This document shows positions 1 through 64,000 of a stretch of 64,000 nucleotides of DNA, piece by piece. Source of the stretch: an uncultured Chthonomonadaceae bacterium. GTDB taxonomy: Bacteria > Armatimonadota > Chthonomonadetes > Chthonomonadales > Chthonomonadaceae. Within the stretch, counting starts at the first letter, position 1, and every line of letters starts with the position of its first letter. A model generated the notes under the pieces. The model was given only the letters and a program-made list of their open reading frames with translations, made no database searches and had not been told where the DNA came from. The stretch is taken from NCBI GenBank assembly GCA_963817895.1, contig CAWFQB010000004.1:352001-416000 (forward strand). Direction: 5' to 3'. A program made the translations under genes and the position numbers.

Positions 1-31
1 TGGGAGGAGGGGAACTTTTGAGAATTATTTT

Positions 32-814
32 ATGAGTGATGTTTACTTGTTTCGGACAACTTTACGCGAACTGCTGCGGCCTAAGAATCTTGTCGGCATC
101 GGACTGCTGCTTCTGCTCAGTCCGATTGTGGCCGGGTTGTGGCGCGTCAGCGCGGTTTCCGCCGGGGATTACAACGCCGGGGCCGTGTACAACGACATGA
201 TGACGGACATGGTGTACGGCTTTGTCGTGCTGATACTGGCGGTTGTTTTCGGCACGTCGGCCATCTCGCAGGAGGTGGAGGGCAAGACCATCGTCTATCT
301 GCTGACGCGCCCGGTTCCGCGTTGGCGTATTCTGCTGATGAAGTTTCTGGCCGTCAATATCGTGGTGTTGGGAGTGGCGTGGCTGTCCACGCTGCTGATC
401 GCGCTGGTGACGTTCGGGCCGGGCGGGTTGAGCGTTTCGCCCCTGCCGCGTGATCTGGGCATTTTGCCGCTTGCCGTCGCCGCGTATGGCGGATTGTTTC
501 TGCTGCTGGGCGTAATGGTGAACCGGGCGATGCTGTACGGCCTGCTGTTCGCGTTCGGGTGGGAATCGTGGGTTCCAAGCCTGCCGGGTTCGTTTCATCG
601 GGTTTCGCTGATGGCATACGTGCGCGTTCTGTCGCCCCACATCAACGACAACCCCGCAGCGCAAATGGCGGCTGCTCTGACCGGCGCGACGGAAGAAGTG
701 ATTTCCAGCGGCATGGCATGGACAATTCTGCTCACCGTAATTGCTGTTACCCTGCTCGCGGCCCTGAGCATGTTTTCCACCGGCGAGTATGTGCCGCGCG
801 AAGAGGCCGGGTAG
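32..814 (+). CDS. ABC-2 type transporter permease subunit
   Basis: About 6 hydrophobic helices and the motif 'ISQEVEGKTIVYLLTRPVPRWRILLMKF', typical of ABC-2 permeases. Confidence 0.85.
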   Translation: MSDVYLFRTTLRELLRPKNLVGIGLLLLLSPIVAGLWRVSAVSAGDYNAGAVYNDMMTDMVYGFVVLILAVVFGTSAISQEVEGKTIVYLLTRPVPRWRILLMKFLAVNIVVLGVAWLSTLLIALVTFGPGGLSVSPLPRDLGILPLAVAAYGGLFLLLGVMVNRAMLYGLLFAFGWESWVPSLPGSFHRVSLMAYVRVLSPHINDNPAAQMAAALTGATEEVISSGMAWTILLTVIAVTLLAALSMFSTGEYVPREEAG

Positions 815-837
815 ATGCTACGCGAATGATAAATGTT

Positions 838-1491
838 ATGACCAATCCTATTCTCATTTCTCTGCAAGTCGGTACGCCGCGCAAACTGGATTTTCACGGC
901 AAAGCGTGGGAAAGCGCGATTTTCAAAGCGCCGGTTGATGTTCGCGTACCCTTAGCGCGTACCAATCTGGACGGCGACCGGCAATACAACCTCAAGTTTC
1001 ATGGTGGGCCGGACAAAGCCGTGTGCTGCTTCTCGTCGGAACACTATCCCTACTGGCAAACTGAGTTCGGCATGGGCGATACGTTCACCTATGGCGCGTT
1101 CGGGGAGAACTTCACAGTTTCGGGACTGCCGGAAACGGAAGCATGTATCGGCGACGTATACGCGGTTGGCACGGCAAAAGTACAGGTCAGCCAGCCGCGC
1201 CAACCGTGCATCAATGTGGCCCGCAAGTGGGATCGCAGAGACATGCCCGAACGCATGATGGAGTTGGGACATACGGGCTACTATCTGCGAGTCACCCAAA
1301 CCGGCGAAGTGGGCGCGGGCGATGAACTGCGCCTGCTGGAACGCCCCTGTCCCGGTATTACAGTTCATCTGCTTAACCGCGCCATGTATCAGGACGAAAG
1401 TACGCGGGAACAGGACGAGTATCTGGCGCGCCTGCCCCTGCTCGCGGCCAGCGGCAGGCGCATTTTCCAGCGACGATTAAATAAGGAGTGA
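838..1491 (+). CDS. MOSC domain protein (YiiM-like)
   Basis: Motifs SAIFK, GDRQ..HGGPDKAV, GAFGENFT, QPRQPC and TGYYLRV. Start is ATG 826 or 838, not the track start at 559. Confidence 0.88.
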   Translation: MTNPILISLQVGTPRKLDFHGKAWESAIFKAPVDVRVPLARTNLDGDRQYNLKFHGGPDKAVCCFSSEHYPYWQTEFGMGDTFTYGAFGENFTVSGLPETEACIGDVYAVGTAKVQVSQPRQPCINVARKWDRRDMPERMMELGHTGYYLRVTQTGEVGAGDELRLLERPCPGITVHLLNRAMYQDESTREQDEYLARLPLLAASGRRIFQRRLNKE

Positions 1492-1535
1492 ACCACGAGG
1501 AAGACCGGGGAACACGGGGAGGAGAGGGGAAGAAA
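1489..1535 (+). repeat. Left arm of AACCACGGGG-type palindromic repeat
   Basis: tgAACCACGAGGAAGACCGGGGAACACGGGGAGGAGAGGGGAA is related to the arm at 5216-5247 and complementary to 2174-2206. Confidence 0.75.
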
Positions 1536-1549
1536 AGGAGGGGCGGACA

Positions 1550-2098
1550 ATGTTGTATACGCTGATTGCGGGTTTTGCTGTTGTGATGTCGCTGCTTGTT
1601 ATCATAGTGCAAAAACGCGAGGTCGAGGCGCGAAAAAAGGCTCTGTCGCAAACCACAGCGAACGATGGGGCAATACCAACAACCCAATCCTTTCCTGTAC
1701 CCCCACAGGAGATTGTCGCGAGTGATGGCCTGAGCCGTGTTCCCGCTTATGTGCATCGGCTTATGCAGTCGCAAAAAACGGCGACCGTGTTGATGATTTC
1801 CGCGCTGGATGGGCAGGAATTTATGAGCATTTTGCGCATGAACAGCGGATTTATACAATTCCACTTTCTTGCCAACTGGCCTGAAACATCGGACAGGCAT
1901 CAAAGAGCGCGGGACTTTTTTACCCGGCTAAACATTACGTCGGAGGAGTCGCAGGCGAATGGTTCGCGTATTTTCACATTTCCCGAAACCGGCAAGGAAG
2001 CGGATATTGCGTTCATGGTGAAAACCACGCTGATACAGGTTATGGATGTGAAGCAAAACGCGGGACTGAAGTTTACTTATGAAGAGCGCGATTTATAA
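1550..2098 (+). CDS. Hypothetical protein with N-terminal membrane anchor
   Basis: 182 aa ORF with a GGAGG RBS and an N-terminal hydrophobic helix. It is AT-richer than its neighbours. Confidence 0.7.
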   Translation: MLYTLIAGFAVVMSLLVIIVQKREVEARKKALSQTTANDGAIPTTQSFPVPPQEIVASDGLSRVPAYVHRLMQSQKTATVLMISALDGQEFMSILRMNSGFIQFHFLANWPETSDRHQRARDFFTRLNITSEESQANGSRIFTFPETGKEADIAFMVKTTLIQVMDVKQNAGLKFTYEERDL

Positions 2099-2146
2099 AT
2101 TCTGTTAATTTTGTTTATCCTCTTATTTGCTCTTCTTTATTGTCTT

Positions 2147-2206
2147 TTTTCGTGTGTTTCGCGTATTTCGCGGTTCCCCTCTCCTCCCCGTGTTCCCCGT
2201 GGTTTA
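2147..2206 (-). repeat. Right arm of palindromic repeat (two fused 9-mer repeat types)
   Basis: TTTCGTGTGTTTCGCGTATTTCGCGG followed by TTCCCCTCTCCTCCCCGTGTTCCCCGTGGTTTA. Confidence 0.75.
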
Positions 2207-2298
2207 GCTGTTTTCCGGTTTTGTGATGCAGAAGTGAGTGGTTGTACGTATGTAGACAAAAAGGGAGTTCTCCCTGCCGCTAAAGGAGCGCGTTCCGC

Positions 2299-5218
2299 AT
2301 GGCCGAGCAAGCCGAAATCTCCGATCTGGATACCCCTGTACCATCTAATACTCCGCCTCCCACCATTGCCCAAACGGGAAAAAAACTGGTGCTGGTGGAT
2401 GCGTACGCGCTGCTGTTTCGCGCGTTTTTCTCCGGGCGCTATCTGTCTACAACTGACAACCGGCCAACGGGCGCGTTGTTCGGCTTTACCAACATGATAC
2501 TGTCCATTCTCAACAACGAGAAGCCGGACGCCATTGTGGTCTGTTGGGACGCGCCGCACCGGACGCACCGCAGCGTGGCCTTTGAAGAGTACAAAGCGCA
2601 TCGCCCGCCCGTAGACCCGCAACTATCCGCGCAGCAGCCGGTTGCCCGTGAAATCGTGGCCGCGTTCGGCATACAATCGGCGGAAATGGCCGGGTATGAG
2701 GCCGACGACCTGATTGGGACGCTGGCGCGACAGGGCGTTCAGGACGGCTACCATGTCATTGTGCTGACCGGCGATTCGGATACGCTGCAACTGGTCAACG
2801 ACCATGTTCATGTGCAGATTACGCAGCGCGGCGTGTCGGAAGTGAAGGTTTACGACGAGGCCGCCGTGCGGGAGCGGTACGGCATCGGGCCGGAGTGTAT
2901 CGCGGATTTCAAAGCGCTCACGGGCGACACCAGCGACAACATTCCGGGCGTACCCGGCATTGGCGACAAAACCGCGTCCGCCCTGCTGCAAAAGTTCGGT
3001 TCGCTGGAAAAACTGCTGCAAGTGGCGGAAGCCGGGGGCGAGGGCATCGCGCCGCCCAAAGCCAAAGCCGCGCTGGAAGCCAATGTAGAGCAGGCGCGGT
3101 TCTCGAAAAAACTGGCAACCATTGTCTGCGACGCGCCGATGGAATTCGCCATCGAACCCTACGCGCCAACCGAAGCCAACTGGCAGGACGCGCGGCAGAA
3201 GTTTCACGAACTGGAATTCAAGTCGCTGTTAGGCCGCCTGCCCGCGCCGAGCAAAACGGGAGCGGGAACAGCGGAGGATGCGGCGGAAGAGCGGCGCGTT
3301 CCCGAAGCCACGTTCAGCGCGGTTGGCATTGCCATTCATTCGCTGGAAGAGTTGGCGGACGCCCTTGCCGCCGTCCAGAAAAGCAAAACGGCTGGTATCC
3401 GCTTTGAAACCGATGGCGAACTGCCCATGCTCGCTACCCTGACCGGGTTGGCCTTTGCCCCTTCCAGAGAGGTTAGTTATTACGTCGCTATACGTGATGC
3501 CGCGCCCGCCGCAACGCCTGCAATCGCCGCGATTTCAACCGCCAATGCGCAAACCGGGTTGTTCGATGAAGACACCGTAGAGGAACAGGTAGCAAGTAAA
3601 AAGGCAAAAGGCAAAGGGAAAAAGCAGGAAGCGCAAAATCCAATAGATGAGAATAGATTTGCGGTCAGCATAGAAGATTTACAACCCCTGTTTGAAGACG
3701 CCGCAATCAATAAAACCGGTTACAACGTCAAACCGCTGGAAATCATTCTGGAACGGGCGGGCGTGAAGGTTGCGCCGTTCACCTTTGATGTGCTGATTGC
3801 CGCGTATCTGCTGGAAGCGGGGCGCTCCTCTTACCCCCTCCTCGATCTGGCGGAAACGCATCTCGACGCGGTTGTGGAAGCCGATGACGCCTATGTGGAG
3901 GGCGCGATGCTGATGCAGGAGTCCGCGCTGCTTGTGGCACTTGTGCCGCCTCTGCGCGAAGCCCTTGCCGCCGTGAAAATGACAGACATCATGGACACGA
4001 TGGAAATGCCGCTCGTGCCTGTGCTGTGCAAAATGGAGCAGGCGGGACTTGGCGTGGACGTGCCATATCTCAGCACACTTGGCGAACGCATGGGCCGACA
4101 GATGGACGCGCTTGCCGAAGAGATTTACACTCTTGCGGACGAGCGGTTCAACATCGGTTCCATCAAAAAACTACAGGAGATTCTGTTCGACAAACTGCAA
4201 TTGCCATCCGGCAAAAAGACCAAGACCGGGTATTCCACAGGCGCGGACGTGCTGGAAGCGCTGGCAGTGGAACACCCCATCGCCCGCAAAATCATTGACT
4301 GGCGCGAAATCGCCAAGCTGAAATCCACGTATGCCGACGCGCTGATTCGCCTTATCAATCCCGAAACCGGGCGCGTCCATACCAGCCTGAACCAGACGGT
4401 TGCAAGCACGGGACGCTTGAGTTCGTCCGACCCGAACCTGCAAAACATCCCTATTCGCAGCGAAATCGGGCGCGAAATCCGGCAGCGCGTTTATCGCGCC
4501 CAAAGGCAAAATGCTGCTGTCGTGCGATTATTCGCAGGTGGAACTGCGGCTGCTTGCCCATGTCACCGGCGACCCGACATTGACGCAGGCGTTTCTCGCG
4601 GATGAGGACATTCACAAAGCCACTGCCGCGCAGGTCTTTGAGGTTCCTCTCGAAGAGGTCACATCCGATCAGCGGCGGCAGGCGAAAACCATCAATTTCG
4701 CCGTGATTTACGGGCAGTCCGGCTTCGCGCTTGCGGCCATGCTGGGCGTCGGCACGGGCGTCGCGACCACATGGATCAAGGAATACTTCGAGCGGCTGCC
4801 CGGAGTTAAGAAATACGTAGACGATACCACCGCGCTCGCCCACAAGCAAAAGTACGTGCAAACCCTGCTTGGCAGGCGGCGTTACGTGCCGGAACTCGAC
4901 AGCGGCAATGCGCAGGTGCGGCAGGCGGCGGAACGCGCAGCCGTCAACATGCCCATTCAGGGCACGGCTGCCGACATCATTAAACTCGCCATGATCCACG
5001 TCAAGAAGTACCTTGACGAAACCTGTCACGACGGCTGTACCCTGCTGCTTCAGGTGCATGACGAACTGCTGTTCGAGGTGGATGCCGACATGGTGCAGAC
5101 CATCACGCCCGAAATCAAGCGTATTCTGGAATCCGCCTTTCCGCTCAACGTTCCCCTCCGCGCCGACGCCAAGTACGGGCAAACGTGGGCGGAAATGTCG
5201 CCCGTGCAAACGAAATAA
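2299..5218 (+). CDS. polA: DNA polymerase I (one +1 frameshift near 4486, probably a sequencing error)
   Basis: 5'-3' exonuclease motifs (LVDAYALLFRAF, YKAHR, EADD, GDTSDNIPGVPGIG) and TGRLSSSDPNLQNIP. The second frame carries DYSQVELR, AKTINFAVIYG and QVHDELL. Removing one C restores REIRQAFIAPKGK. Confidence 0.95.
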
Positions 5219-5321
5219 ACCACGGGGAACACGGGGGACACGGGGAGAAGAGTGGAAATGAGAGAAAAACTGCTTTCTCTTCCCTTCTCCTCCCCGTGTC
5301 CCCCGTGTTCCCCGTGGTTTA
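5216..5321. repeat. 32-bp perfect inverted repeat between convergent genes (likely bidirectional terminator or REP-like element)
   Basis: TAAACCACGGGGAACACGGGGGACACGGGGAG at 5216-5247 and its exact reverse complement at 5290-5321. Confidence 0.9.
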
Positions 5322-6158
5322 GCCTTCAACGTAGCGTTTCAGCAGGGCAATGGTTTTACGTGCGCCGCCAATTTCGTCGCCGTCACGGGGTACGGATTCG
5401 ATGCCCCAGCAGCCTTTGTAGTTGGCGTCCAGCAGGATGTGAATGGCGGAAACAGCATCTTCATCTGATATTTCATTGCCGTCCGCGCCGAATTCAAAGG
5501 TTTTGAGATGCGTCGCCGTCGCGTAGGGCGCGCATATTCGCCTGCCCTCGTCACGCAGTTCCCGTTTCCAGTTGTGCATGTCCAGCAGCAAGCCCAAACT
5601 ATCAATGCCCTCCAGAAGTTTAATAACGTTGTCGGGTATTACCGTTGGCCCCCAGTGATTTTCCACGACAATCTCAATTCCAAGCGGCGCGGCGCGGTCA
5701 ATCAGGTCGCGGTAGCCTTCGCGTATAATGGCAAATACGGGATCGGGCATATCTTCCGGCCCGCCCGCGTCAATACGTATCTGGCTTGCCCCTAATTGAT
5801 GCGCGATGTCGAGCCACTTGTAGGCGCGTTCGCGGTTCGCCTGCCGCGCTTCTTTGGTCGGCTCGTAGATGTGCGCCCCGTCAACGGCAATGCAGCCGAA
5901 CGGCAATCCAGCCTTATCCGCCGCCTGCCGAACGCGGGAAATGTAGTCCTCGTCCGCAGCCGTTAAATGCTGAAATTGACCGGGACTGCGCCCGACGTGA
6001 GAAGCGTCGTCACTGCTTTTCAAGTCGGCCAGATGCGCGTTCCAGGGATCGAGTTGGGTGCAGCCGAGCGCTTTGCAGTCCTGAATGTACTGAAAAATGT
6101 CCTGCTTACCGTCCGCGAGCAAGCGATGAAAACTAAATGAGCAGATTCCGATTTGCAT
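5319..6158 (-). CDS. Sugar phosphate isomerase/epimerase (xylose-isomerase-like TIM barrel)
   Basis: Starts MQIGICSFSF. Motifs IRIDAG, VENHWG, LLLDMHNW, HLK and GIE. Start trimmed to ATG 6158. Confidence 0.85.
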   Translation of the reverse strand: MQIGICSFSFHRLLADGKQDIFQYIQDCKALGCTQLDPWNAHLADLKSSDDASHVGRSPGQFQHLTAADEDYISRVRQAADKAGLPFGCIAVDGAHIYEPTKEARQANRERAYKWLDIAHQLGASQIRIDAGGPEDMPDPVFAIIREGYRDLIDRAAPLGIEIVVENHWGPTVIPDNVIKLLEGIDSLGLLLDMHNWKRELRDEGRRICAPYATATHLKTFEFGADGNEISDEDAVSAIHILLDANYKGCWGIESVPRDGDEIGGARKTIALLKRYVEG

Positions 6159-6189
6159 AGATAACCTCACATGACGAGACGAAAAGAAT

Positions 6190-6221
6190 TTAGCCGCGAA
6201 TATACGCGAATACACACGAAT
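6190..6221 (+). repeat. Solitary GCGAAT tandem-repeat arm
   Basis: TTAGCCGCGAATATACGCGAATACACACGAAT resembles the reverse complement of 2147-2174. Confidence 0.55.
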
Positions 6222-6331
6222 GTTAATACGAGAGGAGAGAGCGATTTTCCTGTTACGATTGGAATTCCGGCAGGGAACAGGCGGCCAGGGCGCGAATTTA
6301 AGCGTATTACATTGTGAGGAGCAAACCAAAT

Positions 6332-7174
6332 ATGACGACACATACCGCATCGCGAGTTGGCGTTTCCACCTATAGTTTGAGCCGCGCATTGGGCGCGACG
6401 TACCAGGACACGCCCGCCAATCCTGAGCGAACGCGCCGGGAACCTGCCACGCCGGGAAACCTGACGCTGCTGGAATTGCCTGCCCGAATCGCGGACGCGG
6501 GCATCCATTCGCTGGAGATTTCGCACCCGCATCTGCCGAACCGCGACGCCTCATATCTGAACGAGCTGCGAAGCGCGTTGGACGGGGCGGGCGTCGAGTT
6601 GTTCTCCGTGCTGATTGAAACCGGCGACATTACCCATCCCGAACATGCCCGCCGGGACTTGGATTGGATAGCGGGCTGGATGGAAACCGCTTCGCAACTG
6701 GGCGCGGAACGGGCGCGCGTAATTGCGGGACATGCCGCGTATACTCCCGAAACCTTGCGGCGCAGTCGGTGTGGATTGGAAGAACTAGCGCAGCGCGGCA
6801 ACGATTTGGGCGTTCGGGTGACGACGGAAAACTGGTTCGACCTGCTGGCGACGCCGGATGCGGTTCACGCGCTCATGGGCAGTCTGGAGGGGCGTATCGG
6901 CTTCAATCTGGATTTCGGCAACTGGGGCGGCGCGAACAAGTATGAGAATCTGGCCTCCATTTTCTCGTATGCCGAATCCTGCCACGCCAAATGCGATTTC
7001 GTCGCGCCTTATGAAGCGAATAAAGACGATTTTAACCGCTGTCTGGAACTCAGTCGCGCCGCCAATTTCGCCGGACCCTATACGCTGATTTACAACGATG
7101 GCGCGGGCAGCGACGAGTGGCGCGGCCTTGCGGCAGAACGAGAATTGGTTATGCCCTACTTGAAAGTGGAGTAG
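6332..7174 (+). CDS. Sugar phosphate isomerase/epimerase (TIM barrel)
   Basis: VGVSTYSL, RARVIAG, TENW, NLDFGNW and CHAK motifs. Confidence 0.82.
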   Translation: MTTHTASRVGVSTYSLSRALGATYQDTPANPERTRREPATPGNLTLLELPARIADAGIHSLEISHPHLPNRDASYLNELRSALDGAGVELFSVLIETGDITHPEHARRDLDWIAGWMETASQLGAERARVIAGHAAYTPETLRRSRCGLEELAQRGNDLGVRVTTENWFDLLATPDAVHALMGSLEGRIGFNLDFGNWGGANKYENLASIFSYAESCHAKCDFVAPYEANKDDFNRCLELSRAANFAGPYTLIYNDGAGSDEWRGLAAERELVMPYLKVE

Positions 7175-7223
7175 GAGAGGCTGAACAGGCGTGGCGGAAT
7201 CGGGATGCGCAAAGGGGCGGGGG

Positions 7224-10134
7224 ATGAATTTACCGACTGGAACCGTGACGTTTCTCTTTACCGACATCGAAGGCAGCACAAAAATATGGGAGCGTTGTCC
7301 TGAAGCGATGCGCCTTGCTCTGGCGCGTCACGATGCTTTATTGCGGCAAGCCATCGAGGGACACAGCGGCTGCGTGTTCAAAACCGTGGGCGATGCCTTT
7401 TGCGTTGCCTTTCCGAATGCCCCGGACGCGCTTCACGCCGCCCTGGATTCGCAGTTGATTCTCACAGGCGCAGGAATGGGGCGAAACCGGGCCGCTGAAA
7501 GTCAGGATGGGCCTGCATACGGGCGAGGCCGAGGAGCGCGACAACGACTATTTCGGGCCAACGCTCAATCGCGCCGCCCGCCTGCAATCAATCGCGTATG
7601 GCGGGCAAACGCTTGTTTCGCAAGCCACGTATGAACTCGCGCGAGATCGTCTGCCAGACGACGTGAAACTTCAGCCGCTCGGATTACACCGCCTGAAAGA
7701 CCTGAACCGAGCCGAACAGGTACATCAGATACTCCATCCGCAATTGCCCTCCGACTTTCCGCCTCTCCGGTCACTGGACAGTTTTCCCAACAATCTGCCC
7801 ATTCAGCTTACCAGTTTTGTGGGGCGCGAACCGGAAATGGAAGCCATCAGGAATTTGCTGGCTGCGCATCCCCTCGTCACGCTGCTTGGACCCGGCGGAA
7901 CGGGCAAGACCCGGTTAAGTATGCAAGTGGGCGCGGACATGCTGGAACGGTTTCCCGATGGCGTCTGGCTTATCGAACTGGCCCCGCTGTCCGATCCTGC
8001 GCTGGTTGCGCAGGCGGTAGCCTCGGTAATCGGGGCAAAGGAGGCGGCAGGCTGTTCCCTGACGCAGACGCTTGTGGAAACCCTGAAACCGCGCGCCACG
8101 CTGCTGATTCTGGACAACTGCGAACATCTCATCGCTTCCTGCGCCCGGTTAGCCCAAACGCTGTTACAATCCTGTCCGCATCTACAGATTTTAGCCAGCA
8201 GCCGCGAGGGGCTGAACATTCCGGGCGAATTCTGGTACCGCGTCCCCTCCCTGCGTCTGCCCGACCCGAAGAAAAGGCATACGCTTGCTTCACTCTCCCA
8301 ATTCGAGGCCGTCCTTTTGTTTGTGGATCGCGCCGTGTGTATTCAAAGCGCGTTTGCCGTCACCAACCAGAACGCCCCAGCCCTTGCGCAATTGTGCAGC
8401 CGACTGGATGGAATTCCGCTTGCGATAGAACTGGCCGCCGCCCGTATCCGTTCCCTGAGCGTAGAAGAGATCAACGCCAAACTGGACAATTGCTTCCGCC
8501 TGCTCACGGGCGGAAGCCGAACCGCGCTGCCGCGCCAGCAAACCCTCCGCGCCCTGATTGACTGGTCCTATGACATGCTTGCCGCGCCGGAAAAGACGCT
8601 GCTGCGCCGCCTGTCCGTGTTTACGGGCGGATGGACGCTGAAAGCCGCTGAAGTGGTGGGCGCGGGCGAGGAGGTGGAGGATTGGGAGGTTCTGGACCTG
8701 CTTACAAGTTTGAGCGATAAGAGTCTGGTTGTGGCCGAGCAGGAGGGGGAACACACGCGCTACCGCTTACTGGAAACCATTCGACAGTATGCCCGTGACC
8801 GATTGATGGAAAGCGGGGAAGCCGAAGCCATAAGGCAGCAACATCATGTTTGGTTCGCGCTATTTGTGGAGGAGACTTCCGCCCATCTTTCGGGGGCGAG
8901 GCAGCAGTCCACCCTGGAAATGCTGGAAAAAGAGCATGACAACCTGCGAACCGCGCTGGAATGGGCGATTGCGAGTGAGGCCGACACCGCGCTGGCAATG
9001 GCGGCGACAATGGGAGTTTTCTGGTATCTCAGCGGCTATCTGCGCGAGGGTAGCGAGCAACTGGAACGAGCGCTTGCAATCCGTCCAACAAAGCAGACGC
9101 CCGAGATACAGGTGGAAGCCTGCTTTCAGATAGGCCGATTGTGGGTTGAACAGAGCAATTTCCAGTTTGCGCGTCCGTATCTGGAGCGGTGCGTGACTCT
9201 GGCGCAACAAACGGGAAACAAACGCCGCGCCGCCTCCGCGCTGAACAGCCTGGGTATCATCACGCTTCAGCAGGGCGAACATGCGTCCGCCCGCTCGCTG
9301 TTTGAAGAGAGTTTGGTATTGCACCGGGAGCTTGGGAATACCACAGGCATCGCGTCCGGCCTGAGCAACCTGGGAAATCTGGTACAGGATCAGGGCGATT
9401 ACGCGGCAGCAAGAGCGTTCCAAGAGGAGAGCTGGGCGCTGTATGAGAAATCGGGCGATAAGCGCGGCGTTGCCAATGCCCTCATCAACCTTGGCAGCAC
9501 ACTCTATCTTGCCGGCGAGATTGACAGGGCGCGGGTTCTAACCGAACAGAGTCTGGCAGTTGGACAGGAATTAAACGATGAGTGGTACTGTTCTTACTCG
9601 CTATGCAATCTGGCAATGATTTTGAAGCATCAGGGCGAGTATGCGCGCGCAAAGCAACTGGCTGAAGAGAGCCTTGCCATCGTGCGCGGTATCGGGGATA
9701 CCGGGGAAACGGCAGCCGTCCTTGCTGTTCTGGGTGAAATCGCCTGCGTGGAGCGGGACTATGTTTCAGCGCGTTCGCTGTTTGAAGAAAGCTTGGCGTT
9801 ACAACAGCAACTCGGACAAAAAAGCCAGTGCGTGAGTTTGCTGGAAGATTTCACCGCGCTTGCCGTAGCCCTGCTGGAAGACTCAAACCAGCCTGAAACC
9901 GCGCGCCCGTATGCCCTGCAAGCCACGCGATTGTTGGGCGCGGCGGAAGCGCAACGGACGCTTTTGGGAACGCCTCTGCCTCCTGTTGCTCAACCATCTT
10001 ATGCCGCTACAATGAAAACTCTAGAATGCTTTGTCGCCCCCGAAGATTTTGCCGCCGCCCGCGCAGAGGGAGAGGCCATGAAGCTGGAACAAGCGATTGC
10101 CTGCGCATTGTCTGATCCCAACCAGAAGAAGTGA
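7224..10134 (+). CDS. Class III adenylate/guanylate cyclase + STAND-type ATPase + TPR protein (+1 frameshift near 7467)
   Basis: LPTGTVTFLFTDIEGST, FKTVGDAF, RMGLHTG, DYFGPTLNRAARL, Walker A GPGGTGKT, LILDNCEH, LDGIPLAIELAAAR and C-terminal TPRs. Removing one G joins the two ORFs (LTAQEWGETGPLKVRMG). Confidence 0.9.
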
Positions 10135-10351
10135 CAACCTGAACGAGTTCTCCATGCCAACCAGTCTCTACAAGTATCGCAAACAACAGGTACGCGCCCG
10201 GTCACGTGACATGCGCTGCGGTTTAGGCTACCAACGCTTTGACGCTTTGTGGCGCTTTGCTTCTATCCCCAAACACAAGAAACGGGCGGAACACGCGGCA
10301 ACTGCTTGCTCGCGCCAAAACGCTGATGCAAACCGATCCGGGCGCATATTA

Positions 10352-11300
10352 ACCCAAGTTGCTACCTAACTTTTTAGCCAGTGATGGCAAAGGCCAGCAC
10401 GGTGAGGAACACCTTCAACTCAAAGCCGCGTGGTGTCACGGCATGAATGCACTTGGCAAACCGCAAGTTGATCTGACTAAAGGTGGTTTCCACTCGTTTG
10501 CGCGTGTATTGGCTGAGGTACGTGACCCAACCCGGCACTTGACGGGTGCTGTTCTTTTTGCGCGCCGCAATCAACTCGATCTTGGCGTGTTGGCCTAAGA
10601 AGTCCTCGACCGTATAATCGGTGTAAGCGGCATCGGCATGTACTTCGGCATCTGGGGGCAAGTCCAGCGGCAAGCTCCGAAACGCATTGATGTCGGCGAC
10701 GCTGCCGGGTTCTATCAGGATTTCGACGGGCTGACCATTGGCCGCAATCAGCAAATGCACCTTCACGCCGTAGAAATAGCGCTTTTTGCTGGCGATAACG
10801 CCGCGAAACGCCGCGTCCGGGTACAATTTGCACCGCCAGATGCGAATGTTGTCACACACCGGTACCGGGCAACTGTCCACGACATACTCGCCCGACGGGT
10901 TGGTGTGGATCGCACACAGCGCCAGAACGTGCCAGAGCGCTTGCCAGAGCGTGTCGGGCAAAGCGTGCAGGCGACGATTGAGCCGGCTTTTGGAGAGCAT
11001 TGTGGGAATGTAGCCGTGTTCTTTGAGGAAAATGCGGCTTAGTTCCTGATTGCCGACGAAGAACGTGGCGGCCACCAGCACGGTGGTCATCACTTCGGCA
11101 TCGGTCATGCGGGCTTGCGGGTCTTCTTTATGCCCATAAGCTAAAAGAAAGTCGGCACAAACACAGTAAATTGTGATAATCTTTTCTTGCATAACGGAAC
11201 TCCTGTCTAGTGTGGGTTGGCACTTTCACTATACCAGAGACCGTTATGCGCTTCACAAAATGCTCGGCTGCTTGCTACACGCTTAGGTAGCAACTTGGGT
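10352..11300 (-). mobile_element. IS982-family insertion sequence
   Basis: Perfect terminal IRs ACCCAAGTTGCTACCTAA / TTAGGTAGCAACTTGGGT, flanked by a TATTA direct repeat (10347-10351 and 11301-11305). Confidence 0.93.
10374..11192 (-). CDS. IS982-family DDE transposase
   Basis: VVDSCPVPVC, YFYGVKVHL, ADAAY and RKRVETTFS motifs. Confidence 0.93.
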   Translation of the reverse strand: MQEKIITIYCVCADFLLAYGHKEDPQARMTDAEVMTTVLVAATFFVGNQELSRIFLKEHGYIPTMLSKSRLNRRLHALPDTLWQALWHVLALCAIHTNPSGEYVVDSCPVPVCDNIRIWRCKLYPDAAFRGVIASKKRYFYGVKVHLLIAANGQPVEILIEPGSVADINAFRSLPLDLPPDAEVHADAAYTDYTVEDFLGQHAKIELIAARKKNSTRQVPGWVTYLSQYTRKRVETTFSQINLRFAKCIHAVTPRGFELKVFLTVLAFAITG

Positions 11301-11355
11301 TATTACCAATCTCCGGCAGGACGCGCGTGGGGAGAAGAATGAGTACAAGACGGAC

Positions 11356-12696
11356 ATGGACACGATTCGTTTCGCCGTAGAGTACAGTTCGCAGTATAAT
11401 CTACATTCCGTTGCGATTTACATAAATGGTCGTAGCCTTCTTGATTATGTTCGTGAAGTGGAACTGCCGTTTGCCACACAGGAAGGGCATCCTGAAATGG
11501 CTGGGGGATACGTTGGCTTGCCGCCCGAAGATGTATTGTTCCCTTCCGAACACTTTCTCGGCCAGCCACTTCAACGGCAGGAGGTCACGGAAGCAGGCAA
11601 AATCGCTGTGATGCAATGCTGCTGCGGTGTACCGGGCTGCTGGTCGCTCGTGGCGAGGGTAGATGTTGGCGCTGAAGTTGTAACATGGAGCGACTTTGAG
11701 CAGCCACAGCGGATGCCGAATTGGGGGCCATGCCATTGGAAGTATGAGGGTTGCGGGACATTTTACTTTGGGCGCAAACAGTACGAACAGGCATTGCTAA
11801 ATTTGTGGAAAGAAGAGTTGAACAGGGTGTCGCCTATTCTTGATCTGGAAGGATTGCCTTATCTGCCGCAATTGGAAGCGCTGATGGCTGCCGCGCCGCT
11901 GATATGGGAGCGCCCGGAAGTTGTCGCGCTCTGGATTGGCGGGAGTATTGCGCGGGGCAACGCGGATTGTTACAGCGATGTGGATCTGCGCGTCGCCGTT
12001 GCGCCGGATGCGCTGGATGCGTGGCGGCAGGTTGACTTGAATACGCTGTTTGCCGGTAACTGCGTGGCGCGTGTCCTGCTGACATTTGGCGAACACACCC
12101 TTTTGCATCATCTGGTACTGGCGTCTGGCGACATTTACGACGTGTGGGTTCAAAGCGCAGACGAAGCCGTACACGATGAATTTATTTTAACGCTGGCCTG
12201 CCGTAATGAGAAATTCGCGGCCAAACTGCGCGCGCCGGAGTGTGCGCCTCTAACCGCGCCGCAACCCGCCGATGGAGAAACTGTTCGGCGATTGCTGGAG
12301 AGTTTCTGGATCAACACGCACAAGCACCGTAAAGTGCTGCATCGCGGCCTGCATCTGCTTGCCCTGACCGGCGTCCACAACGAGCGGCAACTTCTAATGC
12401 GGCTGTGGCACATTCAAGCAACCAACTGCGACTGCGGCGAAATGCAAACCCAAACCATTCACGGCCTGACGCATCTCATGCAAACCGTAGAGCAGATCAG
12501 GGGCAGTGAAGCGCTGGAAGTTATTGGCGCATCTGTTGCAAGCCGAAATGACATTTATCGCGCAATCGAACAGTTGCGAGATCAGGTGACACAGACAGGG
12601 CGTATGTTGTCGCAAACGCTGAATTTCCCTTACCCCGATGCCATCGAACAAGTTGCGCGGCAAGGCTGGCAGGAATATATGCGGCAGCAATCCTGA
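11356..12696 (+). CDS. Fusion of a Cys-rich unknown domain with a nucleotidyltransferase (Pol-beta superfamily) domain
   Basis: N-terminal CCCGVPGCW motif, then GGSIARGNADCYSDVDL (GS..DxD), then a helical C-terminus like antibiotic nucleotidyltransferases. Confidence 0.65.
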   Translation: MDTIRFAVEYSSQYNLHSVAIYINGRSLLDYVREVELPFATQEGHPEMAGGYVGLPPEDVLFPSEHFLGQPLQRQEVTEAGKIAVMQCCCGVPGCWSLVARVDVGAEVVTWSDFEQPQRMPNWGPCHWKYEGCGTFYFGRKQYEQALLNLWKEELNRVSPILDLEGLPYLPQLEALMAAAPLIWERPEVVALWIGGSIARGNADCYSDVDLRVAVAPDALDAWRQVDLNTLFAGNCVARVLLTFGEHTLLHHLVLASGDIYDVWVQSADEAVHDEFILTLACRNEKFAAKLRAPECAPLTAPQPADGETVRRLLESFWINTHKHRKVLHRGLHLLALTGVHNERQLLMRLWHIQATNCDCGEMQTQTIHGLTHLMQTVEQIRGSEALEVIGASVASRNDIYRAIEQLRDQVTQTGRMLSQTLNFPYPDAIEQVARQGWQEYMRQQS

Positions 12697-12766
12697 AAAT
12701 AGCCCTCAACCCGGGCGTCCACCTGGGGACATGCCCCTTCTCCCAAAAAGCCTGGGAGAAGGGGAG
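12694..12766 (+). repeat. CCCCTTCTCCCA hairpin REP-like element, copy 1
   Basis: TGAAAATAGCCCTCAACCC tail plus a CCCCTTCTCCCA..TGGGAGAAGGGG stem. An inverted copy lies at 19808-19864. Confidence 0.8.
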
Positions 12767-12867
12767 TCATTTGTTTTCATGCGGGACAAACAGAAGCGGC
12801 AGACTGAGAATGTCAGACTACCGCCTTTATTTCATGGCGCTGAATTATTCAACGCCTGCAAACAGCG

Positions 12868-13197
12868 TTACATTTTGTGCATACGCTTGTAAGAGGCAAG
12901 TTCGCGCTGATCAAACTTCAATTTCTGCGCGTGGCGGTATTTAGCCTGCTGCGCTTTGTGAATGTCCTTTGAGGTCTGTTTCGCATAAGCGAACTGGCTG
13001 TGCGCCTTCTGGTCGTCGCGCTTGGTCATCATATCGTGGATATGCTGCTGGTCCTGCTGAACGGCATCAAGATCGCGGCGAACGTTAGCGTTCAACTTGT
13101 CATACGTCGCATCGGCGCGCGCGCCGGAAATACTGCCCACTCCAAACAAGACCACGCTCAAACCCAACAGGGCGGTGGCTTTCATTAATCTTGACAT
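12868..13197 (-). CDS. Small secreted helical hypothetical protein
   Basis: Signal peptide ending ARA, AAGGAG RBS, and a downstream hairpin near 12793-12827. Confidence 0.7.
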   Translation of the reverse strand: MSRLMKATALLGLSVVLFGVGSISGARADATYDKLNANVRRDLDAVQQDQQHIHDMMTKRDDQKAHSQFAYAKQTSKDIHKAQQAKYRHAQKLKFDQRELASYKRMHKM

Positions 13198-13454
13198 GTC
13201 GGTCTCTCCTTAAACGGTGCTGTACTTCTGTTTGCGGCTCATACAAGCCAAAACGCAGAAGTGAATACGAGCAGGCTTGCCGCGCTCAAAGCGCCCAATG
13301 CCTGTACGCTGCATAAACGACGGAACACAGGGGCAGAATGTTCGCTTTTATCTGCAAGATACATTTTCTGCGTGGAAGACACCCTTCTGATAAGGTGGTA
13401 GAATACAATCAGCAGAATTGTTTACGCGCAGGAATCAGGCATACAGGAACAAGC

Positions 13455-16088
13455 ATGAGTGTACAGGAACATAACAGCGGAAGAAACGGCAGGGGCAGCA
13501 GGCGACAGCATTGCGCCGCGCGACACATACAAATTGTATTAACGCTCGGCCTCGCCATGCTATCCCTTGCCGCCGCGTGTCAGCAGGCGCGTCAGGGAAC
13601 AGTAGGGAGCCAGGGAGATAGGGAGACAGGGACACACGGAGACAAGGAGCCTCAATCAAAAATCGAAAATCGAAAATCGGCAATCCCTTCATCCCTCATC
13701 CCTCATCCCTCATCCCTGAGTGATATTCGTCCGCTTCTGGAAGCGAAATGTCTGGGCTGCCATGGGGTGGGGAACCGATTGGCGGGACTGGATTTGCGAA
13801 CCCGCGAGTCCGCGCTGAAAGGTGGGACGCGGGGCGCGGCGTTTGTGCCGGGTAAATCCGATAAAAGCCTGCTGATACAACTGGTCAATGGCAATCGCGC
13901 GCCCCTGATGCCGCCAACCGGCAAACTGCCTGCCGGAGAAATCGCCCTGCTCAAACATTGGATTGACAGCGGCGCGACATGGCCTTCGGGCGCGATCACC
14001 AAAGCGCAGCCGCAAGTGTGGTGGTCGTTTCGCGCGCCTAAAACGCCGCCCATTCCCAATATCCATTCCGCGTGGATACGCAACCCCATTGACGCTTTTG
14101 TACTTGCCAAACTTCAGGAAAACGGCTTGAAGCCGTCCCCGCCCGCGCCCCGTCGCGTTCTCATTCGCCGCGCCTATTTCGACCTGATTGGCCTGCCGCC
14201 CACGCCCGCCGAAACGGAAGCGTTTCTTAACGATAAATCTCCGACTGCTTGGGAAAAGGTTGTGGATGGCCTGCTGGCTTCACCGCGCTATGGCGAACGG
14301 TGGGGACGGCACTGGCTGGATTTGGCGCGTTATGCCGACAGCGGCGGGTTTGAGGGCGACAAAGACCGGACGCTCGCGTGGCGGTATCGCGACTACGTGA
14401 TAGACGCCTTCAATCAGGACAAGCCGTACAACGAATTTGTGCGCGAACAGATTGCGGGCGACGAACTCAAGCCCAATGACCCCAACGCCCTCATCGCCAC
14501 CGGCTATCTCGCCTGCGGGCCGCAGGACATTGTGGAAAACAACGCCCGAACCCGCGCCAACGAACTCGATGACCTTGTGGCGACAACGGGTTCAGTCATG
14601 CTCGGCCTGACTGTGGGTTGCGCCCGCTGCCACGACCACAAATACGATCCGGTCAAGCAGACGGATTATTACCGGCTGTCCGCCATTTTCGCCCCGACCG
14701 AACGGCGCGAAGTGGAGTGCGCGAGTGTGGAAGAGCGCCGCGTGGTTACGGAACATAACGCGCCCCTGGAAAAACAACTGGCTGCGTTGCGTCCACAGGC
14801 GGACGCTTTGCGCAAGCAGGGCGAAGAAGCGGCGAAAAAGGCGGGACAGGCAAAGCCCGATGACGCGCAAATACTCGCCGCGCTGCCGCAAACACAGCGC
14901 GGGCAACTTCAAGCCTTGCAACAGCAAATCAAGGGACTGGAAGCGCAGCGCATGGACGTTCCCCACGCGCAAGTCGTTATGGACAAAGGCCGCGACTTTC
15001 CCGCCGCGCATTTATTATTGCGCGGCGACGCTTATCATCCCGGCGATGAGGTGAAACCCGGCTTCGTGTGTTCCCTTCCGGATGGCGCGACCGACATCGC
15101 TCCCGCCCCCGCGAACGCGACCACAACCGGCAGGCGTACCGCGCTTGCCGACTGGCTGACAAGCGCGCAAAATCCGCTCACCGCCCGCGTGTGGGTCAAC
15201 CGCGTCTGGCGGCAGCACTTCGGCAGAGGCTTGGTCAACACCCCAAGCAACTTCGGACTGAATGGCGAACTCCCTTCCCACCCGGAACTGCTGGACTGGC
15301 TGGCAAGCCGCTTTGCTGCAAAGGATGAAGGCGGAAGGATGAAGGATGAAGGGAAGATACGAGATACAAGATACGAGATACGAGAAGGAGAGAATTCATC
15401 CTCCATCCTTCATCCTTCATCCTTTGCATGGCATCTCAAACCTCTGCACCGCCTGATGCTGCTTTCGTCCACGTATCAGCAGGCGTCGGATATGCGCGAG
15501 GAGGGGATGAAAGCCGACGCGCAGGATAAATACTACTGGCGGATGCCTGTGCGCCGGTTGGAAGCCGAACCTATCCGCGACAGTATTCTGAAGCTGGCCG
15601 GAAGTTTGAATTTGCAGATGGGCGGCCCGCCCGTGTATCCGCCCATTGACCCGTCCCTGCGCGCCGACACGTTTCAAGGCCCCAACTGGCATGATGGCGA
15701 GGATGGGCCTTCCACATGGCGGCGCAGCGTGTACGTCAAGGTGAAACGCTCGACTCTCCTGCCCGAACTGGAAGTGTTCGACTGCCCGGAAATCACGTAC
15801 ACCGTCGCGCAGCGCAATGTCACGACCACGCCCCTGCAAGCCCTGACCCTGCTCAACGATCCGCTGATTCTGCGGCAGGCGGGATTGTTCGCGCAGCGGC
15901 TCCAAAAAGAGTATCCCGACAATCCGCGTCAACAGGTAGAACGCGCCTACCAATTAGCCTTTAGCCGACTGCCCTCCGCGCAGGAATTAAGTCTAAGTCT
16001 AGCGTTTATGCAAAAGCGCGACGCGTCCGCCCTGCCCGACTTCTGCCACGCCCTGTTCAACCTGAACGAGTTCGTCTACGTGCCATAA
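13455..16088 (+). CDS. Planctomycete-type cytochrome c / DUF1549 (PSCyt2) / DUF1553 (PSD1) protein
   Basis: CLGCH and CARCH heme motifs, NPIDAF, LIRRAYFDLIGLPP, YGERWGRHWLD, NPLTARVWVNRVW, PSHPELLDWLA, TPLQAL and LFNLNEF. Possible lipobox LAAAC. Confidence 0.92.
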   Translation: MSVQEHNSGRNGRGSRRQHCAARHIQIVLTLGLAMLSLAAACQQARQGTVGSQGDRETGTHGDKEPQSKIENRKSAIPSSLIPHPSSLSDIRPLLEAKCLGCHGVGNRLAGLDLRTRESALKGGTRGAAFVPGKSDKSLLIQLVNGNRAPLMPPTGKLPAGEIALLKHWIDSGATWPSGAITKAQPQVWWSFRAPKTPPIPNIHSAWIRNPIDAFVLAKLQENGLKPSPPAPRRVLIRRAYFDLIGLPPTPAETEAFLNDKSPTAWEKVVDGLLASPRYGERWGRHWLDLARYADSGGFEGDKDRTLAWRYRDYVIDAFNQDKPYNEFVREQIAGDELKPNDPNALIATGYLACGPQDIVENNARTRANELDDLVATTGSVMLGLTVGCARCHDHKYDPVKQTDYYRLSAIFAPTERREVECASVEERRVVTEHNAPLEKQLAALRPQADALRKQGEEAAKKAGQAKPDDAQILAALPQTQRGQLQALQQQIKGLEAQRMDVPHAQVVMDKGRDFPAAHLLLRGDAYHPGDEVKPGFVCSLPDGATDIAPAPANATTTGRRTALADWLTSAQNPLTARVWVNRVWRQHFGRGLVNTPSNFGLNGELPSHPELLDWLASRFAAKDEGGRMKDEGKIRDTRYEIREGENSSSILHPSSFAWHLKPLHRLMLLSSTYQQASDMREEGMKADAQDKYYWRMPVRRLEAEPIRDSILKLAGSLNLQMGGPPVYPPIDPSLRADTFQGPNWHDGEDGPSTWRRSVYVKVKRSTLLPELEVFDCPEITYTVAQRNVTTTPLQALTLLNDPLILRQAGLFAQRLQKEYPDNPRQQVERAYQLAFSRLPSAQELSLSLAFMQKRDASALPDFCHALFNLNEFVYVP
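15318..15427. repeat. Heptamer-based palindromic element inserted in frame in the DUF1553 gene
   Basis: GCAAAGGATGAAGG..GGATGAA arm and TTCATCC..CCTTCATCCTTTGC arm, with nested GAGATAC repeats between them. Confidence 0.85.
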
Positions 16089-16120
16089 TATACAATGATG
16101 AAGCAAAGGTTGAATGGCTG

Positions 16121-16521
16121 ATGATTTCCACTGCTGATCTAAAATTAATCGCTCGCGCTCGGTTGAAGGATGCAGATGTTCTTTTTCGCAACAAGCGTTA
16201 CGATTGTGCCGTCTATGTATGTGGATATGCCGTTGAAGTAGCTTTGAAAGCGCGGGTTTGTCAGACATTGAGCTGGGCAGGCTTCCCGGAAACTAACAGC
16301 GAATTTGCACAATACAAAAGTTTGCAGACACATAATCTTGATACTCTATTGCATTTGTCTGGCATTGAAGCCGCTATTAAAACAGGCTTCTATCGCAATG
16401 GTCTGATGTCTTAACTTGGAATTCGGAAATGCGTTATCAGCGTATTGGAACAACAACGGATGTAAGGGCTTTGATCATAATTCGCGCAGCGCGTGTTCTG
16501 GTCAAGAGGATAATTCCATGA
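16121..16521 (+). CDS. HEPN domain protein (one base missing near 16390)
   Basis: RLKDADVLF..RYDCAVYVCGYAVEVALKA..THNLDTLL. The adjacent frame continues LSQWSDVLTWNSEMRY, and the stop overlaps the next ATG (ATGA). Confidence 0.8.
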
Positions 16522-16985
16522 ATACATCAGTACTCCAACTTCTGGATAAACTAACCCGATTAGAACAAGAATTTGCCAGTAACTACGGCGCATTCTCCTT
16601 ATTTGCTCTAATGTTGCGTGAAGAAGCGAATGATCGGTGGGATTTAGTTGTTTCCGCAACATGGCTTGAACAGATTAATACCAATCCTGTCACGACCATT
16701 TTCTCAAAAAGTTTGGGGATATATCGTCCTAACCATGACAGCTTTTTTTTCAGGTTAGGGCAGGTTCTCACCTCTGATGAACTCATCATGCTATCACGGG
16801 TAGTTACGCTGGCTCCAGATACAAGTTTTGTTCAAACTATGAACAAACTTTATAGCCTTGAACATGCTATAAGCGAATTTACGAACCTTGAAGTTGACGG
16901 CGTAGATTTCAAGCGTGGTTATGTGATTACGTCACAATCAACTGCTGCGACAATGCCTCAACAATATGCTAAGGTTGTTTTGTAA
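16518..16985 (+). CDS. Hypothetical protein, putative HEPN partner/antitoxin
   Basis: Translationally coupled to the HEPN gene with the same low GC. Motif LFALMLREEANDRWDLVVSATWL. Confidence 0.6.
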   Translation: MNTSVLQLLDKLTRLEQEFASNYGAFSLFALMLREEANDRWDLVVSATWLEQINTNPVTTIFSKSLGIYRPNHDSFFFRLGQVLTSDELIMLSRVVTLAPDTSFVQTMNKLYSLEHAISEFTNLEVDGVDFKRGYVITSQSTAATMPQQYAKVVL

Positions 16986-16997
16986 GAGGATGTAACC

Positions 16998-18482
16998 ATG
17001 GCGGAACATGACGATCATAGTGGGCCGGACACCATTGCGCGGCGGGACTTTCTGGCGCGCGCGGGCGGCGGCATCGGCGGACTGGCGCTGGCGTTTCTGC
17101 TCGGCGAAGAGGGCGCTTCAGGAGAAGGGGTCAGGAGTCAGGCGGCAGGGGACAGGGGAAAACCACTGCTCGACACCCAAAACCCTTTGTTTCCGAAAAA
17201 GCCGCATTTCGCGCCCAAAGTGAAGCGGGTGATTTCCTTATTTATGTTCGGAGGAATCAGCCATATTGATACGTTCGACCCGAAAAGCGAACTTATCAAG
17301 CAGGATGGCGCTTCGGTTGCGGGGCGTCCCGGCTTTGATACGGGCGGGCGGAGCGCGCCCGGGAAACTGATGAAAAGCCCCTGGCAGTTCAAGCCCTATG
17401 GACAGTGCGGAATGCCCGTGTCCGACCTGTTGCCCCACATCGGAAGCTGCGCCGACGATATTGCCCTGATTCGTTCCATGAAGTCCGACAGCAATAACCA
17501 CGTTCCGGCTGTGTACCACATGCTGACCGGCAGTATTTTGAGTGGCAGGCCGGGATTGGGCAACTGGATTACCTATGGATTGGGAACCGAAAACCAGAAC
17601 CTGCCCGCGTTTGTCGTAATGACCGATCCGCGCGCTCTTGTCGGCGGCGGCGCGGGCAACTGGAGCGCGGGCTTTCTTCCCTCCAACTATCAGGGCGTAC
17701 AGTTCCGCAGTCAGGGTTTGCCAGTTCTCAACCTGAAGCCGCCCGCAGGCGTGACGCCCGAAAAGCAGCGCGAACATCTGGATTTCATCGGGAAACTCAA
17801 TGAGGAGTTTCTGCGCGGACGTCCGGGCGAGCAGGAATTGGCGGCGCGAATACGGGCGTATGAACTGGCGTATCGAATGCAGTCGGAAGCGACTGAAGCC
17901 GTAGATTTGAGCCGCGAGTCCGAAGCCACGAAAACCCTGTACGGTCTGGACAAACCCCAAACCGAAATCGTCGGGCGGCAATGCCTGCTGGCGCGTCGGC
18001 TGGTGGAGCGCGGCGTTCGGTTCGTGCAGATCTATTCGGGCGGCGGCGTGTTCGACCAGAGTTGGGACGCGCATAACGCGATGGTTCCCAACCACACGAT
18101 GCGGGCGGGCGAAATTGACCTGCCGATAGCCGGATTGATTCGCGACCTGAAACAGCGCGGTCTATTTGAAGATACCCTGCTCGTGTTCCATACCGAGTTT
18201 GGCCGGATGCCGTTTACCGAGGGCAGCGTGGGCCGTGACCACAACCCCAAAGCGTTTTCCGTGTGGCTGGCGGGCGGCGGCATTAAAGGCGGGACCATCT
18301 ATGGCGCGTCCGATGAAATCGGCTATGTCGCGTCGGAAAACGTCCAGACGGTGTACGACCTGAACGCCACCATTCTGCACCTGCTCGGTCTGGAACACAC
18401 CCATCTGACCTATCAATACGGTGGCCGCAACATGCGCCTGACCGACGTAAGCGGCGAAGTCATTCATCCTATATTGGCGTAA
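16998..18482 (+). CDS. DUF1501 family protein (Tat signal)
   Basis: RRDFL signal, VISLFMFGGISHIDTFDPK, YGLGTENQNLPAFV, LLARRLVERGVRFVQ, EFGR, GRDHNP and RLTDV. Confidence 0.93.
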   Translation: MAEHDDHSGPDTIARRDFLARAGGGIGGLALAFLLGEEGASGEGVRSQAAGDRGKPLLDTQNPLFPKKPHFAPKVKRVISLFMFGGISHIDTFDPKSELIKQDGASVAGRPGFDTGGRSAPGKLMKSPWQFKPYGQCGMPVSDLLPHIGSCADDIALIRSMKSDSNNHVPAVYHMLTGSILSGRPGLGNWITYGLGTENQNLPAFVVMTDPRALVGGGAGNWSAGFLPSNYQGVQFRSQGLPVLNLKPPAGVTPEKQREHLDFIGKLNEEFLRGRPGEQELAARIRAYELAYRMQSEATEAVDLSRESEATKTLYGLDKPQTEIVGRQCLLARRLVERGVRFVQIYSGGGVFDQSWDAHNAMVPNHTMRAGEIDLPIAGLIRDLKQRGLFEDTLLVFHTEFGRMPFTEGSVGRDHNPKAFSVWLAGGGIKGGTIYGASDEIGYVASENVQTVYDLNATILHLLGLEHTHLTYQYGGRNMRLTDVSGEVIHPILA

Positions 18483-18495
18483 AGGAGTTTAGCGC

Positions 18496-19752
18496 GTGAA
18501 GAAGCATCTTTCAACAACGGCAGCGGGCGTACTTGCGCTAGGTTTGGGAATGGGAGTGTTGGCGGTGGGAGCGCAGAATGTGGATAAGCCGGGGAATGTG
18601 GTTCCTGTCGCACAGGCGGGGCGGGTGAAGTGGCGCAAGGTGGTCATCAACCCCAACTCGGATTTTGAGGCGGCAAGCGCGGCGGACATCAACGGCGATG
18701 GCAAACTCGACATCGTGAGCGGCGATACATGGTACGAAGCCCCGAACTGGACGCCGCACAAGTTTCGCGAGATCGGCGTATGGGGACGCGACGCCAACAA
18801 CAGCGGTTATCGCGCCGACTTCGCCGATTTGCCCGTAGACTGCAACGGCGACGGGAATATAGACATTGTTTCGTCCGATTACGCGACGGGAGAGATTTTC
18901 TGGCACGAGAACCCCGGCAAGGCGAAATTGAATGGCGCGATGTGGGAAAAGCATCTGATTGCCAAACCCGGCAGCGCGGAAACAACGGTCTTCGCGCCCC
19001 TGCTCGGCAAGAAAGACATTTGCGTTTTGCCCAATTGCGGCGGGCAGGTCGTGTGGTACGAACTACGTAAAGGCGCGTCGAAGAGCGACAAGCCGCAGTG
19101 GGTGGAACATGTTGTCGGCAAGGAGGGCGCGGGACACGGTATTGGCTTTGGCGATGTGAACGGCGACGGCAAATGCGATTTAATCACGCCGCATGGCTGG
19201 TACGAGAATGTGGACGCCCGCAACGACAAATGGACATGGCACAAGGATTGGGAGTGCAATCCGGGCGATTTAGGCATTGGAACGCCAACTCTGGATGTGG
19301 ACGGGAGCGGGCATAACTCCATCGTGTTCGGCAGCGGACACCATTACGGCCTGTACTGGCTGCGCCCGACAATGGAAAACGGTGCGGCAAAGTGGACACA
19401 GGAGCCGATAGATACAAGTTGGTCACAGGCGCATACCCTGATTCTGGCCGATCTGGAAGGCAACAAGCAGCCGGTGATTCTGACGGGCAAGCGGTACAAA
19501 GCGCACGACCACGATCCGGGCGCGGGCGACCCGCTTTGCATATACTATTATAAATATGACCGCAAGGGCAAGGCATGGCAGAAAGTCGTGGTTGACGAAG
19601 GGACGCAGGCGGGAACCGGGCTGCAATTAACCGCCGTTGATTTGCGGCATACGGGACGGCTGGACATTATCGCGCCCGGTAAAAGCGGCCTGTATTTGTT
19701 TTGCAATGATGGATATGTGAAGGGCGACACCAAAGGCGCAGCCGCAAAATGA
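18496..19752 (+). CDS. Secreted FG-GAP/VCBS repeat protein
   Basis: Signal peptide and repeated DINGDGKLDIV, DCNGDGNIDIV and DVNGDGKCDLI motifs. Confidence 0.88.
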   Translation: MKKHLSTTAAGVLALGLGMGVLAVGAQNVDKPGNVVPVAQAGRVKWRKVVINPNSDFEAASAADINGDGKLDIVSGDTWYEAPNWTPHKFREIGVWGRDANNSGYRADFADLPVDCNGDGNIDIVSSDYATGEIFWHENPGKAKLNGAMWEKHLIAKPGSAETTVFAPLLGKKDICVLPNCGGQVVWYELRKGASKSDKPQWVEHVVGKEGAGHGIGFGDVNGDGKCDLITPHGWYENVDARNDKWTWHKDWECNPGDLGIGTPTLDVDGSGHNSIVFGSGHHYGLYWLRPTMENGAAKWTQEPIDTSWSQAHTLILADLEGNKQPVILTGKRYKAHDHDPGAGDPLCIYYYKYDRKGKAWQKVVVDEGTQAGTGLQLTAVDLRHTGRLDIIAPGKSGLYLFCNDGYVKGDTKGAAAK

Positions 19753-21299
19753 ATTACTTGCTGCCGGACAGACAAATGCTTTCAACTTCGGGCCTTCAAT
19801 TAAAAGGCTCCCCTTCTCCCAAAAGAGCCTGGGAGAAGGGGCTGGGGGTTGAGGGCTATTTTCAAATCAGACGCCTGCTGCCCGTGTTATGCCTGTTGCT
19901 GTCCCTTATGATTTGCGGAATTTCGGCAGGCGCAGACATTTCGCCGCAGCTTCTTGCGCGGGCGAAAGGCGCGACCGCGCTGGTGGAAGTGAGAAGCGGC
20001 GAGGGGTTCGGTTCGGCCTTTTGCATTGACCCGGCAGGCATATTCGTGACCAATCAGCATGTCGTCGAATCCGCCGAAAACAAGACCGTCAAACTAATTC
20101 TCAATCCGGGTGAAGCCGGTCAGAAAGCGGTTGTCGCGCAGGTTTTGCGGGCGGACAAAGTATTAGATTTAGCCCTCCTGCAAGTGAATCCACCGGGCGC
20201 GTTTACCACTCTGCCCGTTGGCAACAGCGATGGCCTGATGGAAACCGCGTCCGTGATTGCGCTTGGCTACCCGTTCGGCAAAGATTTGGCAACGCAACAG
20301 GGCGAATATCCCAATGTGTCGGTAAGTCTGGGGCATATTACGGCCCTGCGCAAAAGCCGGGGAGCCTTGAACTCCATTCAACTGGACGCCGCGCTCAATC
20401 CGGGGAATTCTGGCGGACCGGTGCTGAATTCATCCGGGCAGGTCATCGGCATTGTGCAGGCGGGCATCCCCGGCGCGTCCATCAATTTCGCCATTCCCAT
20501 CAACGCGCTCACCAGACTACAGAACGCGACAGACTTGAGCTTATCCCCGCTTCAAATTCCAACGCTTCAGTGCCACGACGCGCAAACCTTCCTGATTCAC
20601 ATCGTCAGCTTGCGCCACTCCCGCGCCAATATCACGATAGATATGGAATTAGACGCGGGCAATGGCCCGCGCCGCTTTTCCGCAAAAGCAAAAGACGCGA
20701 CAACGTTTACCGTGAGCGCGGTTCCCGTGCCGTCCGGCAATGCTTCACTACGCGAAACGCGGGGAGCGCGCTATCATCTTGTGGCGCGATTGGACGGCGC
20801 CATTATCGGCGAACAATCGGGCATCATCCGTATCGGAGAGATAGCCCCGCCCATGTTGCCAAAAGAGACTGCCGACGGAGCATTTGGGACCCCGTTTCAC
20901 AGCGACATGCGCCGACTTATCGCGGCGGCGGACAAAGGCTTCGCGTCTATCAAAGGCGCAGTACAGGGCGGAGAAAGCAAGCCGACCCTGTTGTTGCCCG
21001 GAAGCGTGGACGCGGTTCTCGAAGAAGCGGGAACGCTGCATCTGGCAACGTACATCTACCGCTTCGCAAATCATGGCGAGGCCGAGCATCAGCGAAATAA
21101 ATGTATAGACGCGCTCAAGAATCTGCTGCTGAAAGACTGGACATTGGAAGACCGCAATACCACAATGGCCTTCCTGCGCCACAATCCCGACGGGGAACCG
21201 GGCGCGAAACAGCCCATCGTCACTATTCTGGTATCTCGTCCCCTGAACGACTCCGGCAATTTTTTCTGGCTGAAAGTAACTTCGGTGGCTTCCCACTAG
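19749..21299 (+). CDS. Trypsin-like (S1C) serine protease with unknown C-terminal domains
   Basis: Catalytic triad motifs TNQHVV, DLALL and GNSGGP. The start is uncertain because a REP hairpin lies in the 5' part. Confidence 0.85.
   Translation: MNYLLPDRQMLSTSGLQLKGSPSPKRAWEKGLGVEGYFQIRRLLPVLCLLLSLMICGISAGADISPQLLARAKGATALVEVRSGEGFGSAFCIDPAGIFVTNQHVVESAENKTVKLILNPGEAGQKAVVAQVLRADKVLDLALLQVNPPGAFTTLPVGNSDGLMETASVIALGYPFGKDLATQQGEYPNVSVSLGHITALRKSRGALNSIQLDAALNPGNSGGPVLNSSGQVIGIVQAGIPGASINFAIPINALTRLQNATDLSLSPLQIPTLQCHDAQTFLIHIVSLRHSRANITIDMELDAGNGPRRFSAKAKDATTFTVSAVPVPSGNASLRETRGARYHLVARLDGAIIGEQSGIIRIGEIAPPMLPKETADGAFGTPFHSDMRRLIAAADKGFASIKGAVQGGESKPTLLLPGSVDAVLEEAGTLHLATYIYRFANHGEAEHQRNKCIDALKNLLLKDWTLEDRNTTMAFLRHNPDGEPGAKQPIVTILVSRPLNDSGNFFWLKVTSVASH
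19808..19864 (-). repeat. CCCCTTCTCCCA hairpin REP-like element, copy 2
   Basis: GGGTTGAGGGCTATTTTCA (19846-19864) is the exact reverse complement of 12694-12712, and the stem is the same. Confidence 0.8.
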
Positions 21300-21403
21300 A
21301 GCCTATCCCAACAGGCGATTGCATTTGCGTCCGAAGGACGCTTGGCCGCAGGCCACTCAGACGGGTACGTTCTTTGTACCCGGCCTATTGGAATAGGCAC
21401 TAA
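21296..21403. mobile_element. About 108-bp MITE-like element with terminal IRs and three internal hairpins
   Basis: CTAGAGCCTATCCCAACAGGC / GCCTATTGGAATAGGCACTAA (17/21 IR). Internal hairpins GCGTCC-GAA-GGACGC, TGGCC-GCA-GGCCA and CGGGTAC..GTACCCG. Confidence 0.6.
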
Positions 21404-21418
21404 ACTAAAGGTGAACGT

Positions 21419-22780
21419 ATGAAACTGTGGAAACAAGCGGGAATAGGTTTGCTGTTACTCGCGATGAACGCGACCGGGCGGGCGGATAATATCGCGCCGA
21501 CCAGCGTAAAGCATGTCAATCTGATTACGCGGGAACTGCTTTATGAGCCGGTGTCAAAGAAAATCTATGCCAGCGTCCCCGGAAACGCGGGACCGGGCGG
21601 CAATAGCGTGGTGGCGATTGACCCGCTGACGGCGGAAGTGAGCGCCCCAATTCCGGTTGGCAGCGAACCCGGCCACATGGCGGCTTCCGATGATGGCAAA
21701 TACCTGTACGTGGCGTTGGATACGGGGGATATACGGCGCGTGGATTTGACCACACGCAAACCGGCGGGACTGTTCCATACGGGCGGGATTCGGCAGTTGG
21801 AAGTTCTGCCCGGACAGCATGACATTCTAATTGTTTCGCGGGGCGGGGGAGCGGGCATGGGTGATGGCGTTGCCATTCTGGATAACGGCGCGATGCGGCC
21901 CAAAACGGGCAGCCCGAACTCCTTTGCGCGGACATTCGGCAATCGGGTGCATACCTACCAGAACGAAATATCCTCGTGGGATTTCAGCACGTATGCCGTA
22001 GACGCGACGGGATTGAACGGCAGAGCCAACACGGCAAGCCTGCTGTTCGGCAACTGCCATCTGCTCGGCGATGGCAACGGGCGCGTGTTCACCGACAACG
22101 GGCAGGTGGTTGATCCCGAAACGCAGCGCATATTGGGGCGTTTCCCGAACACGACATGGGGAACGCGCCCCCTGCCGGATGCGGGAACGAATCGCGTATT
22201 CTTCCTCAACGGCAGCCATATCACGAGCGACGATTACACCACGTATGTCACGCTCGATTCAATGGACGTGCCGGAAGTAAAGGGCGGAACCAACAACCTG
22301 ATTCGCTGGGGAACGGACGGGTTGGCGTTCCGCTCGGATCAGCAGGTAACTCTGGTACGCTCACGCATTGTCGCGCCACCCGTTGCGCCCATAGATTTGG
22401 CATTAACGGTGACGCACTCGCCACAGGCTGTCACGGTGGGGCGTTCCATTACCTGTACAGTTGCGGTTGTCAACAACGGGCATGGACAGGCAACGGGTGT
22501 CAGTCTCTCCTACCGCCTGCCGGAAGGACTGGAACTGGTGTCCGCGCAATCCACGCAGGGGCAGGTATCCCAAACCAACCGGCTTGTGTCCGTAGACGTG
22601 GGAGACATGGCGGCGAGAAGCAGAGTAACTCTGACGGTTGTAGTAACACCTGTAGGCGAAAAGAAGTTTATGACGACTGCGGTTGTACGCGGCAATCAGC
22701 CTGACGACCATCCCAACAACAATCTGAGCGACCACGAGATCAACAACATGCTTGACGGCGCGACTGCAAAAGTCGAATGA
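21419..22780 (+). CDS. Secreted YncE-like beta-propeller protein with C-terminal DUF11 domain
   Basis: Signal peptide and IPVGSEPGHMAASDDGKYLYV. C-terminal DLALT..V.NNGHGQATGV..LPEGL..D..PNNN is a DUF11 pattern. Confidence 0.78.
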   Translation: MKLWKQAGIGLLLLAMNATGRADNIAPTSVKHVNLITRELLYEPVSKKIYASVPGNAGPGGNSVVAIDPLTAEVSAPIPVGSEPGHMAASDDGKYLYVALDTGDIRRVDLTTRKPAGLFHTGGIRQLEVLPGQHDILIVSRGGGAGMGDGVAILDNGAMRPKTGSPNSFARTFGNRVHTYQNEISSWDFSTYAVDATGLNGRANTASLLFGNCHLLGDGNGRVFTDNGQVVDPETQRILGRFPNTTWGTRPLPDAGTNRVFFLNGSHITSDDYTTYVTLDSMDVPEVKGGTNNLIRWGTDGLAFRSDQQVTLVRSRIVAPPVAPIDLALTVTHSPQAVTVGRSITCTVAVVNNGHGQATGVSLSYRLPEGLELVSAQSTQGQVSQTNRLVSVDVGDMAARSRVTLTVVVTPVGEKKFMTTAVVRGNQPDDHPNNNLSDHEINNMLDGATAKVE

Positions 22781-22814
22781 AATAAAGCGGCGGAAAAACA
22801 GTAAGAAAACAACC

Positions 22815-23843
22815 ATGAACAAAATGACGCGACGGGAAATTCTGCAAGCCGGAACCGACGTGATGCTGACAGGACTGCTGATTGGCGGTTTGGAAGCGAA
22901 CAGCAGGGGCGCAGTGAGGGCGGCGGGCAGGGCAGTCAAATGCGTAGCCCTGAGCAGTGATGGCGTGTTGCTGGCCGCGCCGATTGCCGGGAAGGGTATC
23001 GGCCTGTTCGATTACGCGAGCGCGATGAGATTGCGAACGCTGGAACTGCCTGCGGAGATCGAGGTTCTCGCGCTGGCGTTTGCGGGCAAAGGTTCGCGGC
23101 TGGCCGTCCTGCAACTGGACGCGAACGCGGCGATACTGGCGGCGGGTTGCTCGGACGGGGCTGTTCGGCTGTGGGACGCGCAAACCGGCAAAACACTGGG
23201 AACCATCCTTGCGCACAAGGCAGGCGTGACGGCGATTTGCCTGACGCCGGACGGCAAAACGCTGGTGACAGCCGCCGACAGCGAACCAACCCTGCGCGTG
23301 TGGGATGTCACGTCCCGCAACCTGAGCGGCGAATTTGCCGGACACGCCAACGGCATTGCCGGCATCGCCCTGAGTCCCGACGGCAAAACGCTGGCGGCGG
23401 GCGGGCGCGGCTTCGACCCTACCATCCATCTGTACGACATGGCGCGGGGCGGCCAAAGCAAAATGTTCACCGCCTACCTCAAAGGCGAACATAAACTCTC
23501 CATTAGCGCGCTGGCCTTTAGCTCGGACGGCAAGCGGCTTGCAAGCGGCAGTCTGGACAAAACCGCCCGCGTGTGGAACATCGCCGAACGCAAGGCGACC
23601 GCGAAATTCGACGAGCATGAAGCGTCCATTCTCAGCATCGCCTTCCACCCGAACGGCAGAAACGTCGTCAGCGGCAGCCCGGACAAGACCGTTCGGCAGT
23701 GGGACGCGGACACCGGCAAATTAATTCAAATGTTGGGCAGTTTCAAGGGCGAAGTGTACGCCATTGCCTTCGCGCCCAACGGCCAATCGCTGGCAGTTGT
23801 CGGGCAGGACGGCTTGATGCGCGTGTCCGTTCCCGAAAAGTAG
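22815..23843 (+). CDS. WD40 repeat protein with Tat-like signal
   Basis: MTRREIL signal and repeated DGK.LASGS.DKT.R.WD units. Confidence 0.88.
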   Translation: MNKMTRREILQAGTDVMLTGLLIGGLEANSRGAVRAAGRAVKCVALSSDGVLLAAPIAGKGIGLFDYASAMRLRTLELPAEIEVLALAFAGKGSRLAVLQLDANAAILAAGCSDGAVRLWDAQTGKTLGTILAHKAGVTAICLTPDGKTLVTAADSEPTLRVWDVTSRNLSGEFAGHANGIAGIALSPDGKTLAAGGRGFDPTIHLYDMARGGQSKMFTAYLKGEHKLSISALAFSSDGKRLASGSLDKTARVWNIAERKATAKFDEHEASILSIAFHPNGRNVVSGSPDKTVRQWDADTGKLIQMLGSFKGEVYAIAFAPNGQSLAVVGQDGLMRVSVPEK

Positions 23844-23929
23844 ACTGTAAAAGAGAGAGGATTACGCGATTTACCCATCTACTCGCCACATGTGTTTTGG
23901 AAATTTATAGTAAAATACATAACTTGGCA

Positions 23930-24616
23930 TTAAGGCGCGGTAAGTTGTCTGGATTTGTACGCGGCTTTGCTTTGCTCGATGTATTCGCGTAACGCGCCTT
24001 CCACATCGGGAACCTGAATCAGCGGAACGCCGATTACCAGAATATCCGCGCCCATGCCTGCCGCGCGAACGCCGTCTTCCACGCTGAAGGTTCCCACGCC
24101 GACAGGAATGGTCACGGCTTTCAGAACCGCGCTGAGTTCCGTCAGGGCGTCATACGCGGGGTCGGCGTTACGCTGGTCGGCTCCCCAATGGACGTATACG
24201 CTGTCAATTCCCATATCGGCCAGTTGACGGGCGCGAAGGGCCGCATCGGGCGCGGCGTACAAATCGCAAAGCACGACAACGCCCGCTTCCTGTCCGGCGC
24301 GAATGGCTTCCCGCAGGCTGGCATCGCTGGCAACCGCGCAGATGGTGGCGATACGCCCGCCCTGTTTCGCCGTTTCCACGACATACTTGCGAACCCCGTC
24401 CATCATCTTATAGTCGGCCAGAACCGGGACATGGGGAAACTCCCGCGCCAACGCGCCAATCGCCCGTACCCCCTCGAACGTGACAAGAGGCGTTCCCACT
24501 TCCAGCCAGTCCACGCCCGCCCGTACCGCCGCTTCCCCAAGCCGCAACGCGTCGTCTATATTCAGCACATCAATCGCCACCTGCACAATCGGCGGCTGTA
24601 TACGCAGTTTCTCCAT
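23930..24616 (-). CDS. 3-hexulose-6-phosphate synthase / OMP decarboxylase (HUMPS) family
   Basis: QVAID, WLEVGTPL and VLADYKMMD motifs. Confidence 0.82.
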   Translation of the reverse strand: MEKLRIQPPIVQVAIDVLNIDDALRLGEAAVRAGVDWLEVGTPLVTFEGVRAIGALAREFPHVPVLADYKMMDGVRKYVVETAKQGGRIATICAVASDASLREAIRAGQEAGVVVLCDLYAAPDAALRARQLADMGIDSVYVHWGADQRNADPAYDALTELSAVLKAVTIPVGVGTFSVEDGVRAAGMGADILVIGVPLIQVPDVEGALREYIEQSKAAYKSRQLTAP

Positions 24617-24638
24617 TTATTTTTCTTTCCGTCCGGGT

Positions 24639-25145
24639 TTACCCCGAAGCGTGTTTCTTGACGCCGACAAGAAGCGGCGACTCGGTTTGCATCTGCCTGC
24701 TTTTGCGAATGGATTCCCGAAGGCGGTACAGGCTTGCCATGTGGCATTGCATGTGCAGGTGCATCGCAAAGGGCGCTTTCCACATAGAACCGGACACGCT
24801 CATGCCCCGGCGCTTCATCATGGCGATCACTTCCAGATTGCGACTCAGGGTGAGGATGTGCCGCCCGCGCTGTTCGGCCCGCTCCCAGGCCGCGGCGTAA
24901 AGTTCGCGTCCCAATCCCCGGCCCCGGAACGCGGGAACCACATACAACACGGCAATATCCGTCCAGCCGAAACGCAGGTCTTTGCTGATACAAGCGCCCG
25001 CCAATGCGCCATCCTCCTCCGCGACCCACACGTCGGAACAGCCCAACAGTTCCCGAACGGTGTAGCCGAGAATGTTAGGCGTGGTTTTCAATTCCGCGTG
25101 AAGCAGCGCGGCTTCCTCTAATGTGAGTTTGCGATGGTTCAGCAT
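24639..25145 (-). CDS. GNAT family acetyltransferase
   Basis: Acetyl-CoA motif LYVVPAFRGRGLG. Confidence 0.82.
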   Translation of the reverse strand: MLNHRKLTLEEAALLHAELKTTPNILGYTVRELLGCSDVWVAEEDGALAGACISKDLRFGWTDIAVLYVVPAFRGRGLGRELYAAAWERAEQRGRHILTLSRNLEVIAMMKRRGMSVSGSMWKAPFAMHLHMQCHMASLYRLRESIRKSRQMQTESPLLVGVKKHASG

Positions 25146-25166
25146 GGCTCTCGATTCTAAAGTAGT

Positions 25167-27684
25167 CTAATTCCGCAAACCGTACCGCTCGTAAAGGTCG
25201 CTATTTGCAAGGGGCAGCAGGGGCGAGGGAACGCCACAATAGCAGATGTACAGGTCGTGCAGGGCGCGGGTACAGGCCGTGTACAGCAGTTTGCGCTCCG
25301 CTTCCCGCTCATAACGCGCCTGACTCGCGTCGTGCAGAACAACGGCATCGAATTCAAGCCCTTTGGCAAGCTGCACCGGCATTACGAGAACGCCCTGCGT
25401 CAATGCCGCGCTGCCGCTCAATAGAGTCAGCGGCGTATCCTTCGGCATCAGGGGCCGTAACTGGCGATACAATTCCGCGCTGTCCCGCCGCGTTTTACAT
25501 ATAACCGCGATAGAGTTGACCCTCTTATCGGCTATATCTGTCAACAGCGTGGCGAGGGTGGCGGGGAGTTTGCCATCCGGCGCGGCAAGCACTTTCGGCT
25601 TGCTTCCCGTTCGACGCACATTATCAATGGCCGGACTGCCCTTTAGTATCTGCCGCGCGAAGTCCGTGATTTCCACGCTGGAGCGGTAGCTGCGTTTCAG
25701 TTCCAGGCGCGTGATTCGTTTGGTGAAAACGTCTTCCAGTCCCTCGTAATCGTGCAGGTTCAGCGCGGGGCTGATGGCCTGATTGGTATCCCCGACAATC
25801 GTGAAACTACAGGAATCGGGCAGGCAATTCTTGATGTACTCGTAATGCGGCAGGGAGTAGTCCTGCGCTTCATCAATCACGGCATGGTCTACATCGCTCC
25901 ACTGCGGAAAGCCGCGATAGTGTCCACTCAACAACAGCAGGGGAACAATATCTTCATACGCCACTTTGCGCTCTTGCGCAAAGGAAGCTGTGTACGCGCC
26001 TGCCTCTGCGGAAAGTCCGGCAGTTTCGTCTGATAGAGATTCGTCGGACGGCAACAGCGCGTTTTGCAGCAGAGTCGCGTATAAATCCAGCAGGGCGCGG
26101 TTCATATACGGTTGCAGCAGATTTTCAATGCGCAATTTCTCCTGCTGCAGGCGTCGCATCGTAATCGCAAGGGGATTTCTGCCGTTGCCATCGCCGCGCG
26201 GAATCCAACTTGTCTGTTCAAATTCCACAAGGCGCGTGTCAATGTTTTCCAGCACATCTTTGAGACTGTCCACAACGGAACTCGCCGCGCGGGACAGGCG
26301 ATACCGCTCCTGAAATTCCGATTTGCTGTAAAAAATGCGTTGCTTCGCATCCGCAATTACCTGCCCGTAAACGCTGAGTTCCATGTCCTCAAACGCCGCT
26401 TCTATCTGTCTGTCAAGCTGTTCCAGAAACGTTTCTCATAGCGGACAGCATGGCAAGGGAAGATTTGAAAGCAGAAGCCGATACGCGCGCCTGGTACAGC
26501 GCGTCGATTGTTTGCAGCAGAATGTACTCAAAGTAGTCTTCGCGGGCTTCCACCTGCCAGCGCTCGCCCCGAATTGCTTTGGGCAGGCATTTACGAACTT
26601 CGGCCTGAATGGTGTTTTCCAGAATGGTTTGCGTAATCTGCTCTTCGTTCAGGTCGGGCAGGACGCGCGAAATATAGCTTGAAAAGATGCTGTTGGGGGA
26701 GAAGACCAGCATCTGCTGCGCGGAAACCCGGCCAAAACGCTGCGCGAGTCGCTCCTGTTCCTGCCGCTTATGGTATAGCAGATAGGCGGCGCGATGCAGC
26801 GCGACGACGGTTTTGCCGCTGCCCGCCGGTCCCTGAACAATCACCACGCCACCACGAACACGGATAACTTCATCCTGTTCCGCCTGTATGCTCTGCACGA
26901 TTTGCCGCATTTCGCCCGAACTGTTGCGCTTCAACATGCCAAGCAGGATAGCATCCTCGGTTTCCGCGATCTGCGTTTTGCTGCTGCCCACATCCTGATA
27001 CGAGGCCAACGCTCCCTTGCGGATTTCCAGATGACGCTTCAGAAATATTTCGCCGCCAAACACGCCGCCCGGCGCATGGTAACTGGCGGAACCCACATTG
27101 TGGCGATAGTACAGGGTACAAATCGGATCGCGCCAGTCATAGATGAGAAAGCTATCGGAACCGGTTTCGAGCATCGCGCGCCCGATGTAGATCAACTCTA
27201 CCGCGTCAGCATCCTCCCCGGCAAAATCAATACGCGCGAAATAGGGGTCGCCTAAAATGGTTTAAATCGCCTCCTGTTTGCGCCGCGCTTCCGTTCGCAG
27301 CCAGGCGTCCGCCGCCCCGCTGTGAATCGAGCGTCGCCCCTTCGCGTGGGCTTTGCGGCTGTATTCCACCACCTGTTCCGCCGCCACTTGCAGCGTGTAC
27401 CGGAGGTAATGCTCCTCATGCGCTTTTTCCAATAGCGCAACGGGCGTCTCACTCCCCGTATAGCGTTGCTGCGGCGCTTCCAACTCTGTTGCCTGTACTT
27501 GCGGAGTGGAAAGCGCCTGTGTGGGTGTTTGAAAAGATTTGACGCAGGCGAGACAGGCGTTATCCGGCGCACTGACGGAATGGTCAATAACGACGCGCCG
27601 GGGCTTGCCGCACTCGAACGCATTACCCGCTGCGGAACTGTCATAATAGTGAAACAGGCCATCATCCCGGCTCATTCCCCACAT
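25167..27684 (-). pseudogene. helD: HelD-like SF1 helicase (RNA polymerase recycling factor) with in-frame TAA at 27262-27264 and +1 frameshift near 26435
   Basis: PYFARIDF, IYIGR, IYDWRDPI, IVQSIQAEQDEVIR, QGPAGSGKT, ALHRAAYLLY, IDEAQD, GDTNQ, SYRSS, KGLEFD and LYTACTRA in the canonical HelD order across three ORFs. Confidence 0.85.
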
Positions 27685-27815
27685 AGTCCCTTGCCTTTCT
27701 GAAGTGTGTTGTTTTAGCGGCTGAAATATTCCAGACAATAAATTAGACGCAGAAGAAGAAAATCCTTCCCCTGCGCCTGAATAGAATTCTACATTTTTAC
27801 AGGTGCGAACGTTGC

Positions 27816-28259
27816 CTACCCAACTAACTGATTTTTCATGGGTGGCAGTGTCACTTCAGTCAGCGTTATATGCGGAAACAAGCGCTTGAGGTTTTCGTAA
27901 CCCATTGCTTTGTTTTCAGCAATTGCCGCATCAATTTCGTCAGGAAACGCTTCGTAATAATTGAGCGCGGCCTGCGCTTTCCATGTCGGCCAGCCGAAAT
28001 GCTGCGCCGTTGTTGCCGCGTCCAGTCTGTATTGCTGCGCCACTTCGATGACCTGCCAGACTTGCAGCAGTCCCTTCAAACACGCCTGCCGTTCACCGCC
28101 AAATGCGCGAAACTCTATTTCCGCGAACTCGCTGACGCGCCGCGCTTCTTCAAACAACGACACGCCCAAATCGTTGAGCGAACGCCCGGTACGCCGCGCC
28201 GACGCTTCGAGCCAGTCGGCTACCTCATCTGGTAATTGCAACGTTACAGTCTGTGACAT
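27816..28259 (-). CDS. DUF433-like antitoxin with N-terminal ribbon-helix-helix-like segment
   Basis: VTLQLPD N-terminus, LQVWQVI and QAALNYYEAFPDEID. Confidence 0.65.
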   Translation of the reverse strand: MSQTVTLQLPDEVADWLEASARRTGRSLNDLGVSLFEEARRVSEFAEIEFRAFGGERQACLKGLLQVWQVIEVAQQYRLDAATTAQHFGWPTWKAQAALNYYEAFPDEIDAAIAENKAMGYENLKRLFPHITLTEVTLPPMKNQLVG

Positions 28260-28379
28260 ACTGTGCTTCTGCTTCTCTCAAACAGTGTAAAATCCTATAC
28301 GCATTGTAAACAAATATAGCAGGTCATACAATAAATTTGGAGATTTTAAAGTATTACTGAAATTGTCCCCGAAACATGA

Positions 28380-28643
28380 CTAACCCGCTGTCTGTGAGGA
28401 ACGGAGAGTGTCGGCGTCTGGATAGCTGATTCGCATGCCATAGCGGACGCCATCAGGCCGTTTTTGATAAGTGCGCATGGAGGCGGTCATGTCGTCCTCA
28501 TCTATTTCGTACTCGCCTGTCTCAATGTCAATCACAAGGAACTTGCCTGTGTTCTCCGGTTCCAACAAGCCGCGCAACTGCTGCTCGTATATTTCCCGGC
28601 CTCGCGTGGCTACCTGCTGCGCGGTAGGACGTATTTGTCCCAT
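28380..28643 (-). CDS. Small hypothetical protein (DUF5678-like)
   Basis: RGREIYEQQLR..LE.EN.GKFLVIDIETGEYEID pattern with a GGAAGG RBS. Confidence 0.6.
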   Translation of the reverse strand: MGQIRPTAQQVATRGREIYEQQLRGLLEPENTGKFLVIDIETGEYEIDEDDMTASMRTYQKRPDGVRYGMRISYPDADTLRSSQTAG

Positions 28644-28669
28644 TGCTGTTCCTTCCCCGTCATCTACTA

Positions 28670-29098
28670 TCAAAGCCAGTCCTCAACAATCAATGTTGAA
28701 TGACTTTTGATGTCTTCAAAGATTTTATCGGCAGAGAGTAGCTTCGCGCGGTTTACAATGACTATGCATGCTATTTGCAAATCCATCGTTCCACATGCGC
28801 GTAACTCTCTGATTTGTTTCAGGCGTACAAATTCTGTGGCCGCTCTGTCGTCGAACGGCAACAATATCCACTCCGCAAAGAACTCAAAAATCTGATGCAG
28901 ATAATGATAAGGAGGCACCTTCTCGTGTGCAGTCTTCGCTTTATTGATCTCTGACAAACACCCATTCACCGCTTCATGTACGGTAATGATGTTTGTGCAA
29001 ACATCTTCTCCGCTTGCCTGTAGTTTGCGCATCAACTTGTCACATGCGATCCCCGGTCTTCTGAGTACCCGCATGTGATTAGATTCTACGATGATCAT
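28670..29098 (-). CDS. VapC-like PIN domain toxin
   Basis: ITVHE, LPFDDRAA, GTMDLQIACI and LLSAD..F. The first catalytic Asp appears as Glu (IIVESNH). Confidence 0.8.
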   Translation of the reverse strand: MIIVESNHMRVLRRPGIACDKLMRKLQASGEDVCTNIITVHEAVNGCLSEINKAKTAHEKVPPYHYLHQIFEFFAEWILLPFDDRAATEFVRLKQIRELRACGTMDLQIACIVIVNRAKLLSADKIFEDIKSHSTLIVEDWL

Positions 29099-29388
29099 GT
29101 TTCGTTGCGCTCGTCTTCCCTCAACCTATTCCCTTCTTCAAAAATCCTGTCAAGGGGAGAACCTTCAGGATATTTGCCTGCTGTTTTTATCCAGCTATCG
29201 CGAGGGCGAGGCGTTGGCTTACCTCTCATAGCAAGGAGAGAAACTTGCCCCGAACGCCCCTCGTCCTCTGCAACATCAGACGCGGCAACAGTATCACTCC
29301 AGAACTCAACAGAGGATTCCAGTTCTGATGCTTGTTCCGCAGGCGCGGAGTTGCTATTTAAATTTGATGCTTCAATGGTCATATTCAA
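29095..29388 (-). CDS. Putative antitoxin of the PIN toxin
   Basis: ATGA overlap with the PIN gene. Acidic, with C-terminal W..TAG.Y....LD....EG..LR. Confidence 0.55.
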   Translation of the reverse strand: MNMTIEASNLNSNSAPAEQASELESSVEFWSDTVAASDVAEDEGRSGQVSLLAMRGKPTPRPRDSWIKTAGKYPEGSPLDRIFEEGNRLREDERNET

Positions 29389-29422
29389 ATACAGGTTCAG
29401 TAGCCGGAGCGCTTTGTTCGTA

Positions 29423-30928
29423 TTACGCGATCAGTTCGGGAATCACGTTGCCGTATACGTCGGTCAGTCGGTAGTCGCGTCCGGCGTAGCGGTACGTGAG
29501 ATGCGTATGGTCGAAGCCCAGCAATTTTAGCTGCGTGGCGTGAAGGTCGTGGACATGGACGGGTTTTTCCTGCGCTCGGAAGCCGAAATCGTCTGTTGCG
29601 CCGTAGGTTTGACCGCCCTTGACGCCGCCGCCCGCCATCCACATCGAAAAGCCCCAGTGGTTGTGGTCGCGCCCGTTCTGCTTGCCCGCGTTCGAGCCGG
29701 GAGTGGGCAGTTCCACAGTGGGCGTTCGCCCGAACTCGCCGCCCCAGATAACGAGCGTGTCTTCCAGCATCCCGCGCTGTTTGAGGTCTTTGAGCAGCGC
29801 GCCGATCGCCTGATCGGTTTGACGGGCAAGGGCGCGGTGGCCGTCCGCAATATCGTCGTGGTTGTCCCAGGGCTGGCCCGCGCCCGTGTACAGTTGCAGG
29901 AACCGGACGCCGCGCTCCAGCAAACGGCGGCCAATCAGCAGTTGGCGGGCATACACGCCCTCGCCGTACATTTCGCGGATATGCGCGGGTTCCTTGCTGA
30001 TGTCGAAAGCGTCCGTAGCGTCCATCTGCATCCGATACGCCAGTTCAAACGACTGGATACGCGACTCTAGCTGCGCGTCTTCTTCGCGCTGCGCCGCGTG
30101 TTTGGCGTTCAATTCGTGCAGCAAATCCAACTGCTGCCGCTGCGCGGGCATGGACTCGTAGTTGTTCTTGATATGCTCGATGACCTTCTGCATGTCGGTT
30201 TGCGATGGGTCAATATAGGTTCCCTGATACACGCCGGGGAGAAAACCGGCCTGCCAGTTCTGCGTGTCCTGAATGGGATAGCCGCCCGGACACATGGCGA
30301 TGAAACCGGGCAGGTTCTGGTTTTCGGTTCCCAATCCGTATGTCACCCACGAACCCATGCTTGGGCGCACCAGTCGTCCCTCGCCGCAGTTCATCAGCAG
30401 CAGGGACGGCTCATGGTTCGGCACATCGGCATGCATGGAGCGGATCACGGCAATGTCGTCAATGCAGCTTGCCATGTGGGGGAAGATTTCCGACACTTCG
30501 ATGCCCGATTGCCCGTGTTTTTCAAATTTGAAAGGCGACCCGAAGCAGGTTCCCGTTTTGCGCTCGGTGGGAAGCGTGGAATAGGGCAGGGGCTTGCCGT
30601 GATACTGCGTCAGCATCGGCTTGGGATCGAACGTATCTACGTGCGACGGCCCGCCATTCATAAACAGAAAAATTACGCGCTTGGCGGTAGCGGGAAACGG
30701 CGGCTGCTTCACGGCCAACGGATTCAAGGAGGGTGATTGGTGGTTGGTGACTGGTGGTTGGTGGGAAGACTGAGTTCCCCCTTTTCCCTTGCCAGCCTTC
30801 CCATCTGCCAGCGCGATGTCGCTCAACAGCCCGGTCAGGCCGAGCGCGGCGAAGCCGTTGCCCATGCGCGACAGCATTTCCCGCCGCGTCAGAAACATGT
30901 CTTTCCAGTCAAAATTGCCGTGCGCCAT
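29423..30928 (-). CDS. DUF1501 family protein (Tat signal)
   Basis: TRREML signal, AKRVIFLFMNGGPSHVDTFDPKP, GEFGRTP, GRDHN and RLTDV. Confidence 0.93.
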   Translation of the reverse strand: MAHGNFDWKDMFLTRREMLSRMGNGFAALGLTGLLSDIALADGKAGKGKGGTQSSHQPPVTNHQSPSLNPLAVKQPPFPATAKRVIFLFMNGGPSHVDTFDPKPMLTQYHGKPLPYSTLPTERKTGTCFGSPFKFEKHGQSGIEVSEIFPHMASCIDDIAVIRSMHADVPNHEPSLLLMNCGEGRLVRPSMGSWVTYGLGTENQNLPGFIAMCPGGYPIQDTQNWQAGFLPGVYQGTYIDPSQTDMQKVIEHIKNNYESMPAQRQQLDLLHELNAKHAAQREEDAQLESRIQSFELAYRMQMDATDAFDISKEPAHIREMYGEGVYARQLLIGRRLLERGVRFLQLYTGAGQPWDNHDDIADGHRALARQTDQAIGALLKDLKQRGMLEDTLVIWGGEFGRTPTVELPTPGSNAGKQNGRDHNHWGFSMWMAGGGVKGGQTYGATDDFGFRAQEKPVHVHDLHATQLKLLGFDHTHLTYRYAGRDYRLTDVYGNVIPELIA

Positions 30929-31120
30929 GCGTACCGTCTCCTGATGTGGCCTGAGCCTTGAAAGTGCGATTTAGAGTTCGTATGTGGGTTTATTATATCG
31001 TATTTGTCGCGCGAATGCCGACCATTTTGAAGGGGCGGCAACACAAGATGGTTAGACGCGCCTGACCGATTTTAGTGACGAATTTTGCAGCGCGTACTCT
31101 GGCATATACGCGCCACGCGC

Positions 31121-31156
31121 TAAAAAGCCGAAACGCTTTTTGCAGAGCGTTCCGGC
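31121..31156 (-). terminator. Probable intrinsic terminator of the S8 peptidase gene
   Basis: GCCGGAACGCT..AGCGTTTCGGC hairpin followed by TTTTT on the minus strand. Confidence 0.6.
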
Positions 31157-31216
31157 AATGAACTTTGGTGATGAGTTGAAGCAGTTACTATCAACTATCA
31201 ACCATCAACTCTCAAC

Positions 31217-33148
31217 TTATTTATCTCCCCGGCGCAGAAGGCTCATGCTGTCGGTTTGATTGGGAGTGCTGAGAGGCGTGATGCTTCCGTTCCACAGGGC
31301 GGGATTGGTCGGGCCGACGTTGGCAGGCAATTGCTGCGGGCCGAAGACCCCGATACCGGCGAAGAAGTTGTCGCCCCACCCGAAGTTCTGCGCGGTCAGG
31401 CAGTCGGATTCAGATGTGAATCCTTTGCCTTTTCCCCCCGTAATGTCGCCCCATCCGAAGTTCTCCGACGTGATACCCTTGCCCTTGCCCCCGGTAATGT
31501 CGCCCCAACCGAAGTTGGAACCGGCGATATTGCCGCCCCAGCCGATGCCCGTAATGTCTACAGTGCCATCCGCGTTACGGGTGAGGGAGGGGCTGAGGGC
31601 GTGATCCGCCGTCACCTGCGTCAGCGCCAGCGCGCCGACAACATTAAGATATCCCGCGCCGTAAGACATATAATCCATGCTGGCCGTTTTCGTGGCGGAA
31701 AGCATCAATCGCGCTTTGATGGTATCCGGGGTGAGGGTCGGGTCGGCTTGCAGCAGCAGGGCGGCTCCGCCCGCAACAACGGGAGCGGCCATGGAGGTTC
31801 CTGACAGCACAAGGTACGACCTGGCGCCTGTCCCGCCGTAGAGAGTTGGATCGAGCAGACTGCTGCCCGCCTGCGTCACCAGTGTGCTGCCCGCTGCGGC
31901 CAGACTCACCATTGCGTTCCCGGGGGCAACGAGGTCGGGCTTGAGAACCAGATCGCCGGCAGAGGGGCCGCGCGAACTATACGTGCAAATAATGTCATCG
32001 TCGCGCAGGAGGGTACCCCTTGTATTCATAGCTCCGACGGTAATCACTTTCGGGTCGTTGCCGGGACTGGTGATGGAGCCGTATTGCGTCGGACTGTTCG
32101 GATCGCTCGCCACGCTACGCCCGCTGTTGCCGGCCGCCACCACAACCACAATCCCCGCGTTCCAGGCGCGTTCGCAGGCCTGACACAGTGGGTCAGTCGC
32201 ATAACTTTCGCCAATGGGATGCCCGACGCTCAGATTCAGGATGCGGATGTTGTATACAGCGCGATTGGCAATGCACCAATCAATACCCGCAATTACCGTG
32301 CTGACGTTGCCGCCGCCGTTCGCGTCCAGAACTTTGACGCCGACAAATCGGGTATTGGGAGCCATGCGCGTGAAACTGACATTGTAACCGTTGGCGGCAG
32401 CCGTCGCGCCGTTGCCGCCAATCAGTCCGGCAACGTGTGTGCCATGCCCGTTATCATCCCCGGGATACCCGGTATTGTTCACCAGATCGTTCCAGCCGAC
32501 GATGCGCGACGAGGAAGAAGTCAGGTCGCCGTGTGGGGCAATGCCCGTATCCACGACCGCGACCGTCACGCCCGCCCCGGTTAGATTGTGGTTGGTTTGC
32601 AGAAAATCCGCGCCGGTAGTTTCCAGCGCGTAATCCGCATACGCCGCGCCCATGTCACACGCTCGCAGGGGCAGGTCGGGTGATACGTGAAGCGTGTGGC
32701 TGTCCGCCGCCAGCGCGGCAATGTCACGGGGATGCAGCCGCGCCGCCAGCGTATTGCCGTTGCCGAGCGTGATAAGCGCCCGCGTGTTTTGACCGCGTTT
32801 CGCGGCAAACGTGGCAAGCGAGATTTTGCCGATAAGCGGCTTGACCACTGCGGGAACCGCGCCATCCGTTTGAATAATCACGGCTTGCAGACTGTCGGAG
32901 TCGGCGGAAAACGTTTTCAGGCTTTCACGCACTTTGGGCGCGAGTTTGGCTGAAGCGGCGGGCATCATCTGCGCCAACGCGGAGGGCTTTGCCTGCGCGT
33001 GAACCGGGAAGGACGCGCCCCAGAACAGCAGCGAAATCATGCCTGTCAGCAGGCAAATACCTGCCAGGCGAGTGGAGTGAGACGCGTTCTGCGCTGAGGC
33101 AGAAACCGCGCTTTGCGTAGTTTGGGATTTAAAGGACAAAACAGACAT
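31217..33148 (-). CDS. Secreted S8 (subtilisin/AprX-like) serine peptidase with C-terminal GWG repeats
   Basis: VAVVDTG, HGTHVAG, AAGN and SGTSMA motifs, a signal peptide, and a tail with GIGWG plus three NFGWGD. ATG 33148 has an AAGGAG RBS. Confidence 0.92.
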   Translation of the reverse strand: MSVLSFKSQTTQSAVSASAQNASHSTRLAGICLLTGMISLLFWGASFPVHAQAKPSALAQMMPAASAKLAPKVRESLKTFSADSDSLQAVIIQTDGAVPAVVKPLIGKISLATFAAKRGQNTRALITLGNGNTLAARLHPRDIAALAADSHTLHVSPDLPLRACDMGAAYADYALETTGADFLQTNHNLTGAGVTVAVVDTGIAPHGDLTSSSSRIVGWNDLVNNTGYPGDDNGHGTHVAGLIGGNGATAAANGYNVSFTRMAPNTRFVGVKVLDANGGGNVSTVIAGIDWCIANRAVYNIRILNLSVGHPIGESYATDPLCQACERAWNAGIVVVVAAGNSGRSVASDPNSPTQYGSITSPGNDPKVITVGAMNTRGTLLRDDDIICTYSSRGPSAGDLVLKPDLVAPGNAMVSLAAAGSTLVTQAGSSLLDPTLYGGTGARSYLVLSGTSMAAPVVAGGAALLLQADPTLTPDTIKARLMLSATKTASMDYMSYGAGYLNVVGALALTQVTADHALSPSLTRNADGTVDITGIGWGGNIAGSNFGWGDITGGKGKGITSENFGWGDITGGKGKGFTSESDCLTAQNFGWGDNFFAGIGVFGPQQLPANVGPTNPALWNGSITPLSTPNQTDSMSLLRRGDK

Positions 33149-33599
33149 TTTTCTCTCCTTGCAGAAAGATAGAAGCAAACATTGTTGAAGTGTCTACAGC
33201 CGAAACCTTGCGTGGGTGTCTTCTCCTGGCAATTAAGCGGTAAATTGCATGGGAAGGGCTGCGTTAAGCGTAGCAATAACAGCAAAGAATAAGACACAAA
33301 AGGCGGTCGCAATCGGGGCAGGATACGCGGCATGGCGTTTGCGCTGCAAGGCGCAGGATCGGGGAAAAGAATAAACAGCGGGAGTCGCGCGCAAATTGAT
33401 ACTTGCGCTGCAAGGCCCGCGCTTAAAAATAATCTCTCATTTCGATTATCGGGTGGGCTGCATAGTAAATTTAGGGGTTTTTTGACATTTTTATAAAAAA
33501 AGACAAAAAAAGTTATTTTGGTCTATAAAGATTGGTAAGCGAACTGCCGATATTGGACAAATACTGTTTTGTTCGGCCACACCCCTCTTAATAAACGCC

Positions 33600-33628
33600 T
33601 TGCATTTCTCCCGCCTGACCAGTATCAT
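33600..33628 (+). promoter_or_regulatory. Sigma70-like promoter for the HD-GYP/GGDEF gene
   Basis: TTGCAT-N17-TATCAT about 50 bp upstream of ATG 33679. Confidence 0.45.
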
Positions 33629-33678
33629 TGTAATACCCGTCCGGCAAACGCAGTTACCTTGTGAGGACACCTAATCTT

Positions 33679-36364
33679 ATGTCATCGAATTCTCCCGCCG
33701 AGCGCAATTATCTGTGTTTTGTCTGTCTGTTGGGATTGTCGGCTTTCGTTGCGACACTGCGACTGCCCCCGGTTGCGGGGGATAATTTCGCCCTGTTGCC
33801 TGTGGGCATAGCTGTCCTGTTCGCTGTAGGGGCGGGCATGTGTAAAGTGCAACTCCCCTCCTCCAAACGGCAGCCTGAGCAGGCGCGTTATGTAACGCTT
33901 GCTTTTCTGGTAACCTTCGGAACGCTGTTGGTCCTGGGCATACGCGCGGGCGTACTGGCCGGAGTGATTTCACAGCTTGCCACGGATTTGTATCCTCGTC
34001 CCAACAAACTGCGCCCGCTGCTGTTCAATGCCGCGTCCCTGGCAACCACAGCCTGGTGTTCCGGCCAAATTTTCGCCTGGCTCAATCATGGGGTGGGCGC
34101 GGAAAAGCCCCAATCCCTTTTCGCGATTCTCGCCGCTTTTAGCGCCTACTTTTTGCTGAACACCGGGTTGCTGGCGATTATGATCGCTTTGCGTGCCGCG
34201 TCAATCGGTATTCGAGGTCTGGCGCAGAGATTTTACATGGGCTATTCCGCTGCATCTGACGCAAGCCGCCGTTGCCGCATTTGCCTTCCTGTTTGTCAAG
34301 GATCTTCGCGCGCTGCTGCTGTTCGTTCCCATCGTGCCGCTTGCGCTTCAATACTATAGGTTCTATACCGACTCGGCCTCCAAGACACAGCAGCTTATTG
34401 ATACGCTGGAAGCGGGCAAGGAGGAGATGGCGGAACTGTACCTGTCTACAGTAAAATCGCTGGCGACAGCTATTGCCGCCAAAGATCAATACACGCACGC
34501 GCACATTCATCGCGTCCAGCACTACGCGGTCGCCATCGCGGAAGCCATGTGTGTTTCTGAAGACGATATGGGGGCTATTCGCACCGGGGCCGTGCTGCAT
34601 GACATCGGCAAACTGGGTGTGCCGGATTACGTGCTGCTCAAGCCCGGCCGCCTGACGCCGGAAGAGTTCGAGAAAATGAAGCGGCATCCGGTTGTGGGGG
34701 CGGACATACTGGAACCCGTCAAATTTCCCTGGCCGGTGGTGGACGTGGTGCGCCACCACCATGAGCGCTGGGATGGCGCGGGCTATCCCGACAAATTGAC
34801 AGGCGAAGCAATCCCTTTGAGCGCGCGCATACTATCGGTTGCCGACGTTTATGACGCGCTGACCTCGGATCGTCCTTACCGCGCGGCGTGGCCGCCCCGG
34901 AAAACACAGGATTATCTGATTACCGAAGCCGGCGTACAATTCGATCCGCGCGTGGTTGCGGCGTTCTTGAAGGTTGTAGATCAGGTTGATCTGACGATGC
35001 GGGAACTCGACAACGTGGCGGCAAACGCGGAAGCGGTTACGGGACATCTCTCCCCGGAAGGCGTGGCTCTGGGCGCGTCGCGGCAGATTCGCCACTCCGC
35101 CTCAGAGTTGTGGGTGTTCTATGAGGTCAGTCAGGCGCTCAATTCGCCCATCTCCATGCAGCAACGGCTGGCATTGCTCGGCCAAAAACTGACCGCCATT
35201 ATGCCGGGAACAACCTGCGCGTTCCTGCTGTATGAGACGCCGGAAAGCCTTCTGGCGACCACAACGTCCTCAAGTGGATTTGCATTGTCGCAGGATCAGG
35301 AGTTGATACTGTCTGAGGCGAAGGCCGAGAATGTGGATGCCGGTAAAGTTCATTCGGATCGCAGAAAACGGCAAGAGGAAAAGATTGGCCTGCCGCGCCT
35401 GCGCGTTTATGCGGCGGCGGGGCAGAATGTGGACGTGTTACAATCAAATGTAATTATCAACGTCAATTCGCCCTCGTCCATCGCGGCGCGCAGCCGCCGC
35501 CCGTATCGGGGCGCTTATGTGGATGAGGGGCTGACCTGGTCTATGTCGGCGGGCGAAGCGCGGCCTGTGCGCTCGGTCATGGTTGTGCCGCTTTTGCATG
35601 GCGAGGAGACTCTGGGAACCATGACGTTCTATCATCGCGATCTGGCCGGGTTCAGCGCGGATGATGAGCATCTGCTGAGTATGATCGGCGAACAGGTACA
35701 ATCCGCGCTGCATCAGGAACGAGAGTATGCGCGTACCTACAGCGACGCGAACACGGACGCGCTGACCGGACTGAACAACATGCGCTGCCTGCGTCAGAAG
35801 ATGGACGGAATGCCGCTTCTGCACCCGCAAATTGAGTGCGCCGTGTTATATCTGGATTTAGACAATTTCAAGAATGTGAACACGCGCTTCGGCCATCCCC
35901 TCGGCAGCCGGGTTTTGCGCGAAGTGGCGCAATTGCTGCCGCGCGAACTGCGTCCGACAGACATGGCCGTGCGCTATGGCGGCGATGAGTTTGTGATTGT
36001 TTTGCCGCAGACCGATGAAGCGGGCGCGCGCGAAGTGGCCGCGCGTATTCGCGCCGAAGTGCAAAACTACCGCCCCGCGTTTCTTGCGGACTTCGACGCT
36101 TCCTGTTATCTGGACGTGAGCATCGGCCTTGCCTGCGCTCCCCCGGACGGCATGGATATGGAAGAACTGGTGGCCATTGCCGACCGGCGCATGTATGAGA
36201 TCAAATCGCGGCAAAAAGCGACGGAAGACGCTCTGGCTTGCGTGAATTCAAGGGTGAATGAAGACGTAGCCTCCGAACTGCGCTGCCTGTTCGCCCAACC
36301 CCTGTGTCTGGATACCGCTGTGGTTGCCCGCGTCATGGAACAGTTGGCAACAGCGGGCGGTTAG
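33679..36364 (+). CDS. Membrane sensor - HD-GYP - GAF - GGDEF c-di-GMP enzyme (+1 frameshift near 34196)
   Basis: Multi-TM N-terminus, KDQYT..H, LHDIGKLGV, HHERWDGAGYP, ADVYDAL, a GAF segment (VVPLLHGEETLG), DALTGL, DLDNFK and RPTD..YGGDEF. Confidence 0.9.
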
Positions 36365-36377
36365 TGGCGTCTGGTGG

Positions 36378-36407
36378 TTGACTTCCGGCCTGCAAACACC
36401 GTATAAT
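36378..36407 (+). promoter_or_regulatory. Sigma70-like promoter upstream of hisD
   Basis: TTGACT-N18-TATAAT. Confidence 0.55.
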
Positions 36408-36427
36408 GAGAAAAGATTTGTCACTAT

Positions 36428-36463
36428 CAGCCCTCCGCGCCCTATCGCGGATGGCTGTTTTTT
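36428..36463 (+). terminator. Intrinsic terminator hairpin
   Basis: CAGCC.TCCGCG..CGCGGA.GGCTG followed by TTTTTT. Confidence 0.7.
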
Positions 36464-36534
36464 AAGTGAGAGTGAAGAGTGAGAGTGAGAGAAAAGACCT
36501 GTTCACTCTCACTCTCCACTCTTCACTCTTACTT
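36464..36534. repeat. GTGAGA(G)-type palindromic repeat, copy 1
   Basis: AAGTGAGAGTGAAGAGTGAGAGTGAGAG / CTCTCACTCTCCACTCTTCACTCTTACTT. Confidence 0.8.
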
Positions 36535-36550
36535 CTAAAGGAACACTGCT

Positions 36551-37852
36551 TTGCGGATTTTGCGAGTGGCTCAGGATGGATACGAGCGTTGCCGCGCGGC
36601 TCTGGCGCGTACCACGCTACAGGACAACCCCCGCGTGGAAGCGATAGTACGCGACATCATTGCGGACACGCGGGCGCGGGGTGACGCGGCCCTGCTGGAA
36701 CTCAGCCGTCGCTTCGATTCACCGCATCTGGACACGCTGGAAGTTCTCCGCGCCGATTGGGACGAGGCAGAGGCCGAGATCGCGCCCGCTTTGCGCGACG
36801 CCGTGCGCCAATCCGCCGCCAACATCGAAAAGTTTCATGTTCAGCAGCGCAAAACAAGCTGGCTGGACGCGCAGCCCGACCGTATTCTGGGGCAGCTTGT
36901 GCGCCCCTTAGATAAAGTGGGCGTGTACGTTCCCGGCGGCACGGCGGCGTATCCGAGTACGGTGCTGATGGCGGCGATTCCCGCGATTGTGGCGGGTGTG
37001 CCGGAGGTGATTCTGTGTACTCCCGTTCAGAAGGACGGGAAAGTTCCGCCGCTTGTGCTGTACGCGGCCAAAGTGGCGGGCGTACAGCGCGTCATCACGG
37101 TCGGGGGAGCGCAGGCGATAGCCGCTCTTGCTTATGGAACTGCAACCGTACCTGCTGTGGATAAGATTGTCGGACCGGGCAACGTGTATGTCAACATCGC
37201 CAAAAAACAGTTGTGGGGCGTAGTGGATATTGACATGCTTGCCGGACCGAGCGAAGTGTGCGTGGTCGCCGACGAACACGCCAACCCCATCTTTGCCGCA
37301 ATGGACCTGCTCACGCAGGCCGAACACGACGTGGAAGCCGCCGCCTTCCTGATTACGCCCTCGGAAACGCTGGCGCAGGCGGTTTTGAAAGAGATCGAGC
37401 GGCAACTGACGCGATTGCCCCGGCGCGACATTCTGCTCAAATCGCTGGAAGACAACAGCGCGGTTCTTGTCACCGAAACGCTGGCGCAGGCTTACGACCT
37501 CGCCAACGCCTGCGCCCCGGAACATCTGGCTCTGATGGTGCGCGACCCGCTTGCCGCGCTCGGCCACATCCGCAACGCGGGCGCGATTCTGATGGGCGAT
37601 TACACGCCGCAGACACTGGGCGACTACTTCGCGGGGCCAAGCCATACGCTTCCCACCAGCGGAACCGCGCGTTTCGCCTCGCCCCTGCACGTAGATACCT
37701 TTGTAAAAAAGTCCAGCTTCCTGTACTACACCAAAACCGCGCTTGAAGATGTGGCGGATTCACTCACGTCCTTTGCCTGCGCCGAAGGTTTTGACGCCCA
37801 CGCCGAAGCCGTCCGCGTCCGCGTCGCAGGTTCCCCTGACCCGACAAGTTGA
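36551..37852 (+). CDS. hisD: Histidinol dehydrogenase
   Basis: GVYVPGG.AAYPSTVLM, GGAQAIAALAYGT, KIVGPGN, IDMLAGPSE, QAEHD, APEHL and GPSHTLPT. TTG start. Confidence 0.96.
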   Translation: MRILRVAQDGYERCRAALARTTLQDNPRVEAIVRDIIADTRARGDAALLELSRRFDSPHLDTLEVLRADWDEAEAEIAPALRDAVRQSAANIEKFHVQQRKTSWLDAQPDRILGQLVRPLDKVGVYVPGGTAAYPSTVLMAAIPAIVAGVPEVILCTPVQKDGKVPPLVLYAAKVAGVQRVITVGGAQAIAALAYGTATVPAVDKIVGPGNVYVNIAKKQLWGVVDIDMLAGPSEVCVVADEHANPIFAAMDLLTQAEHDVEAAAFLITPSETLAQAVLKEIERQLTRLPRRDILLKSLEDNSAVLVTETLAQAYDLANACAPEHLALMVRDPLAALGHIRNAGAILMGDYTPQTLGDYFAGPSHTLPTSGTARFASPLHVDTFVKKSSFLYYTKTALEDVADSLTSFACAEGFDAHAEAVRVRVAGSPDPTS

Positions 37853-37903
37853 CACATGACTGCTATTATGCAGCCATATATCGCGCTTTGCAATGAAATG
37901 CTG

Positions 37904-38046
37904 TAACTGTTCACCACCAAGACGCCAAGAACACCAAGAAGAACGAGAAGAACGACATTATAAACTTGTCGAAACTCTCCTGCGTTCCAAGCCTTTGTAG
38001 TTGCTTTTGATCTTGGTGTTCTTGGCGTCTTGGTGGTGAACAGTTA
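37904..38046. repeat. 36-bp perfect inverted repeat between convergent hisD and purQ
   Basis: TAACTGTTCACCACCAAGACGCCAAGAACACCAAGA at 37904-37939 with its exact complement at 38011-38046. Confidence 0.9.
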
Positions 38047-38058
38047 TAAAATGCGTAT

Positions 38059-38808
38059 CTACTTCATCGCCGCCTGAACCGTTTGTATCAGCGACGCGAA
38101 AACGCCCCTGCCGTCCGCGGAACCGAGGATTTTCTCGCAGGCGCGTTCGGGGTGGGGCATCATGCCCATCACGTTGAAACGGGCGTTGGCGATTCCGGCA
38201 ATGCTGTCGAGGGAGCCGTTCGGGTTGGCGTCGGGCGCGGGTTCGCCGTTTTCATTGACGTAGCGGAATAAAATGCGCCCGTTCGCTTCCATTTCCAGAC
38301 GCGCTTCCTCGTCGCACACATAGCAGCCCTCGCCGTGCGCGACGGGAATACGCAGCAGTTGTCCGGCTTTGTAGCCGCCCGTAAACGGCGTGGTATTGTT
38401 TTCCACGCGCAGGATTGTGCTTTTGCACACGAATTTGCAGCCCGCGTTGCGGACAAGCGCGCCGGGTAACAGATGCGCCTCGCACAGCACCTGAAAGCCG
38501 TTGCAAATGCCGATAACGTAGCCGCCCCGATCCGCATGGGCGCGTACCGCGTCCATCACGGGCGCGAACCGGGCAACCGCCCCCGTGCGCAGATAGTCGC
38601 CATACGAAAATCCGCCCGGAAGGACGATCACATCGAAACCTTTTAGACTGGTCTCCTGATGCCACACGTACTCGACTGGCACATTCAGCACATCCTTCAG
38701 CGCGTAATAGGCGTCCTGATCGCAGTTGGAACCGGGAAAGCGCACAACCGCGAACTTCGGGGCGCGTCCGCCCGTTTTTGCCACATTCGGCATTGCTGTC
38801 GCCGTCAT
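38059..38808 (-). CDS. purQ: Phosphoribosylformylglycinamidine synthase glutaminase subunit
   Basis: FPGSNCD, PGGFSYGDYLR, GICNGFQ, AHGEG, NPNGS and MMPHPER. Confidence 0.96.
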   Translation of the reverse strand: MTATAMPNVAKTGGRAPKFAVVRFPGSNCDQDAYYALKDVLNVPVEYVWHQETSLKGFDVIVLPGGFSYGDYLRTGAVARFAPVMDAVRAHADRGGYVIGICNGFQVLCEAHLLPGALVRNAGCKFVCKSTILRVENNTTPFTGGYKAGQLLRIPVAHGEGCYVCDEEARLEMEANGRILFRYVNENGEPAPDANPNGSLDSIAGIANARFNVMGMMPHPERACEKILGSADGRGVFASLIQTVQAAMK

Positions 38809-39053
38809 TTCATCACCTCGTAACGATAATTCTCGATGACGGGATTGGCAAGCAGGCGGTCGCACATCTCTTTGATTTGCGCTTCCATGCCCGCCTGATC
38901 TTTGTTCCCCTCGATTTCCAGTTCCATATACTTGCCGATGCGAACCTGCGAAACATCCCCGTAGCCCATAGAATGAAGGGCGTCCTGCACCACGCGCCCC
39001 TGCGCATCCAGCAGCGTGGGCTTCAGGGTCACAAACACTTTTACCTGCGGCAT
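38805..39053 (-). CDS. purS: Phosphoribosylformylglycinamidine synthase subunit PurS
   Basis: LDAQG, VRIGK and LLANPVIENY. ATGA overlap with purQ. Confidence 0.95.
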   Translation of the reverse strand: MPQVKVFVTLKPTLLDAQGRVVQDALHSMGYGDVSQVRIGKYMELEIEGNKDQAGMEAQIKEMCDRLLANPVIENYRYEVMK

Positions 39054-39067
39054 ATTTTCTCCTTCGG

Positions 39068-39127
39068 AGAAGTGAGAGTGGAGAGTGAGAGTAAATGCTT
39101 GTTCTCTCACTCTCCACTCTCACTTCT
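39068..39127. repeat. GTGAGA(G)-type palindromic repeat, copy 2 (24-bp perfect IR)
   Basis: AGAAGTGAGAGTGGAGAGTGAGAG at 39068-39091 and its complement at 39104-39127. Confidence 0.88.
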
Positions 39128-39129
39128 GT

Positions 39130-41011
39130 TCACTGTCCAAACACTGCAAAGCCCAATAGCGTAATCAATCCATTATGAATACCGTGCAATATCATGCCCG
39201 GCAGCAGCGAACCGCGCTTTTCGTACACGAGCGCGAGCGCGATTCCAATGGCCCAGATGGTCAGAAAGCCTCCGGGCAGGGTGGGGTGTACGAGCGAGAA
39301 GATGGCAGCGGATAGCATCGCCGCGCCCATAACGCCGAACCGTTGGCGCAGAGCCGAATACAGCAGGCCGCGAAACATCGTCTCTTCCACTATCGGCGCG
39401 ATGACGGCAGCTATCACGAAGATCATGATTTTGTCCGGCAATTGCAGCGCGGCCATTGTCTCGAATTGCGCGGGGTTGACCGGCGTGTGAAAGCGGTGAA
39501 AGAGAAAGTGAGAAACCGCGCCCGCCAGCAGCAGTCCGGGCATCAGCAGGAGATAGGCGACGGTTCCCGCTTTCACTTCGGCAAACAGGCTGCGGCAGCG
39601 GTAGCCAAGATGCGCCAGCAACGCCCGCATTGTCAGGGGGCGGGGGAACGGCATGGAGGACGCGAGCCGCGCCCGAAGCGCGTACAAAGGAACCAGAAAA
39701 ATGGGTATGTACAGCGCGTAACGCAGCGCGGAGTACACGCGCAGCAGTTGGGTATAGTTCAGATCATCCAGACGGGGGGAAAAGGGGCGCATCGCGTAGC
39801 CGAGCAACAGGCCGAAAACCGTATGCCCGACAAGATAAACGATAAACGCCACAAGCAGCCCGGAAGCAACCATCGCGGGCGGCGCATCAAGCAAACGGAG
39901 CGGAAATGTGGCGCGTCCTTCCCTGCCCGCCTCGACTTCGGCAAGGGGCGCGCTGTTGACGTGGAAGGCTGTTGACGGCGTGGGCGCGTATGTTTGCGCG
40001 GAAAACGCGCGGGCGGCCTGCTCATCCCGCGCGTCGCGGTTCCGGTGCAAGCGACGGGCAATTGCCGAAATGCTGTAGCAGAGCGCTAACAGACACCCCA
40101 ACTCCAAACCATTGATCTGAACATTTTCCAGTTCGCGCGTGTTTCTGGCCGAGTGGTCGGCAGCCTCTGCCGCTCTCACTGCCTCGGAATGGAGTCCGGC
40201 CTTCCGGTACAACTGCGCCAGCGCGACGTTTTCAAACCAGCCGAGCCGAAGCTGTTTGAGCGTATTCCGCAGGCCGGGAACCTGTGTCGCAGTGATTGTC
40301 CGCGTACTGTATAATGCCTGCCATGCCACCAGTTCCTGCGCTGCGTCTATGCCGGTTTGCCCGTGTCCGAACGGGTCTACATCGCTGTTGCCCGTAATGG
40401 CGGCGCGTTTGGGGCGGGGCTGCGCGGGGGGCAGTGGAAACTTGTCCCCGACATGCGCAAGAGCATCCAGCGCGCCCGGACGCTGAAACAGAGCCAGAAC
40501 AATGCCCAATCGCCGCCATTCCGCCGCCCGCGCCTGGTTGTTTCGTACCGTGCCGCGCCATTTCTCAACGACCTCATCTTCCCGCGTCCGCGCCGGGGAT
40601 TTGAAAACTTTCGAGCCTGTTTTTGTGCCTGAAACCGTTTTTGAAGACGATTTCGACGAAGAACTCGCGCCCGAAACCTGAAACGGCGGAAGGCGTAAAG
40701 GGGCGCTTTGGGATTGCGGCGGAAGCGGGGCGCGCAAAAACCAGATCGGGAGTATACGCGGACTTGGTGGAAATCAGCGCGTCATACGAAGCCATATACA
40801 GGTCGGAAAGCGCGCGGCGGGACGGCGTTTCGGGGGCAATGAGAAGCGTTTGCGCCACCAGTCCCGACACGACAAGGAACAGGACGACGCCCAACAGCCG
40901 ACGATTAAGGAGCAGCGCCCCGGCGCGAAGCCGCAGGCGGTTTCCGCGCGAAACGGCAGGCGTTATGCCTGTATCGAGCGGCGTATCGGGCGCGGAAGTG
41001 TCGAATGTCAT
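39130..41011 (-). CDS. CPBP/Abi (CAAX) intramembrane metalloprotease with long N-terminal domain (frameshift near 40740)
   Basis: APIVEETMFRG, FSLVH and HGIHN motifs. The upstream ORF 40574-41011 supplies the N-terminus. Confidence 0.82.
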
Positions 41012-41059
41012 GGGGCAGGTCTTTGTGTCAAACGTTTTGGCGAAGTTCAGCGCAGAGTA

Positions 41060-41330
41060 TTATAGCGATCTCAGGAAGCCTGCGACCATTTGAATGATAA
41101 CGATGGCGATGGCGGGCGAAATGTCAATGCCGCCAAAAGCGCGGGGCGGAATCACGCGCCGGATGGGATCAAGAATCGGGTCCGACAGTTTTTTGACGGT
41201 CAGGAAGAACGGCGAGGAGTTCCGACAGAACCCGCAGAACAACCAGCCAACTGACCGCCCATTCCACAACAATCAGCGTGGTCAGCGCGTCCAGCAGAAG
41301 CGCGAAAATTCCTCCAACAGTCATAGTCAT
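41060..41330 (-). CDS. YggT family membrane protein (frameshift near 41222)
   Basis: LSDPILDPIRRVIPP..GGIDISP. The N-terminal TM (MTVGGIFALLLDAL..AVSWL) is in the adjacent frame. Confidence 0.8.
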
Positions 41331-41348
41331 TACGTACATGGCGCAATT

Positions 41349-42080
41349 CTACCCCTTATGCTTGTCCCGTTCCTGTTTGGCGCGTTCCAGGCGAATGGGA
41401 GCCAATTTATCATCCGGGTAGCGCGTCGCGCCCTCCCATGCGGATACGGATTTATCCCACTGCTCTGTTTTTTCGTAGCACAAAGCCAGACTGTGCCACG
41501 TTGCCCAGGGGCATTTGAACTTTACGGCTTTTTCGTAGTAGGGGATTGCGGTACTCGCGTCCCGCAAGTGAAGCCAGTAGTGAGCGCCCATCTCGTCATA
41601 CAGATAATACGTGTCAGGATTGGCCTGTATTCCCTGCTGCAAAAAAGCGATGGCCTGATCGTTGCGGTCAGTGCTCCACAGCAGCAGCGCGGCGGTGCCA
41701 TACGCTTCGACATTATGTGGGTCGCCCTGTACCACGATGCGGTTGATATTGATCGCATGATTGTACTCGCCCTCATGAAAATGGTCATCCGCTTTCTCGT
41801 AAATCTGTCTCAAACTGTCTGCGAGAATGGCGTCCGCCGTTTCCTGCGCGCTTGTGGGATACAGCTTGATTGTCTGTGCCTTGCTCGCCTTGCCCGCTTT
41901 GGGATTCGAGACGGAGGGCGGCGCGGGTTTGGTATGGAAAACGGAGGGAGGATGGCGCAGAACCGGCGACTGCGAAGCCGGAGCCTGCGCCGTCGCAGGC
42001 AATGCCCACAACAAACTCGCTGCAACAAGGCATCCAAAAGAGTAGAAGCGGGTTTTTAGAATAAATATAGGTAGCGGCAT
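41349..42080 (-). CDS. Secreted TPR protein
   Basis: Signal peptide followed by TPR-like helix pairs. Confidence 0.75.
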   Translation of the reverse strand: MPLPIFILKTRFYSFGCLVAASLLWALPATAQAPASQSPVLRHPPSVFHTKPAPPSVSNPKAGKASKAQTIKLYPTSAQETADAILADSLRQIYEKADDHFHEGEYNHAININRIVVQGDPHNVEAYGTAALLLWSTDRNDQAIAFLQQGIQANPDTYYLYDEMGAHYWLHLRDASTAIPYYEKAVKFKCPWATWHSLALCYEKTEQWDKSVSAWEGATRYPDDKLAPIRLERAKQERDKHKG

Positions 42081-42095
42081 ATATGTATAGTCTGC

Positions 42096-43319
42096 TTATT
42101 GATGGCGTGGCGACAATCGGGCCACGACATCGGCAGCGGCTTCGCGCACGGACGGGTCTTTATGGGTGAGAGGGCGCGAACTTGCGGCAGCGCGCCCGCG
42201 TCGCCGATACGCCCGATGGCAAGCGCGGCGGCTTTGGGAATGGCCTCGTCGCTGTCGCCGAAAACGCCGATCAACGCGGGTACGGCGGATTTGTCGCCGA
42301 TTTTGCCCAACGCTTTCGCGCTTTGTTCGCGCACATCCTCATTCGGGTCTTTCAAGCCCCTGCACAACGCGCCAACCGCCCGCTTGTCGCGCAATATTTC
42401 CCAGCGCCTGCGCCGCGTTCCAGCGCGCCAGAACGAACGAGTCCGTATGCAGCATGCGGGTCAGCGGTTCCACGCCCCGCGCATCGCGCAGCATGCCAAG
42501 CGCGTTGGCCGCCTGCCTGCGCAAAAACTTATCCTGATCTTTCAATCCGGCAATCAGCATGGGCGCGGCGGATTTATCGCCTAACGCGCCAAGCGCATAC
42601 GCCGCATAAAAGCGCAATCCGAACGGCTGCGTATCCGTGCCCTGCGCGATTTTAAGCAGGGTGGGAACGGCGGATTTGTCGCCGATAGCGGCAAGGGATA
42701 CGGCTGCCGCGCTTTGCACATCATGGCGCGAGTCCCGCAAAAGCGCGAGGAGCGGCGTCACGCTGGCTTTGTCGCGGACACGTCCGAGCGCGGCGGCGGC
42801 TTTCAGGCGGACGCGCGGGTTCGGGTCGGAAAGCAGGGGGCGCAGCGCATCCCCGGCGCGCGGGTCGCCAATAGTGCCCAACGCTTCCGTCGCCGCGCTT
42901 CGCACCAGAGGATTCGCGTCTTTTGTGGCAACCGCAAGCCCGTTCGCCGCGCGCTTGTCACCCATAATGCCCAACAGCGTTGCCGCGCCTGCCCGACGAT
43001 ATCCGTTGCTTTTATCCTGCAACGCGGCCAGCAGCGGGGGAAGCGTATTCGCGTCTTTGCTGTCGAGCGTGGAAGCCAGGGCGCGAACCGCCTGCCCCCG
43101 CACGGATTCTTCCGCATCCCCGGAAGCCGTAATCAGGGCCGGAATCGCGCGCTTGCTTTTTTCGCGCACAAGCGCTTCCGCCGCATCCGAGCGCAGGGAA
43201 ACATGCGGCGAACTCAACTGCTTTATCAGGTCGTCCACGTGGTCTGCGCGAACGGCGCTTGCCGGAAAAGCAAGGATTACGATAGTCGCCAGATTTTGCG
43301 CCCAACGGCCCTGTCGCAT
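42096..43319 (-). CDS. Secreted HEAT/PBS-lyase repeat protein (frameshifts near 42400 and 42165)
   Basis: Repeated VR..AA.ALG.IGD..A...L units that continue across frames. Confidence 0.82.
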
Positions 43320-43320
43320 G

Positions 43321-44791
43321 TCACGCTTTCAGTTTCTCGTCAACGGCGGCATTGACGTCTTTCGGGTCGAGTTTGCCGCCTCCGGCTTTCATCACCTGCC
43401 CGACAAGGAAGCCGCGCTTGTTGACCAGGCCTTTTTCTTTGATGGCCGTGACCACATCGGCGTTTTCGGCAAACACGTTTGTCGATGATCGCCTGTCAGC
43501 GCGCCCGTGTCCTTGACCGTTTTCAAGCCCTTCGCGGTCGGCAATCAGGTTCGGTTCCTCGCCCGTCGCGAACATCTGTTCCAGCAGTTCTTTGGCGATA
43601 TTGCCGCTGATGGTGCCGTCCGCAATCATTCGATCATGCCCGCGAGATGCGCGGGCGAGATCGGGCAGTCGGTGATGTCCTGTGCCGCCGCGTTCAGCAG
43701 GCGGCTCAGGTCGCCCATCATCCAGTTGGCGGCGGCTTTCGGGTTGCCGCCGCGCTGTAGCGGCTTCCTCGAAATAGTCGGCCAGCTGGCGCGAGTCCGT
43801 CAGCCATGCGGCGTCGTGCGGCGGGCAGGCCGAACTCGGACATAAACCGCGCTTTGCGCGACATCGGGCAGTTCCGGCATGGTCGCGCGAATCTGCTTCG
43901 ATCCATTCCGGCGTGATATGCAGCGGCACCAGATCGGGTTCGGGGAAGTAGCGGTACTCCTGCTCCACTTCCTTGCTGCGCTGCGAGAACGTCTCCTGCT
44001 TCGCGTCGTTCCAGCCCCGCGTCTCCTGCGCGATCCGTTCGCCCCGCTCCAGCAGCTTCCGCCTGCCGCTCCACTTCGTACTCGATGCCCTTCTGCACGG
44101 CCCGGAACGAGTTCAGGTTCTTGATTTCGGTTTTGGTTCCGAACGTATCGGAACCCTTGGGACGGATGGAGACGTTCGGCTCGCAGCGCAGCGACCCCTC
44201 TTCCATTTTGCCGTCACACACCTCAATATACGTGAGGATGGCGCGAAGTTTCGTGAGATAGGCGCGGGCCTCGTCGGCGGAGTGGATGTCGGGCGGAAAC
44301 TCCGTCACGATCTCCATCAGCGGCACGCCGCTGCGGTTCAAATCCACATAACTGTCGTTGCCCGCGACATGAAACAGTTTGCCCGTATCCTCTTCCAGAT
44401 GGACGCGCCGGATGTGGATGCGCTTGGTTTCGCCGTTCACTTCGACGTCCAGCCAGCCGTTGACGCCGATGGGAAAATCGTACTCGCTGATCTGGTAGCC
44501 TTTGGGCAGGTCGGGATAGAAGTAGTTTTTGCGGTCGAATTTGGCGTTCGGATTGATCGTGCAGTTCAGCGCGAGCGCGGTGCGCATCACATGCTCGACC
44601 GCCTTTTTGTTCATCACGGGCAGGCGACCGGGCATTCCCAGGCAGACGGGGCAGCAGCGCGTATTCGGCTCGCCGCCGAACTTGTTCTCGCACCCGCAGA
44701 ACATTTTGCTTTCCGTCAGCAGTTCCGCATGGCACTCCATGCCGACAACCGGTTCATACTCAATTGCGATTTTATTTTCGATTGCTGTCAT
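43321..44791 (-). CDS. gatB: Asp/Glu-tRNA amidotransferase subunit B (several frameshifts in the 3' half)
   Basis: [64 protein letters not shown] and GFLVGQVMK. Confidence 0.94.
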
Positions 44792-44832
44792 TGTTCCCCT
44801 TCATTCCATTTTCTTGACCATACATATTTTCA

Positions 44833-45357
44833 TTACGTGAGTGGCGGCAGTCAGCAGTTGCATATAAACCACGTCCAGCCACTGGTCGAATTTGTAAACC
44901 ACTTCTTTGAAGTCGGGCCACCTGCTCAAAGCCGAAAGCCGCATGAAGGCGGATACTGGCCTCGTTGCTGCCGTCAATGCTGGCGAGAATGGAGTGGAAG
45001 CCGTGTGCCGCCGCGTGTTCAATCAGGGGCGGCAAGCAGCAGTTTGCCCACGCCCTGCCCGCGCCACTCGGCATGAACGTACACGGAGTTTTCTACCGTG
45101 AAGCGATAGCCGATGCGGGTGTGATAGGGGCCATACGCGCTCCAGCCCACAATCTGTTCCGGCTGTTCCGAATTGGTGTGGACGGCAACGAAGATGGGAA
45201 AGCCTTTCTCCGTTCGCTCGGCAAACCACGCCTGCCGCATTTCCAGCGTGTGCGGTTCGTAATCCGCAGTCGCGGTGCTGTGCGCGACGGCATGGTTGTA
45301 AATTTCCAGAATACCGGGCAGGTCATGCCCGTTTGCCGGACGTACAGCAATGCTCAC
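44833..45357 (-). CDS. GNAT acetyltransferase, phosphinothricin/YncA-type (frameshifted)
   Basis: ILEIYNHAV..STAT, YRFTVENSVYV, RGQGVG, NEASIRLH..FGF and YKFDQWLDVVYMQ spread over three frames. The 3' end is approximate. Confidence 0.82.
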
Positions 45358-45388
45358 GGGACTCTCTCCTCTTCGACGCGCGCCGGGT

Positions 45389-46201
45389 TTATTCCTGCCC
45401 ACCCGATGGACGTACAAGCTGTTCCGGCTGCCGCTCTTCCGCGTACGCGGCGGGGCGCAGCATCTCTTGCGGCGGGGTGTGCGAACTGATGGAGCGCAAC
45501 AACGTAGCCTGCGAAAGCTGCACGGGTTTCTCAGCAGCGCGTACCAGCGTTTCCGCAGCGGGCAGATGCCCCGTATTGGCTGCCGTCAACGGGACGCCGA
45601 CCTCTGCTTCCTCCGCTTTCCTGATCCAGACATTCGCGCCTACGATACAGCTCAGGATAATCAGCGGGAAGATGGTCAGGTGGAACAGACACCAGGGCAG
45701 CCAGTTCGCCGGAAGAGGCATGCCCTTCGTCAGCACCTTAGATGAAGTAGGCTCAGTCTCAGGCTGGGGAGAGCCAGCTATGGGCTGAAAAGTGTCTACC
45801 GTGAGTTTCGTGCCGTAATTAGATACAATCTCATGAGGCTGACTTGCCAGATAAGTATCAATGTCATCGCCGATGCAGATAACGCCTGCCAACAGCACAC
45901 CCGCCCCTACCACTAAAAAACCCATTCCTGCGCCGGCCTTGCGAAAACGCCTGCCCTGCGCCTGCATATAATTGCGCCAGGGAAGCACACGGGGTGGACG
46001 AGCGGACATTTGTGCCTGCTCGCTTAAAGCGTCCGAATTTTGTTCGCTTCCATGATCCGAAGCCTGCTCTGTTGGCGTATCCTCCGTCTGTTCCGCTGGC
46101 CGTCCTCGATGCAGATGATAGTCGGCATCGTATTCAAGCGCTTCCAGAAAGGGCGTTATGCTGATGCGTGGTCGGGTTTTCGATGCCGGTTCTTCGCTCA
46201 T
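45389..46201 (-). CDS. Membrane protein with C-terminal LVR/LLR repeat tail
   Basis: Two TM segments, then PLTAANTGHLPAAETLVRA..LLRS..MLRP..EQLVRP..GQE. Confidence 0.7.
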   Translation of the reverse strand: MSEEPASKTRPRISITPFLEALEYDADYHLHRGRPAEQTEDTPTEQASDHGSEQNSDALSEQAQMSARPPRVLPWRNYMQAQGRRFRKAGAGMGFLVVGAGVLLAGVICIGDDIDTYLASQPHEIVSNYGTKLTVDTFQPIAGSPQPETEPTSSKVLTKGMPLPANWLPWCLFHLTIFPLIILSCIVGANVWIRKAEEAEVGVPLTAANTGHLPAAETLVRAAEKPVQLSQATLLRSISSHTPPQEMLRPAAYAEERQPEQLVRPSGGQE

Positions 46202-46261
46202 GCCAACGTCTCCGATCTTTAGAAAGCGATCCCTGAAAAGCGTACAGGGGCGTGAGATAAC

Positions 46262-46865
46262 TCACGCCCCTGCGTGCAACCCTTGATTTCGGCTGCGGGA
46301 AAGTTCAGGCGGCGCGCGATAACGCTCTGGTTGTTTGCTGTCCACTGGGCGGGCGACAGCGCAGGATTTCGTCAGTTTCGGGCCGCGCGCTCCCAACAGC
46401 GCGATGTCCTCCACGCTTCGCGCCTGCCACAGGCTTGCCATCGCCTGCGCCATCTGCTGCGCGGCGAATTCCGCTTCGTCCAGCAGGCGGCGCGGGTCGG
46501 GAGATTGCGCCACGTAGTACACAAGGCATTCGCGTCCGTCCGACTGCTCATGGGTCCAGCCGTACTGCGCGAACAGGCTGTCCATCCGATGCTTGCGCAT
46601 ATCGGTGAACGTTTCCGGCAGCAGAAATTGCACCATCAAATGGCACTTCGCGCCGCCCTGTACGCTCACTTGCAGCCAGTCATGCAAGTTTTCTCGACTC
46701 GCGACCTGATGAAGCGGCTGATCCGCCCGATTGTCGGCCCACGTCAGCGCGTGTCCCGGCCCCATGCAGATGATTTCCTGTAGCTGTACGGTCAAATACT
46801 CAGCGAGAGGCAGGTGATTGGAATTATGTCTGCGTATTCGGTTGTGTATGCAATTGCGTGGTCAT
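46262..46865 (-). CDS. Hypothetical protein (probable frameshift near 46830)
   Basis: The 177 aa ORF stays open upstream (HNSNHLPLAEYL). ATG 46865 with an AGGAAG RBS is in the adjacent frame. Confidence 0.5.
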
Positions 46866-47084
46866 GGTGTTTACTTCCTGTTGCGAACGCTATGGCTCGC
46901 GCCGTTTCAGAAAGCAGGAAGATGGCGGAATTGCCGCTGTTATCACGGACAATTCGCCACTTCACCATGCGGGCCGCCTGCTTTCAGAAACGACGTGTTA
47001 TGTTTTCTGAGTGTCGGCTGAAAACCCTATTTTGTTCATGCACTTACAGACTTTTACGCAAACAAGCGGGCAAAAATTGTTTGC

Positions 47085-48551
47085 TTACAGTGTTGGGCGC
47101 TGCTTGTGCCATTCGGTTGCCTGCTCGTAGGTGTAGGCGATCGCGCAGCAGGGTGGCCTCGTCGATACGCTTTGCCGATCAGTTGCAGGCCGACGGGCAG
47201 GCCGTCCACAAAGCCGCACGGCAGCGACAGTCCGGGCAGTCCCGCCATGTTGACGGGCAGGGTGCAGATGTCGAGCAGTTTCATCGCCAGCGGGTCGGCC
47301 TTTTCGCCGATGCGGGGCGCGACAACGGGCGACGTGGGCGTTAGCAGCGCATCGAAGGTCTCGAAAGCGCGGTCGAAGTCCTGCCGGATCAGCGTGCGCA
47401 CCTGCTGCGCCCGCTTGTAGTAGGCGTCGTAATAGCCCGCTGACAGCGCGTAGGTTCCGATCATGATGCGCTGTTTCACTTCCGCGCCGAACCCCTCGTC
47501 CCGCGTTTTTTCGGTCAGGCCGATATGTCCCGCCAGTTCTTTGGTGCGCAGGCCGTACTTCACGCCGTCGAAACGGGCCAGATTGCTGCTGCACTCGGCG
47601 GGCGCGAGGATGTAGTAGGCGGCAAGGCAGTAATCGGTGTAGGGCAGGGAACACTCTCCCACCGTCGCGCCCATTTCGGTCAGTTTCGCGATCGCCTGCT
47701 GCACCACTTTCGCCACTTCCGGCGTAACGCCCGCGCCGAAATACTCTTTCGGAATGCCGATTCGCAGCCCTTTGACGCCCGCCCTGCAACGCGGCTTGTC
47801 GAAGTCGGGAACGGGCATATCGGTACTGGTGCTGTCGAGCGGGTCGTGTCCGGCAATGGCGTTGAGCATCAGGGCGCAGTCGCGCACATCTTTGCTCAAC
47901 GGCCCGATCTGATCCAGCGAACTGGCGTAGGCGATCAGGCCGTAGCGGCTGACGCGCCCATACGTGGGTTTCAGGCCGACGATGCCGCACAGACTGGCGG
48001 GCTGCCGGATAGAACCGCCCGTATCCGAGCCGAGCGCGATCAGCGCTTCGCCTGCCGCCACCGCCGCCGCCGACCCGCCCGAAGAGCCGCCCGGCATGCG
48101 CGTCAAGTCCCACGGGTTGTGGCTGGTGTGAAAGCCGGAATTTTCGGTAGACGACCCCATCGCGAACTCGTCCAGATTGGCCTTGCCGACAAACACGGCT
48201 CCCGCGTCTCGCAGTTTCTGAACAACCGTCGCGTCATACGGCGGCACGAAGTTATACAGGATCCGCGACCCCGCCGTCGTGGTCACGCCCGTCGTACACA
48301 TGTTGTCTTTGAGCGCGACGGGAATACCCGCAAGCGGCGGCAGCGTCTTCGCCCCGCACGCCGCTTAGCGTCCGCCTGCTCCGCCTGCGCCAGCGCCTGT
48401 TCCGGCAGTATGGTCAGGAACGACTGCACCCGCGCTTCGACCGCGTCAATCCGCTCCAGAACGGCCTGCGTCAGTTCGCGGCGAAGAAATCTGTCTGGCG
48501 GCAAGCTGCTCCCGCGCTTCCCCAACCGTCAATTCGATAAAGTTCCGGCAT
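47085..48551 (-). CDS. gatA: Asp/Glu-tRNA amidotransferase subunit A (several frameshifts)
   Basis: [51 protein letters not shown] and [18 protein letters not shown]. Confidence 0.95.
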
Positions 48552-48575
48552 CCATGAATCCTTGTTTCTCGTTCA

Positions 48576-48867
48576 TCATTCGCCTAAAATACGGGGCACC
48601 ACAAAGCAGCCCTCGCGCTGTTCCGGGGCGTTGGCAAGCGCCTGTTCGCGGGACAGGGAGGGGCGTATCGCGTCTTCGCGCAGCACATTGAAGACGGGAA
48701 TGGAGTGGGAGGTCGGCTCGATGCCGGTCACATCCAGATTTTGCAGCGCCTCGAACTGCGCCAGCAGGTTGTTGAGGTTGGTACGCCTGCGCGTCGATTT
48801 CCTCGTCCGTCAATTCCAGTCGGGCCAGAAGCGCGACTTTGCGCACTTCTTCAGCGGATAAAGCCAT
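48576..48867 (-). CDS. gatC: Asp/Glu-tRNA amidotransferase subunit C (+1 frameshift near 48780)
   Basis: MALSAEEVRKVALLARL, then LDVTGIEPTSH..NVLRED..NAP..FVVPRILGE in the next frame. Confidence 0.92.
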
Positions 48868-49090
48868 AACCAAAACTCCTGTCATGCGTTCCCATTTGCC
48901 GGACACAGGAAAAGACGACTGTGCAGCAAAGCATTGCGCTATTTCCTCTACCGACAAGTCCAAGCCGCAAATAGTTTCCCGCCAAGCCGTCATTACAACA
49001 TCGTCAACGCGGGAAAAGTTTCCTCATTATAACTGTTTTGTACGAGCGCTGACAAGAGGGGCAGTGGCAATACCGTTCAACTAAGCGTTC

Positions 49091-49308
49091 GTAGGGACAC
49101 AACTTGTTGTATCCTCCCCCTTCTACACCGTCAAGGTAGAAGAGTAGGGTACGTTGTAGGGGTTCTGCTTGCTGAACCCTCACCGCAACAAACCAGACCG
49201 GACTGCGCCCCCGCTCCATCCTCAGGTTGTAGGGGTTCCGCTTGCTGAACCCTCCTCAACATTGGTTGAACCCTCCCCGTAACAGGGCGCGGCAAGCAGC
49301 GCCCCTAC
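49091..49308. repeat. Cluster of GTAG-type REP sequences
   Basis: GTAGGGACACAACTTGTTGTATCC (49091), GTAGGGGTTCYGCTTGCTGAACCCTC twice (49156, 49229), and inverted AGGGCGCGGCAAGCAGCGCCCCTAC (49284-49308). Confidence 0.8.
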
Positions 49309-49860
49309 TTAACTGTTCTCTCTGAATGGTGTGTCAGCGCGTAAAACTATCTGCCCTCACTCCTGTCCATTGACTGCCCGGACAAGTTGTTCCTCATACT
49401 TTCCCTGTCCTTCTGTAGCAGCCCGCAGCAACACGGCTTCCTGTGCCTGCATCGGCTCTGAACTGGCGCGTACAAGGCTGTCGAGGGTGGGCAGGTCGGC
49501 GGTATTAGCGCGGGTGAGTGGAACGTCAACATTGATGCGTCTAACCGCTCTAATTGCCGTTACCACCGTTAAACCGTAGCTCATTAACATAACAGCCACC
49601 GCACAGATTATGGCAAAGCCGCTGCTTATAGCCATGCCCTCCGGCCTTGTGAGCCAGAGCCGCAGCATATTTTTCAGGCAAGCAAACATAACAATACTTG
49701 CGATTGCGCCGAGGAACAGCAGAATAGATTTGGTGACTACCTGCCTCGCATACTCTCCTTTGCTCACAATCCGCTTGCCCGTCTTCGTATAATGACCCCA
49801 AGAATTCGGACAGTGGTTTAAGGTGGTGGCTGTGTCACAATAAACACAGGAGAACCCACT

Positions 49861-50151
49861 ATGTCTACCATCCGTAAACGCTATTCTGCCGAGTTCAAAG
49901 CAAAACTGGCTTTGGAAGTGGTCAAAGGCAACCACACTCTTGCCGAGATTGCCAGTGACGCGCAAGTGCATCCCAATCTGCTGATGCAGTGGAAAAAGCA
50001 ACTGCTCGACAGTTTGCCTACGGTCTTTGCCGATAAGCGCGTCAAAGACACCAAAGACCAGGAAGAGAAAGAAGCCCAACTTTACCAGCAGATCGGCCAA
50101 CTCAAGGTTGAACTGGACTGGCTCAAAAAAAAATCAGGTCGCCTCGGTTGA
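49861..50151 (+). CDS. IS3 OrfA (HTH)
   Basis: RKRYSAEFKAKLALE..HPN..WKKQ..LYQQIGQLKVELDWLKKK. Confidence 0.92.
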   Translation: MSTIRKRYSAEFKAKLALEVVKGNHTLAEIASDAQVHPNLLMQWKKQLLDSLPTVFADKRVKDTKDQEEKEAQLYQQIGQLKVELDWLKKKSGRLG

Positions 50152-50980
50152 GACGCTGCGGCAGCGCGTGGAAGTCGGGCATCCGCATCTGAGCATTGGG
50201 CGTCAATGTGAACTGCTCGGTCTGTCGCGTTCCGGCTACTACTACCAGCCAACAGGTGAAAACGCGTTCAATCTGCTTCTCATGCAGCTCATAGATAAGG
50301 AGTATACCAAGCATCCATTCTTCGGCTACCGGAAGATGGTTCATGTCTTGCGCGAAGACGGGCATCTTGTCAACAAGAAGCGGATTGCCCGCTTGATGCA
50401 GGTTATGGGATTGCAGGCCATGGTTCCCGGCCCGAATACGAGCCGCCCGCATCCTGAAAATCCCATCTACCCGTACCTTTTGCGCGGCGTCAAGATAAAC
50501 GCAGTCAATCAGGTGTGGAGTTGCGACATCACCTATATTCCCTTAGAGAAAGGATTTGTCTACCTGTTTGCCATTATCGATTGGTACAGTCGCTTCGTTC
50601 TGACGTGGCAATTGTCCAACACGCTCGACACGGCTTTTTGCTGCGAAGGACTGGATCAGGCTCTGGGAAGCGGTAAGCCCATGATCTTCAATTCGGATCA
50701 GGGCGTCCAATTTACCAGCAAGGAGTTCACGGGTCGCTTGCTATCCGCCGACATTACCATCAGCATGGATGGACGAGGCCGGGCGCTGGACAACATCTTC
50801 GTGGAACGCTTGTGGCGAACGGTCAAATACGAAGACGTGTATCTCAAAGGCTACGAAACGCCAAAAGCCGTGTACAACGGATTGCACAGCTACTTCCAGT
50901 TCTATAATGAAGCGCGTCCGCACCAAGCGCTGGCCTACAAAACACCAGCCCAAGTGTATCAACAAGCGCTCGGTTGCTAG
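50123..50980 (+). CDS. IS3 OrfB integrase-like DDE transposase (via -1 programmed frameshift)
   Basis: NQVWSCDITYI, IIDWYSR, NSDQGVQF, DNIFVERLWRTVKYE and RPHQAL. Confidence 0.92.
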   Translation, partial: SKKNQVASVETLRQRVEVGHPHLSIGRQCELLGLSRSGYYYQPTGENAFNLLLMQLIDKEYTKHPFFGYRKMVHVLREDGHLVNKKRIARLMQVMGLQAMVPGPNTSRPHPENPIYPYLLRGVKINAVNQVWSCDITYIPLEKGFVYLFAIIDWYSRFVLTWQLSNTLDTAFCCEGLDQALGSGKPMIFNSDQGVQFTSKEFTGRLLSADITISMDGRGRALDNIFVERLWRTVKYEDVYLKGYETPKAVYNGLHSYFQFYNEARPHQALAYKTPAQVYQQALGC

Positions 50981-51071
50981 AGCAAAACAACCGATGCGGC
51001 GACCACCTTAAACATGACGAAAATTTGTCTTGACAAAGGGGGTCACTATATCAACTCCATCCCTGCGCCTC

Positions 51072-52676
51072 CTAAAAATGGTACGTGGCTTCGGCATACG
51101 CGAAGGTGGCTTCGTGGCCGCGATAAACGCTGCTGATGACGTTGCCGCCATTGGCATAGGCGAAGTACAGGGACAGGGTGAGGGCGCGATACGCCTGATA
51201 ATCTACGCTGATGTCGTACAGGTTGGCGAGATTGCTATGCCCGTTGCTCGGTCTGCCCGTGAAGCCGAAATTGCGGATTTCATACGCGCCGTTGCCCGAA
51301 TACCACAAATCCTGACTCTGGGCGAGGCGCAGGCTGTGGGCGTCGGCGCGAATGGAAACGCGCGGGTCGGGCCGCAATATCACCTGCGCGAACAGGTCTT
51401 CCAGATTGGCCTGATTGAAGAACGGGAAGCGCGCGAACGTGCGGGACGTATATTCCGGGGCGGTAAACGTGCCGTGAATATTATCGTTGGGATTGCCGTC
51501 GCCGCTGTAGTAGTTGTAGCCCGCGCGCAGCCAGGGTTTCAGAACGGGAAAGTGGGGCTGATACCCGGCTTCCGCCGCGAACGCGAACGCGCCGTGTCGC
51601 AAACTGCCCCACCGCCCCATTTGCCCCGCGCCCCAAAACATGGCGTCCACTTTGCCGTTTCCCAACGGTTCCACGCGGGTATAATTGCCGCCCAGCGTGA
51701 GAATCGTAATGTCGCCCGTATCCCCGGCGCGAATCGGCTGATTCTGCGCGTTCGTCAACGGGCGATTGTCCACCTTTACTACCTTACCATCCCGCCCGTC
51801 ATTGTACAGTAGGGCGAACAAACGCCCCTCCCCGCTGGCATGAGGGCCGGACTGTGGGTAGGTTGCCGCAAGGTAGCCAAGCTGAATGTCGGCAAGCGTG
51901 TCCCATCCGTTCAGGTCGTAATTGCCCCGCGTGGGCAGGATAAACATGGCTGTGATGTTGCGCCCGGACGTATTGTTGACCGCCTGTATACCGTCGAAAC
52001 TGCGCCCGATGTTGGTATACACCGAAGGGCTGATTAATCGCTGCCCGATACGGTTTTGTTTGATCCACGTCAGGGAGGGATCGAGGCTGACGGTTTCCAA
52101 TCCGTCCGTCGCCTCGAAACGGCCTAAGCGAACGGTATTATTAGGGTTGCCCGCGTTCTTGAAACGAACATAGCCCTGCTTCAGAAAGAAGCCCGCCGAT
52201 TGATTATGGTCGGCGTTCTGATAATTCGCGCCCTGTCCCAACGCGCCCTCCGCGCCGGACGCAATCGCCCGCGTGGGCAATCCTGCCAGAAACGGCGCGT
52301 CGAATTCCACGACAACATCTTCCGTGCGCGTCGCCCGACTGATACCCGCCCGTACAAATCCGCCAAAAAACGTGTACGCGCCATTGGCCTTTGCAGCCGG
52401 AAACCAGTTATAGTCCTCTTCGCGCACACGAATCGTTCCGAACGCCTGATAGCCGACGCAATTCAGGGGCGGGGGGGTTGCCGAACCGGGCGAAAAGTAG
52501 GCGGGCAGTATCGCGCCGGGGGCAGTGGTTTGCGGCGCGGTCGTCGTGGTTGTTTGCGTCGCGGGCATTTCTGTTTTGACGGGGGCAACTTTGACGGGCG
52601 TGGCGGGCGTTTCGGCGGTCTGCCCGCCTGCAATCAGGGTAAACGCAAGCAGGCAGGGCAACACTGAAGGGAACAT
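51072..52676 (-). CDS. Alginate-export-family outer membrane beta-barrel protein
   Basis: Signal peptide, amphipathic strands, RSFDG, YYSGDGNP.D..HGTF and a terminal Phe (YHF). Confidence 0.75.
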   Translation of the reverse strand: MFPSVLPCLLAFTLIAGGQTAETPATPVKVAPVKTEMPATQTTTTTAPQTTAPGAILPAYFSPGSATPPPLNCVGYQAFGTIRVREEDYNWFPAAKANGAYTFFGGFVRAGISRATRTEDVVVEFDAPFLAGLPTRAIASGAEGALGQGANYQNADHNQSAGFFLKQGYVRFKNAGNPNNTVRLGRFEATDGLETVSLDPSLTWIKQNRIGQRLISPSVYTNIGRSFDGIQAVNNTSGRNITAMFILPTRGNYDLNGWDTLADIQLGYLAATYPQSGPHASGEGRLFALLYNDGRDGKVVKVDNRPLTNAQNQPIRAGDTGDITILTLGGNYTRVEPLGNGKVDAMFWGAGQMGRWGSLRHGAFAFAAEAGYQPHFPVLKPWLRAGYNYYSGDGNPNDNIHGTFTAPEYTSRTFARFPFFNQANLEDLFAQVILRPDPRVSIRADAHSLRLAQSQDLWYSGNGAYEIRNFGFTGRPSNGHSNLANLYDISVDYQAYRALTLSLYFAYANGGNVISSVYRGHEATFAYAEATYHF

Positions 52677-52709
52677 TCAATAATCCTTGTTGTTTTTAAG
52701 ACGTGGTTA

Positions 52710-54497
52710 CTACCGGGTCGCTCCGGCTTTGACCAGCGCATCCACCATCGCCGGGAAATGCTGCTGTTTTGCAATTGTCAGCGGGGTGACGCCACTGGAA
52801 TCGGCGGCGTTGGCATTTGCGCCATGCGCGGCCAGCAGGCTGATACGCTCCGGGGCCATGCGCGTGACGGCGTGATGCAGGGGCGTCTGTCCGTGATAGT
52901 CTCGCGCGTTGGCGTCCGCGCCATGTTCCAGCAGCGCGGCAACCACGTTGTTATAGGAGGTCCGCATCAGGGCGGTCTGGCCCTGCGAGTCGCGCTCGTC
53001 CACCTTTGCGCCCCGCGCGATCAGCAGGGCAACCATTTCGGGCGTGGAAGCGCGGGCAATCAGCATCGTATCCTGCGTTCCGCCGCCGGCATTTGCCCCC
53101 GCTTTCAGCAAGAGCCGCATCACTTCGCTGCTCTGAGTGTGCATTAAGGCGGTATTGCCCTGATGATCGCGGGCATTAACTTCAACTCCATGCGCCAGCA
53201 GCACCTGCGTTGCGGCGGGAGAATCGCAGGCAAGCATCAGGGGCGTTTCCCCCCGCGTGTTCTGCGCGTGGACATCGGCTCCATGCTCTATCAGGAATTG
53301 GACAATGTCGCCATTGGTCGCGTTCGCCGCCGCCATCAGGGGCGTTGTTCCCCCGGTTGCGGGGTCCAGAACCGGATTCACTTTCGCGCCGCGTTCTACA
53401 AGTAGGCGGCAGATGGGAAGGTCGTGCATGGCCGCAGCGGTTATCAGCGGCGTAGAGTAGACAGACAGAGCGGATTGGCGCGGGCCGGCTGCAATGGGCG
53501 ACGGCTCGACGGAAACGTCCCTGTCCAGCAACGCTTTGACAGCCTCCGGTTTGCCGGAATGAATGGCGCTGGTCAGCGCGGCAGTCCCCATCATCTGGCG
53601 CGTCTCGGCATCCAGTTTCTTGTCCCAGATCGCGACAATCAGCGCGGCGGAACCCTGCTGCGCGGCCCATAGCAGCGGCGTCCGCTGTTGCTGCATAACG
53701 GGCCGATTGTAGGGCATATTGAATTGCGAACCATTGCCCTCAGGCATGATTGGCGGAGTTTCCAGCGCGTCCAGATTGGCTCCCCGCGCCAGCAGCAGTT
53801 TTATCGCGTCCTCATGGCGGTTGCCGCAGGCGAGGCAAAGGGCGGTCTGTCCCTGCGCGTCTTTCTCCTCGATGTCGGCCCCGGCGTTCAGCAGCAGGGC
53901 GGCAACGTCCGTGTTGCCGGATAGGGCGGCCAGATGCAACGGGGAGTGGCCCTCGCTGTTATGGACGCGGATATCGGCTCCCTTCGCCAGCAGCAGCCTG
54001 ATTGTGTTCGCGTCGGGAGTGGTGGCGGCGGCCAGCAGCGCGGTCAGGCCATTGGCGAGTTTGACGTTGACGTTCGCGCCATGCGCCAGCAATTCATTGA
54101 CGATCCCCTCGCTGTCCGAACTTGCCGCCATCATCAGCAGCGTTCGGCTTTTGCCGGTACCCGGATTGGCAGGCCAGCCCGGAAGGTAGCGCAGCAATCC
54201 CGGCGTTTCATCCGGCGTGTGAACGAATCGCTGATTCGGGTCGGCCCCGCCACGCAGCAAATCGCGGACTTCCGCCACATCATGCTCCATCACCGCTGCC
54301 CGCAGCGCGTCATTGGCGCGAATATGCCGGACGTGAAGGAATTCGCCCCCGGCCACAAGCAGCGCGAGGGCAAGCAGCAGATGCCGGTTGCGCCGTTTGG
54401 AAGCCAGTGGCGTGGTGACAAGTTTTTCGTAATAGTCGGCGGACGACGGCGCGACTGCGGGCGCATCGTTCGGCTGCGAGGAGAGTGGAGTGGTCAT
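52710..54497 (-). CDS. Ankyrin repeat protein with N-terminal TM
   Basis: Many G.TPL..AA..LL..GADVN repeats. Confidence 0.92.
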   Translation of the reverse strand: MTTPLSSQPNDAPAVAPSSADYYEKLVTTPLASKRRNRHLLLALALLVAGGEFLHVRHIRANDALRAAVMEHDVAEVRDLLRGGADPNQRFVHTPDETPGLLRYLPGWPANPGTGKSRTLLMMAASSDSEGIVNELLAHGANVNVKLANGLTALLAAATTPDANTIRLLLAKGADIRVHNSEGHSPLHLAALSGNTDVAALLLNAGADIEEKDAQGQTALCLACGNRHEDAIKLLLARGANLDALETPPIMPEGNGSQFNMPYNRPVMQQQRTPLLWAAQQGSAALIVAIWDKKLDAETRQMMGTAALTSAIHSGKPEAVKALLDRDVSVEPSPIAAGPRQSALSVYSTPLITAAAMHDLPICRLLVERGAKVNPVLDPATGGTTPLMAAANATNGDIVQFLIEHGADVHAQNTRGETPLMLACDSPAATQVLLAHGVEVNARDHQGNTALMHTQSSEVMRLLLKAGANAGGGTQDTMLIARASTPEMVALLIARGAKVDERDSQGQTALMRTSYNNVVAALLEHGADANARDYHGQTPLHHAVTRMAPERISLLAAHGANANAADSSGVTPLTIAKQQHFPAMVDALVKAGATR

Positions 54498-54798
54498 AAT
54501 AACGGTTCTCCCAAAACGTCAGGTGAAAGCAGTGACGGCAAAGCGTGGCTGACAGGAAGGTTTCGACGCGGCGAACGTGGTTCCTGCCAGCCGAAACAAA
54601 AAGGAAACAAAAAAGTTCTTCCTGCGAATATATGCCTAATTATAACCCAAAACAACGTAAAGGGGTTTCCTTCCGTCCCGCATTTTGCTATAATGGCGCA
54701 GTCCATGTTTATCGCATTCTCATTTTAATACGCGCCTTGCGCTTTTGTTGAAAGTCGCTGAACGCGAGAACACTAAAGAAAGAGATGTATACCGCGCT

Positions 54799-56211
54799 AT
54801 GAATGAAACCACCAACCCCGAAGTAAAGAAACTGCACGATTGGATTGACAGCCATCAAGAGCAGATTGTCACCGCCTTGCAGGGCGTCCTGCGCATCCCA
54901 AGCCTGAAAGCCGACCCGGAACCTGATGCGCCCTTTGGCCCGACCTGCCGCGCCGCGCTGGATTACACGCTGAATTTGTGCGATAGCCTCGGCTTCCGCG
55001 TCAAAGACGTAGGCGGCTACGCGGGCCATGCGGAGTTCGGCGAGGGCGCGGAGTACGTGGGCGCGCTCGGCCATCTGGATGTTGTGCCGGAGGGCGACGG
55101 CTGGCAGCATCCGCCGTATGGCGCGGAACTGGATGGGGGCTATATCTATGCGCGGGGCAGTTCCGATGATAAAGGCCCGACCTATGCCGCCCTTTTCGCC
55201 GCCAAAGCCATTCTGGACAGCGGCCTGCCCCTGAGCCGCCGTATCCGCGTGATTTTCGGATGCGATGAAGAGTCCGGTTTCGGCTGCGTCCACCACTATT
55301 TTGACGTTGCCAACGAAGAGCGGCCCGCGCTTGGCTTCACGCCCGATGCCGGGTTCCCGCTGATTTACGCGGAAAAGGGGATCGCCAACCTGATACTGGA
55401 AAAACAGCGCCCCGCGCCGAACGGCGACCTGCGGATTGTCAGCGCAAGCGGCGGGCGGCGTCCCAACATGGTTCCCGATGCCGCCGAAGCCCTGCTCATC
55501 GGGGAAGCCAACGCCCTTGCCCGCGCGGCGGAACAACTGGACAACTACTGGGACCGCAACGTGATTCTGGTTCCGGGCGCGGACACGCTGAAAATTACCG
55601 CGTTCGGCAAATCCGCGCACGGCGCGCGCCCCGCCAATGGCGATAACGCTGTTGCCCGTCTTGCCCGCGTTCTCGCCACCCTGAACCTGCCCGATACCGA
55701 GTTGTGGCTCGACTGGATTGCCGACACGGTTGACCCGACCGGGCAGGCGCTTGGCATCGCGCATACGGACGACGTTGCCGGCCCGCTGACCAGCAATCTG
55801 GGCATACTGGAAGCGACGGAAGAAAAAGTCCGCATCACGTACAACATCCGCTATCCCGTGACGTGGAGCAAGGACGAACTGCTTGCCGCCTATGCGCCCG
55901 TAGGCGAAAAAGCCGGCTGGACAATCGCGGAAATCCACGATCAAGCCCCGCTGTATGTGCCATTGGATCAGGAACCCGTCGCTACGCTGCTGCGCGTGTA
56001 CCGCGAAAACACGGGCGACGAGGACTCGCAGCCGGGGACAATGGGCGGCGGAACCTACGCCCGCGCCACCCCACACATCGTTGCATACGGCGCGGCCTTT
56101 CCCGGCGGCAGTGACGGCCCCGCCCACGAACCCGACGAGCGCATCGCCGTAGAAACCCTCCTCAACGCCGCCAAAATCTACGCGCAGGCGCTCTATGAGA
56201 TGGCGAAGTAA
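54799..56211 (+). CDS. M20 dipeptidase PepV-like
   Basis: LGHLDVVPEG, ARGSSDDKGP, GCDEESG, GFTPDA.FP.IYAEKG, GKSAHG, GGGTYAR and AHEPDE. Confidence 0.9.
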   Translation: MNETTNPEVKKLHDWIDSHQEQIVTALQGVLRIPSLKADPEPDAPFGPTCRAALDYTLNLCDSLGFRVKDVGGYAGHAEFGEGAEYVGALGHLDVVPEGDGWQHPPYGAELDGGYIYARGSSDDKGPTYAALFAAKAILDSGLPLSRRIRVIFGCDEESGFGCVHHYFDVANEERPALGFTPDAGFPLIYAEKGIANLILEKQRPAPNGDLRIVSASGGRRPNMVPDAAEALLIGEANALARAAEQLDNYWDRNVILVPGADTLKITAFGKSAHGARPANGDNAVARLARVLATLNLPDTELWLDWIADTVDPTGQALGIAHTDDVAGPLTSNLGILEATEEKVRITYNIRYPVTWSKDELLAAYAPVGEKAGWTIAEIHDQAPLYVPLDQEPVATLLRVYRENTGDEDSQPGTMGGGTYARATPHIVAYGAAFPGGSDGPAHEPDERIAVETLLNAAKIYAQALYEMAK

Positions 56212-56404
56212 ACACACGACATGTGCTGTTAGCTATAACTGAAGCGTAATGTAGTTCGTAAAGTTCAGTGTCCCGGTTGATGTATTTCTGATGTCGTCAG
56301 GAGATGCCAATGGGACACTGAATTTTTTAGAAGGATATGCGGTAAAGCGCCACGAATAAAGTTACCATGACAATGGTTGCTGAGTCTTTGGCAGGAACAG
56401 ACAA

Positions 56405-58663
56405 ATGGCAGATTTAGATGACAGAATACCTGCTTTGCTGGCAGAGGAACAAAACGAGAAGTCACCCAAGCATTTTACGGTAGATGCCCGAACGATACTC
56501 CAATTGGGGCGACAGAGCATCAAAGATAATGTTACGGCTGTACTTGAATTGGTTAAGAACAGTTATGATGCCGACGCTGATATTGTGGAAGTAGAAATTG
56601 CCACACAGCAGGAAAATGGATACATTCGTATTGCTGACAATGGCTGTGGCATGACCGAAGATGTGATTGATGACAGTTGGCTACGTATCGGATTTTCCGA
56701 CAAAAGAGTTGAGCGATTCAGCAAACGAGGCCGCAGAAAAACCGGTGAAAAAGGGGTGGGAAGAATATCAGCGGATCGGCTAGGCTCTACGCTGGAGTTG
56801 CGAACACGAGCGGAAAACAAAGGCGATTTCGGACTGGTTATTGACTGGAATTTGTTCGATGTTGAGGGTGTGACGTTATCAGACATTCCTATCGAAACGT
56901 TGACTAACGTTAGAGCAGAGTTGCCGAGACATGGCACAAAATTATCTTCCGGCACGGAATTGATCGTTCGTGATCTGCGTGAACCGTGGACCGCCAATGA
57001 AATTCGTAACTTATATGATGAATTGTCTGTTCTCACGCCTCCATTTCAGCAGGTTCAGGATTTCAAAATCTATCTGAAAACAGATGTTGCACCAGATTAC
57101 AACGGCCTTATCACATCTTCTTTTGAAGAAGCTGCTCTTATTGAGTTAGAGGCAAGTTTTGACGGAGAATTGTTGCGTTACTGCCTGCTTGACCGTACCA
57201 ACAATGCTGCGCCTGTCAAGCAGGATGTTGAAGTGAAATGGAAGCAAATTGTTCAGAGCGTGACGCCAGGCACAGAGGTTCGCGCCCATGCGCTTGTCGG
57301 ACCTGTTCGCCTCAAATTAATGTTTTATCTGCGTAGCCAGACGGATTTATTATCGAAGGCCGACTTTAAATTGTCAGATTTGCGTGAGTTTCTCGACAGA
57401 AATGCTGGCGTGAAGATATACCGTGATAATATTCGCGTTCGACCTTACGGCGACCCCGCAACTACCGAGGGGGATTGGCTGGGCTTGAATGAACGTAAAG
57501 CGCGTGACCCTGCCGGGTTAAGTCGTGGAACTTACCATTTCACTGCAAATCAGGTTGTTGGAGCGGTATTTCTGAGCCGAGATGATAATTCTGCGCTGAT
57601 AGATAGCGCTAGTCGGGAAGGCCTAATTCATAGCGAAGCATTCGCAGATATGAGGGCTTTAACGCTGGCCTGTTTGTCATTGATGGAAATGCACCGGCAT
57701 GACACTTATCAATCGAAACGTCACGAAAAGGAACAGTTATCCCCGGATGAAGTACTGACCAATTTCACAAAGGAACTTTCAACCCTCACAGAAGGGCTGG
57801 AGCAAGTTCAAAATGAGCTAGCGGGCAATATATTCGGTACATCCCCTGAAGTTACGCAGGCACTTGCGCAAGTGGCTCGTATCGCCAATAGTGCGCAATT
57901 TGCAACAGAGTCCTTGAACGAGATCATGTCTCAGGCAGGGGTGCTAAGAGGTTTGGCTACGCTTGGCATTGCAACCTCTGTTTTTGGGCACGAGACACAA
58001 AGCGCGTTGACGCAGTTTGTTGGCTCTACAGCATTTGCGCGAGATCTGTTGCAAGTGGAAGAGCCAGATATAGCTGCCACGCGAAAGCAAGTAGAAACTG
58101 CGCTTCATTCTGCGCTTCAAGTCAGAGCATGGGGAGCCTTTTCCCTTGAGCGCGTAAAGCGCAACAAACGCGAAAAGCGATTAATCAATGTCAGAGAAAC
58201 CGTTCTCCGTGTAGCGAAAGAATTGCAGCCTGCGTTTCAAGCGGCGAGCATTGATCTGAATTGGACGCGAATGGAAGATGTTTGTGCCAGTCTCTTCGAG
58301 ATGGATGTTGAGTCTATCATTCTCAATCTGCTGACAAATGCTTATACTGCCTGTCAGCAAATTCAGAAAATAAGGCGTCCGCGCAAAGTGCAAATTGAGC
58401 TAAGCAAAGTTGCTTACAACAATAGAGATGGCTTTGAACTTGTTGTCTCCGATACCGGCCCCGGGGTTTCCGATGATCTTGCGGGCAAAATTTGGAAACC
58501 ATTAGTGTCTTTCAAGAAAAACGCTAAGGGGAATGAAGAAGGAACAGGATTGGGTTTAACTATCGTGAATTCGATTGTTACAGAGGCCAAAGGACACAAG
58601 GCTGTTTCTCTGAGTTCGGAATTAGGCGGTGCGCTTTTTTCAATATGGCTCCCAGTTGAGTAA
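56405..58663 (+). CDS. MORC-like GHKL ATPase fused to a C-terminal histidine kinase
   Basis: N-terminal ELVKNSYDA, DNGCGM and GEKGVGR. Middle domain GVKIYRD..RVRPYG..DWLGL..SREG. C-terminal FGHE, NLLTNA, DTGPG and GTGLGL. Confidence 0.85.
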   Translation: MADLDDRIPALLAEEQNEKSPKHFTVDARTILQLGRQSIKDNVTAVLELVKNSYDADADIVEVEIATQQENGYIRIADNGCGMTEDVIDDSWLRIGFSDKRVERFSKRGRRKTGEKGVGRISADRLGSTLELRTRAENKGDFGLVIDWNLFDVEGVTLSDIPIETLTNVRAELPRHGTKLSSGTELIVRDLREPWTANEIRNLYDELSVLTPPFQQVQDFKIYLKTDVAPDYNGLITSSFEEAALIELEASFDGELLRYCLLDRTNNAAPVKQDVEVKWKQIVQSVTPGTEVRAHALVGPVRLKLMFYLRSQTDLLSKADFKLSDLREFLDRNAGVKIYRDNIRVRPYGDPATTEGDWLGLNERKARDPAGLSRGTYHFTANQVVGAVFLSRDDNSALIDSASREGLIHSEAFADMRALTLACLSLMEMHRHDTYQSKRHEKEQLSPDEVLTNFTKELSTLTEGLEQVQNELAGNIFGTSPEVTQALAQVARIANSAQFATESLNEIMSQAGVLRGLATLGIATSVFGHETQSALTQFVGSTAFARDLLQVEEPDIAATRKQVETALHSALQVRAWGAFSLERVKRNKREKRLINVRETVLRVAKELQPAFQAASIDLNWTRMEDVCASLFEMDVESIILNLLTNAYTACQQIQKIRRPRKVQIELSKVAYNNRDGFELVVSDTGPGVSDDLAGKIWKPLVSFKKNAKGNEEGTGLGLTIVNSIVTEAKGHKAVSLSSELGGALFSIWLPVE

Positions 58664-58674
58664 AGGAGTTTTGT

Positions 58675-59349
58675 ATGCCTACAATCGGCGTTGTTGATGA
58701 TAGAAAAGATCAGCGGGAACTTCTTGTAGGTCAGATTAGACACCATCTGCGCAATTATTCAGAATGGGAAGCACTCGAAACTCCCCCATTCGAGGATATT
58801 AATGATTATCCGAGTTGGATATCAGAGAATAATATCTCTGTTTTGATACTTGACGAGCGGCTACATGAAGGCATTGATGAACAGGAAGGAACTGAAAATA
58901 CTGTATTGCCTGTTGAATATGAGGGCCATAATGTAGTTGATTTGCTACGTGATCGGTATCATTCACTGCCCATCTGGATTGTGACAGCATATGCTGACGC
59001 CCCGGAATTACTGAGTAGACAATCAAAGATAAAGAATGTACTTCCGCGAGATGATTTCTCGTTGAATGCAGGTAATTACGTTTCACGATTTGTGAGACTT
59101 GGGACCGATTTTTATCAAGAGAATAGGGAGGAACTTGAAAGACTTGCAGAGTTGTCTCGAAAGATAGCCAGAGATGAAGCTACGGAGGAAGAAATCCGCG
59201 AAGCGGGTGGTTTACAACTGAGCCAGTCTCTACCGTTTCAGCCACTTCAATTGCGCAGTGAGTGGATTACCAAAATGGAACAGGCTGTAGACGAGTTAGC
59301 CGATCTTGAAAAGCGCATACGTCAGCATCTTGAGGGCAAAGAAGGATGA
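58675..59349 (+). CDS. Divergent response-regulator receiver domain protein with helical tail
   Basis: IGVVDD, LILDERL (putative phospho-Asp) and IVTAY. AAGGAG RBS, and no HTH seen. Confidence 0.72.
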   Translation: MPTIGVVDDRKDQRELLVGQIRHHLRNYSEWEALETPPFEDINDYPSWISENNISVLILDERLHEGIDEQEGTENTVLPVEYEGHNVVDLLRDRYHSLPIWIVTAYADAPELLSRQSKIKNVLPRDDFSLNAGNYVSRFVRLGTDFYQENREELERLAELSRKIARDEATEEEIREAGGLQLSQSLPFQPLQLRSEWITKMEQAVDELADLEKRIRQHLEGKEG

Positions 59350-59981
59350 GTTGGTTTAGAATTGAGAAGGAAAACACGAAACAACCCGCAAAAGGCTCCT
59401 ACAAGGATTGGAAAGAAATACTGGCTGTAGAGGGCGGGCATCAGTGTGTTTATTGCGCTGTTTCCGAACGCTCGTTTGGCGGTATACGCAATTTTCATGT
59501 TGAGCATTACAGGCCGAAGAGTTTCAAGCGCTTTGAGACGCTGACGAATGACATACGCAATTTATACTATGCTTGTCCAATCTGCAACACGTTCAAGGGA
59601 GATGATTGGCCGAACGATCCTTCCGATGATTTAGCAGAGGAGTGTTACGCGGAGCCGTCTGCAATAGATTATACTTACCTGTTTATGCTTACAACCACAT
59701 CGGAAATCACCGGCAAGAATGTTGCCGCAAGGTACATGGTTGAAAAACTCTACCTGAACCGACCTCAACTGATAATGGAGCGAAGAGAAGAACAGATTTT
59801 CGTTCGCTTGAATAATATTAACCAACATTTGAGGCAGGATATCGAGATGCTATTAAGGCGCACAGATACAGAAAGCCATAACTTGGTAGTTGAGTACATA
59901 CAAAATAGAGACAAAATGAATGCAATACTGATTGAAGCAAGGAAGTTGCCTCCATATCACAGCGAAGATGTGAGCCGCTGA
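59346..59981 (+). CDS. HNH endonuclease
   Basis: CVYC, HVEHYRPK and NLYYACPICN..K. ATGA overlap with the receiver gene. Confidence 0.88.
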   Translation: MSWFRIEKENTKQPAKGSYKDWKEILAVEGGHQCVYCAVSERSFGGIRNFHVEHYRPKSFKRFETLTNDIRNLYYACPICNTFKGDDWPNDPSDDLAEECYAEPSAIDYTYLFMLTTTSEITGKNVAARYMVEKLYLNRPQLIMERREEQIFVRLNNINQHLRQDIEMLLRRTDTESHNLVVEYIQNRDKMNAILIEARKLPPYHSEDVSR

Positions 59982-59986
59982 AATTC

Positions 59987-61663
59987 TCAACCTGCCTCAT
60001 TATTCATCAAGGTTTTTCCCTTTTTCAATAGATGCTTGTCAAACCTGTAATTACCAGCACCCTGGAAACGCCTCTGACGCAGACGATTTCTGGCACGTTC
60101 AAGACAGGGCTGCAATTCCGCGTATTCCGGTAGCATACAGCCAAGCAGTTGATCCGTTGCCGTAACCAGCAAATTCGAAGCGTCGCGCTGACCGCCTGCC
60201 TGTCGGCTGATCGTATCTAATCTTTCCAGATAGGGGCGCGTGTTTAGTACGGGAACGACGAGGCGGGCAAGTTCGGAAGGAACCAGTTCGAGGACGCCGC
60301 CTCCGTAGGTACGGCCTTCCAATTCGGCGGAAAGCAGGGTCAGGGAGTTGTGAAAGCCGGATACCAGATCGGTTTCCCGGTCGGCAAAGGCAGGCGTCAT
60401 TTCGCCCCGGTAAATGGTGTCCGTCGTGAATACGCGCGGCTGGTTGAGCAGCAGGCGGTGATGCTGGTGGGACCGCTTGGGCAGCATCAGGTTTCCCGCT
60501 TTGATGTGCGGAACCCGATACCACGGCGTTCGGATACGGCATTTGTAGCGTCCGGGCAGGTTGCGCTCCACGCCCGTTTGCAGATATTGCGCGGCAAGCG
60601 GATGCAGCATGGGATCGGGCCGGGGCGCGCTGAAATCCAGCAGCCAGCATTTGCGCCCCTGCTGCCGCGCCTGTTCCTGATCTGCCGCGTTGTAAACAAT
60701 CCCCAAACTGTCCGCCGTTCGCGCCAGAAGGGGACGCGCCCACTCCCATAATTCAAACTTCTCTACTACGCTTTCATCTACGGTGAAAAAGTCGTTGGCT
60801 CCCGTCACAATGGCAACCCCGATTGTGGCGACGCTTTTAAGAGGGTGAAAACCGGCAAGCCTTCGCGCCCTGCCGAACGCTTCCCATTCCGGCGCGGTCA
60901 GCAGATAGCGCATCCACGACTCGCCCGAAGCCGAAACAACATGCTGCCACGTTTGTATGCCCCCTGACGCATGTTCGCAAAACGTCGCCGTCCGTTCAGT
61001 CTGCGCATGGGGCGCGTAAGTGCCGCTGACAATTACCACGTCCTGCAAAATGTCGGGGAAAGCGTCACGAGGATACAGGTCTATTTGCAAATCGGCGCAA
61101 TGGCGACTCAGTTCCAACCGTATCTGCCCCGCCGAAATGGTTGTCAGCAGTTCGCTCGGCAATACAAGCGCGAACGCCCCGCCGGGTTTCAATAGCCGCA
61201 GACTCAACAGCGCGAAAGGTATCCAGAGGTTGGAAACGCCTTGCAATACCAGCCCCTCCGCGCGCAGCAATTGTTCGGCAAGGGTTCGGTCCTGTGCTGT
61301 GACAAACTGGTAGCGGACAAACGGGGGATTGCCCACAACGGCATCGAAGCGTTCCGCGTTGCCGTCCGCCCACGCGAAGAAACTGCCCGCGATTGTCTGG
61401 CCCGCAATGCCGTAACAGGTCATCGCGTCCCGGCATTTGGCGGCTTCTTCCTCATCAAGTTCAATACAGGTAAGGGTAGGCAACCGCAACTGCCCGCGTA
61501 TTACGAAATCACGAAAGCCGCGCGCAAACGCGCCATCCCCCGCAGAGGGTTCCAGTACGCGCAAAGAGCGGTTGGCGTCCGTCAATGTGGCGATACGTTC
61601 CAAACAGGCGGCCACAAGTAATGGCGACGTGTAGTACGCTCCACGCAGTTTGACCGCTCCCAT
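59987..61663 (-). CDS. N6-adenine DNA methyltransferase (gamma class, TaqI/Eco57I-like)
   Basis: GAYYT, VLEPSAGDGAF and VGNPPF in gamma order, C-terminal GRTYGGGVLEL. The 5' extension in the track runs through REPs. Confidence 0.88.
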   Translation of the reverse strand: MGAVKLRGAYYTSPLLVAACLERIATLTDANRSLRVLEPSAGDGAFARGFRDFVIRGQLRLPTLTCIELDEEEAAKCRDAMTCYGIAGQTIAGSFFAWADGNAERFDAVVGNPPFVRYQFVTAQDRTLAEQLLRAEGLVLQGVSNLWIPFALLSLRLLKPGGAFALVLPSELLTTISAGQIRLELSRHCADLQIDLYPRDAFPDILQDVVIVSGTYAPHAQTERTATFCEHASGGIQTWQHVVSASGESWMRYLLTAPEWEAFGRARRLAGFHPLKSVATIGVAIVTGANDFFTVDESVVEKFELWEWARPLLARTADSLGIVYNAADQEQARQQGRKCWLLDFSAPRPDPMLHPLAAQYLQTGVERNLPGRYKCRIRTPWYRVPHIKAGNLMLPKRSHQHHRLLLNQPRVFTTDTIYRGEMTPAFADRETDLVSGFHNSLTLLSAELEGRTYGGGVLELVPSELARLVVPVLNTRPYLERLDTISRQAGGQRDASNLLVTATDQLLGCMLPEYAELQPCLERARNRLRQRRFQGAGNYRFDKHLLKKGKTLMNNEAG

Positions 61664-61736
61664 GTCTTCCACCAACTTCAATCCGTCCACTCCCTGCCGC
61701 AAACAAAGCGCATAGGGTACACTCATCAAATAAAAT

Positions 61737-61848
61737 CCCGTAGGGACACAACATGTTGTGTCCTCCCCTGCGCCGTGTCTTCCTCTAATGATGCGGGCGA
61801 GAACATAACATACGCCAATGCGGACACAACATGTTGTGTCCCTACGGG
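61737..61848. repeat. Inverted pair of 27-bp GTAG REPs (REPIN-like)
   Basis: CCCGTAGGGACACAACATGTTGTGTCC at 61737-61763 and its exact complement at 61822-61848. Confidence 0.9.
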
Positions 61849-62696
61849 GTTGTTCTTTTGTAAACAAGTGGGTTCAGTTCGCTGGCGGCGGGTTCGCCCG
61901 GTTTTATGCCGGGAAGCCACGAGTCCAGATCGTTCTGGCGGTTTGGGTTGTCGGGGTTCAGGGCGAGTGTGCCGTCCGCGAAGTAGATGATGGTCATCAC
62001 TTCGCGGGTAGACGTTCCCGCGTTTCCCGGCGCGGAGTGCAGCGTCCAGCCCGCGTGGAAAGTGGCGTCGCCCGCCTGCATCACCGTATTCGTGACGTTG
62101 TAGCCTTTGTCTTTGACGATCTGCGCATACATGGCTTCGGATTCATCGGAAATAGCGACGTTTCCCAAAAAACCCTCCTGATGGGAACCGGTCGCGAACG
62201 TCAACGCGCCCATGTCAATCGGCACATCCACGAGCGGCATCCATAATGTAACCGTGTTCGCGGTATTGAGCGGCCAGTAGTATTGATCCTGATGCCAAGG
62301 CGTATGCCCGCCGCCCGCTTCCTTGTACAGCGATTGGTCATGGTACAAACGGACGCCCTCCACGCCCATCAAATCGGCAGCTATTTTGGCGAACCGGCGG
62401 GCAAGGGTGAATTTGCGGGCGGCGGGGTCATCGCGCCACAGGTTCATCGTCTGCAAAAACGCGCGTCCGTACGTGTCGCGCTCTGACATGGGGCGCGTTT
62501 CGTTATTAAGCGCATACGTGGCGTTGTTGAGAACGGGGCGGTACACGGCGATCTCATCCGGCGCGCAAACATGGCGCAGCAGCACATGGCCGTCGCGCCG
62601 ATACGCGGCAATCTGTTCCGCGCGCAGCGCGTACTCGCCGGAAAGGTCGGGCAGGTTTTCCAGAGCAGGCGCGGCTTCAAACGTCGTTGTTGTCAT
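61842..62696 (-). CDS. Phytanoyl-CoA dioxygenase family (Fe/2OG) protein
   Basis: TPWHQD, TLWMPL and AGDATFH...LHSAP.N. Confidence 0.9.
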   Translation of the reverse strand: MTTTTFEAAPALENLPDLSGEYALRAEQIAAYRRDGHVLLRHVCAPDEIAVYRPVLNNATYALNNETRPMSERDTYGRAFLQTMNLWRDDPAARKFTLARRFAKIAADLMGVEGVRLYHDQSLYKEAGGGHTPWHQDQYYWPLNTANTVTLWMPLVDVPIDMGALTFATGSHQEGFLGNVAISDESEAMYAQIVKDKGYNVTNTVMQAGDATFHAGWTLHSAPGNAGTSTREVMTIIYFADGTLALNPDNPNRQNDLDSWLPGIKPGEPAASELNPLVYKRTTP

Positions 62697-62850
62697 GGTT
62701 TTCCACTCCTCACAGGTTGCAGACGTTGAAAACGCCCGCCAATTCAGGGTAACAGCATTGTCAATTACCGCCGTATTTCCACGCGCTGCAAGTAAACTCC
62801 TGCATTTTGTGAGAACATCAAGGACACTCTACAAGGACACTCCACAGGTT

Positions 62851-64000
62851 ATGACCGCAACCAATTCGCCGCCATCCGCAACACCCGAAATGCAGACAGG
62901 AACAGACGCCGCGCCCTGGAAGCAGATGCTGTCCGGCGCAATCCGGCCCTGGCTCACGCTTGCTCTCGTCTGCGCCCTGTTTTCGCTGCACCCGGATTTT
63001 CGGCGCATCTTCTGGATGCGGGACAATTTTCCTGACGTGTTACAGCAGTCGGGGCGCAATGTGGTACTGGCTGTCGGTATGTCGTTTGTGATTTTGACGG
63101 GCGGCATTGATCTGTCCATCGGCTCGGTTCTCGCGCTTTCCGGGGTCGGTATGGCAATGGCGCTGACCGGCAAACCTGTTATGCCCGGCTGGCTCGCCTG
63201 CTTTGCCGCCGCGCCCCCTGCCGCTCTGTGCGCCTGGATTGCCTCCCGAAAACAGCGAACCACAGCGTTCCGCAGCGCAAACGCCTATCTAAACCCGCAG
63301 ACCGTAACGCCGCTTGTAGTCTTTATTCTGGTGGAAGCGCTAATGAGTTTGCTGCTGTCGAGGTTGGTTGCGGGTGGCCTGAAAGTGGAGGGCGCGATTG
63401 TTGTTGGATTGCTGATTGGTATGGGGTGTGGGTTAGTGAACGGGCTTGTGGTTTCGCTCGGGCGCGTGCCGCCGTTTGTGGCGACGCTGGGAATGCTCAC
63501 CGCTGCGCGCGGCCTGACGCTGACGGCAACGGATGGCAGCAGCATTGCCACGCCCTACCCGCGCCTGCTGGCATTGGGGCAGGGCTTGCCGCTTGTGGTT
63601 ATCACCCTGCTGATGGTGCTGCTCGGAACCTGGCTGCTGACCAAAACCCGGCCCGGAAGGTACATTCTCTCCATCGGCGGCAACGAGCAGGCGTCGCGAT
63701 TGAGCGGCGTGGACGTGGCGGCAAACAAAACTCTGGCCTACGTTCTGGCGGGACTGGCGGCGGGAGTGGGGGCATTACTGGTTACGGCGAAATTCGGGCT
63801 GGCAAGCACCAACGCGGGTACGGGAGCCGAACTCGACGCCATTGCCGCCGTCGTTATCGGCGGCACAAGCCTGAGCGGGGGCCGGGGCAATATCATGGGC
63901 GCGTTAATCGGCGCGTTGACCATTACCGTCATCACAATGGGCCTGGTATTGGTGCATGTGAAAAACGACCTGCAACCCGTGATTTTAGGCGCGGTCATCA
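62851..64000 (+). CDS. Sugar ABC transporter permease (RbsC-like), truncated by the window end
   Basis: Own translation from ATG 62851 gives LAVGMSFVILTGGIDLSIGS, VPPFVATLG, IGGNEQASRLSGV and ELDAIAAVVIGGTSLSGGRG. Confidence 0.9.
   Translation, partial: MTATNSPPSATPEMQTGTDAAPWKQMLSGAIRPWLTLALVCALFSLHPDFRRIFWMRDNFPDVLQQSGRNVVLAVGMSFVILTGGIDLSIGSVLALSGVGMAMALTGKPVMPGWLACFAAAPPAALCAWIASRKQRTTAFRSANAYLNPQTVTPLVVFILVEALMSLLLSRLVAGGLKVEGAIVVGLLIGMGCGLVNGLVVSLGRVPPFVATLGMLTAARGLTLTATDGSSIATPYPRLLALGQGLPLVVITLLMVLLGTWLLTKTRPGRYILSIGGNEQASRLSGVDVAANKTLAYVLAGLAAGVGALLVTAKFGLASTNAGTGAELDAIAAVVIGGTSLSGGRGNIMGALIGALTITVITMGLVLVHVKNDLQPVILGAVI

Follow-up and report, generated by a model that had tools for sequence, protein, structure and literature searches.

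A kinase-receiver-HNH nuclease locus with a convergent adenine methylase, a likely variant of the Ambrosia anti-phage system

Ambrosia (AbrR-AbrA-AbrB-AbrC-AbrD) is a defence system of Pseudomonas aeruginosa that was validated with phages in a 2025 preprint (bioRxiv 10.1101/2025.09.30.679545), in which every gene was required, including the XRE gene AbrR. The D60A substitution in the receiver AbrC, which was annotated with a winged helix, abolished defence. Phages grown on the methylase remained sensitive, methylase mutants lost defence and no host toxicity accompanied defence. Reporter genes were induced on infection, and a transcriptional model was proposed. The HMM cut-offs given were 100 bits for AbrA, 500 for AbrB, 150 for AbrC and 200 for AbrD.

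Several other systems have parts in common with the locus described here. Detocs (DtcA-DtcB-DtcC) has a validated His-to-Asp phosphorelay with a post-translational effector switch, aborts infection and in some cases uses nuclease effectors (bioRxiv 10.1101/2023.01.24.525353), so that phosphorelay-to-effector defence is real. ParaMORC ATPases were predicted in the accessible text to loop DNA in restriction-modification (RM) systems (PMC2292703), and the accessible account of paraMORC two-component-like elements, HEF_HK (PF19191) with Response_reg_2 (PF19192), proposed the N-terminal ATPase as the sensor (PMC8011034). For type 1F Shedu, it was proposed that a receiver encoded beside a histidine kinase controls the nuclease (bioRxiv 10.1101/2023.08.10.552793).

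The locus analysed here lies in a 64,000-nucleotide stretch of DNA (the window) from an uncultured Chthonomonadaceae bacterium. The original prediction had presented it as a candidate defence system whose novelty a match to a named system would remove; its type is already named, since Ambrosia has the same four components, and phosphorelay defence already has a name in Detocs. Several features liken the locus to Ambrosia, 1) a HATPase/histidine kinase corresponds to AbrB in architecture, with two GHKL domains and H529, 2) the phospho-acceptor Asp of the receiver is at the predicted D60 in both, according to the available description, 3) an HNH nuclease (AbrD) is present with invariant active-site and zinc residues, 4) an N6-adenine methylase (AbrA) belongs to the cluster, here 5 bp away and convergent, and 5) one relative of the core, L011, has the five-gene order. 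The differences are that the HipB-like XRE gene is missing and that the receiver tail is helical, whereas a winged helix is reported for AbrC, both of which count against the explanation preferred below; the methylase here is downstream, convergent and of a clade found with PLD-type RM enzymes. Moreover, Ambrosia was reported, in the text available, in Gammaproteobacteria, whereas relatives of this core occur in many phyla. Judged by its components and the published description rather than by sequence, the locus is likely a variant of Ambrosia.

The other systems are less close in specific ways. The HEF_HK/Response_reg_2 elements, as far as their description was available, likewise have a soluble kinase (HATPase_c_3, DHp and HATPase_c) beside a receiver and near RM genes, but neither Pfam model matches here, although PF19191 does match the relative L098 (90.8 bits); the receiver there has about 600 aa as against 224 aa, and the methylases there are mostly of the C5 type, whereas an N6 methylase and a fixed HNH partner are found here. 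In the accessible description of Detocs, the kinase carries TPRs in place of the GHKL-S5 module, the effector is fused to the receiver and an extra buffer receiver is present, in contrast to the one receiver and separate effector gene found here, and no methylase is mentioned. The paraMORC proteins likewise combine GHKL and S5 modules, keep their ATPase motifs intact and occur near methylases and HNH nucleases, but no fused histidine kinase or receiver was found in the passages describing them. The type 1F Shedu nuclease is of the PD-(D/E)xK type, is fused to the receiver and was presented in the available text as a prediction.

Anatomy of the locus

The features of the locus are as follows, in window coordinates.

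56212..56404, + strand: 193-bp leader separating pepV from the kinase gene, left junction of the core (ORF scan; joints lacking the core, run X1, from 56211)
56405..58663, + strand: paraMORC-type GHKL ATPase with S5, long helices and soluble histidine kinase, AbrB-like, 752 aa (Pfam, AF2, Foldseek, conservation)
56468..57721, + strand: N-terminal GHKL-S5 module of the kinase, about aa 22-439, predicted sensor/ATP clamp (limits from the secondary structure of the model)
57743..58660, + strand: helical linker, DHp (H529, FGHE) and catalytic ATP-binding domain of the kinase (Pfam, model, conservation)
58675..59349, + strand: receiver, AbrC-like, 224 aa (AF2 model, fold searches, D60 conservation, complex model)
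59346..59981, + strand: PtuB-like zinc-binding HNH nuclease, AbrD-like, 211 aa (Pfam HNH, PADLOC, PDB profile matches, conservation)
59987..61681, - strand: N6-adenine DNA methyltransferase, convergent, 564 aa from TTG 61681 (Pfam, PADLOC, trees, ortholog neighbours)
59987..60061, - strand: last ~25 codons of the methylase, AT-rich, right junction of the core (GC, end of DNA similarity to G002, tail alignment)

The gene anatomy was as originally predicted. The 11-bp gap between kinase and receiver, the ATGA overlap of receiver and HNH and the 5 bp separating the convergent HNH and methylase stops were exact on re-measurement, and the core was AT-richer than its flanks, with a GC content of 0.44-0.47 in kinase, receiver and HNH compared with 0.58 for the methylase, 0.63 for pepV and 0.57 for the genome as a whole. 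The XRE gene was absent: the longest ATG open reading frame in the 193-bp leader had 22 aa, neither flanking gap contained one longer than 26 aa and a home-made XRE profile had no upstream match. A consensus promoter was not found in the leader, and scans for promoters and terminators stayed at the level expected by chance (9 vs 5.6 ± 2.4 and 9 vs 6.5 ± 2.8, respectively).

Two GHKL modules, the second a full kinase, and the absence of a transmembrane sensor had been claimed for the first protein, and both claims held. Pfam located HATPase_c_3 at aa 44-152 and HATPase_c at aa 634-751, with no match to HEF_HK (PF19191) or HisKA at E ≤ 0.1. The AF2 model had a pLDDT of 83, and Foldseek matched the protein to MORC2, MORC3 and Hsp90 over about 470 columns and to HK853 and CpxA over about 250. 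The catalytic residues were intact: H529/E530 (FGHE) and the N, G1 and G2 boxes, with N641/N645, D683-G685-G687 and G713-G715-G717 in the catalytic domain, were invariant in 120/120 kinase relatives except for D683 (96) and G687 (96), and the N-terminal residues E48, N52, D78, G114/G117/G119, R120 and T184 were invariant in the same set. No transmembrane helix was found in the kinase, where the highest 19-residue hydropathy was 1.33. The exact MORC S5 motif GhXhhpXXRhl is missing, a one-residue-longer variant occurring at aa 335-345, and for this reason the protein is called paraMORC-type, not MORC proper.

The Pfam Response_reg match of the receiver was sub-threshold and Response_reg_2 (PF19192) had no match at E ≤ 0.1, but the AF2 model (pLDDT 92.6) was a receiver fold with the REC residues D8, D9, D60, T104 and R125. 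D60 was invariant in 147/147 relatives. With H529 and D60 intact and conserved, the predicted His-to-Asp phosphorelay has both of its residues. The β5 Lys of receivers normally couples phosphorylation to a change of shape; the position is Arg125 here and Arg in 127/147 relatives, with the canonical Lys in 15/147, and this replacement counts against a phospho-switching receiver, as the preferred explanation requires. The tail consists of three long helices (132-165, 171-183 and 191-223) with no strands past residue 124. No HTH or wing was seen in the model, no HTH Pfam family matched and none matched the receivers of six relatives, in line with the earlier view that the receiver has no DNA-binding output; model and fold searches covered the protein as a whole. 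The genome contained one REC-family match, the receiver alignments were too variable for seeding locus searches and the ESM Atlas returned only unnamed receiver clusters and generic HNH clusters.

The nuclease matched Pfam HNH above the cut-off, and C34/C37/C77/C80, H54, N72 and N81 were invariant. PADLOC matched it to PtuB at 67 bits and its PDB profile matches were PtuB proteins, but the NCBIfam PtuB model (NF041761) scored 21 bits, far below its cut-off of 150. While the best PADLOC and PDB matches are Septu and retron I-A PtuB nucleases, no PtuA ABC ATPase or retron lies beside the HNH gene here.

The methylase matched Eco57I, N6_Mtase and M_Eco57I_C in Pfam and a type II MTase in PADLOC (354 bits). 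The gamma class is defined by motif I preceding the NPPF-type motif; motif I (aa 43) lies ahead of NPPF (aa 118) in this protein, which fits the gamma-class N6A assignment made originally. Translation probably starts at TTG 61681 rather than ATG 61663, because the ortholog in genome G002 shares that start codon and carries Ile in place of the Met of this copy.

Linkage in relatives and history of the methylase

The linkage of the four genes is near-obligate and far beyond chance. The receiver followed the kinase in 133/134 evaluable loci (75/76 genome, 58/58 metagenome) and HNH came next in 126/128 (71/73 genome, 55/55 metagenome). An N6 methylase was adjacent in 93/93 loci that had 2 kb on both sides (61/61 genome, 32/32 metagenome). 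The expectation that homologues would co-occur with HNH and methylase genes was therefore borne out by the neighbourhood survey, and the claimed role in defence is likewise supported as a prediction. An XRE gene was found in 11/71 and 5/38 relatives, which are lower bounds obtained with a home-made profile. Orthologs of kinase, receiver and methylase lay on contigs of matching length (94,600, 13,388 and 48,535 bp), and a 4,635-bp contig from run X1 carried the end of pepV, kinase, HNH and the convergent methylase collinearly at ~80% identity, indicating that the pairing with the methylase is stable in this lineage. The kinase-methylase pairing also held in relatives down to 64% kinase identity. 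A recent insertion of the core beside an unrelated orphan methylase had been considered and was dropped when the pairing was found in diverged relatives.

In the trees (FastTree for the methylase) and among ortholog neighbours, this methylase clade otherwise pairs with PLD/NgoFVII-type restriction enzymes, and a PLD enzyme lies beside the orthologs in genomes G317, G006, G015 and G003. In contrast to such type II systems, no cognate PLD enzyme adjoins the methylase here, and tblastn of four PLD enzymes against the genome (81% complete) gave one unlinked partial match. The kinase-receiver-HNH core occupies the place of the convergent restriction enzyme. An ordinary type II restriction system is the likely source of the methylase.

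In related organisms the locus occurs in two forms, one with the core and one lacking it. The methylase ortholog of G002 is present without it, the DNA similarity to G002 ending near 60058, and two core-less joints beginning at 56211 were found in run X1; the methylase consequently has an independent life, which counts against the preferred explanation. The GC content over 59987-60070, at the 3' end of the methylase, is 0.405, and the C-terminal tail is common to core-bearing alleles, unlike core-less ones. Core-bearing methylase alleles are not a single clade, three changes being forced on the tree, and at least four unrelated methylase clades pair with this core in relatives. GC3 of the methylase exceeds that of the core by 0.21, compared with 0.004 ± 0.031 (maximum 0.079) in 116 other loci. 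Trees and GC3 agree in showing, at the level of sequence, that the methylase had an origin separate from that of the core, as had been surmised from its higher GC content. Fourteen other ORFs in the genome match the methylase profile.

The predicted receiver-nuclease complex

Complex prediction for receiver and HNH gave a score of 0.78, the best control scoring 0.00. The score mark was attained by 116/157 solved complexes and 2/215 mismatched pairs, although the run used its own alignments and a zinc ligand and so falls outside that calibration, the score being a model confidence. The runs shared at least 55% of contacts, with partner pLDDT of at least 84. In the predicted interface, receiver tail helices 154-219 pack on HNH helices 126-202, the C-terminal helices forming the predicted receiver-binding face, and on HNH 78-89, which carries the active-site residues N81 and K84. 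Interface residues were more conserved than the rest of their segments (0.51 vs 0.38 and 0.44 vs 0.36). The 25 best contacts covaried with a mean z of 0.94 vs 0.00 ± 0.20, computed from the same alignments and so not independent, and 4/30 of the strongest covarying pairs fell in the predicted interface against an expected share of 0.058, a result that counts against the preferred explanation. No published description of a direct receiver-HNH complex was found in a search that left subscription journals mostly outside its coverage. The earlier proposal that the relay licenses the nuclease directly gained support from the predicted complex. The model is silent on whether binding of the receiver inhibits or activates HNH; the missing XRE gene, the helical tail and its predicted binding nevertheless point to direct switching more than to the transcriptional control published for Ambrosia.

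Modes of action and distribution

The explanation that we consider somewhat probable is an Ambrosia-type anti-phage system with direct receiver-HNH switching. The MORC-like ATPase module would sense infection through a signal that we infer, and His529 of the fused kinase would donate a phosphate to Asp60 on the receiver. Held to HNH by its helical tail, as the model predicts, the receiver would then activate the nuclease directly. The adenine methylase on the opposite strand, probably recruited from a type II restriction system, would be a required fourth part. The phosphorylated state as ON, the anti-phage activity and the need for every gene are carried over from Ambrosia by analogy. A narrower proposal is offered tentatively, as possible rather than probable: a MORC-like clamp and kinase would switch a pre-bound HNH through a split receiver-nuclease complex; the module would be indifferent to which methylase accompanies it and could replace the restriction enzyme of an ordinary type II system, the orphaned methylase serving as input. 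At least four unrelated methylase clades serve the core, so what the core reads is probably the methylase or the state of methylation in general, not one recognition sequence.

It is rather unlikely that the locus is a kinase-gated RM system, in which the methylase marks self, the ATPase finds unmethylated sites and the relay triggers local cutting. The type II RM clade of the methylase, the core in place of the convergent restriction enzyme, the constant adjacency of the methylase, the DNA looping predicted for paraMORCs in RM systems in the accessible text (PMC2292703) and orphan methylases left after core loss, which resemble RM decay, all speak for it. However, in the available description of Ambrosia, phages grown on the methylase were sensitive and methylase mutants lost defence, making the marking of self, assumed originally, doubtful here by analogy, and the diversity of paired methylase clades is hard to square with one fixed site. 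The kinase might instead guard the methylase, or the level of methylation, and fire the nuclease when the methylase is inhibited by a phage protein or lost, so that the cell is killed or stalled. That any N6 methylase seems to serve and that the predicted nuclease-receiver complex resembles a held toxin are consistent with such a guard or addiction function, PtuB-like nucleases act as effectors in guard-type retron systems, and Detocs aborts infection as described; but the available Ambrosia text reports defence without host toxicity, and there mutation of the methylase abolished defence and did not fire it, so that a guard seems distinctly unlikely.

Transcriptional two-component control, the Ambrosia proposal, would have the phosphorylated receiver bind DNA and induce nuclease and methylase. 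The induced reporters and the winged-helix annotation of AbrC, as reported in the available text, agree with this, but only long helices follow the REC fold here, HTH families were not matched by this receiver or the six others, the predicted HNH interface uses up the tail, the genes for kinase, receiver and HNH show translational coupling, and the methylase gene lies on the other strand; such control is highly improbable at this locus. Alternatively, the methylase may be a bystander: the gap between pepV and the methylase would serve a three-gene core as a landing site, and that core would act alone, with another methylase or not at all. The GC3 offset of the methylase, the scattered core-bearing alleles and the other methylase-like ORFs of the genome fit that reading, which is nevertheless very unlikely, given that none of the 93 evaluable relatives lacks an adjacent methylase, that the pairing persists in diverged kinases and that all catalytic residues are intact.

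If the narrower, methylase-indifferent proposal is correct, the Ambrosia transcriptional model would be overturned and signal-gated immunity would have been assembled from RM parts. Two puzzles of Ambrosia give the locus its interest, a methylase that is required yet does not protect and the way in which the relay reaches the nuclease. The locus is a minimal four-gene version without XRE, with a predicted receiver-nuclease interface to mutate, and it provides a natural swap, the core being served by a methylase whose RM ancestry is known, with core-bearing and core-less alleles in relatives. It also gives biochemical access to bacterial MORC-like ATPases in their role as sensors.

Several collections were surveyed, in part for a Pseudomonas copy that could be compared directly with Ambrosia, and none yielded such a copy. 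No Pseudomonas record was among the plasmid tblastn matches listed, two core relatives had no blastn match in E. coli genomes and the core had no match in phage records. In the class to which G407 belongs, 400 genomes yielded only G407 itself and two weak matches, G658 not being scored, and the OprF marker was found in 0/101 genomes but in none of the controls either, so that its absence carries no weight. Viral contigs gave no match with a single kinase query and four loci with a kinase alignment. The relatives of the core are spread over many phyla; one on a Klebsiella plasmid is close to Ppl within a defence island, and one on a Deinococcus plasmid has the order XRE-methylase-kinase-receiver-HNH, as the Ambrosia genes are listed.

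Layout of the locus and architecture of the kinase

The locus is a variant of an overall type of system that is already known, and we hold with considerable confidence that it is real, conserved and very likely defensive. It consists of a core of three genes that follows pepV and a methylase gene that faces it.

56405-58663, + strand: kinase ORF, 752 aa
58675-59349, + strand: receiver ORF, 224 aa
59346-59981, + strand: HNH nuclease ORF, 211 aa
59987 (end) to 61681 (start codon most likely TTG), - strand: convergent methylase ORF

The original prediction had described this gene set and its spacing correctly, the 11-bp gap, the ATGA overlap and the 5-bp stop-to-stop gap all being exact. The core was also AT-richer than its surroundings, as claimed, with a GC3 of 0.36-0.49, in the lowest 2% among the long ORFs of the genome, compared with 0.64 for the methylase and 0.75 for pepV. 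Pfam matched HATPase_c_3 and HATPase_c in the kinase, HNH in the nuclease and Eco57I-type domains in the methylase. PADLOC, run on the gene set, named no system; its top matches were PtuB for the HNH protein and a type II methylase (354 bits) for the methylase.

The structure model of the kinase (pLDDT 83) showed a GHKL and an S5-type domain, joined through long helices to a DHp domain carrying H529, and a catalytic domain. Foldseek matched the N-terminal part to MORC2, MORC3 and Hsp90 and the C-terminal part to HK853 and CpxA, both nucleotide sites were conserved across 120 relatives, and no transmembrane helix was found in the protein. The Pfam and fold matches bear out the two proposed GHKL-type ATP-binding modules, and the proposal of no transmembrane sensor also held. 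The exact MORC motif, as it stands in the accessible part of PMC2292703, had no match in the kinase, and therefore "paraMORC-type" is the right label.

Conservation of the gene set among relatives

The receiver family had 563 representatives (E ≤ 0.001), and, of the candidates scored, 1,092 were kinase relatives at E ≤ 1e-30. Gene neighborhoods were examined in two sets, the best 80 loci among 296 from genomes and the best 80 among 94 from metagenomes. In these sets the receiver lay directly after the kinase in 75/76 genome and 58/58 metagenome loci with room, and HNH came next in 71/73 and 55/55. A methylase was adjacent in all 93 loci that had a receiver or HNH gene plus 2 kb on each side (61/61 genome and 32/32 metagenome), placed upstream in 10 + 5, downstream and co-oriented in 48 + 25 and convergent in 3 + 2. 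The co-occurrence of homologues with HNH and methyltransferase genes was thereby upheld. The methylase count excluded two groups: 15 + 32 loci whose flanks were short, although a methylase is still seen in 10 + 18 of these, and 4 + 16 loci, mostly at contig ends, with neither receiver nor HNH visible. The methylase profile was derived from the same loci; a Pfam scan gave an N6_Mtase or Eco57I match in 10/10 methylase representatives. Because the surveyed loci are Bacteroidota-rich and include near-duplicates, they do not count as independent cases. An XRE gene, sought with a narrow home-made profile, was immediately upstream in only 11/71 genome and 5/38 metagenome loci. Plasmid relatives with 26-33% identity from Klebsiella, Salipiger, Deinococcus, Bacillus, Ensifer and Bacteroides retain the set. 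The cassette is rare in the window's own lineage (1/41 relatives, namely itself) and in the phylum (2/401).

Several individual loci were notable. In Flavobacterium procerum (L077, 2354-11460) two divergent kinase-receiver-HNH cores stand in tandem with a single methylase between them. The survey exceptions included a methylase-kinase-receiver set lacking HNH (L078, 6682-10793) and a kinase that stops short at 238 aa and runs directly into the methylase (L075, 5195-7118). On a Klebsiella variicola plasmid (L009, 5688-10557) the kinase is in three pieces and the receiver is short, in a defence island near Ppl. One viral contig carries a 41%-identical kinase at its end (L095, 7986-10163) and another a complete methylase-kinase-receiver-HNH set (L096, 2455-7226). 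Burkholderia and Pseudanabaena plasmids (L218, 3610-8779; L220, 4998-9774) have a sister arrangement that runs (methylase)-paraMORC kinase-receiver; the receiver tail is a different one, and a metallo-beta-lactamase-fold protein takes the place of HNH. In L217 (4998-8220) and L134 (1-2550) a paraMORC kinase is followed by a 357-aa receiver fused to an unannotated domain, the two fusions looking unlike one another. A dual-GHKL kinase with 25% identity occurs in at least 41 Campylobacter records, most of them 50-60 kb in size, among plasmid matches H66-H108. At C1:450018-452779 of the window's own genome, another HNH relative (115 bits) follows closely on a methylase-like ORF (70 bits); neither a kinase nor a receiver of this family lies close by.

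Receiver, nuclease and proposed mechanism

The receiver was modelled (pLDDT 92.6) as a REC fold to which three long helices are appended; no strand occurs beyond residue 124, in agreement with the prediction that the protein has no DNA-binding output. D60 was invariant in 147/147 rows, D8, D9 and T104 nearly so, and Arg replaced the usual Lys of receivers in 127 rows. In the HNH nuclease, whose solved-structure relatives are PtuB proteins, four cysteines, H54, N72 and N81 were kept in 81/81 rows.

When the pair was folded with paired 120-row alignments and zinc, the predicted complex scored 0.78 and the best control 0.00. The score mark, only a rough guide for custom alignments with a ligand, is reached by 116/157 solved complexes and 2/215 mismatched pairs. 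At least 55% of contacts agreed between runs, with partner pLDDT of at least 84. These models support a predicted binding of the HNH protein by the receiver. The predicted interface places receiver residues 154-219 and 41-51 against HNH residues 126-202, 44-51 and 78-89, the last of which would adjoin the active site. In the alignments used for folding, conservation was higher at interface positions and the 25 best predicted contacts covaried more than random pairs; of the 30 most strongly covarying pairs, just 4 fell inside the interface.

The available part of the Ambrosia preprint (bioRxiv 10.1101/2025.09.30.679545) describes a system of XRE, N6 methylase, HATPase/kinase, receiver and HNH components that blocks Pbunavirus and Mesyanzhinovviridae phages. 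The claim that the window's locus is a new kind of system was thus not sustained, the likeness being one of composition, compared by description only. According to that account, every Ambrosia gene, D60 included, is required for defence.

On balance we lean towards a reading in which the GHKL-S5 module would sense infection, H529 would phosphorylate D60, as conservation and Ambrosia's D60A variant suggest, and the receiver tail is predicted to re-seat on the bound HNH protein, turning the nuclease on. A gated restriction-modification system with a methylase that marks self, as originally proposed, seems unlikely; phages are described as unprotected by methylation in Ambrosia, and by analogy the methylase is probably not a simple shield. 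A guard or addiction module is a still weaker candidate; Ambrosia is reported to cause no host toxicity. Ambrosia is also reported to be induced upon infection, and its authors proposed transcriptional control via a winged helix, which we regard as improbable here. The winged helix and the XRE, both stated features of Ambrosia, are not seen in the window's locus. It is just as improbable that the methylase is a bystander, and its adjacency in 93/93 loci, together with the requirement in Ambrosia, indicates that it is apparently needed.

The relay reading has a validated precedent in Detocs, whose phosphorelay gates an effector; as far as the available descriptions go, its sensor differs and its effector is fused. 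Type 1F Shedu, also known from partial description, is a predicted analogue. HEF_HK/Response_reg_2 elements, in the portion of PMC8011034 available, share the kinase architecture, and neither model matches the window's proteins.

Origin of the methylase and history of the locus

A FastTree tree built on 89 rows placed the window's methylase and those of the sister genome G002 and of G317, G006 and G015 in one group (100% support) outside all core-associated clades, the core-associated methylases being spread over at least four. In G317, G006 and G015 the methylase (57-61% identical) is convergent with a PLD/NgoFVII-type nuclease gene in the position held by the core in the window. The methylase was probably swapped, because the kinase tree nests the window's lineage among Gemmatimonadota systems with an upstream 430-450-aa methylase. 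Its separate arrival, suggested in the original prediction from its higher GC, is borne out by this tree placement and by a methylase-minus-core GC3 gap of 0.21 vs 0.004 +/- 0.031 in 116 other loci.

In G002, pepV is followed at 117 bp by an 81%-identical methylase and the core is absent; G001 has neither at this place. Methylase orthologs 82, 79 and 69% identical lie on contigs of 94,600, 13,388 and 48,535 bp, respectively, and the closest kinases (at least 90, 69 and 64%) and receivers (90, 63 and 60%) lie on contigs of the same sizes, which suggests that core and methylase are co-located in these three relatives, with orientation left unspecified. In sequencing run X1, which is perhaps not independent of those records, a 4,635-bp contig carries, in collinear order and with about 80% identity, the end of pepV, the kinase, HNH and the methylase; two others join pepV directly to the methylase, with 3,968 and 4,067 bases left out between them (short sides 37 and 49 bases, likeness 80). 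The pairing of methylase and core is not a one-off. The methylase C-terminal end reads G-[AS]-G-[NP] in four core-linked alleles and G-S-[ED]-G in five others, for which core absence is established save for two on short contigs; the core-linked alleles do not form one clade. Thus the core-less joins, the collinear core-bearing contig and the allele distribution show that the locus is a presence/absence polymorphism, the core having been repeatedly gained or lost beside a resident methylase.

The predicted direct receiver-nuclease complex and the traceable capture of a restriction-modification methylase are the additions made here; no published description of either was found in the literature searched. 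We tentatively propose, at rather less than even confidence, that a MORC-like clamp-kinase switches a pre-bound HNH nuclease via the receiver, in a methylase-agnostic module that can replace the restriction enzyme of a type II system and keep the methylase as input.

G002 (L004, 10385-10530) has a tandem duplication of the final 24 bases of pepV, and its orphan methylase has a frame change near the 3' end, either real or an assembly error. In the window, two overlapping ORFs (49861-50980) are presumably an IS3-family transposase, and 52710-54497, upstream of pepV, we take to encode an ankyrin-repeat protein; this gene and a PhyH-family dioxygenase gene (Pfam) beyond the methylase (61842-62696) are both syntenic with G002. 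Upstream of the methylase (61740-61850) are two near-palindromic REP-like repeat copies (61745 and 61823), the 15-base core of which has 66 matches in the genome with both strands counted, so that a site may count twice; 61724-61859 is missing from one X1 contig.
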